A DNA stretch of 64,000 nt from Narcine bancroftii (lineage: Eukaryota). The position numbers were made by a program, and so were the translations under genes. The first letter of the stretch is position 1. Each line of letters starts with the position of its first letter. Positions 1 to 64,000 of this stretch are shown here, one piece after another. The notes beneath the pieces are model-generated. The model saw only the letters and a program-made list of their open reading frames with translations. It did not search any database and was not told where the DNA came from. The stretch covers positions 205,964,001-206,028,000 of the forward strand of contig NC_091473.1 of NCBI RefSeq assembly GCF_036971445.1. Reading direction: 5' to 3'.

Positions 1-700
1 CACATATTGTGAATTAAACTTAATCCACTTTTCAACTGCCCACCAGCCCAAACGTACAAGATGAAATCTTTCACAAAGGTCCTCACAATCTAAAATTACA
101 GACACTTCAGTTTCATCTGGAAATTTGATAATACAGTTTCAATTAAATGATTGATGTAGATGATAAACAAAAATGAGCCGTGCACACTAGCAAATATACA
201 AATTACGTCACCTGTGAGCTATTAGCCAATTACATACTGGAGAAACACCACTTCGCAGAAAGAGAAAATTGCTCAGACATATCAGGGACTGGAATATATT
301 ACAAAGAATCACGTCTCTCCCATTGGGTCTGGCGGTAAACATCGTGCTGAAACTGTGATCCTTACTAATAATGTCAAGGCTCCACATTGGTTTTCTCCAA
401 AATGCCCCCTGTGGGACCCTTAGTTTTGTTTCACTTCTGGATACGGAAATATCTGCGATTTGTTGCACGAGCATATGGTGATAACTCATTGTCGCAGAAT
501 CATTTAAGCTGATGCTAGTGGAATAATGAAATGTAAAAATGAACTGCAGTTTCCCATCAGTATTTAATGACAAGACTGTTATATGTTACATTTGGTGAAC
601 TGAAGAATAGTCAAAATATCTTCTTCAGGTATTGAGTAATGTATTGGAAGAGCGATCACGATTCTCTAGTCCTGAGTTCAGCTGAGTTCAGTTTATTCCT
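1..700 (-). mobile_element. Old degenerate CR1-like RT fragment (paralogous to ~49770-50450 and ~54600-55300)
   Basis: Antisense similarity by eye to the KFADDTK/SGVPQG region of the CR1 at 19.1-21.6 kb; collinear similarity to the two later copies. Confidence 0.45.
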
Positions 701-1041
701 TAAGCCATCTGTTTTCCTTGTATTTGATGCCGAAGTGTTTGTGTGTGTGCCATGATGCAGGGAAGCAGCGGATCTAACCATAGACTAATACCCGGTAGTT
801 CAAGCGAGCAGTGACCAAAAATGACACATCCTGGGGTAAAAACTGACGATGGTGAACAATTTTCATCTGCTTATACCTAATTGAACATGGAATTTCATAG
901 TTGGGGGCATGGCAAGATGGCGTAGAGTCGAGACTTGTAATCTCGACCTCTCTGGCCGAACTTTTATGTACCCGTTTTTTAACTCTTTGTTTTCAAGTTT
1001 AAACTTTTTAAAATTTTAGCTAAAAGTATTCAGGAACTATT

Positions 1042-2478
1042 ATGGCCATTAATGGTAAAAATAATTATACTTCAAGTGCAGAAGAAGTTACATTTTCGAA
1101 GTGGTGAAGATTTGGGGCCTTAACGACATGTTACAGCTTCAGGATTAATTTCCGTAGTGTCTAAATCACAAAGACTGCCTGTGGGAGCTGACAAAAATGT
1201 CTACTACTCACCATGTGAGGGATGGCTCTGGAATTACCCGTTCCCTGGAAGAAGGTGCATGTTCCCAAGAAGTGGATCCCGATTCTGGAAGCCTTTAGAT
1301 TTTAACGGAGGTAGCACACAGGAAGACGACTCAATTGTTTGAAATGCATCAGGAAGCATTTCAACCTGAAGATATCGCTTTCCTCCGTACTTTTGCGCAA
1401 AAACAACGAGCTGCGGGGGGAGACCAGCGGCGTCCCCCTGAGGAAGTCGGGGTGCCGTCGCTGGGAGTCCAGAACCGCAGTAAAACCTCTAAATTGGCTT
1501 TTGTCGTGTTGCAGCAGGAGCTGCAGTTACCTGGTTCTGCCACTACGTCAGAGAAAGCAGGGCGGAGCTTTTCTGACTTACAATGTATGCAGTTGAATGC
1601 TGTCATTCAACCTTTAATCAATGAGATGTCTCAAATGACTGCTAGTATAAGTTCAGAATTGAATACAGTTAAAGCACATATTATGAAGAATTTAAAACAT
1701 TTCAGACTGCTTTTTTGGACTGTAAACAGCAAGTGGTTTCTAACACAGAAAAAATGTTAAAGTTTGAAAAATCAGTTACAAATTGGGAGAATGCGAGAAG
1801 GAGTTAGAGAGGAAAATAGACTACGTGGAGAATGAGCAGAAGGAATAATGTGAAATTCGTTGGTTTGCCAGAGGTATGGAAGGACAAGATCCTCTTCGTT
1901 TTTTTAAAGATTGTATCCCACTAGTACTAGGGCAAGAATTTTTATCTGGAGGCTTGGTACTGGAAAGAGGTCAAAGAGCTTTAAGAAGAACAACTTTACC
2001 TGGTCAACCACTGAGACCTGTAATAATTCATTGTTTGCATTATTTGGACAGAGAAGCAATACTTCGACTACCAGTGCAAAATACGAGACAATGACAAACT
2101 CCGTTATTTATTCAGAATAGCAGAGGTTTTTTTAATACTGATTTGAGTCAAGAGGTCACTCAACGTCAACGTCGATTTAATCCAGTTAAAGAAGTTTTGT
2201 GGCATCAAGGTTATAAGTCTACTTTTCACTACCCGGCAGTGTTGAAGGTATTTTATGGAGACCATCATTGTCGGTTTTTTGAGAATGATCGTGAAGCAAT
2301 GATTTTTGCTGATTCTTTGCCATATATGAGGACAAAGTCGTAGTCAACCATTGTCACCTAAAGAAAAAATCTGGTTGTCTGGGAAACGGAAGAAATAGCA
2401 GAAATGGGAAAAACTGGAATGGAAAGAGTCCAACTTCTTCTGAAATGGGATGTCCGAGATTGGAATCTCTTGGATGAC
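1042..2478 (+). pseudogene. L1 ORF1p (RNA-binding, Transposase_22-type), disrupted
   Basis: Fragments RRNNVKFVGLPEG/MEGQDP..LERGQRALR..RPVIIHCLHYLDREAILR and SQEVTQRQRRFNPVKEVLW..YPAVLKV; homologous to ORF 62883-63800. Ends approximate. Confidence 0.85.
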
Positions 2479-2797
2479 TAGAAGATTTTTTAAATTCTTA
2501 TTTTACTTTTTATGTTATTATGATATTTTTATGTTATTCATTGTTTGACTGGGGAGGGAGATATTTGCTCTAAGTTCTTTACCAGTCATCAGCCACTGGT
2601 GGGTGACCCACACCCAATTTTTATTTAGGGATTACTAACTTTTAGTAGTGTTTTTTGGGGGAGAATTCTTTTAAATTTTTTTTATTTTCATTTTCGTTAG
2701 CTTTTAACATGTGATTTTTTTCCTATTGGATGGCCTTTATACGTTGATTTGAATTTTCATGTAAAGATATTATTGGTATTTATTAATAATAGTAGAT

Positions 2798-5700
2798 ATG
2801 TCAAAGTTGAGGTTTGCTACTTTTAATGTTCGAGGTTTAAACAGTCCGATCAAGCATAAGCGAGTCTTGGCATATACTAAAAGATGAAAATTGATGTTGC
2901 TTTTATCAAGAAACATATTTGAATGTCAAGGAATGTATGAAATTAAAGAGGGACTGGGTTGTGCATGTATATTCTTCTTTACTTAATTCCAGGGCTGGAG
3001 GTGTTGCAATTTTGACACATAAAAAATTATCTTTTGAATTACAATCAATGGAGGAAAAGGCAGGATGTATTCTTAAATTGAATTGTAAGATTTGTTGTGA
3101 GTTTTGGACTTTACGTAATATTTATACCCCAGATGTAGATGATGAAATATTTATTTCAGGTGCATTTTTATATTTGGGTCAGGCTAATGATAATATTTTA
3201 GTTGGTGATGATTTTAATTGTGGTTTGGAACCTTTATGAGATAAATCTCCGAAGAAATCTAAGAAATGTAAGATGACAGTTCAGGTTCAAGGTTTGATGA
3301 AAGATCTTAATTTAGTAGATATTTGGAGATGTCTTAATCCGACGGAGAAAGATTTCTCCTTTTATTCATCAAGACATGAATCGTTTTCAAGGATTGACTT
3401 TTTTTAGTATCGGCACATTTACAAGGGAAAATACAACAAGTGGAATATAAAAGTAGGGTGATTTCAAATCATTCTTTGTTATACTTTACATATGCAACTT
3501 CTGAGAAAATTCAAGTGGCCTATCGTTGGAGGTTGTTGTTGAAAAATACGGAATTTATTGATCTTTTTGAAAAAACAATTTTTTTTAAAAGAAAATTCTT
3601 ATTCTGTTCAAAGTAAGATTGTATTATGGGATGCTATGAAAGCTCATTTGAGAGGACAAATAATTAGTTATACTTCTAAAATAAAAAAAATACTCTGATT
3701 AAATCAGAGTTTTGAATTAGAGAAACAGATTGAAGAGTTAGAAAAGGAATTTTAGAACGATGCTACAGAAGATCAGAAAATAGAATTATCTAGGTTGAAA
3801 TTGGAATATAATACTTTGCAATCTTATCAATTTGAATGTGTGATTAATAGGACTAAACAATGGTATTATTAATGGGTAAAGAAAACATACAAGGGATTGG
3901 CGTGGCAATTAAAGAAAGAACAGGTTTCGAGTACTATTAATGTTGATAAACGGAATTCTCTTATTACTTATAAACCTCGTGAGATTAATGATGAATTTTG
4001 TTCATTTTATAAAAAGTTATATACATCTGAAGAAAAACAAGGAACTGGATCGATGGATCTTGTTTTATCACAGTTGAATTTACCGATATTAGTGGATACA
4101 AATACACAAGAGTTGGAAGAACCATTTACTGATTCGGAAATTAAAATGGCAATGATGGGAATGCTGAATGGTAAATCGCCTGTTGATGATAGATTTTCGG
4201 TTGAATATTATAGAAATTTTTTATGATGATTCCTCTACAGTGTTTGGCGATGTATTACGTCAAGTTGGAGAACATTATGAATTACCTGAGTCTTGGTCTA
4301 GTGCTTTAATTATAGTAATCACAAAAGAGTTAGACATCCTTTGAAAGTATCTTCATATAGACCAATTTCGATGTTAAATGTAGATTATAAAATAATAGCT
4401 AAAATATTGGCGAATAGATTGACTAAATGTTTACATATGTTGATACATATGGATCAAAGAGGTTTTATAGAGAATAGATATGCTTCAGATAATATTATAC
4501 GCGTGATTAGTTTGAGGTATTGAGCGTGATTAGTTTGATTTCGATAATCTTAACATTACCCGATGGTGATACATTTAGATGCAGAAAAAAGCATTTGATA
4601 GAGTTGAGTGGAAGTTTTTGTTTAAAGTTCAGGAGAAATTTAAGTTTGGTCCTTTCTTTATTGGTTGGATTAAGGCTTTATATAGTAAACCGGTAGCTAG
4701 AGTATTGACAAATGGCTTGAGTTTGGAACCTTTTAAATTCACTCGATCAACTCGTCAAGGTTGGCCTTTATCACCAGCTTTGTTTGCGTTAGTGATCAAA
4801 CCTTTAGCACAGCTGATAAGACAAAATAGACAGATACAAGGTATGAAAGTTTTAGATGAGGAGTATGAAATTAATTTATTTGATGATTATTTATTCGTGT
4901 ATTTAACATACCCAGCTCAGTCACTTTTGCACTTGAAGGAATGTTTAATACAATATGGATGTCATTCTGGATATAAAGTTAATTAGGAAAAAAGTGAAAT
5001 ATTACCAGTAAGTGAACGAGATTAATCAGTTTATAAGAATATTATTAAGTTGAAATGGACTGATCGAATTAAATATTTGGTAATAATTTTGAATGTTAAT
5101 TATCAATTTTTATATAAATTAAATTATGTTCCATTAATTAAAAAAATTAAAACTGATTTGATTAAATGGAAAGATTTACCTATTAATTTATGGGGTAAGA
5201 TAAATACAATTAAGATGTATATTTTTCCACGTATGCAATATTTGTTTCAATTTATTCCGTATTTACTTGATAATACATTTTTCGAGATTTGAATAAAATG
5301 GTTAGCGAGTTTTTATGGAGAGGTACATTTTTCAGAGTAGCTTTGAAGAAATTAACTTGGAAATATGAGTTTGGGGGATTACGTTTACCACATTTTCAAA
5401 ATTATGATGAAGCAGCCCAACTTAAATTTATTCGTTCATTGATGGATTTGGAACGGCCTCCTAGTTGGGCTAAAATTGAGATGGCAAATATTTCTGAATT
5501 TGAAATACATTAATTTTTGTTTGGATGGAATATAAATTTGTTACAGCAACATAATGTGCCTATACTAAAACATTTAATGAAGTTATTGATAAAGAAAAAT
5601 AAAATTACAGGCTCTAGGGGTGAATTATCGTCTTTGGCTCCATTGTATAATAATCAATTTATTTCATTTTCAATACACAATCGAAGTTTATTGCATTGGA

Positions 5701-6565
5701 GATTTAAAGGTGTGGAAACTTGGGAGATTGTTTTAAAGAGGGTAATTTTTTAAATCTTTTATTCAGATGAGGGACAATTTTGGTATTTATAAGAACTCTT
5801 TGTTTCTTTATTATCAAATATAATCTTTGGTACAACGTACGTTTGGTAGAGATATGATTGTATCTGAAATGCCTAAATTTGAGACTTTTCGTATGAAGGC
5901 ACCAAAGAAGGGTTATATTTCATCTATGTATCAAATATTACACTATGGTATGCATAAAAATGGTTGGGATAGATCTAAATGTAAATGGGAAGCAAATAGT
6001 GGTTTTATTTTTTCTGAGTATGATTGATTAGATATCTGTTATGATAGTCTAACTAGATTTTTAAATGCACGTTATGCAACGATTAACTCTAATTTTTTTT
6101 ACATCAATAATATCTAACACCTTAAAAATTACAAAAGTATGGTTTTCATGAATCAGATTTGTGTTTTAGATGTGGTAATTTTGTTGGAACTTTTTTCATG
6201 CTGTTTGGTCATGTATACATATACAATCTTTTTGGAAGAATATTCAATTGTCATTAGAATACCTTTATAAGATTAAAATACCTTTAGATCCGACAGTATT
6301 TTTATTGGGTAGTTTGCAGCCTCTGAAAGGTTTGGAATTAGATAAGTTTCAACTTGCTTTTGTATATTTAGCTTTATCTGTAGCGAAAAAATGTATTGCT
6401 AGTACGTGGAAAGATACAAATATGATTGATATTAATAGATGCCATAATGAGATGAAATATTGTTTACTAATGGAAAGAATTACATATGTTTCGTGTGATA
6501 ATTATAGTTTTTTTATTAAAAAGTGGTTATTATTCTCAGAATCTTTACATTTCAATTTATATTGA
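2798..6565 (+). pseudogene. L1 ORF2p (APE endonuclease + reverse transcriptase + C-terminal Cys-rich domain), many stops/frameshifts
   Basis: MSKLRFATFNVRGLN start; NIYTP, GDDFN, YRPISMLNVDYKIIAKILANRL, KAFDRVEW, TRQGWPLSPALF, LFDDY, CFRC motifs. Confidence 0.92.
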
Positions 6566-7004
6566 TTAGATCTTAATATGTATGTTTAACTTTTCTTTAA
6601 TATGTTTTCTTTTTTCTTTCTTTATGGCTCTCCTTTATGAATAAAAAATAACGTTCATTTTTATGGTAAATTGTCGTATATGTTATGTACTATTTGTTTT
6701 TGAACGAATAAATAAAGTTAAAAAAAAGAATTTCATCGTTTTTCACGTCCACTTGGTTTTAAAATCAGGAGAAGATATTCTTTGATTCAATCAATCCTAT
6801 TCTGTAGCCGATAAATGATTGACAATGCAAGGGATATTTTGGAATACGACGGATATTGTACCTATTGTGCATTACGGAGGAGGTGTTAGTGTTGGGTGCG
6901 TGATCTGACGGCAATTAAGAAAAGAGAAAAGAGGAGTGAATGCCCAATCGACATCTAAATGCAACAGATTAAATCCAGTGATCTTTTATTTCAGATTAGA
7001 TACA

Positions 7005-7585
7005 ATGCTTTTCCTCTTGTCCGTTTGGATAATAATGCACATTTTACGTGGTGAGTTAATGTTTCGATGGTGTTGTTTCGATATCTTCCTGAGTACTCAG
7101 AGTTTATGAATAATTATAATAGATTTATTGTCATTCATATTATACAATGTACAAATGTAGCAGTTGAGTAAACAACAGTATGTGTTAAATTAAGAATAAA
7201 TATGAAAGATATGCGAATAATAAATATTCATAATTACCATCATGCAATAAGATAACTGCATTACATTAGTTTCTGAGAAATGTTGTTGACGTCTCTGGCG
7301 ACCATTTAATGTATCAGTATCACTTCAGATGAAATCCGAAGCAGGAAAAAGTGTAACATTGTATTGCCATTTTTACGGTAGATCCAGTATCCGGGAGAAT
7401 CAACCAAACATCGACTATGGATATTCTGCAGAGCTGTTAGTTGATCTCTTAGGCAGGTATGCTTTTTATTATCTTCATAATTCGGGTCTCCGACTTAGCC
7501 AAGCATCATTCAGTGTCTTTGAATGGCATCTATTTTTCATTCCTCTCTTTTATTGTTAGAGCACGGGCAATGCTCACGCTGACAC
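7005..7585 (+). pseudogene. TCR V pseudogene (leader exon 7005-7050; V exon ~7289-7585)
   Basis: 46-nt leader MLFLLSVWIIMHILR-G followed by GTGAGT donor; V exon QMKSEAGKSVTLYC...(W)*IQYPGESTKHRL...LFYC; deletions and stops; RSS not clearly recognisable. Confidence 0.7.
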
Positions 7586-8367
7586 TGTCGTTGGCTTACG
7601 GCAGTTGAAAGTTGGGGTTTCTTCACATTTTAACCTGGTATTACGTGTAAATAAGGGGAACATTTGAAACCAATACTGTGGCAGATGAATCGTCGTTTCG
7701 AACAAATTTGAACGTCAAGACAGGCCACCGAGAGACCAACACTTACTTGATAAGCAGAAGTAACTGCCTTTCTGCGGCAAGTAATAATTTCCGTGCACTA
7801 ATTAGTTGCACATTGCAGATAACAATGAACGCACTATCATTAACTTTTATGAAGTGTATCTGCGAATCAACAAAAGCTATTACTCATAGTTTCCACATTT
7901 TTATGACCTTTCCTTAATGAATTTTGAATGTATTTTTTCATGAATTTTCATGAGCAATTACCTAATTGGCATTCTTATCTGGGTAACTCTGCCGTTATAT
8001 ATTCCAGCTCGAGGAATGACCTTTGTGCTGAGAAGATGACTCTCCTTGATTCTAGCTCCCGCAGAGGGAATCATCACAGGCAAATGATAAAGGTTCGTGC
8101 TCAAATTAATCCGGTTATGAGATACCAGATAATGAATGACTCGGGAAACGCCTCGAGCTTCCCCAGGAGAATAGCATAGATGCTATCTTCCTTTCCTCAC
8201 AACGACATGATACGATTCATTTTTTATTCCAAATATAGCATCAAATCCTCCGTATCATACATACTGATTTAAATATCCATGTACTTCCATAAACATTTGA
8301 CATAAAATCTCCTATGCCTACCTTGACATACGTCAACATCACTCAAAATTTCTGTGGTTTTTTGCAG

Positions 8368-8657
8368 GTGTCAATGGCGCCGATTCAAAGAACCGATATC
8401 CGTCTGATCTGAAAGCTGAAGAATAACAAAATGTAACTGAACTACAGTTACCCTGCAGCACTATCTGCTTTAAGCATCTTCTGATACCCGCAGTATCCCG
8501 GAGAAACACTCATCTATCTACTGAAGATTTTGTCTACTGCATACAGAGTCTGGTCTCCTAAATTCACAGTTAGGTGTTTTGATGTATAGTAGATTTAAAC
8601 ACTGTTGATACATTTTCTACATTGCTTAGTCGTGATCTCAGCATTGTATGCGTGACT
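8368..8657 (+). pseudogene. TCR V pseudogene exon, truncated at 3' end by an L1
   Basis: TTTTTTGCAG acceptor then GVNGADS...NVT.NYSYP...IF*YPQYPGETLIYLLKILST...SALY; paralog of V at 36507. Confidence 0.7.
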
Positions 8658-8658
8658 T

Positions 8659-9945
8659 AAAAAAAGACACTTTATTTAATATATTGAAAGCAGAATCTTT
8701 AACAAAGTGCATAATATATAAATGAAAATTACAACTATCGCAATCCATTCCACCCATCCTCAGGAAACTCCACAAGCGAAGCATTAAGAAAATTTAAAAA
8801 TTACATACAGCAGTTTAAAATAATAGTAAATTCGTACATTTCAAATAAGGCGGCATCATCTTAACAAAAATGTCATAATTAGCATTCAAATTATATGTTA
8901 TTTTCTCCATATAAATACAGGACCTCAACTCGTTATGCCAACGATTTACATTTATCTCAACTTTGTCTTTTGAAAAATTCGCAACACATTTACATGCTAC
9001 AGCCAATTCTAAACATAGAAAATGCTGTCTGATATTTATCTAACTCCAAATGCATAAATGGAGCAGTATAACCCAACAAAATATATATTGGATCTTATAA
9101 AAGTTGGATTTTATGCAAATGTTGAAGTAATTCCTTCATTATCCGCAATAATTATTGAATTTTATCACAAAGCCAAATGGAATGTAAGCATGTACCTCCA
9201 CATAATCTACATCTAAAACACGACTCTGAATTACTAAATCCATAATTTTTCAATTTCACAGAGGATAGATATAACTAATGCAAAAAATATAATTAATCAT
9301 ACTTGATCTTTCATGAAACATTTTAGTCAAACCGTCAAAACGCATCGACTCCCAATCGGCCTGATTAATATCACAAGTTAAATCATTTTTTCCATTTAAT
9401 CCTAGATTTATCGAAATTTATTTTATCCACCTTGTCTTGTAACAACGCATTAATCTCAGAAATAAAACACTTATTTGAAAAATGAGAAATAATAAACTCA
9501 AATTTCGTTAACTTCAGAATATTCATTTTTTTTCTAAAATTATTTTTCACTAACGCTCTAATCTGATAATAAATAAACCAAAAAAAATCACTGAAATTCC
9601 ACATTTCTCTCTAAGTTGATTAAATGATAAAAGTTTACCCTCCTCAAAACAATCCTGCAACGACTTGATTTCTTTAGTCTGCCATTCTCTTAGAAATCTA
9701 TTATTCAATGAAAAAGGAATCAATTTATTTTGATACATTGGTGCTTGAACCGATATTTTAACTTTCGAGCCTATTAATAAATTCCTTTTAGTGCAAATCT
9801 CTAACACATATTTTAAAATTGGTACATTGTATCTCCGTAATAAAACAGAATTCCACTTAAATACAAATTGAGGTGAATAAGGGTCCCACATATCAGCCAA
9901 TTCTACCATAGCCCAATTGGGGGTGGGGGACACGAAACTGAGGCG
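8659..9945 (-). mobile_element. 5'-truncated L1 (3' part of ORF2)
   Basis: Minus-strand ORFs 8815-9006 and 9550-9951 match the L1 ORF2 C-terminus (RWHNELRSCIYMEKITY; NVPILKY..CFEEG). Confidence 0.85.
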
Positions 9946-10000
9946 ACCCAACAGTCTTATATCGGGTAAAATGTTGAATTATTCCCTGTTTATCTTCCTC

Positions 10001-10459
10001 CTGGCTTCATCCCCATTCATTTGTTTGCTGATTCTGTGGGGCGTTCGATTTGGCGAGCCTCTGACCTATTGTTCAGCGCGTGCCCCTACCGGCTCAGCGC
10101 AATTCCTCGCATATCCTGTACTGCGTGCAACGTTCCAGGAACAAATGGGTAAATGTAATAATACATGCAAATGGCTGCAGGATGCCAAGCAGTGTCACTG
10201 ACACGAGTTATTCGAGAAGTGTTACCTTATATTATTGGGACGTTAAAATTCCCGTGGATTGTGAAATTTTGGATATAATATCCTATTCGATGTGCTTCGG
10301 TCTCACGATCGTCCGGACACGATGACGGTTACTTTGGAGAAAAGGGTCCCGATATTACACCTCAATATCTCGAAAGCTCTTGAACTGGACTTGGCCTTGT
10401 ATCTCTGCGCGGTGGGCCTCACACTGTTTTTTTGTAAATTGCGGAGATGCTCAAAAGCT
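10001..10459 (+). pseudogene. TCR V pseudogene, cassette unit 1 'V-A', with RSS
   Basis: Decayed leader (..FICLLILWGVRF-G, GCGAG donor), TTCCAG acceptor at 10138, SYSRSVTLYYW, LHLNISKALELDLALYLCAVG; RSS CACACTG (10420)-24 nt-TCAAAAGCT. Confidence 0.8.
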
Positions 10460-10863
10460 GATTCTGAAATCGGATGTGGTTTGAAACAAAAGGGGAGAAA
10501 GAGGGCGGGAGATCCCGTTAGGGATTGCAAAAGGCTGAGCATGAGTAAATGATAGATAGAACGAGCTAGAGGAATAAAATGAAAGAAGGGGAGAGAGGAA
10601 GCGAGGGAGGAGATAAAACGACGGAAGACACGGGGAGTTTACAAATAGAGGGAGAAACTATGAAAGAAGGCCAGTGCGATCCAGACTGCCTTCACATCTC
10701 TATCTGATTTGTTCACGAATTATATCATCAACCAATCCTATGTAAAGGAAACTCATTCATATCTGCCCCAGATTGTTAGTTCACTCATAACATCGACCGA
10801 CACGTACTCTGCATTCAGCTGTAAAACAGGAAAATCTTTGCTTTTGACCTTAATCCGCATATC

Positions 10864-10909
10864 ATGGGTGTTCTGTGTTGTTTGCCGATTCTTTGCGTCG
10901 TTTTGACTG
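10864..10909 (+). CDS. Distal V leader exon (unit 1), intact, phase-compatible with acceptor at 11296
   Basis: ATG..MGVLCCLPILCVVLT-G, 46 nt, GTAAGC donor. Confidence 0.75.
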
Positions 10910-11244
10910 GTAAGCCTGTCCGATTGGTCACCGAACTCTGTCCATTCCCCGTACTCGACGTGTCTTCAACTTTAACATAAGTAAAGTTAGATGATTTCCC
11001 CAAGAATCAAACTCCTTGGCTGTCCCTCCGTTTACTCGTTTACTCGTTCACTGTCTACTTACTGATCAACACCGCGCGTCCCCCATCCCCTTTCTCTCTA
11101 TCTATGTCGCTCCTTGCCGTTCGAATGAGAGAGAAACAAACCCGGTCTTGAATAGAGGATTTTTCAGCATCCAACGTTAGCTTGCGACCTTGTGTCGGGT
11201 GAGGATTTGGAAAATTTCTTTCTTCCGAATTTAGGCCGGAAATC

Positions 11245-11596
11245 ATGTTCCTCCTGAAGATTGGGCAGATTCTATGGGCCGTTCTGTTTGTTCCAGGGGC
11301 GAGTGCGAATGATTCAGTAACCCAAAGACCGCCGCAAATGATCGTCGATGAAGGGCAGATTGTGGAACTGAACTGTAGTTATTCGATGAGTCCCTACACT
11401 TACATTTGGTACATTCAACATCCCGGAGAATCACCAAAATATTTGCTGAAAATCCAGACGTCAGGACAGGTGGTTCCTTCTCGCGATTGTCCTGAGAGGA
11501 TATCGGGTTCCTTAGAGAAAACGAGCCAGAGATTCCACCTAATATCTCACAAATCCGCGTGGAGGATTCCGCCGTGTATCTCTGCGCCGTGCAGAT
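11245..11596 (+). pseudogene. TRAV/TRDV: TCR alpha/delta-type V segment (unit 1 'V-B'), near-intact, one 1-bp frameshift at ~11540
   Basis: NDSVTQRPPQMIVDEGQIVELNCSYS..YIWYIQHPGESPKYLL..ERISGSLEKTSQRFHL / (shifted frame) NISQIRVEDSAVYLCAVQ; both canonical Cys and the Trp present; followed by a 23-RSS. Confidence 0.92.
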
Positions 11597-11635
11597 CACG
11601 CTGATCCAGGGCGGCGCGGGATCTGCACAAAAACT
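11597..11635 (+). promoter_or_regulatory. Recombination signal sequence, 23-bp spacer
   Basis: CACGCTG (11597-11603) + 23 nt + ACAAAAACT (11627-11635) directly after YLCAVQ. Confidence 0.92.
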
Positions 11636-11949
11636 CACCTCGAGATTTTTCATCGCTCACGGTGGTTAGAGGGCGCTCTCGGTCTCCGGAAGACAGTTCT
11701 GTCAGTCAGATTAATGGAAGGGTGAAGTCAACGCCGAGGTTCTGGTGATTTTCCCAACTCTTGCGTTTATTTTTCTCTTCATCCGTTTCGTTTCTTTGAC
11801 GTTGAAGGTAGGATGTCAGGGAGGGAGAAAAAGTGAATTGCTGCTTCCGAGAATATATTGGGAAAAGGGAAGTTGTGTTTTTGTTATGCAAATTTAGAGA
11901 TGGATAAAGGCGGCGTGGGTAGGGCAGGAGCGTGGCTCCACAATCATGA

Positions 11950-12370
11950 GTACATATGGCATAGAGTAGGGGACAAAGCAGGCAAACCTGGAGTGATGCC
12001 GTGTTTCTGCTCAGCGTAGAGGAGGTGATGTTGCGGATCAGCACTTTTGGGGTCTTCCAATGAAGAAGTCACATATCCAGTCACAGAAGGCTGGACAAAG
12101 TCCCGGATCTTTTAGATTGGTCATCGGCTTTGCAAGTGTGAGGGTGTTGAACGCCAAACATTAGTCCATGAACAGCAAACCCACGAAGGTGTTTCGGCGG
12201 TCTCGGTGATTTAATACGTAGTGGACTGTCAACGATAGGGCGGTCGTCAGTTGTGCCCACGGGCGATGGACGAATTGAAGTGTGTCCAGTTCCTTCCCGT
12301 GATTGGTGATAATGCGCTCGATATACAACCGGGCAAAACATTTCCTCCAAGTCATTTAACTTGCTCCTGT
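11950..12370 (-). mobile_element. Rex1/Babar-like LINE RT fragment
   Basis: LDTLQFVHRP..ALSLTVHYVLNH..FVGLLFMD; homologous to the element at 59290. Confidence 0.7.
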
Positions 12371-12409
12371 TGTGAAAGACAAGGAGAGGACAGTGGAAGC
12401 AAAAGCTCA

Positions 12410-12500
12410 TCGAAATGCTGGAGCAACACAGCCGGTGTCGGAGATCCCAAAAGGAGGGAAAATACCTAACCGACGTTTCGGGTCTGAGCCCATCTTCAAT
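12410..12500 (-). repeat. Penelope-type short interspersed repeat with hammerhead-like core
   Basis: Minus strand reads TTGAAGA-T-GGG-CTCAGA-CCC-GAAA-C-GTCG-GTT; related copies at ~28650 and 36781-36930. Confidence 0.5.
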
Positions 12501-12689
12501 TAATAAGAGAATCTCAAGAAGGTGTTCAACTAAAGACTGCAGACTGACAGGGCTTGGGGGAAAGGGTCTTCGAGAACGACAGTTGCTAATTGGTTATGGA
12601 AGATAAAGAGGTGGGAATTGATTTGTTTCTGTCAAGGCAGTCGGGGAATTTCGCATAGACAGAAACACAGAACGAGAGACAGGGATAGA

Positions 12690-12719
12690 TGAGAGAGAGA
12701 TTTTGAGTAAGAGAGAGAG

Positions 12720-12796
<77 letters not shown>
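12690..12796. repeat. (GA)n microsatellite
   Basis: Perfect run from ~12723 to 12796; explains the spurious SLSLSL ORF. Confidence 0.97.
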
Positions 12797-12798
<2 letters not shown>

Positions 12799-12844
12799 CG
12801 CGGGGAAATGCAACAGGAGGAAGAATTACCTGTTTAACTTTATC

Positions 12845-13201
12845 GTGACTTCCTTCCCTTTCAGTTGTTTTCTGATTCTGTGGACCGTCCTACTTGCGAA
12901 CCTCTGATTGATTGGTCAGCTCATGTCTCTCCCGGCTCAGCGCAATTTATCGCATAGTTCATGCACTGCGAGATATGTTCAGGCACAAATTGAAATATCG
13001 TGGCCCATATATTAAATGGTTAAAAATAATAACCTAGACGATGTGGGTCCGCCTTGAATTGTCCGGACAAGATGACTTTGGATAAAAGGTTCCGGATATT
13101 ACACCTGAATACCTCGAAAACTGTTGAAGTGGACGTAGCCGTGTATCTCAGCGTGGTGTGGCTCATGCTGTTGCATGGAAATTGCGGGAGGCACAAAAAT
13201 T
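12845..13201 (+). pseudogene. TCR V pseudogene, unit 2 'V-A', internally deleted
   Basis: Paralog of 10001-10459; leader starts GTG; ILHLNTSKTVEVDVAVYLSVV; RSS CATGCTG (13164)-22 nt-ACAAAAATT. Confidence 0.75.
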
Positions 13202-13590
13202 GATTCTGAAATCGGATGTGGTTTGAAATCAAACGCGAGAAAGAAGATGCAAGAGCACGTTTGGGATTGCTTAATGTTAAACAGGTGAAAATGTGAGACA
13301 GTGTTAGCGTCAAGTATAGAACGAAAGAAGGAGAGAGGGGGCGAGGGAGGAGATAACAAAGGGTAGATGCGGGGAGTGTACAGATAGAGGGTTCGTGAAG
13401 CGAGGGGAACACGATGAAAAGTTTCTTCACGAACGCGATCTTATTGGTTTAATAATGGCCACACCAACCAATCCTGTATGAAGGAAGCACTCTCATATCT
13501 GTCCCAACTGGTAGACCGCTCATAACATCGCCCACCAATTGTACTAGGTAACATAAGGAAATATTCGCTGATGATCTTAATCCACATACC

Positions 13591-13637
13591 ATGATCTTCT
13601 TGAGTGGTTTGGTGATTTTTTTGGGCCGTTCTGACTG
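13591..13637 (+). pseudogene. Distal V leader exon (unit 2), +1 frameshift in a T run
   Basis: ATGATCTTCTTGAGTGGTTTGGTGATT..GCCGTTCTGACTG followed by GTGAGT; 47 nt instead of 46. Confidence 0.7.
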
Positions 13638-13958
13638 GTGAGTCTGTCGGACTGGTCAGTGAACTCTGCCAGTGTTCTTTCTCCACGAATCTCTTGCTTT
13701 AACCTAATTAAAAACAGACAATTTCCCCAAATTCTTTCGTTATCCCTTGCACGTTCTTCCTCCACTTATTAATTTACCCAGTATTTGTGTTTACTGAACT
13801 TCCTCGCAGTTTCACTCTCGCTCTCCATCACCCCTCTCTAGCTCTTCCCCGTTTTCGTGAGAAGGAAACCGCCACACAAACAGAGTTTCTGCTGCATCCG
13901 ACATTGGTATGGTTGAGGATTTGTAAAATATCCTTCTTCCGAATTTAGACTGGGCATC

Positions 13959-14398
13959 ATGTTCCTACTGATTTGATGGCTGATTCTATGCACCGTTCCG
14001 AATGTTGAGACTAACTCGTGCCGCGCGGGTTCAGTGCCATCCAGCGACGTTCACTCATTTTGTTTTGTTCCAGGGGCGAGGGCGAAGGATTCAGTGACAC
14101 AAAGACGGCCGCAAATGACAGTGCATGAAGGGCAGATCGTATCAATGAGCTGTAGTTACTTGATTAGCCCCGACACTGATTTTTGGTACATTCAAAATCC
14201 CGGAGATTCTCCAAATTATTTGGTGACAATCTACACTTCCTGAGTCGTGGTTCAGTCTCACGATTGTCCTGAGAGAATATCGCATTCTTTGGTGAAAAAG
14301 AAAATTAAATCCCACCTCTACATCTCTGAAAGCCTTATGGAGGATTCCGTACTGTATCTCACGCAGCTGCAGGGCAGTGGCAGATCCACATAAAAAAA
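13959..14398 (+). pseudogene. TRAV/TRDV: TCR V pseudogene, unit 2 'V-B' (proximal leader 13959-14004; V exon from 14074) with RSS
   Basis: KDSVTQRRPQMTVHEGQIVSMSCSY..FWYIQNPGDSPNYLV..*..EDSVLYL; stop in leader and donor mutated to TTGAGA; second Cys deleted; CACGCAG (14360)-23 nt-ATAAAAAAA. Confidence 0.88.
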
Positions 14399-14463
14399 AC
14401 GAACCTCATGGAATTTAATCAGCGCAATTCCTCACATATAATAAACTGCGTGCCTCTTTCCAG

Positions 14464-14771
14464 GAACAAATGGGGAACTATAGTGACACACGGACACGGC
14501 CGCGGGAAGGAAAGCAGTGTCATTGACTTTAGTGACTCGACAAATGTTACCTTATATTTTTGGTAGTTAAAATGCCCGTTCACCGTTAAAAAAATGGATA
14601 TAACATCCTAGTCGATGTGGGTCCGTGTCACGGTTGCCCGGACAGGATGACGGTTACTTTGGAAAAGGGGCAGGATATTCCACCTCAAAGATGTTGCACC
14701 GGCTTGGCCGTGTATCTCTGCACGATGCGGCTAACACTGTTCTTTGGAAAAAGGGGTGACGCACGAAAGCT
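14464..14771 (+). pseudogene. TCR V pseudogene, unit 3 'V-A' (no leader; duplication starts inside the intron at ~14419)
   Basis: TTTCCAG acceptor, GTNG.., GCPDRMTVTLEK, LAVYLCTMR; RSS AACACTG (14733)-23 nt-ACGAAAGCT. Confidence 0.75.
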
Positions 14772-15149
14772 GATTCTGAAATCGGATGTGGGTGGAATCA
14801 AACCCGAGACAGAGGAGGCGAGAGCGGGTTAGAGACTTCTTATGGTTGAGCAGCTGAAAATATTAGATAAAATTAGCTAGAGGAATAGAATGAAAGAAGG
14901 GGAGAGAGGGAGCGAGGAAGGAGATTACAAAAGAGGTGAGACTCGGGGAGTGTACAGGAAGAAAATGAATCCTTGGTGAAAGAAGGAGAACGCGATGCAG
15001 ACTGTCTTCTCAACGCCATCTGATTGGTTGATGAATGATATGATCAACCAATGCTGTGTGAAGGAAACATTCATATCTGCCCCAGGTGTTAGTCGCTCTT
15101 GACATCGTCGCAACGTTTGTTCTGCGGTAATTATCTTAATCCACATACC

Positions 15150-15195
15150 ATGATCTTCCTGAGTGGTTTGGTGATTCCTTGGTCCGTTCTGACCT
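15150..15195 (+). CDS. Distal V leader exon (unit 3); the partner V is not seen after the gap
   Basis: MIFLSGLVIPWSVLT + 1 nt, 46 nt, GTGAGT donor. Confidence 0.7.
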
Positions 15196-15374
15196 GTGAG
15201 TCTGTCTGACTGGTCAGCGACATCTGCCATTGTACTTTCTCTACGACTCTCTAGCTTTAACCTAATTAAAGACGGACATTTTTCCCCAAATTCCTTCGCT
15301 CTCCCTTGCACGTTCTTCCTCCCCTTACCCACTTACCCACTCTCTGTGTTTACTGAAGTTCCTCGCAGGTCACT

Positions 15375-15560
15375 NNNNNNNNNNNNNNNNNNNNNNNNNN
15401 NNNNNNNNNNNNNNNNNNNNNNNNNNNNNNNNNNNNNNNNNNNNNNNNNNNNNNNNNNNNNNNNNNNNNNNNNNNNNNNNNNNNNNNNNNNNNNNNNNNN
15501 NNNNNNNNNNNNNNNNNNNNNNNNNNNNNNNNNNNNNNNNNNNNNNNNNNNNNNNNNNNN
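15375..15560. other. Assembly gap (others at 39736-39887, 51141-51276, 56048-56217, 60681-60917)
   Basis: Runs of N. Confidence 1.
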
Positions 15561-17489
15561 TAACTGCATGAAGCTAATTTTCTTGAATTTTAAATATGTT
15601 CAAAAACAGGAAAAACCATGAACTGTAAATCTGTTTGAGAGATAGGTAACACAATAAATAGTTCGCAGGTGGCTGTCTTTGGAGAGTGGGGGTGTGGGAG
15701 AGGTGGAGAGGTGGAGAGAAAGAGGGAGAGAGGTGTGGGGAGAGAGGGAAAGAAAGAGAGAGAGAGGGAGAGAAAGAGAGAGAGAGAGAGAGATGGAAGT
15801 CAAAATGTCCCTTTCTCGGATGTCTGCTCATCCGCTATTGTTCTAGAAATTTGTTTGTTCCATGTCATGTGGCTATAAAAGTATTATCAGTCCAGTATTG
15901 CTGAGATTCGCGATCAGCAACAGCCGTGACACATCTTAATGATGATTTTGCGTTCGATTTCATCACTGATCGTGTTATGTTCCTAAACTTCAAATGAGAA
16001 TGCTATCAGATGTTTGCCGATATATTGTTACATCCAATCCAAACGTTGTCAGTTGTTGGCGCAGTGGAGGTGTGGGTTCATTGTTTGGCATTTGTGTTGT
16101 TGTCTCGGGTTTGGCGGACTTTAATTATATTTACACACGAAGCATTATATAGTGCCAATTTTAAGAATACTCCAGCTCCTCAGATAACTTTCCATTTCAA
16201 TATTGGCACCTCTAAGCAGGAATTGGAAAATGGAAATTATTATAAATATTAATGATAAAGAAGGAATTTTCTGCAATAGTGCTTTTGTGAAAAGGGGCCG
16301 CCAGGACAAGACCGGAGTATAGCATGAAACAGCATTGGCTGTCCGGTTTCTGTGCATCCACATCTTCAGTTACATGTATTCGGGTTAATAATACGAGATA
16401 TGAAGGTACCGATGTACGATTTTATTGTTATGTACTGAGTTATAGGCCTTGCTCAGGCTGAAAACCATAAATTTGCTGGCAATGGTTTTTCACATTGGAG
16501 GTCCTGCGAAGAAGGTTTAATGAATGCCAAGGAGGTGGGCAGTTAAATGCACAGTTATAGAAATAGCACTGCTGCATTTTCTAACATTGAGTTTAAATTA
16601 GATGTTGTATTGTTCTTTGGCGAAGAGATCCTTGCAATATGCTTTTTAGAAGATCGCTAAAGAAGTCAAGTCTAATAAAATGAACTTGCTGCATAAATGA
16701 TTTCAATACATGAAATAATAACGTGTTTCATCACATCGTCTGTTTGCTCTGCATTCTTGATCACCGAAGCCAACCACGAGAATAACAGAATAACCACGAG
16801 CCAATAACAGAGAAAATATTACGTTGTATCGCCACAGGGCTCTCATGTCGACGGAACCTGCGAGCAGAATATTTCCTCGCATACTCAGACTGGTTGGCAA
16901 CCTATAACTCTATTTACTACATATTTTCACAAATCAATACAATCTAAAACAGGCTTCCTCACCATCTACCATACGGTCCTTTAAACCGAGACATCAAGGC
17001 CACGAGCTAAGGTGGAATAACCTGATGATTAATGATTCGGTGATCCGTTTACTTGATGAGAATATGGAAACGCTACCGGCATACGACGTATCTGTGAAAA
17101 ATAAATTAAAAATACCCACAGCTGTTCCAACAAGGAACCGAAAAAAAAATCCCACGGTCATTGGCATTTGCAATTTAGAAATAGAAGAGAGAGAGACTCA
17201 GCCAATCAGGAAGAATCCATGGACATAAATTATCATTAAACTTTTCACATCAGCACCCTTGACTCGATTATTGGTTCCGATCAATAATTGTCACTGCGTA
17301 TTTCATTGCACTGATGATTCCTGTCCGTCCAGCGGTGTCATTTCAGTCAAGAGGACTCATAACCTCCCAATAGAAGGCTCTCTCTTTCTCCGAGACGCAA
17401 GGGAGAGACAAGCAGTGTAGAATACCGACATCGTCATTCACACAAGCGAGTATTGGAAAGTTTTAACTCTCTATTACATTCTGTTTCAT

Positions 17490-18150
17490 TAGTTGTTTGG
17501 AGGAAATACTCTAGCTCGAGTCGAGGCCCAACTGGAACTGCATGAAATGGAAATCAAAAAAGCTTTGAATTGATTGGTGAAATCGAAGAAAAAAGGAGAA
17601 ATACGACTATAGGAGATAACGAGCAAAAGATTCAAATTGCGGTTGGTGTGATCGGAGAGGGTGAGAGCATTGTACTGAGCGGCTGTCACTTTGCCAATCA
17701 CGAGAGAGACCAGACTTCACAGCTCTATTTGTACCTCCAATTGCAAACTATTTCTGAATCATGTCGATTCAGCTCAAATTCATCCTGGGCGCCTCGCAAC
17801 TCTGTATTCGCTTTCAACCTATTGGTTTCTTAAATCATTTGTTCTCTATACCGGTAGGTTGACTGCGTTTCAGTCCATTTAATCAGTGAATTTCATGCAT
17901 GAATGCAATATTGTCTACCGAAAACGGGGAGTGAAACCAAGATCCTGGATCTAGCTCTTTGATGATCGATGCCTGATAGGTTCAGGGGAATATCCAGGTC
18001 AATTTTCGCTATCCCACGGAATGACCTCACTGTTAATACTCACGCTCCTTACCCGCGGTTATCCTCCACTTACTAAGGCTTGGTCAACGGGAAGATAAGG
18101 ACGCAAAGACTTGAATATTCGCTGCCTTATCTTGGAGAGTTATTTCGTTT
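17490..18150 (+). pseudogene. One or two highly decayed V remnants
   Basis: EGESIVLSGCHF...LYLYLQ (~17655-17740); leader-like LSTYWFLKSFVLYT-G with GTAGGT donor (~17852); VNFRYPT and STG..KD..R resembling V 51608. Confidence 0.35.
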
Positions 18151-18203
18151 CTAGTTTTTTTTTTATCTTATACGAGTTTCAGGAATAGTGGCAATTCAGG
18201 GTA

Positions 18204-18596
18204 ATGTGTCCTGTTGCTTGATTCATGTTCTCTTCTGTATAAGTCTGGACATTGTCGAGGCAACGCTGTTTCGCAGACACCAATTGTGACCACAGTGACT
18301 GAAGGAGACGATTCTCAACTGAATTGTAACAATACAACAACAAACATAAGTACTCCAAGATTAATCTGACACCGTATGTATCGCGGCCAGTCACTGTACG
18401 TTTTGATGGTCATAACGCAAAATAACGGCAAGATAAATAGAAAAAAATCCCCGAAAACTTTTCTCGGCGGTGCTTGATATTTCGAAGCGCACGGTTCCAC
18501 TGTATGTTTCTGAAACATAGCTGGAAGATACGGCCATGTATTATTGTGCTGTGATCCCACAGAGGTACGGAACAGGGGTGAGACTACAAATGTAAC
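18204..18596 (+). pseudogene. TRAV/TRDV: TCR V pseudogene of a distinct family, with RSS
   Basis: HCRG-NAVSQTPIVTTVTEGDDSQLNC..RLI*HRMYRGQSL../FSAVLDISKRTVPLYVSET*LEDTAMYYCAVI; heptamer CACAGAG at 18558, decayed nonamer; two stops and a frameshift. Confidence 0.88.
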
Positions 18597-19105
18597 AGGT
18601 CATCTCATTGCCTGAACAAAGCTTTAAACAATTGTTTGCTGCTCCGTACATGCAATACAACCCAAATGGATAACTGGCGATGACTATCCAATTTTATGCT
18701 ACTGATAAGATTATTTTATCAGATTAAGTACAATTTATTGTCATGTAATAAAACAGAAATATAATGTTATTATGTAATTGCATTTAATCTGTCATTAGGT
18801 GGAAAAAAGATTGAGCAATATCATTGCCCAGAGCCCCTGCCAATGAGAGAATTAGATGCAAACGAAAGTCCCCCCAGATTCACTGAGTTTCGCCCTTATC
18901 AAACTCGAAGCCTCTGAAGCAGCACAAGTCTCAAGTTCAGAGGCAATCCCAGCCCAGAGTTAAACTTCCAAATCAACAAGGAGGCCTTTGTAAGCCTGTA
19001 GGGAGCCATCGAACTAGGACAGGCCAATATGAAACCAGGCGGGAGCGCTGTGTCTTCGTTCCCCGTGGGTGAGCAGAGGCAGTGATGCCATTACAGCAGC
19101 TTCGC

Positions 19106-21603
19106 TATAACCATATAACATGTAACCATATAACCACTTATAGCACAGAACAGGCCAATTCGGCCCTACTAGTCCATGCCATAACAAATTGCCTCTCTCC
19201 TAGTCCCACTGACCAGCACCCGGTCCATACCCCTCCAGTCCTCTCCTCTCCATGTAACTATCTAGTCTATCCTTAAATGTAACCAATGATCCCGCCTCAA
19301 CCACGTCTGCTGGAAGCTCATTCCACATCCCTACCACCCTTTGCGTAAACAAATTTCCCCTCATGTTCTCCTGATAATTTTCCCGATTCAATCTTAAACC
19401 ATTCCCTCGAGTTTGAATCTCCCCCACTCTTAATTGAAAACGCCTATCCACATTTACTCTGTCTGTCCCTTTTAAAATCTTAAACACCTCTATCAAGTCC
19501 CCCCTCAATCTTCTACGCTCCAGAGAAAAAAGCCCTAGTCTGCACAACCTTTCCCTGTAACTCAAACCTTGAAATCCTGTCAACATTCTCGTGAACATTC
19601 TCTGCACTCTCTCTATTTTGTTTATATCTTTCCAATAATTTGGTGACCAAAACTGTACACAGTACTCCAAATGTGGCCTCACCAATGCCTTGTACAATTT
19701 CATCATAACCTCCCTACTCTTGAATTCAATACTCCGATTTATGAAGGCCAACATTTCAAATGCTTTCTCCACCACACCAAGTACCTGAGTATCAGCCTTG
19801 AGGGTACTATTTAGCATCACTCCTAAATCCCTTTGCTGCTCTGCACATCTCAATAGTCTACCATTTAATGCATATGACCTATTCAGATTTGCCTTTCCAA
19901 AATGTAACAACTCACACTTATCTGTATTAAATTCCATCAGCCATTTCTCAGCCAACACCTCCAGCCTTTCTAAATCACCTTTTAAACTACGGTAATCTTC
20001 CTCACTGTCCACAACACCACCAATCTTTGTATCATCCGCAAACTTGCTTATCCAATTCTCCACCCCTACTTCCAGATCATTAATATATATTTAACAAACA
20101 GTAGTGGACCCCGTATTGATCCCTGAGGAACTCCACTAGTCACCGGTCTCTAATTGGACAAACAAGTTTCTACCACTACTCTCTGACACCTCCCATCTAA
20201 CCATTGCTGAATCCATTTCACTACCTCCTTATTTATACCTAATGCCTCCACCTTTTTTCCTAACCTCCTGTGGGGAACTTTGTCAAAAGCTTTACTAAAG
20301 TCTAAATAGACAGCATCCACAGCTTTCCCTTCATCAAACTTTTTTGTAACCCCCTCGAAAAACTCAATCAGGTTCGTCAAGCATGATCTACCCCTGACGA
20401 AACCATGCTGATTATTCCCTATCAATCCCTGTACCTCCAAATATTTGTACATACCATCCCTCAGAACACTTTCCATCAACTTACCCACCACAGACGTCAG
20501 ACTCACGGGCCTATAATTTCCAGGTTTACATTTGGACCCTTTCCTAAACAGCAGAAAAACATGCGCCACCCTCCAATCCTTTGGCACTACCCCCGTGACC
20601 AGTGACATCCTAAATATCTCTGTTAATGACAACACTATCTGTCCACAATATTCCCTGTGTGTCCTTGGGAATATTTTGTCTGATCCCGGAGATTTATCCA
20701 CAGATTTCAACACAGCCATCACTACCTCCACGGTTATCCTTATATGCTTCATGACCTCACCACTATTTTTCTTTACTTCAACTAGTTCAATAATTTTTCC
20801 CTAGTGAATACCGAGGAAAATAAATCATTTCAAATTTCCCCCATTTTCTGTGACTTCTCACTCAGCCTACACTCGCTATCTACAAGGGGTCCAATTTTAT
20901 CCCTCAGTAATCTTTTACTTTTAATGTTCCTAGAGAAACCCTTTGGATTTATTTTTATTCTGTCTGCCAACGCCTCTTCGTACCTTTTTTTGGACTTTAT
21001 AATTTCTTTCTTAAGATTCCTTCTACACTCCTTGTAGTCCTCCTTCAAACTCTCAGCTCCCTGCTCTTTATACCTCTTGTACTCCTCCCTTTTTCTCCTA
21101 ACCAAATTTCCAATATTTCTCGAAAACAAAGCCTCCCTATGACTTCCAGCCTTTCCTTTGAATCCCACTGGGACATATCTACTCTGTACCCTCAAAATTT
21201 CTTTTTTGAATATCCTCCATTTTTAATTTACATCCTTACCTGAAAATATCCTGTTTCACTCAATACTCCCCAAATCCCTTCTTATTCCTTCGAAATATGC
21301 TCTTCTCCAATCCAGAACCTCATCTTTAAGCCCCTCCTTGCTCTTCCCTAAATCTACACGAAAACTAACAGAGTTATGATCACTACACCCAATGTGTTCT
21401 CCAATGTTAATGTCCGGTACCTGACCTAGCTCATTCCCTAATAGGAGATCTAGTATTACACTGTCCCGAGTTGGTTCTTCTACTAATTGATTCAGAAAAC
21501 AATCTTGAACACATTTAACGAACTCGAGCCCATCCAGCACTCTAACTGTATGGGTATCCCAATCAATGTGAGGGAAGTTAAAGTCTCCCATGATCACTAC
21601 CTT
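19106..21603 (-). mobile_element. 5'-truncated CR1 LINE (ORF2 partial endonuclease + RT)
   Basis: MGDFNFPHIDW, NYRPVSLTSVVGKLME, LDFSKAFDKVPH, KFADDTKIGG, RPHLEYCVQFWSP; 3' (TTATATGG)-type repeat at 19106-19136. Confidence 0.95.
19200..20063 (-). CDS. CR1 ORF2 RT C-terminal fragment (287-aa open segment)
   Basis: ORF track; FADDTK and CR1-typical C-terminal motifs. Confidence 0.8.
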   Translation of the reverse strand: MENWISKFADDTKIGGVVDSEEDYRSLKGDLERLEVLAEKWLMEFNTDKCELLHFGKANLNRSYALNGRLLRCAEQQRDLGVMLNSTLKADTQVLGVVEKAFEMLAFINRSIEFKSREVMMKLYKALVRPHLEYCVQFWSPNYWKDINKIERVQRMFTRMLTGFQGLSYRERLCRLGLFSLERRRLRGDLIEVFKILKGTDRVNVDRRFQLRVGEIQTRGNGLRLNRENYQENMRGNLFTQRVVGMWNELPADVVEAGSLVTFKDRLDSYMERRGLEGYGPGAGQWD

Positions 21604-23775
21604 AGTGCGGCCATTATTTCTATATCTTCCCCCACAGTCAGTTGACCAACCAATTCCAGATCAGAGGTGTGACTTTGAACAATGAGAAAGAACTCTGGCT
21701 TTGCATCCCTCCTTTTCTCATCCAATGTTATTCTCTGGTTCCGAGACCTTGACAATAGGAAGAATTTTCCCTTTAAATTTAATCCATTACCGTTTTGGTA
21801 AAATACGCCTCAAATTTTGAAAATCCATTATACCCTGTTTGCCCTGTTTTAGGAAGTTATTAGCCTTTCAAATTAACATTCTGATTTCACATATTCAAAT
21901 TTAATATTCCTGATTTAATTTAACGTATCTGTGATAACACAACATCCGTGGAAGTTACAAGATATACAGCCAGAGGTGGGACTGCAAGAGACCTCAAACA
22001 CAGGTGATGAGTTGTTGGCTGCCAGGGTACGGGAAGCATGTGAATATGAATCAACACCACATACTGATTTGGTGAATGGAGGAGACGGGAAACAAACTTT
22101 TCAGGGCGCAGTTTTAGACATTCTAGATATACATTTAGCATCGTATTTCAACAGGCGTTGGAAAATCCTTCTCATTGTCCATGCCATAATACTTTGTGTG
22201 CTCATTCTATTTGAAAGAAAAAAGAAGTACCCCTTTTATAGGAGGAGAATTATTTGTCTAAATTGTTTACATTCTGAAGCGTATTTCTGCTGTTTCTGTT
22301 CATGCTATTCCGTCTCTCACTGTCTCCAGATTTGTCCAAGTCTACACCTACCTCTGCTTCGGGGAAGATCCCAACATCTGTAAAGATCCATTCCACAGTG
22401 GTCACACTCTTCCCCCACCCAGCGTATGACAGTATATTGAAAAGAGGAATACACCATTCAGCTTTTTTGGTCAGATGTTTGAATGGACGTCTTATCAGGT
22501 CAGCGTCGATGGCTTGCTCAGTTTCAACTCAATTATCTCCATAGCCTTAATCTTCTATTTGTAATACAGCCATCTTTTCAGTTTGCAGAAAGTGTGACAT
22601 TTGTCCACAGCACTTCGGTTTTATTGCTGCATCATATGTTCTACATATTGTATGTCAATTTGCCTGTATTTCAGAAAAGACAATATTATTTACTACGTAT
22701 CAACAGAAATGGCAATTAAAAACTCAAAGTCGTTTTCTGATTTAATTTATGTTATCTGCCATTTGAGAGGCAGGAGGATAATATAAATAAAAATGCACCA
22801 GCAATTATGCTTGAACATATTTGAATATGTGGCATTCTGATTCTGACCTAATATTAGAAAGATAAGTTTAATTACAATAGATGCTTCAGAAACTTCCATC
22901 GATTTAAAGGTCGCTGGATCGATACATTAACCTGCAGCGAAAATCAAATATGCTGGAAAAAAGGTATTTAATTTATTTTGGCTTCCTACTGCATGCTATA
23001 TTATGTGCTACGTTCTCGAAGGCACAGTGCTTAAATCAGAACAGCAAACAATCCAAGTATCAAGTGAATAAACACACCTTTAAAAGATCGATAGCATGAA
23101 TCATTGGGAAGCTTATATTATTATTTAACGTGATCCTAGGATTATATCATTAACATTATTAGAGACACGATCAAGCCTGGTGAAAATAAATTGGCTATAT
23201 TTGATTTAACCACCATGTTCACCAAGCATAAAAAGTGAAATAATAAATGTAATGAGGCCAGTGTCGGGTGAATATAATGCCAATGGTATTTGTAAAACCA
23301 TTAACAAAAATTAGAATAAACTGGAGAGTAAAGCGTGAAAGAATGACAAGGAGATATAAAACTATAAATGGAGCTGTTGCTTCTGATGGGAAAACTTCCA
23401 TCAAAAGAGTGAAAAATGTGTTTGCAGTGGAAAATGATATATGGACTATCCACTTCAAAAGCGACAGTGTAAGATGAAGAATAGCCGGGTCAACTATTCG
23501 AAGGTCTATTTAATAATAAATGGCGGATTAACGTAAATAATGCGAGACGTGCAAAATACACAGGAACTAAAGGATGAGCCGTTGGCATGCTATTCCATAT
23601 AGTTAAGCTGGTCACATCTGCCATAATTTCGACTACAGGGCCTCAGTGGGGTACGAGAGCAACGAGCGAGAGGCTTGAGTGTGGTTGGGGATAAGTATGA
23701 CAAAAGTGCAACTTCAGTTAAATTGTGCGAATGGACTTATACCATCTTTGCTACTTAGACACACATGCATCTTGA

Positions 23776-24150
23776 TGACGTCAGTTAACTTTGCATTTTA
23801 CTCTCGGCGTTATCACGCCTATTATAGGGATGAGAGAACAGCTTGATCCAAAAGAGATCATGAACCGAAAACATTTATTTCCATATTTATGGGCTGGTCA
23901 ATGATATTCCATTACCGTACAGTATCCAAAGGTATGCGCCGACGGATCGCCATTTTCCCGTTATTTGAGCCAATGATTAGGCTTTTATATTATTCCAGTT
24001 ATTCAAGTAAAGCACACAATATATTTCCTCAACACGATTCAAAGTTCATGTATCCGCGTGCTGAAATACTGAAGACTTCAGAGAATGAGAACTGAGCCCT
24101 TGACATCTCGAAATTTTCAGACAGCCTTGAAAGGTGGGGGAGAACCAAAG
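23776..24150 (+). pseudogene. Possible decayed V with CRE-containing promoter and leader-like exon
   Basis: TGACGTCA at 23776; exon 23889-23931 MGWSMIFHYRTVSK-G with GTATGC donor; TTCCAG acceptor at 23998; downstream V motifs weak. Confidence 0.3.
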
Positions 24151-24254
24151 TTTGCATTTGTTTATGCTGTTGCCAGTTGAATCGCACGCCGCATGACGGG
24201 GCTTACGTAAGTTTTTAGAATCGCAAGAGAGAAACGACTCCCACGGTTATGACC

Positions 24255-25240
24255 TATTTTTGTTGATATTTTATTTAGATCATTTAAGGCCAAACATGCA
24301 ACCAACAGGAAAAAAAACATAACATCTCAAATACAGAAAAGAGCGAGTAATCGATGATACGTAATGACTATAATCCCTCATCCAAATTGCCCCACCCTCA
24401 CAAAGAAATGAAAAGGAAGAATTAATAAAGAAAGAAGAAATCTCGATGAAAAATATACAAAAGAACATTAAAATAAAGATAAATAAGTAAGAAAAGAAAG
24501 AACGGAGGATGTCGGGAATCTGTAGTCTCCTTCACAGCTTTCAAATTTTCAAAACGTACGAGGTCTCTAGGGGACTTTGACGTCGGTCTCGAGGGCGATC
24601 AGGGATGGGGGCTGCCGTGGGCTGAGCACAGCTAAAGATTGACACTCATAGTTTGTATACATGGCTGTCATATGTTTAAAAATTGCATCCCATTTTATTT
24701 CTTAGGTTATAGATAATCTTCTCAAGGGAAGGACAACTGTGCATTTCCACATCCAACGAGTTATACCGCCATGGTCATCAAACTTCGAAGTAACCACTAT
24801 ATATTGCCTGGCCACTGGCAATGCTTCTTGACAAATTGTAGTTGATATTTGAGCAGCCTCATCTTTGGTCTTACTCCCACAATACTCCCATTTAAAAAAA
24901 CAGTTCAGGATTTTGTGGAATTTGAAGCCAAATAATATTCTCTCGGAAACTCCCTTCACCCACCCAGAAGTGTCTCACCTTAGGACATGACCAGGCTGAA
25001 TGTAAAAGGGTTCCTATCTCCTCGCCTCATCTCAAGAATTGTTCCGAAAAATCTGATTGTAATTTATTTAGTTTATTTCGGTGTGATATATAACTGGTGC
25101 AAACAGATTATTCTGCATACCTCTGGTTCTTACATTTATTGTGTTTGTCCTACTGAACAAAATAAATCGGACCATTTTTATCTATGAATTCTTATATTTA
25201 AGTCTAGACTTATCTAACCCTACCCACCCACCCCGTTAAG
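24255..25240 (-). mobile_element. Degenerate L1 3' fragment
   Basis: Minus-strand ORF 24702-24959 resembles the L1 ORF2 C-terminus; T-rich tail on the left. Boundaries approximate. Confidence 0.55.
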
Positions 25241-26105
25241 GAGTTTTACTATGAAGTAAGAGATACATTCTGTTGTATGTTTCTTTGTGTTTTCGTTTTG
25301 ATTCAGACTGCTCTCATCACTGCACCTTGGTAGCATCATTGTTAGGCCCAATTTGTCCCTTAAATAAGCTCTGAACTGAAAATAGTGATGCAATGTAATT
25401 TAGAAGATTGTATCATTCACAATACCGTACTTAGTTTCTCATTGATCAAATGACATTAGTTGACTCTGCTCATAACAGCCCTCGATATACCTGGTCCATT
25501 TCATGTATCGGTATTCAAAATGTTACTATTGGTTGTTTAATATATGAACATATCCAGATTCAGGGGTGTTTTCGGAGATAGCGTAACCTCAACCCTGCAC
25601 AGACCCAATCTGATAATTTATTGCATACCAAATACTTTTTTATATGGAAACTCGAGTTATCTTACATTTCCAATGAAAGAAATCTGACATATTTATTTAA
25701 ATACTTAAAAATAAAACTGAGGCAACGTTATGGGCAGCGTCTGAAACAGATATTGTACTCTTGTAAATATATTCATTTTTACACAATTTACTTTATAGCT
25801 AATAGTATTGGTATTCAAATCATCTTCAAATATTTTAAGCAACCGGAGATAACTTAACGTGCATAAATTCTTTAAATTGTCGCTTCTCGTCCCTACATAT
25901 TGTATCCAATTCAGCGGCCACGGACATTGAGTTTTTCTTTGTCACCTCCAAACGGCTTAATTTCGCATTTATCCCAATTTATTTTATAACCTGGGTCGTT
26001 CCACATAGTCTTCCAGTTCTGAGTACAATTTGTGAAATGAAGTTGCTGATTCTGTCAAATATATCAGTACATCCTCTGCCAATAAATTCGTGCGATATAT
26101 TAGAA

Positions 26106-26236
26106 CAGTGGTTCTCAACATTTTTCTGTTCACTCACATACGACCTTAAGCAATTCCTTATTAATCATAGAGCAGCTACGGCATAGGGAATACTTAAAGT
26201 GGTATGTGAGTGGATACAAAAAGATTGAGGCCATTG
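26106..26236. mobile_element. hAT-family MITE (~130 bp) with 8-bp TSD
   Basis: CAGTGGTTCTCAA...TTGAGGCCATTG imperfect terminal inverted repeats, internal palindrome, TSD TATTAGAA (26098-26105 / 26237-26244). Confidence 0.85.
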
Positions 26237-26269
26237 TATTAGAATATCTTTTATGTAATTTCTGAGGGG

Positions 26270-27300
26270 TAAGATATAGCTGAAACAAAGAAATTACATT
26301 GCATCACTATATCTTACATTTATGTGTATTGGTCATGCATTCCTATCATAAATAGGAACAGTTTGTATCACCAAAATTTTTATTCAAGCCTATTTCAATC
26401 TTTGTTTTGATTTATATAACTTCCCCTACTGAAGTAAGGAATACATTGCAGATGTAAACTTTCCTGGGTTCCCCTTTCGAATCAGTATTTCCATTTCACT
26501 GCACTCTCGGAACATCATGGCCGATTCTAAATCATCCCCAAAAACTATTAAGATTGTATTATTAAGAATATTTTTAACAGTTCAAATGATATTAATTGCC
26601 TTTGTTTACAGGAATGTTCCTCATACCTGCTGTCGTTATGGAACCATTTATGCAGAATGTTGTTATGCATTATTAGTTATTTATGTATTTTGAGTCAAAG
26701 TCTTCTTTGAAGATCTTTTTTACCTTGGTTATAATTAGATTATTCAATTTAAACTAAATATTCAAACTATGCTTTGTTAAAGGTGTTTCATTTCCACCAG
26801 AAATAGATTAAATATTCCATGCATATATGAGATCATCTGATACGCTCTCACCGATTTTGTGCACTTCAATTTCTATCCATGAAGGCTCGTCTCCTCCATC
26901 AAAGAGGGAAGTGACAAATTTCATCTGGGCCACTCAGTAATGTGTAAAAGTTTGGAATTGAAACCCCACCCCCCTCCACATATAGTATTTCCAAACTAAT
27001 GCTTCCGTGGAAACTCTGGCTAACTTACTTTTCCAAAGAAACTTCCTAACTTATTAATAATTTAAAAAATCATTCTTGGTAATGGCACTGGAAGTGTCTG
27101 AAAGATTCACTGTATACACGGGAATATATTTATTTTCATAACAATTAACTCTTCCAAAGTTATTGGAAAAGTCGAACATTCATTTAAATCTTCTTCAACC
27201 TTTTTAAACAAGGGGATGTAGTTCATCTTCCACAAAATCTTCAAGTCATTATCTGTTTTTAATCCCAAAATACATAATCCCATTCTTCAGTTGACTGTGA
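26270..27300 (-). mobile_element. Degenerate L1 ORF2 fragment
   Basis: Antisense similarity to the post-RT region of L1 ORF2 (FLWK..RVS..L..GG...PNF). Boundaries approximate. Confidence 0.65.
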
Positions 27301-27486
27301 TGATTTCTTTTGGATGTACAGGTGCTTGAAATTCCTACCATTGGGAGCTAAAAAGTTGAAGGAAACAAAACATGAAAATCAATCTTCCGATGAAAGGAAG
27401 AAGTAAAGAATAAATGGACAGAGAGTAAAAGAGGACATGACCCTTGAGCCAGAGCACACTCTCGACGAAACCATTTAGCTCTACAT

Positions 27487-28472
27487 CAGGGGTGTCAAAC
27501 TCAAATTCACGGAGGGCCAAAATTAAAAACTTGGACTAAGTCGAGGGCCGAACTAAATATTTATTGAAAATTTTCAACAACATCTGCATGTTTTCTCTTC
27601 TTTCAACATATGTAATGTTAAACTTTTTCTTATTAAAATTAATGTTTAATAATAGTTTTGGATAAACTCTTTCCAGAAGCATTAACAAATGAGAAATAAA
27701 ATATTCAATAAGTAATATTTCTCTATAGAGGATTTGTCAAATGTTGCTAGTGTGCTGTCGAATAGTAAAATCTGAGGGCTATTGAGAATGTGGGAGAATA
27801 ACATGATTCCTGAAACAATCAAATGGGTGACCGATTGTGGGCATGAATTCTAGCAGGGTTATTTGCATGCCCTTTTTCTATTGGTACAGATATCCTTTGA
27901 TTTACACACTTTTCATGCCTAATGAGCTTGTATACAGGTGCAGGACCATTTTTAACCAGGAATATATTTATCACTGTTACATGAAACTATTGGATGATCA
28001 TTTTATCCTGAGATTAAATTTCATAATACTTACTCAGGCCTGTGTGCGGGAGGGCAGGGTTTGCGGGCGATCGGGTTGGACATCGACAGTGCAGGGGCAT
28101 CGGCTCTCACTGCATGGCAGCATCTTGGTGGATCAGCGGCCCCATCACCATAAGTCACGGATTGGCCTGCGGCACGGAGGAGGAGTGGGCAATGGTCCTG
28201 GCGAGGTCAGGTCCGAGGCCTCTGGTTCTGGGCGCTGGGAAGCGGCCTTGGCTTCCCCTGACACCGGCCAGGCCCCAAAACCAGAGTCCATGGTGAGACC
28301 CTGCAATGTAAACAGTGGAGTTGGGGCGATTAGCAGGCTGACGCAAATGCATTCTGGGATTTGTTGTATTACTGTGCATGTGCTATACTGGCCACCTCTA
28401 ATACATTTTTGAAATTATCTTGCGGGCCAAATATAATTATATCACGGGCCAAATTTAGCCAGCGGGCCAGTG
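27487..28472 (+). mobile_element. Non-autonomous hAT (Charlie-like) DNA transposon, ~1 kb
   Basis: Begins CAGGGGTGTCAAACTC; subterminal GGGCC repeats at both ends; 8-bp TSD CTCTACAT (27479-27486 / 28473-28480); right inverted repeat partly deleted. Confidence 0.85.
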
Positions 28473-29037
28473 CTCTACATTACATCGACTTAACGTTGTT
28501 TGTTGCCAAAGTTGCAAAGTGGAAGGGCTCCATGTCACATCTCAGTTGCAGCCTCGGTGAAGATATTTGAGTTGCACACTGAAAGTAAACGAAGTTGCTT
28601 CGAAGTTATGAAATACTAAAGACTGAAGTCACCGTGATTATAGAAAAAATACGGAATGCTGGAGTAATTTAGCAGAAGGTAAAAATGTATATCCAAATTT
28701 TTAGACAGACGTTTAAATTAAATATAAAGGTTTTAATTTGATATGGAGAAGGGGGCCAGCAGAGAGGAATTGATTGGGAGGATGTTTTCGCGAAATGACG
28801 ACAGAGCTGGTCTCATAGAGGAAAAACAGATAGGCGTCTTCATTCAATGGAAAGTCAGGAGAAAAGTACAGGCAAAAAGTGAAATGGTGTTAACGTGCTA
28901 TTGTGATGAGGAAAAGGAGAGAGGAAGTAAGAATTCATTGGGGAGGATGTTTGGGTTATTGAATACAGAGCTGGGGTAATAGAGGAAAACAGAGAGAGAT
29001 TCGATCTTTAATCGAGAAAACGAGAGAGAGCTTAAAG

Positions 29038-29038
<1 letters not shown>

Positions 29039-29075
<37 letters not shown>
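29039..29075. repeat. (GA)n microsatellite
   Basis: Direct inspection. Confidence 0.9.
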
Positions 29076-29077
<2 letters not shown>

Positions 29078-29928
29078 AAGATCCAGAGAGAGAGATAGCT
29101 GGAGGAAAAAGGAGAATGGGATTCTGATGGTAACACGAGAAGTCGATGTAAATGCCATCTGGATGGAGGGTTCCCGAAGCGATTATGACATTTTTCTCTA
29201 CAGTGTTCAGGTTGTCTCGGTCTGATAGTTTACCAGAATATCCACCAATTTACATAAGGGAATCGGACAGGAATAGAAATGTTTCGTTCCTGGGATATTC
29301 TGCTATGGCGGCACTCAAAGCTGAGGTACTGAATGATGCGATCTCCCAGTCTGACATTGAACCCAACACTCAGATACCGAGGAAGGGAGAAAGGAAGGGA
29401 GGAAGGGAGAAAAAAGAGCGAAAGGTAAGATAAATGGAGGTGGGGAAAGAGGGATAATATGTTAGAGGAAGTACGGAAAGAAGGCACGTATTGAAATTGC
29501 GGTCGATGGTAGTCTGAATGCATCAGGACCTTCATTTTGCAATCGCGCAACCAACTAATGCGGAGCACTGACTGAGAAATCCAAATTTAGGGGCAATGCC
29601 CGCTCGTCTTATCGAAATAGAAACATGCCCCTGATCCGCATTTCATCACATCTCTCCGATTCAGAGAACAAACACGACAGATTAAAGCCAGGGGCCATGT
29701 TTTCCCCAGACCAAAGAGAACGCCGTTTCTCTGGTCAATATAGATTATCATGTACGTTTTACCCGATGAATTCAAGTTTCCATGGCATTGTTGCGCCCAC
29801 GATATTTTTCTTATCTCCTTGACTAGTTTCATATTAATTATAATGTTTATTATCGTTGTCGTTGAACAATATACAGATGCGCAGACATTTCTACGCTACA
29901 GCCATGTGGATGTTTGATAAATAAATAA

Positions 29929-32900
29929 GGGGACTTCCTTCTGGCCGCTGATGAAATAGCAACTTTTTGAAATTGGTCCAGCTTATCTTATAATTTTCAA
30001 ATTTTTAAAGTCCTTATTCTTAAAACACGTTGCGCCTTAAATTGATTGGATTAACGGCAGTAATTGTCTTCAATATGGATAGAAGGAGATAAGAGGATCC
30101 TCCTGCATCTTGGGAATCTCTTATGGAATTGCTTGGAAAACATACGAAAGAATTCTGTGATGAGAAAGTAATTCATAAAGGAATTTAAGTAGATGAATGC
30201 TAATTTGGATTAATTTACAGAAATATAAGAAGATCATGACAGACGTATTCATGATAATGAAGCAATCTCGACTGTTGTGGATAGAAGACTGAATTATATT
30301 TCAAGTGTTAAGTAAAAAGCTATAAAATATAATTAAGAATGAAATTAGAATATCATTAACTTAAAAAACAAAAGCAGAGGAAATAACGTACGAATTCAGG
30401 GCTTGAAAGAGTCAAATGAGGGTGATCAACCTACTAAATCCTTCGAAACATTTTTGTTAGAAATGTATGGTCCTGGAGTCTGACGACTCTCCCTGTCAGT
30501 TCCAGTCAGAGAACTCGATCGGTTATTGTATGTCTTCATTAATTTCAAACTAAGAAGCTTTTAATACGTGAATATCGTGGAAGAGGAATGATGGACTACA
30601 AAGGGCAGAAGATTCGTCTACTTGAAGATTATTCTCCCGATGTAACGAGTAAGAGTGTTAGATATAAGAAGATCATGTCGTATTTCTACAACCAAAGGGT
30701 TTAGAGGGGTTAAGTCTTCATTGATTTTCCAATGCTCCTTCGAATTACATTGAAGGACAAATCTAAGAAATAGTTTTGTTCCGATTAAGATGGCCAGGAG
30801 CTTTTGGACGAATATCTGCCATCTATTTACTCTCCGTCAGTGTAACTTTTTTCTCTATTTCACTGTAGATGATTAACTTCTCGAATCTTTTAATTAATAG
30901 AATAAGATCTTATTGATTTAATGCTTTAATTGTTGTTAAATTTTGATTTGAGTGTTCTGAAACATTTTTACCACTTAGAATGTAATAATAAGCTTATTGA
31001 ATGTGATTTAACGATTTAAATTAATCTTATAATGCGGTGGTATCTCCTCGTTGTTCGAAATGCATCAATGGAGATGCTTCATTTATTCATACGTTTTTGA
31101 TTTATCAAATGTGAGAAATATTGGAACCAAATATTTCAACACTTCTCTGCATGCCTAATACCTTAACGTCCTTATTTTGCATAGTTGGAGAGAATGACAT
31201 AAAGTCAACAGCATCTGATCTGCATTTACTAGGTTTTAATTTTCTCATGGCTCGGTGGGCAGTGTTTCTCAGATGGACAGACGTTGCTTTGTCTATTCCT
31301 GCTAAATGGATACGTGGTCTAATGGGATATTGATATTTATAGAAGATTAGATGCTCAATCTTTGAATTATTTCATAAATTTTCATTTGATATGATGGTAG
31401 AAGTTTTTACTAATGCGACAATTTACTACTTCGATAAGAATTTGTTGTTTCTTTGCTTTTAGTCAAACAGCTTATTTCTTGGTATTGGGTTTGGATCTTT
31501 TTATTAATAACAAAATATTAATATAATATAGCTTGCTTGGTTGACAATGTGGGGTACGTTGGAAGAAATTATATGATTTAAGTGCAATGCATCTCCTTTA
31601 CTTTTAACATATATCCTTATCCATGCTGTATTTTTGATGTTAAATTTCAATGTTAATAAAACTAGTGAAAAATGGAAAATATGTTAGTATCTCCGTATTT
31701 TCATTCAAATGGTTTTCGTTTGTTAACAATGGTTTGAATGTCTTATTTTATTGTGAAAACATAATTATCATCTGTGTCTCTGTCCTTTGCATTAATTGTA
31801 GCAGCTGTGTTTTGTCTCGTTTTGTATGTATTTAAGGTTGATTATAATTTTGGAGTTTTGCCCCAGCAGAAAAAAATGAGGAGAGGGAATAACGTGCCAT
31901 CTGTCTTTTAGTCGACTTTCTGGCTGCGGGAGGAGAATTGAGATTATTTTTCTGCATTTTCCTGATAGCTAATTTGGCTTTACAGAGACTCATCTGCTTT
32001 TTATTTATTTCATTCTCAATGCTTGTTCAGTATAATTTGAATTAGCTTTTTACTTGCTTGCCTTATACTAAAAAAATATTAACCAAAGTATTCATTTACT
32101 TAGTTTTAAAGTCAATGGGTTAAATCACCCTGTAAAATGAAATAATAGTTTTCTTACATTAAAAAAAATACAAGATCCAAATTATATTTCAGCAAGAAAC
32201 GCATGTAAGCAACAATGACAACACACATCATTTTAGACGGTGGGAGAGAATGTGCTGTCATTAGTAATTTCTGATTAAATCTAGCGGACTACCGAACTCT
32301 ATAGATCATACAGTTCCCTTTATTCAACATAATCATGTGTCACATAAAAACGGCCGTCTCGCTGTTGTGAGAGGTAAAATGTATAACTAATTGTTAGGCT
32401 TGGTAATATGTCTGCTCCGTATGTGGATGATCCTTAATTCTGTAAACGTTCTATTTCCAGCTTTTCATGATTTGAACCTTTCATATTTAGTGATTAGTGG
32501 AGGCTTTAATTATTAGTTAGATCCAGTCTTTGACCGCTCCTTCTCTGGACCAGACTTTTTCAATCATCGGCTTTATTTATTCAATGTTTAAAAAGAATGT
32601 GGTATTATCAATGTCTGGCATCTGTTTATCATCTAGAATGTAGAGAACATTGTTTTTTATCTTACATGCATTCACAGATCGACTCCTCTTTGTTGATATT
32701 TTAATTGATCCTGCAAATTCGATGGGGAGAATTAAAAAAATATATAATCATTACTGACCATAATCCTGTCTTTATGTCCTTAAAATTCTCGGCTAATCCC
32801 CAAATAAACAGGTATTGGTGTTTCAATTCCACCCTTCTTTCTGGTAAAGATTTTCTTAAAGTTCTTGGAAGAACAAATTACAATCTTTTAAAAGAAATAC

Positions 32901-35300
32901 CGAGGAAGATATTTCTAGTCTTATTGTTTGAGACGCTTTCAAGGCTTTTTATTCGAGTACAATTTATCTCTGATATTGTTTGTATTAACAATAAAAGCCA
33001 AATAAAGAGAAAACTGATATACCTAATCAACTAAAACAAGTAAATCATATTATGACTCCAGACCGTGCGTGTCGAAATTAAAACTAAATTTCATGTCCTT
33101 TTAATATATCCAATAAAATCCAAATTTAAAAAGATAAAAGTAAATTTTATGTTCATGGAAATAAAACAGTCAAACGATTGGCTAACCAACAGAATGTTTT
33201 AGTAGGCAAACGACAAATTAGAGAAATACGCAAAGCTAATGGTATATGACAACTGATCATTTAGAAATAAATGATACCTTTAAGGAATTTTATTCTGAAC
33301 TTTAGAGTTTCAATTTTCCAAAGGATAATATTGTAATGAATCAGCTTTTTAAATTAATCGAATATTCCACTACTTACAGCTGCTGATCAAAATCAGTTGG
33401 ATCAACCCATTTCGTTTGAGGAAATTTCCGAGGTTATCACCATTCTGGGAAGTCACCATGCCATTATAGATTTTCTGGTGAATTCTATAACGTTTTTTTC
33501 TCTCGTCGGTGGTCTGTTTATTTCCCTGATTCTTTTATGTTGGGGAATTGTCACAGACGTTTTAATAAATCTTACATTGTGCTTATTCTTAAAAATAATA
33601 AATAATAAAAAATAATAAAAGCCAATTCGACTGGACGTCATATATGCCAATTTATTTACGTAAAGTTGACATAAAAAAATCCAAAGTTTGGCCAACTATT
33701 TTCCCACTTACTATAACTGACAATCAGACTGGATTTATTAAAATAGGTATTCAATTTCAATATACGCCCTTTTAAATATATTATATATGCTCCTTCGAAG
33801 GCTATTTCAGAATGTGTTCATGGAGAAGGCGTTTGATTGCTTAGAATGGAATTATTCATTAAAGACTTAAGAGACATTTAACTTCGTGTCTGACTTTATT
33901 CAATTGAGACAGTTACTCTATGTATCCACCACCGCATGCATTATTACTGACTTTGAAAATTCTAAATCATTTATTCTGCAGCACGGAACTACGCAAGGAT
34001 GCTCTGTAATCCACTGCTTTTTGATTTGGGTTTAGAATCCTTAGCTGTCGCTTTTGGGAGGATCCAATGATATAATTAGCACTTTTCGGAAGTAGACTAC
34101 CTACAAGGTTTTGCTTCATGATGATGAGGATGATTTATTGCTTTTTATTTCTGATATTGAGACTTTCTATGCTTTCTTTACTTTCTAATTGTAGACACTT
34201 TTCCGGCTATTAGTTGAATTTACGTTAAAGTGAACACTTTCCTTTGAATAATTTGGCAAAGATCAATATTAATTTTCCTTTTACGATTGTAAGAAATCAG
34301 TTTTATAATTTGGGTGTAATAATTACTAAGAATTGTAAATGCCTATTTAAAGAATTTTTTCTCAATTTTAAAAGACGTGAGGGGGCGTTATCAAATGGGT
34401 CATCCATTTTTTTATCGTTTGTTGGTCGAATCAACTCTTACAATTAATATCTGAACCTAAATTTACGTACCTTTGCCAGGCTTTGTCTGTTTTTATCTTG
34501 TCTTTTTTGATGGACATATCTTTTTATATATGGAATGAAAACACACCAGTCTAAATAAATTTCACTTTCAAATATCTAACGAAAAATGTAGATTTAGCTC
34601 CACCAAACTTGAGGTTCTATTACTGGGCCGTGAACATACGAAATATTACGTTTTGCTCATATCATAATAACCATAAAAAATGTCCAATATGGGTTTCCTT
34701 GTAATCTAATTCTGATAGAAAATTTTGTATTATCTATCTTTTTGGATCTTCTCTTGCTGTATCTTTAAATAAATGAAATGATGCTACGGTGATAAATATA
34801 CTTTGAGGATCTGGATATATTTTAGAAAACAGTTACGTTTATTGCGATTTTCATGTTTTTGTCCTATTTTTCTATTTTTTAAAGCTTCTATGGTTGACGT
34901 AGCTTTTAAAAGATAGTATAGATTAGGTATTAAATATTGCGAAGATATATTTGTAGAGGGTGTCTCTCTTCATTCAGCTAAATATAGTTCACTAAATGCA
35001 CGTTGTCGTTTCCTACAGATCATAGATTTTTTTGCGATTCCAATTGCATACATTTTTAATAGCTTTAATAAGAATTTAGAAGATATAAATTTTAAGTTTA
35101 AACCTTTATATAATCATTCAACATCTAACATTTATGGTATGCTGTTGGGAACAAGAGTGCTTTTTTTTAAATAAAAGTTTGAAAAAGCCAGGGAACAAGA
35201 CCTAGAGTTTTGATATTGGCAAGAAATTTGGAAAACAATTTTTAAAAATTGTTAATATTTCATCTTTATATGCTCGCCACGCTTCCCTACAATTTACAAT
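29929..35300 (+). mobile_element. Old degenerate L1 (ORF1 ~30075-30845, ORF2 ~32075-35300) with an L1 3' fragment nested at ~31110-31670
   Basis: SRGNNVRIQGLKE (ORF1); (NV)NGLNHPVK, QQETH, TDHNPV, MEKAFD.LEW, GTTQGC, PNLRFYYWA (ORF2) in decayed frames. Confidence 0.85.
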
Positions 35301-35372
35301 ATGAATATTGAAAATTTATATCGTGCAAGAAAATAATTGCATAACTAAATTTTTTTTCAAAATATGGTGGAC

Positions 35373-35637
35373 GACGTTGGCAATGATCCACTGCCTTACA
35401 GACACCTCAGATGAGATCCGAAGAAGGGCAAACCATAAAACTGCACTGCAATTACCCTCCTACCTTGATAGTCCACACCAGTTAGTAGTACATCCTATAT
35501 CCTGAAGAATTATAGAGACATCTACTATCGAGCAGTCAGATCAATTCAGAGTCAGATAGTATTGATTTCTATTTGAAATAAACGTTACCAATATTTTTAT
35601 TATCTCTGACGCTGCTCTCTCCAACGATGCCACATTA
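35373..35637 (+). pseudogene. TCR V pseudogene (family of V at 7289)
   Basis: QMRSEEGQTIKLHCNYPP..**YILYPEEL*RHLL...IISDAALSNDA then heptamer-like CACATTA (35631); AVYxC region missing. Confidence 0.7.
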
Positions 35638-35714
35638 GAACTCAGTGTTTCTGAAGATATTCTCTTTTCATTTCTTTCTTCTATTGTTAGGGCCGCCGGT
35701 ATTGCATATGAGGA

Positions 35715-36300
35715 CTCTTTGTTTTTTTTTAATCAACGACAGACAGGAGTTGACATCGATACATTTTAGTATTTAAAAAGTTAATTAAGAGACAACAAAT
35801 GGAAAATCTGAAACTTTGAAACCAACACTGAGACAGATTATTCGTCAATCGGAAAATTAGGACATCACTGCAGTTCCAACGATAAACCAAGACTGACCTG
35901 CTAAACATAAGAACCTGTTCTGCTGCAGAAAGTAATACTATCGGTGCACAAATAAATTGTACCTTATGCATGACCATGGACGCACTATCATTAGCATTAT
36001 TAAAACATGAATTCAGAAATAGATTTAGATTTAGGCATTGAAAAGAAAAAAAAAGTCTATTAAATATATCTATTACATGAATTGGAGATGACATCCACCT
36101 CATAATTTACATATTTTTATGTCTCTTCCTCAACTAGTCCCCCACTCTCTCCCTTCTAATAATTGAAGCAAAGATATATGGAATTATCATGAGGAGTTTC
36201 CTAATTGGTATTCTTATTTGTATAAGTATGTACTTACATATTCCTGTTATTTCAATGATATGTGCTCTAATAAGACGTCTCTTCTTGATTCTATCTCTTC
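35715..36300 (-). mobile_element. Degenerate L1 3' fragment
   Basis: T-run at left end; antisense similarity to the L1 ORF2 end (LRWMSSPIH.IDI). Confidence 0.55.
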
Positions 36301-36506
36301 CCCAGATTTAGCCCACATCGGTAGATGAGAGCGTCCTTGTTCAGATTGGGACGGTTGTGAGAGACAATTTATGAATATTCAACTAAATGCCCGTAATATC
36401 CCGAGAGAAGAGTATGATCCTAATCTGCATTTCCTCACATCAACGTGATCGGACACAGAAGCACTATCATATCGATTGGAGGAGATTTGTTTTCAAATCA
36501 AACACC

Positions 36507-37103
36507 ATGTCCTTCTTCTGCTCTATATTGATTATAATTTCGCGTGCTCCAGTAAGTATTTGTTTTAATGGACACTGTGGTGACCGTGGCTTCGGTGGTG
36601 GTCCACATCACTCAGAGATTCCACACTTTATTTGCAGTTGCCAATGGCGCAGATTGAAGCACCGAACAAACGCCTGAGCTGTCTGGCGAATATTGCCAAA
36701 CTGTCACATTGAATATCAGTTATCCTGCACATTATCTAGTTAACCTGTATTCAGAAATATTCAATATCCTGGGCATTAAGAAATAAAACACGAAAGTCTG
36801 CAGACAGAGTGGTTGAAAAAATAACATAATGCAAAAGAAATTCAAATGGTCAAACGGTGCAGTTTATCCAGTAAAGATTTTTTTTAAAAAGTACACAGCC
36901 AACGTTTCAGGCTTGAATCCTGCATTAAGGGAGGAACACTGATAACCAATAAAAATATTACCCTCTGGGTCCGCAGACCGGTCACGTGTGTACACAGCCA
37001 AGTGTTCTGCTGTGAATCGATTGTTTCCGTCTTTCTCTCAGCCGTGCATGTGTTCCATGAGCCCCACACCGCGGCAGAGAAGCAACAAATCTGAATGAAA
37101 TAA
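36507..37103 (+). pseudogene. TCR V pseudogene interrupted by a ~150-bp repeat (36781-36930)
   Basis: Leader MSFFCSILIIISRAP + GTAAGT; TTTGCAG acceptor at 36637; ANGAD*..QTVTLNISYP..IQYPG | IKILPSGSADRS..SAV..MSP; heptamer CACACCG at 37065 with spacer similar to the RSS at 38652. Confidence 0.75.
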
Positions 37104-37312
37104 AACCCGGAGGTTCCAGCGAGCACCTTCGAGCGGTTCTTCTCTCCCCGGTAAACAGAAGTACTGCGAGAGAGAAATGCATTTGAGCTTTCAGCATGTA
37201 CGATGCCAAGCTTCTCATCCAAGGCGCAGATAATCAATAGTCCCGATGTTCTTCACTTCATTCAAGATGGTTTCGGGAAGTTATAATGAGTTTTCAAATG
37301 CAGAACCTTTGG

Positions 37313-38690
37313 AAATTAACTGCATAAACAAATTATCTGATGCTGAACTTCATAGAAAGCAGACGTTTAAAATGAAGATGGAGATAAAATTGATCGTGAT
37401 GCCCAAGCCTCAGTAAAGGCAGCGCTACTATATTGGTGTGGACCCACTAAGAGGGAGAAGCTGAGACACAGCACTCTCGCGGGATCCAACCCTTCAGCTC
37501 AGTGAAGGCTTTGAATGAGCCGTTTAAAGAGCCGGCGGTGGGTTTATTTAAAATAGAGCAATCGCGGGGTCTGCGCCAGTGATGGCGACGGGTATGATCT
37601 GTAGTCACCAGGGGTGCAGACTCCAGGGAGGAAGAAGAGTTTGGCAGGGGACCATAAACCGGGGAAACCGGTGCCATTTGAAAAGGAGAAGCAGAGGAGA
37701 TGACCTACAGGATAGTGACCATGGTGGCGGTCACTGATGGATTCTGCGGTTGAAGGAAGCACAGAAGCGGCGAACATCCGCTAACTTGAGGCGAGGAACC
37801 CACAGAAGATTAAGGCTGCAGGAGACTGCAGTCAAGGGCTTTGCACTAGGCTGTGGAATGCTGGAGATTGGATTGAAATTTGCTGAAAGGTTACCAGGTA
37901 TTGGAACCAGGATTCAAGAGGGGGACGAGTCTACTGAAGGATTTCGAATCATATTGGAGGTTCGGATCTCAATCTCAGTTCGCCGATGGTTTGGACTGTA
38001 ATCCTGAGCGGTTGTAATCCTGGAGCATAAGATTGTTGCAATGCCTTCTGTTAAATCAGGAATCATGGATAAAAATCATGCAAATAGTATCTTCAAGCTA
38101 ACCTGCACACCTCACCGAAAATGTCCCACCCACACTTATCAATGAATTTGTCCGTCGAAATGTTTCATTAAATTTGCAACAATACCTCCCCAGTTACCCC
38201 ATATGATAGCTTGCTCCATTCACCCACCGCACACGGTTTATGATGTATTAATTGGCGGCGGAGGCTGCGGTGCCGATGGATGCAAATCCACGGACATTCG
38301 GAGTCTCCAGGGGAACTCTATTTTTTTTAACCTTTCTGAATCTGACTGTAAAAGGCGCCTCAGGAAATTTCTGCCGATGACGAATCTGTCCGATTACAAC
38401 ATCAATTTTGTGTAATACGACACTGTTTTATTAAGTGACTATAAATTTAACATTAAATCCTGATTCTTGACTCTTTAATATATTGAATTGGATCCTAATC
38501 GGTGACTTTATTAAACCGTGCCATTTGTGCAGCCTCCGTAGAAGTGCAGAAAATGCAATTAATTAGCCTGCGAATTGACGACGAGAGAAGTGCAGCTTTT
38601 AACGAGAGATATTGTTTCCGACTGTGCTAAGTATCTTCTTGGAATGAGATTCGCTGTGTGGCAGAGAAGCAGAAGTTCCAAACAAAAACG
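37313..38690 (+). pseudogene. Decayed V split by a ~1-kb insertion (~37446-38470), with clear RSS
   Basis: TGCAG acceptor + FGN.., LLYWC before the insertion; IVSDCAKYLLGMR then CGCTGTG (38652)-23 nt-ACAAAAACG (38682-38690). The 3' half is better supported than the 5' half. Confidence 0.5.
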
Positions 38691-39052
38691 AACCAGTGGA
38701 TTTTCAGCGAATGCCTACAAGACTGCGGAGGCTCCATTGTAAAGGAAAATTATCCGAGACTAAAAGATTCTTGGTGGTTTCAAGAAATGCTCTGTCTACA
38801 TTCCTGAATTTCAAGTAAAAGGACCACAATTCTTCCAATGTTGTCCATGCTCGTTTTTTGTAAATCACACGCTCCGACCCTATCAATATTAGTACCTATT
38901 AAACTAGCCATCTACAAGAATATATATTTTCCGCCTTGATATCGAGGTAAATTATTGTAAATTTATACTGAGTTATAGAAACTCTTGATATGATTAGAAT
39001 ATTTTATTTGATATTCTGCATCCAGGAAGCTTAGCGATTCACCAGAAACCCT

Positions 39053-39600
39053 ATGTTTCAGCAATTCTTTTGCTTGTTGCTGTTTTCAATTCCCGATATA
39101 GTGTGAGCACTGTGCCTTTCGGAAATCGCTGATGAGCTCGTGAAATTTAAAGTTTAGTGAGACCCCAAAGCTAGCTGCCATACCAGCGTTTGGTATTTCA
39201 TTCTGAGAAATGCAGTTTTTGGAAATATGAACTCTAATGTCCTGCTCCGCTAAATAAAGTTCATTCTTGTTCCTTGCACATGAGGTGTTTGCTCGTGTGT
39301 GTGCCTCCATTGGTTGTACCGTGACCCATCGCAGACCCCAAAATACATGGGCCTCTGTGGGATAATGTAAACATTAAATTGCTTGAAGTATGTATCTGAT
39401 TCTCTGAAAGGATTGACGTGGTGCAGAAAATTAAAAAGTTAATTTGAAGCAGATTGGTATATTTATATAATTTCTTGTTGAAAGTGGATCTCTGAGAAGG
39501 TTCACTCTGAGTGGACGTCTATTACATAAGTTCATACACTTAAACACAGAGAATGGTATCTCAGCAACAAGATGCTGACAACTTGAGCAATTTTGGCATT
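39053..39600 (+). pseudogene. Decayed TCR V pseudogene
   Basis: Leader MFQQFFCLLLFSIPDI + GTGAGC; TVTH.RP..SVG.NV.LNC, WCRK, RRFTLSG..KFIHLN in shifting frames. Confidence 0.5.
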
Positions 39601-40068
39601 TAGTGTCAGAGTGCCCTCCTGTATCGTGAACGTGTTTCCAACAAGAATCTTCTCGGCAGTTCCTGGGAAATGTTTTTCCATTAAAAGGGCTGGAAATTGA
39701 AACACTAAATTTAGTGAGGAGATCTTAGAATAGTGNNNNNNNNNNNNNNNNNNNNNNNNNNNNNNNNNNNNNNNNNNNNNNNNNNNNNNNNNNNNNNNNN
39801 NNNNNNNNNNNNNNNNNNNNNNNNNNNNNNNNNNNNNNNNNNNNNNNNNNNNNNNNNNNNNNNNNNNNNNNNNNNNNNNNNNNNNNNAGAGATGATGTGG
39901 GATAAAGCACGTGGGAAAGAGAATCGTATAGCCAGAAATTTCCTCATTATGTCGCTAGCAAATCAGAAACCGAAGATCCGCTCATATTCTCGTGTAAAGC
40001 GAAGAACCTGCGCCTGATCAGTGTCACATTAGAAATACCAAATCCACAGCAGACACACATTGAAACCA

Positions 40069-40220
40069 ATGCGCTCATCCACTCTCTGGTTGACGCTGAA
40101 AATGTTATCTGTGTTTCCCGGTGAGACCCTGTATCAATGGATCTGCCGTGCCCCGTGACTACAGTTCAGTTCCAAGCTGATCACAGTTTTCCTGTTTTGT
40201 TGTAGGGGACTTTGGTGACG
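40069..40220 (+). pseudogene. 5' part of a split TCR V (leader 40069-40120; V exon start 40206-40220)
   Basis: MRSSTLWLTLKMLSVFP-G, GTGAGA donor, TGTAG acceptor, GDFGD; paralog of 51608; interrupted by a Gypsy LTR. Confidence 0.8.
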
Positions 40221-41719
40221 GTTTTTTATTGCGTACTTTCTTTTGTGTCGAGTAGGTGGGTGCGGTAAACCAAACAAATTACTTTACTGAACACAACGAA
40301 CCATGCTAGACATGGTAGAGATGGGGAGATCGTTCCCACGGTGTGGCTTCTGGTCCCTGCCAATATTAGAATCAAATAATGTGCACTCGTGGGCCTCGCA
40401 CATGCGTAACATGCTGTTGTGTACGGTGGCTGCAATGTGGTTATAGTGGGTACAGATAAGCTGATTACAGCGGCTGTCTATGTCCCTGACATGTCACATA
40501 CTTTCTACTAGTGCAATAATATATACAAACAAACACTTTTCATTCAACCCAGTTCAGTACTGGTATTTTGGGTTGGGCTCACAACAAGAGCAGCGCATAT
40601 TTTGTAATAGCCATCCGCTGATGTGGATGGTTAGAGCAACTTGTCCTGATTGTTTCTGCTGTCCACAGGCTGAGGGGAAATGTCCATCACCTCTTCTGTT
40701 GTTACGGGGATGGGGGCTCTTGTCTATCCAGGGCTCAGGTTCCAACTGCAAACGTGCCGATTTGTCTTGGTTGTTTTTAGATGGAGTGGCTCTCCTACTG
40801 GGAGGATGCGTCGTCTGTTCTTCCTGTATTTCTGCCTCCGAACGAACCAGGTAAGACGTGGGTTGCAGCCAGTTAATTTCCACGATACCCGGGTGATCGT
40901 AACCTTGTGAATGATTTGCCCTTTGGTCAATGGCATGATAGACTACCTCGTTTATAGTAACCTTAATTTGTGCTAGCCTTCTGTTTATCAGCTGGACTTT
41001 GATGTCATACGGGTCCTTTGGTTCGGGCCCCAGAAATCTTCTTGCAACTGGTAGAGTAGTGCTGGTCTGCCTGTACATTAACCAGTGCGCTGGCGAGACC
41101 AGGGTTGTGTCGTGGCGGCATGTTTCTTAAGTTTTGTAGAGTGAGCGAAATGTCTGCCCTCTCTCTGTGGAAATTCTGCATTAGTTGCTTGGCACTTCGC
41201 ACCGCATTTCGAGCCAGCCCATTTGATTGTGTTAACTCTAGTCTGCTGGTGATGTGGCTGAAGTCTCATTCTGTCGCCAAATTGCGGAACCTCTCGCAAG
41301 TGAACTGTCTACCGTTGTCCGAGAGAAATGTGTGAGCAGGCCCATGTACCAAAGAATCCATTTTAATTTGATGATGACAGCCACAAAGGTTGCGATCTGG
41401 AGCAGGTCTACATCAAACCAGCCTGAGTATGAATCTATTTGTATTATGTACTGTTGCCTCCGCCATTCAAAGATGTCGGAATCCTCGATCGACCAGGGAT
41501 GGTCGGATACCGGGTGTAACTGTAATGGCTCTTTCTGCTGGTATGGCTTGGTACTATCTTCATCAATGTTCTCTGACGTCGCTGGCCAAAAGTAAATGCC
41601 CCTTATTCTGCGTTTTATTGCTTCGGCGCCAGGTTGCCCGCTGTGCAGTATCTCCACAGTGTTCTGGGGATGCCTGCACTAAATCCCTTCAGGATTACCC
41701 CATCATCAATAAACAAATC

Positions 41720-43298
41720 ATTCCCATTTTTGTTTAGTTTTACCATTAGTTTCCTCATTTTCCTTTTCTTGCAGTTTGATGTACATGTTTGTAACAATTT
41801 TTTTGATTATCATTGTGTCTGTAATCACATATTCAAAATTGGTTCCTTCTGGTAACCTCAGACTGTTTCCCAATTTGTCCTTCAAGTAGGTTTTCAGTTG
41901 GTAGTATGCAAATATTGTATCGTGAGTTATAATATATTTATCCTTCATTTGTTCAAAGGATAATCATTTATTTCCCGAAAAACAATTTTCTATTCTTTTG
42001 ATCCATTTTCTCTCCCATTCTCTAATAGAAAGGTTATCTATTGTAAAAGGGATTAGCTGATTTTGCATCAATATTAGTTTTGGTAGTTGGTAATTTGTTT
42101 TATTCCTTTCTACATGAATCTTCTTCCAAATGTTGAGCAGATGTTGCAATACCGGTGAATTCCTACATTGTACCAATTTTTCATCCCATTTATACAGTAC
42201 ATATAGTATTTATATAGTATATCTTCTCCCCTATTTTATCTAGTTGTAATCTGGTCAAATCTGGTTTTTCCCTTGTTTGATAAAAATCTGATAGGTATCT
42301 TAATTGTGCGGCTCTATAATAATTTTTAAAGTTTGGTAGTTCTAAGCCTCCTTGTTTGTACCATTTTGTTAATTTATCTAGTGCTATCCTCGGTTTCCCC
42401 CCTGTCCATAACAAAATTCCTTAATATTTTCTTTAACTCCTTGAAGAATTTCTCTGTGATCTAAACATAAAGATAAAGAATGAAACATGGGAGAAGCTAT
42501 GATCCAGAACTATGAGAAATACAATAAACACGAGGTTACATATGATACAATATAACTGGATATACAGGTTATACATCACACCTCAAAAGTTAAATAAATG
42601 AGACCCAACAGTATCAGACAGATGTTTTCACTGTAAAAAAGGAAAGGAGAACAACAATTCAAGCAATTTGGACATGTGAGAAAGTGAAAAAATTTGGGGA
42701 AGATCTAAACCAGATATTAAGTAAAATCACAAAAAGCAATATACCAAAAAACCCAGAGATCTTCCTCCTAAGTAATATAAGAAACAAAGGATTTGGACTC
42801 GATTTGGATGGAGCACAAAAAAGATTTGTTATGATAGCCCTAGCTGTAGCAAAAAAAATGTATTATGTCAACCTGGAAATTAGAAGGTAACTTGAGAATA
42901 CAACAATGGTATATAGAAATGAATAAGTGTATTCCATTTGAAAAAATAACATATAATTTAAGAAATAATATTACAATATTCGAACAAATATGGGAGCCAT
43001 ACATGAAACACAATAGAGAAATCCTACCGTGGACTTCCACCACCTAAAATGAGAGATGGAGAAGATAATGAAAAGAATTGACTCAGCAAAATTTCTTGTT
43101 TGTTTTTATTAAGTGACAACATTGTTTAACGGGTTTAATGTATCTTATAGTTTGAACTTTAAATAAATGGGAAAGGGAGTGAGGGAGGGAGGGAAGGGAG
43201 GGGGATAAAAGGGGGAGAAAACGACACTGTATATATTTCAGAAGAAAAATGTCTATGTATCTTGGTTAATATGGTTTATAGTGTGAACAATTAAAAAA
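41720..43298 (+). mobile_element. 5'-inverted (twin-primed) L1 insertion inside Gypsy pol
   Basis: TSD AATAAACAAATC (41708-41719 / 43299-43310); inverted segment 41720-42457, forward segment 42458-43298 with A-tail. Confidence 0.92.
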
Positions 43299-45584
43299 AA
43301 TAAACAAATCTTTACTCTAGGGAACGGAAGGTTGCACAGCTGGTGGCCAGCTGCGCTGCCTGGCTGACCAGCTGCCCTTAATGAAGATCCGCAAAGTAGC
43401 ATGGGTTCCATGTGCTTTGTTAGTTCATCCAGCCGGGCCTAGGAAATGTGGGTTAGGTCATCACATGGGAACTGTCGTCTTCCTCGACCAGCTGGACGAT
43501 GCAATTTGAAACATCGACCAAATACATTTCCTTGCAGCATTTGTGTACTAGGGTAATAGGGTATTTCTTGAGCCTCAACTCATATCCTGCTGTCCTCCGG
43601 CGCTTCGTGAATTGGCTTGTTTATTGTGGTCACCAGAGGTAAGTGGTTGGTTTCTGTGGTGACTAGCCTGGCATCGACAAATTCATTCATTTTCGAGCAT
43701 GCGAAAATTATCGCCAGTAGCTATTTTTCTAGTGAACATACCTCGTTTCCATATCTGTAGACAGCAAGAAGAGTATTACTGGTTTTCCGTCCTGCATTTA
43801 TGATTCCCTCGGCAGTACTGTGAGGCAACGCAGGTCAGCATCACCAGTCTACATACGCCATATTAGGAGAGGACTGGAGGGAACCACATGTGTTTCTTTA
43901 GGGTATCGAATGCATTTTGTTATTGTTCGTGCAAGGTCCATTCAATGTCTCTATAGGTCAACTGTTCAAGGGGGCTGTCAGTTCAATGAAGTTGCAGATA
44001 AACTTTCTCAAGTCGTTCATCCTGCCCAGGAACAGTTGCAGTGCAGCAATGTTCGTAGGCACCGTAATTTCATTGAAAACTCTTGTTTTAGGAGGGCCTG
44101 CATTTAGGGCATTGCTGGTGAACATGTTACACAGATAGCTGTGTTGATTTACAAATGACTTGCTGAGAACCAGGTTTACATTCAGTGCCTGATCGAACAC
44201 CTTTCTTCGGTTAGCGTCATGCATTTATTGTTGAATATGATGGAACATGGGTACCTTTGGAATACCTCGCAAGTCGGCGTGATGCCAAAGAACATTGTGA
44301 AAAACTGTACCGACCAATAGCAGTGCTGAACGAGGTCAGTAGTGATCAGCAGTAGTCGAGCAAGATGTGCCTGACGAGATCTTTACACCCAGGACCGAGT
44401 ATACCATTGAGCTTGCCATCTGTGCAGCAGGCGTGCATGGAGTGATATTGTTCTAACACAGTTCTCGTGGATTTATACATATTCTCATACACGGTCCATC
44501 TTCATTTGGTGGCTATCATGAAGGACACTATTTGGTTTGTTCCTTGGGTGAAGTGATGAAACCCAGGTCCTGCATTCTGTGCAACTTAGCCTTGAATTTA
44601 TCCTTCATTGCTACTGGAATGCGGTGCACCAGACGGACTACAATTCTTACCTCTGTGTCTAGCCGCATGGAGTACATCACTGGCAGCCTGCAGAACTCGT
44701 GTTGGAAATGTTAACTGTACTCCGAAAAACGTTTATGTGAGATATCGTCCTTGGAGTGGCTTATCTGATGGACCTCGGTGCTAAATGAAACAAACCCCAT
44801 GTCCATGCACGCACTGAGGCCTAGCAGAGGCATGACTTCCACGTGGACCTTGAAGGAATTTAGCATGTGGATCCTTCATTGTAAAAAAATATCACAGACA
44901 CATCGTGCAGTTGGTCTGGATTCTGCTTACTCTATAAGCAATACACTGATAGACGATGCATGGTTTTACTTGTCTTGTCCACCTCAGCTTGTTAAACGTC
45001 CTCAGTATCATGAAATTGCATTTTCCCCAGTGTCGACTTTCATCCCACTTGTGGTGCTGTTGACTTCCATGGATGCCAAGATCTCTGCTGGGTTGCCTGC
45101 CATCCTCGTGGTAAGCCTATCAACCTATTACTTATCATCAGTCTCTCTCTCTCTCTCTGCTCTGTTTCCAAGTGGTCGATGGTTCTCCTGGGTCTTGTCC
45201 CTGCAGTGGTTTACTTCCTGGAACATCAGCACTAGATGATGTGGTTCAATTTGTTGCAGTTCCTGCAATGCTGCCCGAACACTGACAGATCTCCCTTCTT
45301 AGCATGTGATCTCATCTGCAGTTGCCACATCTTGTCTTCGACGTAGGGTGGCCGGGCTGGCTTGGCAGGCTCTTCCTTCTGACCTCATTCCACTGTCTGT
45401 TCGCCAGTTCCGACTGTATTGCATCAATGCTTATGGCCTGGTGGAGGGATAAAATGGGACCCCTTGGAGATCACAAAGCAGGCTCCGTGAAAACCAGAGG
45501 GGATGGGATAAAATTTAAACTATCTTTTTGTCCTTCGGTATTCATCAAAGAAAAGAATATTGAGCGAAATATAGTGACGAAATG

Positions 45585-47212
45585 ACGTAGGGAGGTCATG
45601 GATAATATAAGAATCAATGAGGAGTTAGTGAGAGCTATAGGAATAAAGGATCAAGGTGGATAAATCTGCAGGTCCTGACAAAACTTTCCAGAGGAACGTG
45701 AGGGAGGTTAGTGAGCAAATAGTGGGGGCGTTGAACGAAATACTTAAAATTTCACTGGCCATGGAGTAGTACCAGAGGACTGGAAAGTGGCTCATGTTGT
45801 TCCACTGTTCAAATAAGGATCCCAAAGTAAACCTGGTAATTTTAGGTCTGCACGTCGGACGTCAGGCGTGGGTAAATTAATAGAAACTTTTTTGAGAGAT
45901 GGTGCATATCACTATCTGGAAAGACAGGGATTGATTCGCCGTAGTAAGCATAGTTTTGTTCATGGTACATCATATCTAACATATATTATAGAAGTTTTCG
46001 AGGAAGTTACTAAAAAGGTTTGATGACGGGAAGGTGTTGGATGTTGTCTATGTGGACGACAGCAGGTTTTTTAAAGGGTTCCCCATACGAGGTTAATAAA
46101 GAAGGTAAAAACATTAGGTATTAATTATGAAGTAGTAAAATGGATTCAACAACATTTGGATGGGAGGTGCCAGAGAGTAGTGGTGGAAAATTTTATGTGG
46201 AATTGGAAGCCGGTGACGAGTGGAGTGCCCCAGGTGACGAGTGGAGTCCACTGCAGTTTGTCATATATATTAACGATCCTGATGATAGGGTGGATAATTG
46301 GATTTGTACATTTGCAAATGATACAAGGGTTGGCGGTGTTGTGAACAGCGAGAAAGTTTATCAATGCTTACATGACGATATAGGACAGTTATAAAAGTGG
46401 TCTGGAAGATAGCATATGGAGATTAACACAGATAAATGTGATATGATATAGCTTAGTCGGACTAATTAGTATAGGATATACATGTTAAATGATAGACAAT
46501 TGCGAAGTGCAGTGGAGTAAATCGATTTAGGATTCATGGTACATAATTCCCTGAAAGTGAAATCACATATAGATAGGGTGGTGAAGAAGACATTTATTAT
46601 GTTAGCTTTCATAAATCAAAGTATTGAATAGAGAAGTTGGGATGTTATGGTGAAATGTGTTAAGCATTGGCAAAGCCAAATTTGGAATATTTGGTGCAGT
46701 TTTGGTCGCTGAATCAATGGAAGGATGTAAAAAGAAAAGAGAGGTTGCAGAGGAGCTTTACAAGAATTTAACCAGGGTTTCATGGGTGGAGTTATAAGGA
46801 AAGGTTGAGCAGGCTGGGACTTTATTCCCTGGAGCATAGAAGATTGAGGAGTGATTTGATAGAAATATTCAGAATTATAGGGGGGTAAGAAGGAGGCTTT
46901 TTCCATTGTGTGTGGGGGTGATTCAAGCAAGAGGGCATGGATTGAGAGTAAAAGTGTATAGGTTTGGGGAAACATGAGGGGGAATTTCTTCACGCAGAAG
47001 GTGGTGGGGGTATGGAATGAACTTCCAGCAGAGGTGGTAGAAGCGAGATCGTTGTTAATATTTAAGGATAATTTAGATAACTATATGGATAGAAGTGGTG
47101 TGGAAGGTTCTGTACCGAATGTGCGTTAGTAGAATTAGATGGGAAAAGATGTTTGCCCCGCATAGTAGGGCTAAACTGGCCTGTTTCTGTGTTGTAAATG
47201 GTTATATAGTTA
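45585..47212 (+). mobile_element. 5'-truncated CR1 LINE nested in Gypsy gag
   Basis: Collinear with the CR1 at 19.1-20.8 kb (NWKPVTSGVPQ, FANDTRVGG); 3' ATGGTTATATAG tail. Confidence 0.92.
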
Positions 47213-48063
47213 AATTATCGGACAGCCTTGTGCTGTTTTCGTCGCTAGGTTTGTACAGGTACATGCTGCGATGGCTTTGTGTAGTGTCTGCTCACCGCCT
47301 TGCAGGAGCACCTTCCGCATATTATCGTCGGAAATGCAAGAGATCGTTATGTCTTTAGTTTGTCACAGAACGTGCAGAACTCGCAGGATTCCTCCCTGAA
47401 TTTTAAATCGCCGATGTCTGAGTGTATCGAATTGCCAGGCATTTGATATCTTCTGCTGAATTTGTCCATTTCCATTGTCATATTTTTTCTGATGGTTGTA
47501 GATTTCTCTAAATTTATGCTTTAAAATTTCGGAGTCCTCTCTTGACTCACCCGGAGGGGGAAATGTTTCCATAACGAATTTTTCTCACACATACAAATGA
47601 CCTTTCCTTTTCAATGGCCTCCATGGCCGCAAAAGTTAACAAAATTGACGCTGTGGTGTTTCCACTATAAATATGTCATATTCCTGTTCGCAAACTGTGA
47701 CAGTTGTTTGCCACTGTTCAATCAAATGCGATTGGGTCTGGCCATCTGAATGCGTCCGCCATCATGGCGCCTGTACAAAACGTGGTTGTGGTTATTTACT
47801 GCGGCAATGATTGGAAGTTATCTGGCTTCGGACGCTTTTTTTCCCACTATGTTCGTTATTGCCTGATTAAAAACGAGTACAGTCGGCTTGTGAGACAAAT
47901 CCAGACATAAGACTTTACTGAACACAACCAAATATGCTGGAGATGCCAATACGCGATTCAACCAACGCACCCTCTCGCATGCGCAGTGTGCTGTTGCGAA
48001 TACCGTGGCTGCAATGCGATTTTATTGGGTGCAAAGCAACAGATGGCAGCGGCTGTCTCCAGC

Positions 48064-48270
48064 GTCGATTCTATTTCTCAATGTCCATTTGAGGTGTGCC
48101 TGCCTTCTCTTATATCCAGCATCCTGGAAATGCATCGAGATATTGAATAAAATAATAAGCACTGGGGTGAAGACCAACCTTTGAATTTCCGAGACCGGTT
48201 TTCTTCTGCTTATCAGAAAATAAGTTGGGCGGTTCCTTTTACTATCTCTGACGTCCTTTTCTGTTCGCCA
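48064..48270 (+). pseudogene. 3' part of the split TCR V
   Basis: DSISQCPFEV..YIQHPGNASRY..STG.ED..EFRDRFSSAYQKISWAVPFTISDV; collinear with V 51739; 3' end and RSS deleted. Confidence 0.8.
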
Positions 48271-49119
48271 TGTAGCCCTCTTGATGAGGAAGTGTTTGTG
48301 GCTTTGGGTCAGGAACCTGCATCAACTATCAAAAACTTGAAGGGGGAGTGTTGACCAAAAGAGGCAAATGGATTTGATGGGATAGGGTGTGAAGCTTCTT
48401 AGATATACCATGTGAGGACACTATACGGATCGCAGCTCACATCGAATGTGTTTCACATTTATTTCAACACCGTTTGCCCAAAGCACCTTGCGTACTCCAA
48501 CTTTCACTTCACCAATCTCCTGCTATGCGGAGTTTTATGCAGTTTTCTGTGGGGAAATTGCTCTCGAATAACCCTTTGAGCTGCATGTTTATGGAAGCGC
48601 CTTACATATTGGGTCCAATCCAAGGCTCGAGATAATTATTTCCGTCGGAACTTGCGGCCGAGTAACCCAATATAAATACGTCCGATTTTTAAAGATTAAC
48701 ATCGCCTTGATACCCTGTTGCCCTGAATAGTGTAGAAATTTACAATCAGAGATACAGGTCATTGTTCTTAAACCAGTATGACTCGCGGGATATTATGCTC
48801 TCTGTCCCTTAACCACGGCAGTGGGCAGCGGATGCTTTTATCAGATTGGGCCAATGCACAGAATTGCGGATCAGAGCATGCATCGAACATTTATTTTAGA
48901 ACTTCTGAAAAAGAAGGGACTGAAATCATTACACTCTGGTATGAAACGCTGGTTTTGTTAGGATCGTGTGAGTAGGGCATGATGTTTCATTCGAGAAATG
49001 GTGGGATCTTGAAAGAAACAATGAAATATCAAGGGCAAAGGGAGGGAGAGATCTTGCCAGGGAGAGACAGATGAAAAGAAGGAGCCGCGAAAATAGTCAA
49101 CGGACATAAAATAAAACAT

Positions 49120-50450
49120 ATAGACACGTAGAGCATAGAAACATTACATACCTACACTTACCCACGCCAATCAAAGTGTTCCACCCACACAAACCCCCTT
49201 TGCAATCGTATGTACAATCAACTCATTCGGCATCTTGTTCTACACATCCACCACACTCTACACTTTCTTAACATTGGCCAACCTGTTAAATACATCTTCT
49301 TTCACCTTTAGGGTGTCGTGATCAATTACTTTCCTCTGGGGAAAAGACTGCATTTCCCCTGATGTATTCGTCTCCTGATAACGTGTACAAATCGAAAACA
49401 TCACTAATAAAGTCATAGCCTTGCCAACCTCTTCAAATAGCTCAGGCATCCGAGTCCTGGAAACATCCTGATAAATATCCTTTCCAACCTCTCCGTATTG
49501 GCAACATCTTTTATATTACACGTTGACCAAATCAGAGCACAACAATCCAAATAGGACCGCATGAACAACTCATAATGCTGCAGAATTACCTTCAAACATC
49601 TCTACTCATTACTGGATCCGATGCAGGCAAATCGGCGGAGAGTCTTGTGACGAGCATATCTACCTGTGCAGTGATACTCATTGTCTGTACACCTCTGTCC
49701 GGCCATATTTATCAGATTCCTGCAATTCACTCTTTAGATCATGACCACGTTGGATCTCCCAGACACAACAGCTGACTATTGCGAAATAAATTCAAAAAAT
49801 ATTCAACTTCCGACCAGCCCAATCTTTGAAGGTTTCACCGCAATCTTTTTAAAACTTATTCACAATCTAAAATGGCACACGTCTCAGTTTCATGCGAAAA
49901 TTTGATCATCCTGCCACGAACATTTTAATCCAAATCATTGTATTGCTGCCAAATTGGAAAAGTCCCAGTACGAAAGCCAACATACAAATTACATCACCTG
50001 TGAGAGAATACAAGCTGTTATATCTAATAGCCAATGTCATACTGGAAGAACACCACTTGGCAAAAATAATATTGGCTCTTTATGAAATTTGTCGGACGTA
50101 TTTTATGTCACAGGGCATAGAACAAATATTAGTCAATCAGGTTTGTGACCGGAGGTAAACTTTGTTAGTAGCCTGTTGTCCTACTGATAATTTCAATGTT
50201 ACCCGTGGAGTTTATTCTTAAACGGCTCCTTTGGAAACCGCGATTTTGCTTTACTGCCAGCTAGTGAAGTTTGCACACATTGATACTGGACCATATGGCT
50301 ATGATTCAAAGTCTCAGAATCGTCTGAGCTGACGCCAGAGAGGAACGATCTGTAACAATTAATTGAAACTACATGACAGCACTCAGTCAATACTCTCATT
50401 TGGCACACCTGGTGATCCGAAGAATATGCAAAGTACCTACTGAAGACATT
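49120..50450 (-). mobile_element. Old CR1 fragment
   Basis: ORF 49413-49595 (ELFMRSYLDCCALIWS..LERIFIRMFPGL). Confidence 0.7.
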
Positions 50451-50604
50451 CAAAATTGGATCAGCAGAGCGATTTATAGATTCTCGACACAGGTTTTCTG
50501 CTGTTTATCATCAGAAAATCGGGCACTCTACTTCTTCTGTCTTGACTCTGAGGCCGAGTGTTTCCGTGTGCCATGAGATCCACACTGTGGTGGAGTATCA
50601 GAAG

Positions 50605-50717
50605 ACACTTATCAAGACCAATACAATTATAAAGACCAATACACTTATAAAGACCAATACACTGGTAAAGACCAATACACTTATAAAGACCAATACACTT
50701 ATAAAGACCAATACACT
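50605..50717. repeat. 18-bp minisatellite, ~6.3 copies (ACACTTATAAAGACCAAT)
   Basis: Direct inspection; gives the spurious CIGLYK repeat ORF. Confidence 0.95.
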
Positions 50718-51607
50718 GTAGCTTCAGAGATCTCTCACTAAAGGGCACACTAATCCGATAAACAGAATTGATCGAATGCAGATAATTTTCTTAGTTATCA
50801 CCAAATGCATTTCAAATCTTATTTGTTTCAAGGAGATGAGTCTCAATCCCTTCAATTTCCCCTTAGGTGATACGTCCCTCCACTTTCACCACTCACCCCA
50901 CTTCCATACCTAGCACAAAACAATCAACACATTTCCTCTGGCATTTGAACCTGGAGGGGCATCGAACTGAAACTTTCTGCATGTCCATTTTGTTTTGCGA
51001 TCAGGAGGTACCTCCCGGATTCCTCTAATCCAGTCGTATTGCTGAATAATTAAAAATGGAATAGATAGTTTGAAGTACAACATAGTTTATGCCTGTTGTG
51101 AATCGCTGAGGAAATGGGAAATGTGATGCAGCGGTTATGANNNNNNNNNNNNNNNNNNNNNNNNNNNNNNNNNNNNNNNNNNNNNNNNNNNNNNNNNNNN
51201 NNNNNNNNNNNNNNNNNNNNNNNNNNNNNNNNNNNNNNNNNNNNNNNNNNNNNNNNNNNNNNNNNNNNNNNNNNNNAGACAGAGTGTGACAGAGAGAAAG
51301 AGAGGCAGTGAGAGGGAGAAAGATAGATAGAGGGTGTGAGAGAAAGAGAAAAAGAGAGAGATAAAGAGAGAGAGCGCGAGCGACCCGAAAATGTGTGGAA
51401 ATGGATCGAGTGCTCTGAAACGAGTAACGGGCATTCAGAAATTTCCACTGTTTTAAGTGGCCAGCGAATAGGGGACGGCGGAACAACCCATACTCTCGCG
51501 TTAAACAAGAACCTGTGACTGATCCGTGCAGCATCAGATTTCAAATGCGTGGCATTTACAGCATGAAATTTCTACACTCTTTTCCGTTTGGTTTGGAAGC
51601 CCTCATC

Positions 51608-52084
51608 ATGTTGCCTCTATGGTTCACGCTGATTATAACGTCCTTGTTCCCTGGTAAGTCCCTGTTGAAATGAAACTGTTGCGTCCTTTGACTGCGGTTC
51701 ACTTTCAAGCTTATCGAAGTCTCCATATTGTGTTGCAGGGGCCTTTGGCGACGAATCTACCTCCCAGTCTCCATTTGAGGTGTGGGTGGAGGAAGGATGA
51801 ACAGTAACGCTGAACTTCAGCTACCCCTCAAAATTCAATTAATACAATGCCTTTTGGTACATCCAGTATCCTGGATATGCGCCGACATATGTAGTAAATA
51901 TATTAAGCACTGGGTTCGAAGACAAGGCTTCAGAATTCCGCGATCAGTTTTCTGTTACTAATCAGAAAACAAGCCAAATGGTTCCTTTAACTATCTCTAG
52001 CGTCGTTGTCTCCGACTCAGCCGTGTGTCTCTGCGCAATATCGGCCACATTGTAGCATAAAGGCAGAAAATTCGTTAAATAGTG
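51608..52084 (+). pseudogene. TRAV/TRDV: TCR V pseudogene, full structure (leader 51608-51653; V exon 51739-52045; RSS 52046-52084)
   Basis: MLPLWFTLIITSLFP-G/GTAAGT..TTGCAG; AFG-DESTSQSPFEVWVEEG*TVTLNFSYP..*..FWYIQYPGYAPTYV..FRDQFS..MVPLTISSVVVSDSAVCLCAISA; no frameshift, two stops, first Cys to Phe; CACATTG-23 nt-decayed nonamer. Confidence 0.92.
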
Positions 52085-53875
52085 GTCGTGGTGCCATTAT
52101 CTCTGCTAACAAGCAGACGTGGTTTCTGACACATGCGTTTCTGTTGCACAAACAAAAGTGAAATAAACACCTCATAGAATTCAAAGGACCATGCATCTTC
52201 TATGAGGTCGAGTGTTTGTCTCTTGGGTCAGGAAGCTGCATCAACTTTCAGAATATGGAAGGGAGCGTGCCGACATGAAGAGGCGAAAAGATGGGATGGA
52301 CAGGCTAATTCAGGTTCTTGGATGCATCAGGCGAGGTGAATATGCGGACCGAAATTCACATCCAATGTGTTGCACACCTTAGTTCAACACACACGTTTGT
52401 ACAATGTAGTGTGCATTGTCCATAAGGTCCACTTCATCTTCCCCAGTAACTTTCTCGCCGAGTTGGGACATAAGGTTTTCTTCGAGAATTATCTAATAAG
52501 GGGAGAAAAAATCAGCCATCAAGAGCAACAAATGGCAGTTGTTTATGAGGTCGAGAAAGAGGCATGGAAGCAGATGGGGGACGACAGAGGTGAAAAAACA
52601 GTTAATGCACGTAAAGAAATAAAACATACAGAGACATAGTGCGTGGAAATAATCCATGCTTCTCAAATTATCCACGCCGTTCAAACTGTCCCACTCACAC
52701 AAATCCCACCTTCCAGTGTTTGACGGATATCCTCCTAATGCCAACCTTTTATCCGACTATTCTTCAGCTATATTGCTCTCGGATATACAACAATCACCAC
52801 CTCAGAAGCCTGTTTTAGACACCTTCCACACTTCTTCAATAACCAGTTACATCTCCCTTCCCTTACTTTAAACATGTGCTTACCAATTGGAACATCGAAT
52901 AACTGTTTGTGTCTACCCAGGTTGGGTCGGAGTTAAACGCCATTATGATCTTATTATCCTAATGAACATTTCAACGTTCCCCGTTGTGTTTATCCTTTAA
53001 TTACTCCTGTAGAAACCCTAGTTTTGTTTCACTTCCAGCTACTACAATTTTTGTGCTTTGTTGCACGAGCACTCTGCGAATATTCGATGTTCCAGAATTG
53101 TTTGAGCTGATGCGAGAAGAATAATGAGCTGTAACACTGAAGGGCAGTTACCTGGAGGCGGTCAGTGATGACACTGACATTTGATACATCCCATGATTCA
53201 AAGAATAGTTGAAATAGTTGAAAAGTCTTGTGAAGATATTCAGCACTGGATCGGCAGAGATATCTCTAGATTCTGGTACATTATTTGGACTAACCAAAGG
53301 GTTGAATGGCCATACTGGATCTCATTCAAGTGGCGGGCCTCTCGGTGGATGAGCACTTAGGTGAAAGTTGCCACAACTCCCTGAGCTTTAGCATAGTTAT
53401 GGGCAAAGATAACATCAGACAAAATGGAAAAGTGTTTAATTGGGTAAGGTTTAATTAGGTAGGGTTGCGACAGCAATTTGCGGAAGTAATTTGGATATAA
53501 ATGTTCAAAGGTGAAAGTGCAGAATTACTCATAAAAATTTCAGGATATGTTTAACCCAATGGGAGTAAATGTGAGTAAAAATGATCCGAGTTTGATTAAA
53601 TATGTGAGGTAGCTATTCAAGAGGAGGAAGGAACCAGGTATTAGATACAGGAATCACTCATGAGAAGTAGATGTTAGTCAGGAAGAATCTTAAGAAAATT
53701 GTTAGGAGAGGTCGAAGGGAGCATGAGAAGGCTATGGCATCAGGATTGAAGAGAACCCAAGGCGTTGTATGCGTACATGAAGCAAAGAAGGATGACGACA
53801 ATGAACGTGGGGGCCGTTAAAAGATAAAGGAGGCAAAATGTGCCTGGAGACGGAGGAACCCGAGAACGTCTTATA

Positions 53876-54009
53876 AAAATGGTTCCTGACTTTTAAGTTT
53901 CCACTCACGTACCACTTTATGTAATCCTTATGACATAGGTGCTGTGTGGTTAGTGAGGGGGTGTATAATGTGGAATGTGGGTGGGAAAAAAATAGTTTGA
54001 AAACCACTA
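53876..54009. mobile_element. hAT MITE, same family as 26106 (opposite orientation)
   Basis: TGGTTC..CCACTCAC..GTGGGTGGG..TTGAAAACCACT. Confidence 0.65.
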
Positions 54010-54114
54010 TTTTAATTGTACCTCATCGTCACGTTATGTGCACGGTTTCATAACACCAAAGGACAATGATAATTTTTCTCAAGCAAAATATTTTAGTTAC
54101 AATTGGGTCTGGAG

Positions 54115-54245
54115 CAGTGTTTCTCAGTCTTCCCTTCCCACTCACAAACCACTTTACGCAATTCCTTACTAATCATAGAGCACTTATGGCAGAGCGACTA
54201 CTTAAAGTAGTAAGTAAGTGGAAGGAAAATGTTCGAGAACCACTG
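54115..54245. mobile_element. hAT MITE, same family as 26106
   Basis: CAGTGTTTCTC...GAGAACCACTG termini; shared core CAATTCCTTA.TAATCATAGAGCA. Confidence 0.8.
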
Positions 54246-56454
54246 TCTTAAATTAATAATTTCCTCCAATATTCAAAAGATAAATGAACGCAGATCAGTG
54301 TCTGGTCGCAATTGAACGGTCTGTATTCTGCACAATGTTGAGATTAAGGGAGAGGAGGTGTTAGATTGTCTTAAAAAAACATTCAAATTGTTGAGTCCAC
54401 TGCACCACGTACGATACACCTCATTTGCTGTAGCCGCATCAACGTTTTATACAACTGCAAAATCTCTTTCGAATTTGTACAGAACTCTATAACTGATGCA
54501 GGCCTATCTGGAGATAGCATCATAACGGGAATTTCTACCACTTTACAGATACTCTATGCCTGTTCGTCTCGGTTTTTAAATAGATTCCTGTCATTCACGA
54601 TGGAGGCCTTAACCACGTTATAATGCCCCAAAATAACACCGTACATTTTTGAATGCAATTTGAACAACCATTCCACCGCCAAACTGTTCAGGATTTTGCT
54701 GGAACGTTTTGGCAAATGTCTTCACAATCTAAAACACCAGACTCTTTAGAATCGTCCAGATATTTTATAGTACTCACATCTATATTTATATTAAAATTAT
54801 TCATACGGATGCGAAACAGCAATGGTCTCAGCACCGAAGCCATTGTACGAATGACCTCACCAGCGAGCGATCAGCTAAACACATACTAGAGGAATACCAC
54901 TTTGCAGGAAGCGAATATTTCCTATTTTCTGGATTTCCGCAGACTTTTGCTTGCACACAGAACATTCGAGTCTACTCTGTTTGATCCCGAAGTAAACACC
55001 GTTATGAGCCTATTGTCCTATTAATAATTTCAAGGCACCCCCTTGAGTTTCTCCTTGAATGGTTCTTTGGGTACACTGGCTTGTCTTCACTCCCATTTAT
55101 TGAAGATTCCACGATATGTTTAGAAGCATGGGAGATATTTCAACCTCCTAGAATCGTCTGATATGACACTATAAAACTAAAGATCTGTACCACTGAATGA
55201 CAGTTTCTCGATATTATTCAGTGTCGATGCCGTCATTTGACACCGACGTTTTTCCGAAGAATATTAGAAATATATCCAGAGGATATTCAGCCCTAGATCG
55301 GTAGAGAGATCTCGAGATTCCCCCGACACGTTTTCTGTTCTTTATCATAAGAAAAATCGGATTGGTTCTTTATCTATCTCTTCGATTCTCTTCTCTGACG
55401 CCGGGGTGATTCCGTCTGCCACGAGAAGCACACTATGGCGGAGAATAATCGAATCAGCATAAAGACAAACACCTGGTAGTACTAGCGTGTCTGACCAAAG
55501 GGGAAACTTACTCTGTACAAAGGAAGAGATCGGATGCAGGTAATTTTCCAGGTTATTATGAATGTGTTTCAAACATTATTTGCTTCAAGAGATGAATTCC
55601 AATCCCTTTAATACTCCGCACAAGTGATACATCCACTCGAATTGACCACGCACTGCGTTTGCATATCGAGCACAAAAATCAACACATTTTCCTTGGCTTT
55701 TGTCCCTGGGTGAGCATCGAAATGCAACGATCTGCACTTGCCAATTGGCTTGGAGACCAGGAGACGAGTATCCTCGATTCTTCCTATCCTGTCGTCAAAA
55801 TCATAATGGAATCAGAACGAAAGAAATATTTTGGTGTGCAACAAACTTTGTAGTTTTTGTGATTTGCTGACGAAATGTGATACCGGGATTGCGATATAAT
55901 TACATACATCTTTCTCTTTCTCACTCTCTCTGTCTCTCTCTGTCTGTCTCTCTCTCACACACACACATACCCTCGCAAACACAAATTCGTGTACTCAGAA
56001 ACTGCGAGCTAGAGAGACAGAGAGTGAGTTAGAGAGAGAAAGAAAAANNNNNNNNNNNNNNNNNNNNNNNNNNNNNNNNNNNNNNNNNNNNNNNNNNNNN
56101 NNNNNNNNNNNNNNNNNNNNNNNNNNNNNNNNNNNNNNNNNNNNNNNNNNNNNNNNNNNNNNNNNNNNNNNNNNNNNNNNNNNNNNNNNNNNNNNNNNNN
56201 NNNNNNNNNNNNNNNNNACTCCACCGGAGAGTAAAATATGTCATCAGACTCACGCAAAGGAGGAAAGCATGCCCAGAAATGTGCTCAGTTGCAAGTGGCC
56301 TGCAAATCATGAACAGAGGAAGCGCCGCATATTTTCGAGTCAAGTAAAGAAGCTGCGCTTAATCAGTGTCCTGTCAGAAATATCAAGTCAGTGGTATAAA
56401 CAGGATTTTATGTCTTCCGTATTTGTCTTCCCTTTTTGTTTGGGAGGCACCCAT

Positions 56455-56683
56455 CATTCCTCCTGTATGGAGGCTGATTAAACTACATTTGCTTCCTGTT
56501 GGATCACTGCTTAAATGGATGCTTTGCATCTCATAGCTATGATTCACGGTCAAGCTGACCACCGTTTCTGTTCTCTACTGCAGTGTGCTTTGGCGACGAT
56601 TCTATTTTCCAATATCCATTTGAAGTGTCAGTGGAATAACTAGTAGGCTGAACTGCAGTTATCCAGCAGAAAACGACGCTCAC
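56455..56683 (+). pseudogene. TCR V pseudogene, 5' part only (truncated by CR1)
   Basis: Decayed leader, CTGCAG acceptor at 56583, FGDDSIFQYPFEVSVE*..LNCSYPAE; paralog of 51608. Confidence 0.75.
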
Positions 56684-56684
56684 C

Positions 56685-57296
56685 TGACGCTCTCATAATT
56701 ATATGTACAACTGCAGGATCACTCTTAACAGGCCTGCGGTGCAATGAATAATGCCATAACCTCCTCAAACTCTCCATCCGGATCAGGCCTCCGAGTCCTG
56801 CCAACATGCTGATAAATCTCCACGTCAACCTATCCAGATTGTTAATTTCTTCCCTATTGCACAGTGACAAAATCATCGCAGAATAATCCAAACGAGGCAG
56901 CACCAACGAACCATTCAGCTGCAAGAACACTTTCAAACGCCTGTAATCAACACTGTGATGTTGGTCAAGGTGCGGAGAGCCTCATGACGAGAATATATAC
57001 CAGGATAAAGATACTCTGTACCTTTAGACCCCGGTCTACAATAAATCACAGTTTTTTAAACCATTGACTGTGTAGATCCTGCCAACGTCAGACCTAACAA
57101 ATGCAACTTTTCTGAATTAATATCCATACATCATTCAACTGTCCGCAAGGCCAACCGTTCAAGATTAGTCTACAATCTTTAGCAAACGCCTGTAAAATCT
57201 AAAATAGCATACACTTCCCTGCCACACGAAAATGTGTTAATCATTCCACGTAAATCTTCTTTGATGTGATTCGTTATCGATGACAAACAGCAAATG
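56685..57296 (-). mobile_element. Old CR1 fragment
   Basis: ORF 56640-56936 (SLVLPRLDYSAMILS..RFISMLAGL). Confidence 0.7.
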
Positions 57297-59030
57297 TTCA
57301 GGGCTTGAGTTTGGTGTACATAATAAAATCTCTGCCCTCCAATAGATAATGGAAGTATTGAACAGACAGATAAATGGCCAAAAGCTCCTTATCAGAAGCA
57401 CTGTATATCTTTTTTTCTTCACGATTTCCATTGCCAGTTAACATATCGATGAAGTACTTCTCCGATGGCCTTTCCATAAGCATCTTTCGAAAGGGCGGTG
57501 GCAACATTTAAAACTGGGTAACTGAGCAAAGTGAAAGGAACCAGCAAATCCTTTGTCTTTAAAAGGTATTGTTTCCCTCTTCGGTCCAATGCATGGTCCA
57601 GGTGCTTCCGGACAATAACAAAAGGTGTCATGATATGAGCTGCTCCTGGAAGAAATCATCAATAAAAATTAACATTCCCAAGAATTTATGCATGGTTTTA
57701 ACCGTACCTAGTGTTGATTATTTGGTAATATCATCAACTTTGGATGGCAGCTTTGTCCCGCGTTCCTGAGTAATCTTATGCTCCAATAAATCAATCGTTT
57801 CTTGTCTATAAATGCATTTATCTGGTTTGACGGTCAGTCCAAATTTTTGAAGATCATAAAAAGGGTACCAAGATTTTCCAAATGTTGTTCCTTAGTCGCA
57901 CTCGTCACAAAAATATTGTCGAAGTAAATGAAGACATTGGGCATAGCACGTTCTGAGGCATTCATCACCCGTTGAAATTATAAATCAGCATTTTCGAATC
58001 TGAATAGCATTCATAACAATTCAAACAACCCAAATCGGGGAATTATTGTTGGTTTTGAATTGACTTCTGGCTCAACCGGTACTTAGTGATAGGAGCACAC
58101 CATTTCTATTTTCGAGAATATCTGCGCTCCATGCAAGTTAGCCGAGAAATCCTGAATATGAGGCACAAGATATCGATCCCGAATGGTGGGGTCCTGAAGC
58201 TGCCTGCAATCTCGACATGGCCGCTAATCTCCATTATGCTTCGGGGCCAAATGTAGTGGAGATGCACAGGTAATGCCGGACCTACGAATTATGTTTAATT
58301 CCTCCATCTTGGCAAACTGTTCCTTAGCTAAATGCAGCTTCACTGGAGGCAAGCTATGCACTTTAGTATGGAAAAATGTAGAGTAGTAATCTCAGGGAAA
58401 TTTCCAACTTGATGTTTGATGGTGCATAAAAAAGGTTAGAGGCACGTTCCAGCTGAATGGTCTGAAAGGTAGTTCCATATATTAGCCGACGCCGTTTTAT
58501 ATCAACCACGAATGAATGAACCTGAAGTAAAGCTGCGCCAAACAAAGCTCGGAATCACGCTTCTATACTAAATGGCTAAGTGTCGAGATGATCCTCGATC
58601 ATGACATTCATCCTCCTCGTGCCAAAGGTCGGAATTTTGAAACTGTTCACTGATCATAGTTTCTGCTCCGTGTAAGATGGCCTGTGGCAAAACCAGTGGG
58701 TGGAAATATACTTATACCTCAACCTGTGTCCACCAGAAATTTGGACGGGACAAACGGTCCCATACATAGAATAGGCTTGCAGGTTCACACCAACCGCAAC
58801 AAAATTACTCGTGGTTGGTCGACGTGTTTCCCACAAACTTGGATGGAAGAACACGAAGAACAGTTGTCGAAAGGCTGTTTGCTTTGCATGCGGCCTTGCC
58901 TGATGATAGGGATGGATGTGCTAAGAGCACTAGAATGTTACACGGGGCCAACATCGAAGGGTCGGCTTGTGTGGACTTGTCTTTCTTTGCTGTGCATTTT
59001 AAAATGTTAACGAATCACGATCATATCGTA
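57297..59030 (-). mobile_element. Gypsy pol fragment (protease-RT-RNase H), second family
   Basis: Antisense ..IIPRFGLFEL..LF, FIYFDNIF, YSASDKELLAIYLSVQYFHYLLEGRDF; no LTRs recognised. Confidence 0.85.
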
Positions 59031-59289
59031 CCTTCCTCTTAAAGATCTCTATCAATATTTATGTTTTAAAATTCATGTTGTGGTTTTCTTGACACTCATC
59101 TTTTATAATTTTATAATTAGTTAGTAGGGGTCTTGGAAGGGGTGGGAAGATTGATAGGAAGTTTTTTTCCTTCAGCATTTATTTAATCTTATTTATCTTT
59201 TAAAAAATTACCACCCGTATTTCGATTGTTTAAAATATTGTGATATTTTTGCAAAGTGGTTTTATTTTAAATGAAGGATATAAAACAGC

Positions 59290-60635
59290 GATGAAGTGTT
59301 TTAAAGTCTGGTGATGAAGCTTATCAGCGGTGACATAGATTCATTTCCGTTCGCCTATTGCAGTAACAAATATATGGCAGATGTCATATCACTGCCCCCA
59401 CATGAAGCCCTGGAACACCTGAACAGCAAAGTTGCATACATTAGGATGACTTTTATCGACCGTATTTTGGCATTGAAGACCATAATGTCCACAAAACGGA
59501 TCGGAAAACTCCAAGATTTTGGAGCTAACACCTCATTGCCTAATTGGAACATGGATTTCTGCACCTCCATCCACAATCAGTGAAGATTTGAAGATTGGTA
59601 GAAACGTCGCTTCCACAATCTCCAACGGTACCAGAGCACCACCGGGCTGTGTTGTTATCCCCTTGTTCTATTCACATGACTCCTATGAATGAGTAGTTGG
59701 GTATGACAATAACACCGTCTAAAAATTTGCCGACGATAGTGGATTGATAATCTGGGACGGAAATTGAAAACTTGGCTGAATGGTGCACAAATACGAAACT
59801 TGCACAGTGTAATCAAACCTCAGAACTAATTGTTGATGTCACTAAAGGAAAGTCAGTGGTGCACAGTCCAGTGATCACTTGGGGAATCAGAGGTGGAGTG
59901 GGTGAGCGCATGTAATTTCCTGGGATTCACTATCTCGGAAGAACTTTCCTGGACCTAACACACCATTGGCATCGTGAAGAATTCATGACAGCACTTCTAC
60001 TTCCTCAGGAGTTTTTGGAGGTTTAGTATGAAATCAGAAACCCTAGCAAATTTCTAAAGATGTGTGGCGGAATGTGTGGTGATCGGCTGTATCATGGTCT
60101 GGTATTGGATCACCAACTCCCCTAGTGTAAAACCTTCCAAAAGGTAGTGGCAACAGGCCAGGACATTACACGCAAAACTACCCCAACTATTGAGTGCATA
60201 TACAGGGAATGCTGCCTTCGGAATGCAGCAGCAATCATCAAAGACCATCGCCACACAACATATGGTCTGCACTCGCTACTGCCATCAGGAAAGTGGTATA
60301 AGTGCCTCAAAACTCACACCACTAGGTTCATGACGGCTGATACCCATCTACCATCAGAATCCTCTGAACCAAATTCAATCAGGGTCAAACCTAAGAACAC
60401 TTATTTGGGTACTTTATTGGTTTTCTTTGCTCTCCCTGTATTGCACATTACTTAATTTGCATTAGTTATCAGTTTACACTTATTTGGATTGTATATGTAT
60501 TTAAGCTGAGTGCCAGAAACTTTTGCTCTACCATTCAGTGGTAATTCTGCCACACCCGCAGTAAAAATGGAATATTAAGTTTGATTGTGATGTCATGTAT
60601 GGACTCTAACAACAAATCTGAACTCTAAATTATCT
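59290..60635 (+). mobile_element. Rex1/Babar-clade LINE, 5'-truncated
   Basis: FAYCSN..ADVISL..ALEHL..YIRMTFID, KFADD, AAAIIKD.RH..LHSLLPSGKWY. Confidence 0.85.
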
Positions 60636-61017
60636 AAAGCGAAAGAGCAAAATACTGAGACGCGAGATTGAGCTTGAGTGNNNNNNNNNNNNNNNNNNNN
60701 NNNNNNNNNNNNNNNNNNNNNNNNNNNNNNNNNNNNNNNNNNNNNNNNNNNNNNNNNNNNNNNNNNNNNNNNNNNNNNNNNNNNNNNNNNNNNNNNNNNN
60801 NNNNNNNNNNNNNNNNNNNNNNNNNNNNNNNNNNNNNNNNNNNNNNNNNNNNNNNNNNNNNNNNNNNNNNNNNNNNNNNNNNNNNNNNNNNNNNNNNNNN
60901 NNNNNNNNNNNNNNNNNACCTGCTCAAAATTTCCTATATAGAGCGGAGAAACAAAATTACATTCTCTACCATCCTTCGTCATCAGCTATTTCTCTAGACA
61001 TTTGTTTGCGACACAAC

Positions 61018-62204
61018 TTTAAAAAAAAAATTATTGGTTCAAAATACAGATAGTAAATATCATATACAACAATAAACCAAAAACATTAACGTTATATTTT
61101 ATAGAAAACAAACAAAAAAAAAAGAAAAAAAGAACCCACCTCCCCCTCGTCAGCCACCTCTCCTAAGGAGAGTAATAAGGAAAGAAAAAAATATTAAGGA
61201 AAAATTAAACATACATATTAAAATCTAATCAATATAAATCGAAATGTAAATATTCTATATATAACAACCACTTACTAATAAAAAAGCTATAGTTACCACG
61301 CGAAACATACATATTTTTTCCATTATTAAACAGCATGTCATTTCGTTATTCCATCTATTAATATCAATCATATTTGTATCTTTCCACATACTAACAATAT
61401 ATTAATCTCTACAAATAATGCTAAATATACAAAAGAAAGTTGAAATATATCTAAACCAAAACCATTCAGAGGTTGCAAACTCTCCAATAAAGATACTATC
61501 GGATCTAAAGGTATTTTAATCTTATACAAATTTGGATTTATCCCAACCCTTTTTATCCATACCATTCTATAAAATTTAATACATGAATAAAATATAAACC
61601 TTCTTTGGTACCTTCATAAAAAATGTCTCGAATTTAATAAGTTCAGATAAAATAATATCACTACCAAACACACATTTTATCAAAGATCATATTTAAAAAT
61701 AAAGAAACAAAGAATTCTTATTAATACCATAGCTCTCCCTCATCATTATGCGTAATCGAACCGTTTAAACCTCGAACATTAAAAGTAGCAAACCTCAACT
61801 TTAACATATCTGCTAACATTACTAAAGGCCAATAATATCTTTATATGAAAACTCAAATCATCCAATAGGAGAAAAAAATCACAAAGAAAAAGCTAGATAA
61901 AATAAAAAGAAAAAAACCAACAAACCCCCAATAGGAGAACAAAATCACAAAGAAAAAGCTAGATAAAATAAAAAGAAAAAAAACAACAAATCCCTACCCC
62001 CCCCCCCAAGAAAACTACCAAAAGGTAGTAATCCCTAAACAAAATGTGGGTGTGCATCACCCACCAGTGCCTGAAGACTAATAGAACCTAGAACAAATCT
62101 CTTCCACCCCAGCCGAACAAAAGAAATCTCAAAATTTCATAATAACATTTAAAAAAAAATAGGAATAAGAAGATTCTGCTATTCATTCAAGATGTTCCGA
62201 ACTC
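61018..62204 (-). mobile_element. Internally deleted L1 of the same family as 903-6727
   Basis: Reverse complement matches the 3' UTR/ORF2 end (KIKIPLDP), then jumps at ~61750 to the ORF2 start (LRFATFNVRGLN), the inter-ORF spacer and the ORF1 end; contains a ~66-bp tandem duplication at ~61862-61994. Confidence 0.85.
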
Positions 62205-64000
62205 GGGGGCGTGGCAAGATGGCGTAAGGAACAGACGTGCCTTCCAGTCCTCTCCAGACTCTAACTTATTGTTTTGTCTTTAAGTGCACCTTAAAAAATT
62301 TTTAAAATGTTTATAAATAGTATGAGGTGTTGAATTTATACCTGCTGATACATTTGTTAAAAGAAAGTAAAAGGAAACATCAACAGATTGTTAAAAAATT
62401 ATATTTTCTGAAATTATCTGAGCCTGCTTGTTTACAAAAAAACCACGACTCAGCGTGAAATGGATCCAGGAAAAGAAGCGAAGAATTTCGCCTTGGAGCT
62501 CCGCTCTGAATCCGTAAATCTTTCTGAAGGTCGTTTTCAAGAGCCTTTAGAACAAAGGGCTGGCCGGATGCCAGTATTTCAAACAACGTCTACTGTTACT
62601 GAGACTTTGACTGCTGAATTAGTTGGGGCGCCACCAGTTGGAGAGATAAAGAGTTGTTATTTGACTGCTATACCATCAGTTACAACAGCTCTTCCTGATA
62701 CTGACGTAACGAAGCCTTTAAAGGAGGTTTGAATCAAAGATAACCCTGATCATCAGATTCCTGACACTTCTGGGGGGTCTGAGGCAGGGGCTTTTACACG
62801 GAGTCAAACTGCAAGAAAAGCTACTAAATTAAAAGAAGGGATAGAAGGTCCTCTGATTCCACAAGAACAGCAGGATCCCACTATGTCTGGATCAACTGAT
62901 GTTGATATACTTTTCAAGAGTCTTGAACATAAGATATTTCCTTCAATGATGCATTTAGGTGATTCTGTGCATAATCTTATTTCTAAGATTAATGCATTGG
63001 TGGATGTCAATACTCAACAGATAGCTGATTATGGAGATTTTAAAATCGAAACTATTGAAAGACTTGAGATGTGGGATCAAGGATTATCTGATGTACAAGA
63101 TCAATTGCAAGATGTAAATAAAACAATTGAAACGCTACAGATTCCGAATAAAAATTTAGTAAAAAAGGTTGATTATTTGGAGAACCAATCTAGACAGAAT
63201 AATGTGAAAATTTTTGGCTTGCCAAAAGGCATAGAAGGGCCAGATCCAAGAAAATTTTTTACTGAATGGATTCCAAAAGTGTTGGGACAAGATAAGTTTC
63301 CTGAAGGTTTAATATTGGAACGGGCTCGTAGAGCTTTGAGAAGGAAACCTTTTTCAGGACAGAATCCAAGAACTGTTTTGGTTCGCTGTTTAAATTACCA
63401 TGATAGAGAGACTATTTTACGTATGGCTATTAGAAATGCACAGCAAAACAGATCTCCTTTGTTGGTTCAGAGTAATCGTGTTTTCTTCTATCCGGATTTG
63501 TGTCAGGAAATTATGTTTCAACGACGTGAACTTAATTCTGTGAAAGAAGTATTGTGGAAAAAAGGATATAAGGCAAGATTTAGATACACTGCGGTACTGA
63601 AGATTTTTCAGGATGGATATCAACCAAAGTTCTTCGACAATCCTAAAGAAGCAATGGACTTTTCTCAGTCTTTACCAATTACACAATTCCAGGAACAACG
63701 TAGACCTCCACGGTCTCCAAAGAGGGAAGAGCTGCAAGAAGGGTATCTGATTTCTGGAAGAAATGGAAGAAACGGTGGTTGCAATGGCAAAGTTGATTAA
63801 AAAAAATAGAAAAAAATATTTTTAATTATTTTTTGTTGAGAAGATTTTAAATAGTGATGGGAGTTTGGAGAGGGAACTGGGTGGGCACCAATTTCCAGAA
63901 GTCATCAGCTGCGTGCGAGCGACCTCACACCCAATATTTTGGGGGAGTTACCGCATTAGGTGGTTTAAACAGGAAGAGGTAATTGTGACCTCCGACCTCT
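62205..64000 (+). mobile_element. L1 5' end (5' UTR, ORF1, inter-ORF spacer), continues past the window
   Basis: GGGGGCGTGGCAAGATGGCG start; ORF1 with L1 RRM/CTD motifs. Confidence 0.92.
62883..63800 (+). CDS. L1 ORF1p C-terminal 305 aa (coiled coil-RRM-CTD); true start probably ~62348 but disrupted
   Basis: LENQSRQNNVKIFGLPKG..LERARRA..PRTVLVR..FFYPDL..YTAVLKI. Confidence 0.85.
   Translation: MSGSTDVDILFKSLEHKIFPSMMHLGDSVHNLISKINALVDVNTQQIADYGDFKIETIERLEMWDQGLSDVQDQLQDVNKTIETLQIPNKNLVKKVDYLENQSRQNNVKIFGLPKGIEGPDPRKFFTEWIPKVLGQDKFPEGLILERARRALRRKPFSGQNPRTVLVRCLNYHDRETILRMAIRNAQQNRSPLLVQSNRVFFYPDLCQEIMFQRRELNSVKEVLWKKGYKARFRYTAVLKIFQDGYQPKFFDNPKEAMDFSQSLPITQFQEQRRPPRSPKREELQEGYLISGRNGRNGGCNGKVD

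What the first reader, a model, noticed from the sequence alone, without database searches (positions are those of the whole stretch)
10864..15195. V genes with two tandem leader exons, repeated across duplicated cassettes
Seen: both visible 'V-B' exons have a proximal leader (11245, 13959) and, ~370-380 bp upstream, a second 46-47 nt leader (10864, 13591); unit 3 has the same distal leader (15150) before the gap. Each distal leader has a CCAAT/GGAA block upstream. All three distal leaders keep ATG and the GT donor, in phase 1 with the V acceptor, while both visible proximal leaders have lost their donor. Known: TCR/Ig V genes normally have one leader exon. Inference: either a dual-promoter, alternative-signal-peptide V architecture, or an orphan leader left by deletion of an upstream V exon and then co-opted.
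Basis: partly seen in the sequence, partly recalled or inferred. Interest (0 to 1): 0.7.

Follow-up and report, generated by a model that had tools for sequence, protein, structure and literature searches.

The report
T-cell receptor genes with replaced leader
A large family of likely T-cell receptor alpha variable genes carries two signal-peptide exons; in the two RNA contigs that span them the upstream exon is spliced across the broken one next to the gene, so many genes that look broken are likely functional, although the copies in this window are themselves pseudogenes.

Summary
The two-leader layout is real and extends far beyond the window: 41 of 49 related V copies over 205.15-205.98 Mb of this contig have it. 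It does not look like a working dual-leader system. Among 18 copies with an intact V exon and RSS, the distal leader is intact in 17 and the proximal in 0; the proximal one is broken differently in each subfamily. A CCAAT box lies upstream of 18 of 18 distal and 0 of 18 proximal leaders. Two RNA contigs from one study splice the distal leader to V across the proximal one, including junction 10909>11297, but from paralogs. Three in-frame V-J joins show the family is rearranged. The window's copies are broken: unit 1 V is frameshifted, unit 2 has a 47-nt phase-2 leader plus a stop, unit 3 has no V. No V remnant lies between the leaders; origin by deletion of a neighbouring V or by tandem duplication is unresolved. 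It works like a hard-wired version of mouse TRBV12-2 leader to TRBV13-2 splicing. New variant of a known kind, modest interest.

The parts
10007..10459 (+). V-A1: decayed single-leader V pseudogene (no ATG, GC at the donor, stops) with an RSS-like site at 10420; a V-A copy precedes nearly every two-leader unit
10700..10863 (+). Distal promoter-like region of unit 1 (CCAAT 10732, GGAAAC 10747)
   Evidence: a paralog contig laid here begins at 10807; start site not mapped
10864..10909 (+). Distal leader exon, unit 1: 46 nt, phase 1, MGVLCCLPILCVVLT, donor GTAAGC; the leader type used in this family
   Evidence: joint 10909>11297 in run X3 from a paralog
10910..11296 (+). 387-nt leader intron (GT..AG) holding the promoter relic and the proximal leader relic
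11125..11244 (+). Truncated promoter relic: family consensus is homologous to the last 120 nt of the distal promoter, without CCAAT
   Evidence: z 4.7, 0 of 1000 shuffles; not found by local profile search (0 of 41)
11245..11296 (+). Proximal leader relic, unit 1: donor and most of its intron deleted, ATG in frame with V (the only such case among 41 copies)
11297..11596 (+). V-B1 exon (TRAV-like), pseudogene: one base missing near 11539, before Cys104
11597..11635 (+). 23-spacer RSS CACGCTG-23-ACAAAAACT
12851..13180 (+). V-A2: decayed V pseudogene (ends approximate)
13591..13637 (+). Distal leader exon, unit 2: 47 nt, phase 2, frameshifted; CCAAT at 13468
13959..14004 (+). Proximal leader relic, unit 2: in-frame TGA and donor GT>TT
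14074..14365 (+). V-B2 exon, pseudogene: TGA at 14241-14243, Cys104 codon and heptamer missing (all 15 two-leader B2 copies are broken); 3' end approximate
14419..14750 (+). V-A3: decayed V pseudogene without its leader, abutting the V-B2 3' end (ends approximate)
15150..15195 (+). Distal leader exon, unit 3: 46 nt, ATG and GT kept, CCAAT at 15048; orphan, no V follows

Best explanation
These are members of a likely TCR-alpha V gene clan in which the distal exon is spliced to the V exon as its leader, while the proximal exon is a broken relic, likely of the gene's earlier leader, left inside a lengthened intron of about 290-480 nt; the window's three units are themselves pseudogene copies. Mechanism: transcription likely starts at the CCAAT-containing promoter upstream of the distal exon (inferred), the distal GT donor joins the V acceptor (shown for two paralogs), and V joins a 12-RSS J in frame (shown on separate contigs). 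History (inferred): once, before the C, D, B1 and B2 subfamilies split, an upstream promoter plus leader came to lie about 380 nt ahead of the V gene's own leader, whose promoter lost its CCAAT part; the stranded leader then decayed independently in each subfamily. I favour a deletion that removed a V-A-like neighbour's V exon (about 55%) over tandem duplication of the leader (about 35%).
For: 41 of 49 related V copies have both leaders; in the 18 with intact V and RSS the distal leader is intact in 17 and the proximal in 0; over all 41, 35 against 1. Proximal lesions differ by subfamily: ATG>ATT (C), in-frame stop (D), GT>CT (B1), GT>TT or TG (B2), deletions. CCAAT at -150..-100: distal 36 of 41 (18 of 18 intact), proximal 1 of 41 (0 of 18), dead V-A 1 of 43. 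On a 34-nt block, identity between subfamilies is 0.67-0.82 for distal and 0.50-0.78 for proximal leaders. RNA contigs: distal-to-V joints with GT..AG ends in X2 (L025 6457>6746, subfamily C) and X3 (L025 8605>9059; window 10909>11297), both across the proximal exon; the X3 contig matches 4 of 4 diagnostic bases of two intact B1 copies and 0 of 4 of window unit 1. Three loose ends read in frame into J-like sequence (frames read by hand), one traced to a 12-RSS J at C11:207.08 Mb. For deletion: the distal promoter is closer to the V-A promoter (z 7.8-8.8) than to the proximal relic (z 3.3-4.7); about 190 nt of spacer does not match the distal far-upstream region (z 1.0); read-through splicing from one V region into the next V acceptor occurs here (joint 7247>9059).
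Against: The RNA support is 2 contigs in 2 of 3 runs from one study, at word depth 3.3 and 6.0; the tool only guesses the runs are RNA, and contigs drop rare forms, so minor proximal use is not excluded. No single contig carries leader, V and J. Copies are not independent: about nine come from one 10-kb cassette and two are near-identical, so the independent sample is about 4-6 lineages. Distal leaders are also intact in 18 of 23 broken copies, so intactness partly reflects recent duplication. In 7 of 8 intact C copies the proximal exon keeps its donor, an open hydrophobic frame and an in-frame ATG 105 nt upstream. Origin is unresolved: no V remnant, a three-way polytomy of leaders, and a tandem duplication would also leave the native promoter upstream and the native intron downstream, as seen. 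The constant gene was not found.
Confidence: 0.82

Rival explanations
1. Working dual-promoter, dual-leader V genes: each leader is a usable first exon giving an alternative signal peptide.
For: Both exons are homologous 46-nt leaders; the proximal one keeps a 120-nt promoter homolog. C and D keep the proximal donor; 7 of 8 intact C copies have an in-frame ATG at -105. Window unit 1 has the proximal ATG fused in frame to V.
Against: The proximal leader fails ATG, stop, donor or frame in 18 of 18 intact V copies; CCAAT in 0 of 18; both leader-V contigs join across it. The fusion is out of frame in the nearest paralog 205534337 (53 nt) and sits on a frameshifted V in the window. The -105 ATG is shared by near-identical recent copies and absent in the diverged intact C copy 205797063.
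Confidence: 0.07
2. Same present-day function, but the second leader arose by local tandem duplication of promoter plus leader within one V gene rather than by capture from a neighbouring gene. This differs from the best explanation only in origin; the confidence is its share of that question.
For: No V remnant in 41 spacers, while the same profile detects 22 of 22 decayed V-A exons. Distal intron homology stops about 24 nt after the donor, while the proximal intron matches the V-A intron in 20 of 39 copies. The proximal upstream region is homologous to the distal promoter.
Against: About 190 nt of the spacer matches neither the distal far-upstream region nor the introns. The distal leader and promoter are at least as close to V-A as to the proximal leader.
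Confidence: 0.35
3. A neutral by-product of pseudogene decay: orphan leaders beside dead V genes, with no function.
For: True of this window: all three units are broken; 23 of 41 two-leader copies are broken; about 11 further distal-type promoters lack a proximal-leader-plus-V partner.
Against: 17 copies have an intact distal leader, V and RSS; spliced and V-J-joined contigs exist for subfamilies C and B1.
Confidence: 0.06
4. Assembly artefact.
For: The region is repetitive, with near-identical cassettes.
Against: The layout occurs in four subfamilies whose V exons are about 60-70% identical in protein, with diverged spacers, and RNA contigs skip introns of the lengths the assembly predicts.
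Confidence: 0.01

Closest known systems
Mouse TRBV12-2 leader (L-PART1) spliced to the TRBV13-2 V exon (bioRxiv 10.64898/2026.01.30.702900, passages read: 46,029 of 69,248 transcripts first annotated TRBV13-2). Chou et al. 1987, PMC304569, seen only as a reference title; the link to this event is recalled.
   Same: An upstream leader exon is spliced to a downstream V exon, passing over that V's own leader, and gives productive chains.
   Different: In mouse the upstream leader belongs to a complete gene and the downstream leader still works, so it is alternative splicing. Here no V lies between the leaders, the downstream leader is broken in every intact copy, and the layout is fixed in a whole clan of likely TRAV genes.
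Conventional TRAV/TRDV gene (promoter, one leader exon, short intron, V exon, 23-RSS), as in this locus's other families and catfish TRAV with 40-43 nt leader exons (PMC8656973, passages read)
   Same: The spliced product is ordinary: 46-nt phase-1 leader, V exon with Cys23, Trp41 and Cys104, 23-RSS, joined to a 12-RSS J.
   Different: Leader intron about 290-480 nt instead of about 85, containing a dead leader and a promoter relic.
Leader-only or V remnants in fish TRA/D loci (PMC8656973, passages read)
   Same: Scattered 5' or 3' remnants of V genes; unit 3 is one.
   Different: Here one remnant-like exon is the one in use, and the relic is the one next to V.
Shark NAR-TCR (PMC6795676, passages read; that its supporting V-delta lacks a leader is recalled, not read)
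   Same: A V exon whose 5' partner exon is not the adjacent one.
   Different: NAR-TCR adds an extra rearranged V domain; no D, J or second intact V lies upstream here.

Membership tests
TRAV gene (TCR alpha V) | V exon with Cys23, Trp41, Cys104 and similarity to TCR-alpha V | tested here: met
   Most natural-chain PDB hits are TCR alpha; motifs present in 18 paralogs; the window copies lack a readable Cys104
TRAV gene (TCR alpha V) | 23-spacer RSS after V | tested here: met
   CACGCTG-23-ACAAAAACT at 11597; the B1 copies at 205.16-205.24 Mb have 22-nt spacers
TRAV gene (TCR alpha V) | Direct joining to a 12-RSS J in a J cluster | tested here: met
   A loose end maps to a 12-RSS J at C11:207.08 Mb with a second J 1.2 kb away
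TRAV gene (TCR alpha V) | Splicing to TRAC rather than TRDC | tested here: inconclusive
   A PF09291 search returned one hit on another contig that did not translate as an Ig-type exon; the constant gene was not located
Functional V gene (window copies) | Open leader plus V frame through Cys104 with an RSS | tested here: not met
   Unit 1 frameshift; unit 2 phase-2 leader, stop and lost heptamer; unit 3 no V
Dual-promoter alternative-leader gene | Both first exons have a start codon, open frame and donor | tested here: not met
   Proximal usable in 0 of 18 intact copies
Dual-promoter alternative-leader gene | Transcripts from both first exons | tested here: inconclusive
   2 distal joints and 0 proximal joints in 3 contig sets; contigs drop rare forms
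Dual-promoter alternative-leader gene | Two mapped transcription start sites | not testable with these tools
   Only contigs were available, no raw reads or 5' RACE
TRBV12-2/TRBV13-2-type leader borrowing | Upstream leader spliced to a downstream V over its own leader | tested here: met
TRBV12-2/TRBV13-2-type leader borrowing | The upstream leader belongs to a separate, complete V gene | tested here: not met
   No V exon or remnant in 41 spacers; works like it, is not a member
NAR-TCR double-V receptor | Upstream V-D-J unit spliced to a second V | tested here: not met
   The upstream V-A is decayed; no reverse-strand RSS near the units
Signal peptide | Predicted cleavable signal peptide | tested here: inconclusive
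   No predictor available; best 8-residue hydropathy 2.5-3.3 for distal, 1.1-2.5 for B1 and D proximal, 2.9-3.6 for C proximal

The most novel reading that the evidence does not exclude
A live two-leader system persists in subfamily C: besides the normal distal-leader chain, transcripts from inside the spacer use the in-frame ATG 105 nt upstream of the proximal exon and its intact donor (7 of 8 intact copies) to give the same V domain a 35-residue longer, signal-anchor-like N-terminus, a second route to express one TCR V gene.
Probability: 0.07. Interest if true: 0.7.

Novelty: new variant of a known kind. Interest (0 to 1): 0.42.

Why it matters
In the 1.04 Mb examined, 17 of the 25 V genes that look intact (17 two-leader, 8 conventional) depend on a leader that is not the nearest one. 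An annotation that takes the nearest leader would call all 17 pseudogenes and undercount the repertoire by about two thirds. The clan also looks like an evolutionary end point of leader borrowing known from mouse TRBV12-2/13-2: the upstream leader became the only one and the other decayed separately in four subfamilies. The protein made is an ordinary V domain, so no new receptor type is implied.

Tried and rejected
V remnant between leaders: three V-exon DNA profiles gave 0, 0 and 1 sub-threshold hit on 41 spacers; the X and Y profiles found 22 of 22 and 18 of 22 decayed V-A exons as controls. An acceptor-like CTCGCAG at 13803-13809 first suggested the deleted V's acceptor; it reads CAG in 6 B2 copies and CGG in 9, so it was not counted. 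The local profile test of promoter homology was negative (0 of 41); the end-anchored consensus test was positive; the V-A comparison was mis-anchored and redone. A spacer match to the post-RSS flank (z 4.7, one of 14 tests) is CT-rich, shifts position between alignments and has no profile hit: inconclusive. No contig covered the proximal exons; lack of cover was not used as evidence. No holder is on record as RNA. A 99-base stretch of an X3 contig is identical only to window unit 1 among fetched copies; it may be an allele of a paralog, so expression of unit 1 is not claimed. The intact/broken label was faulty and was replaced. Protein homolog searches found nothing at E 1e-10, so there is no cross-species test; no related genomes are held. 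The constant gene search failed. The Pfam scan returned an error and was not repeated. Literature: 8 searches, listings only, showed no V family with a fixed dead second leader; the library lacks most subscription journals, PMC304569 was not held, and supplements were not read. No earlier scan findings near this place.
Full report
Observation. The window lies at G000:C11:205964001-206028000 of a 3.3-Gb genome. The five leader-type exons are at the stated places. The distal exons at 10864 and 15150 are 46 nt (phase 1); the one at 13591 is 47 nt (phase 2), so the claim that all three are in phase with V is wrong for unit 2. The proximal exon of unit 1 lost its donor through a deletion of about 71 nt that leaves its ATG in frame with V; that of unit 2 has a TGA and GT>TT. 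V-B1 lacks one base near 11539. V-B2 has a stop at 14241 and has lost Cys104 and its heptamer. Unit 3 has no V. The window therefore holds three non-functional copies.

What the genes are. V-B1 matches TCR alpha chains among solved structures and has a 23-RSS. A V-J loose end from RNA contigs maps to a 12-RSS J 1.1 Mb downstream, with a second J 1.2 kb further. The constant gene was not found, so 'alpha' is likely, not proven.

Extent. I fetched 1,037,119 called bases: 205.10-206.09 Mb continuous plus five 10-kb pieces to 206.41 Mb. They hold 212 V-like clusters, mostly decayed. Of these, 49 belong to the V-B clan (at least 54% identity to a seed and at least 200 nt), in subfamilies C, D, B1 and B2. 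Forty-one carry both leaders. The 8 left out of the counts have no detectable leader (6) or only the proximal one (2), and all 8 have broken V exons. Other families shown have one leader and an intron of about 85 nt.

Which leader is kept. 'Intact' means AG acceptor, Cys23, Trp41, open frame to Cys104 and an RSS within four mismatches. In 18 intact copies (9 B1, 8 C, 1 D) the distal leader passes ATG, frame, stop and donor tests in 17 and the proximal in 0; in 23 broken copies the numbers are 18 and 1, the one being window unit 1. Proximal lesions differ: ATG>ATT in C, a stop in D, GT>CT in B1, GT>TT or TG in B2, and private deletions. CCAAT lies at -150..-100 of 36 of 41 distal leaders (18 of 18 intact), 1 of 41 proximal and 1 of 43 V-A leaders. 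These copies are not independent; about nine derive from one 10-kb cassette, so the real sample is 4-6 lineages.

RNA. Three runs of one study, guessed to be RNA, hold part of an intact C plus B1 pair. Laid on L025, X2 joins 6457>6746 (C) and X3 joins 8605>9059 (B1), both GT..AG and both across the proximal exon. Three loose ends continue V in frame into J-like sequence (CAVSGASRGLIFG, CAVELRYGNEIRF, CAVKLRYPGGIDKL; read by hand). Both B1 V-J contigs carry the base that unit 1 lacks. Limits: two contigs, one study, no raw reads, no single leader-V-J contig, no start sites.

Origin. Distal, proximal and V-A leaders each form one group on a 34-column tree with weak support (93/81, 71/58, 88/62) and no resolved order; this is compatible with one origin before the subfamilies split. 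No V remnant lies in the spacers. The spacer reads as about 24 nt of leader intron, about 190 nt of unassigned CT-rich sequence, and 120 nt homologous to the 3' part of the distal promoter (z 4.7, 0 of 1000 shuffles), ending just short of CCAAT. The distal promoter is closer to that of V-A (z 7.8-8.8). This leans to a deletion that removed a V-A-like neighbour's exon and brought its promoter and leader next to a gene whose own promoter was cut. A tandem duplication also leaves the native promoter upstream and the native intron downstream, and is not excluded. Read-through transcripts that splice into a downstream V acceptor exist here (7247>9059 in X1 and X3), which makes capture plausible but does not show it.

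Against my reading. In 7 of 8 intact C copies the proximal exon keeps a donor, a hydrophobic open frame and an in-frame ATG at -105. Unit 1 has an in-frame intronless proximal leader. Both could give minor products. Against them: the C copies are near-identical, the diverged C copy lacks that ATG, and the fusion is out of frame in the nearest paralog.

Comparison with what is known. Mouse TRBV12-2 leader spliced to the TRBV13-2 exon accounts for 46,029 of 69,248 such transcripts (bioRxiv 10.64898/2026.01.30.702900, passages). This locus works like it but is not a member: there is no intact upstream V and the bypassed leader is dead. Remnant V pieces are common in fish TRA/D loci (PMC8656973, passages). 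Other papers seen: PMC8740489 and PMC6825295 (passages, nothing bearing), PMC6795676 (passages), PMC2189544 (abstract and references). Eight searches listed no description of a V clan with a fixed dead second leader; coverage of subscription journals is poor and supplements were not read. No relatives could be tested.

Verdict. Real feature, partly misdescribed. One working upstream leader and one relic (about 0.82); dual use about 0.07. New variant of a known kind; interest 0.42, mainly for annotation of this locus and for V-gene evolution.

Noticed in passing
L025:6960-7247 joined to 9059: Unrearranged read-through contigs run from the V-C exon through its RSS to a cryptic donor about 200 nt past the heptamer and splice to the next V (B1) acceptor, in X1 and X3. 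The donor is present in 7 C copies. V-C's frame stops inside the RSS, so the product is likely non-coding.
   Followed up: partly
G000:C11:205.15-205.24 Mb (L021-L030): About nine tandem copies of a roughly 10-kb cassette (C, V-A, B1, V-A, B2, V-A); its B1 copies have 22-nt RSS spacers.
   Followed up: partly
window 14345-14390 and B2 paralogs: B2 copies share loss of the Cys104 codon and heptamer, so the subfamily was amplified after it died.
   Followed up: partly
window 51609-52085: A conventional single-leader V pseudogene (stops) of another family with a degenerate RSS at 52046.
   Followed up: no
window 488-754, 18265-18559, 35387-35578, 48093-48261: Further decayed V-like segments in the window.
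   Followed up: no
G000:C11:205243392-205243681 and 205814202-205814494 (minus strand): Inverted copies of the distal leader and part of its intron next to orphan distal leaders.
   Followed up: no
window 12458-12499: A short stretch matches high-depth contigs in all three runs, with unrelated flanks; probably a fragment of an expressed repeat.
   Followed up: no
window 2454-6613 and 61181-62206: Long inverted repeat arms at 76-88% identity, probably two copies of an interspersed repeat.
   Followed up: no
G000:C11:205785437-205792994: A D-type two-leader gene is split by an insertion of about 6 kb just before the proximal ATG.
   Followed up: no
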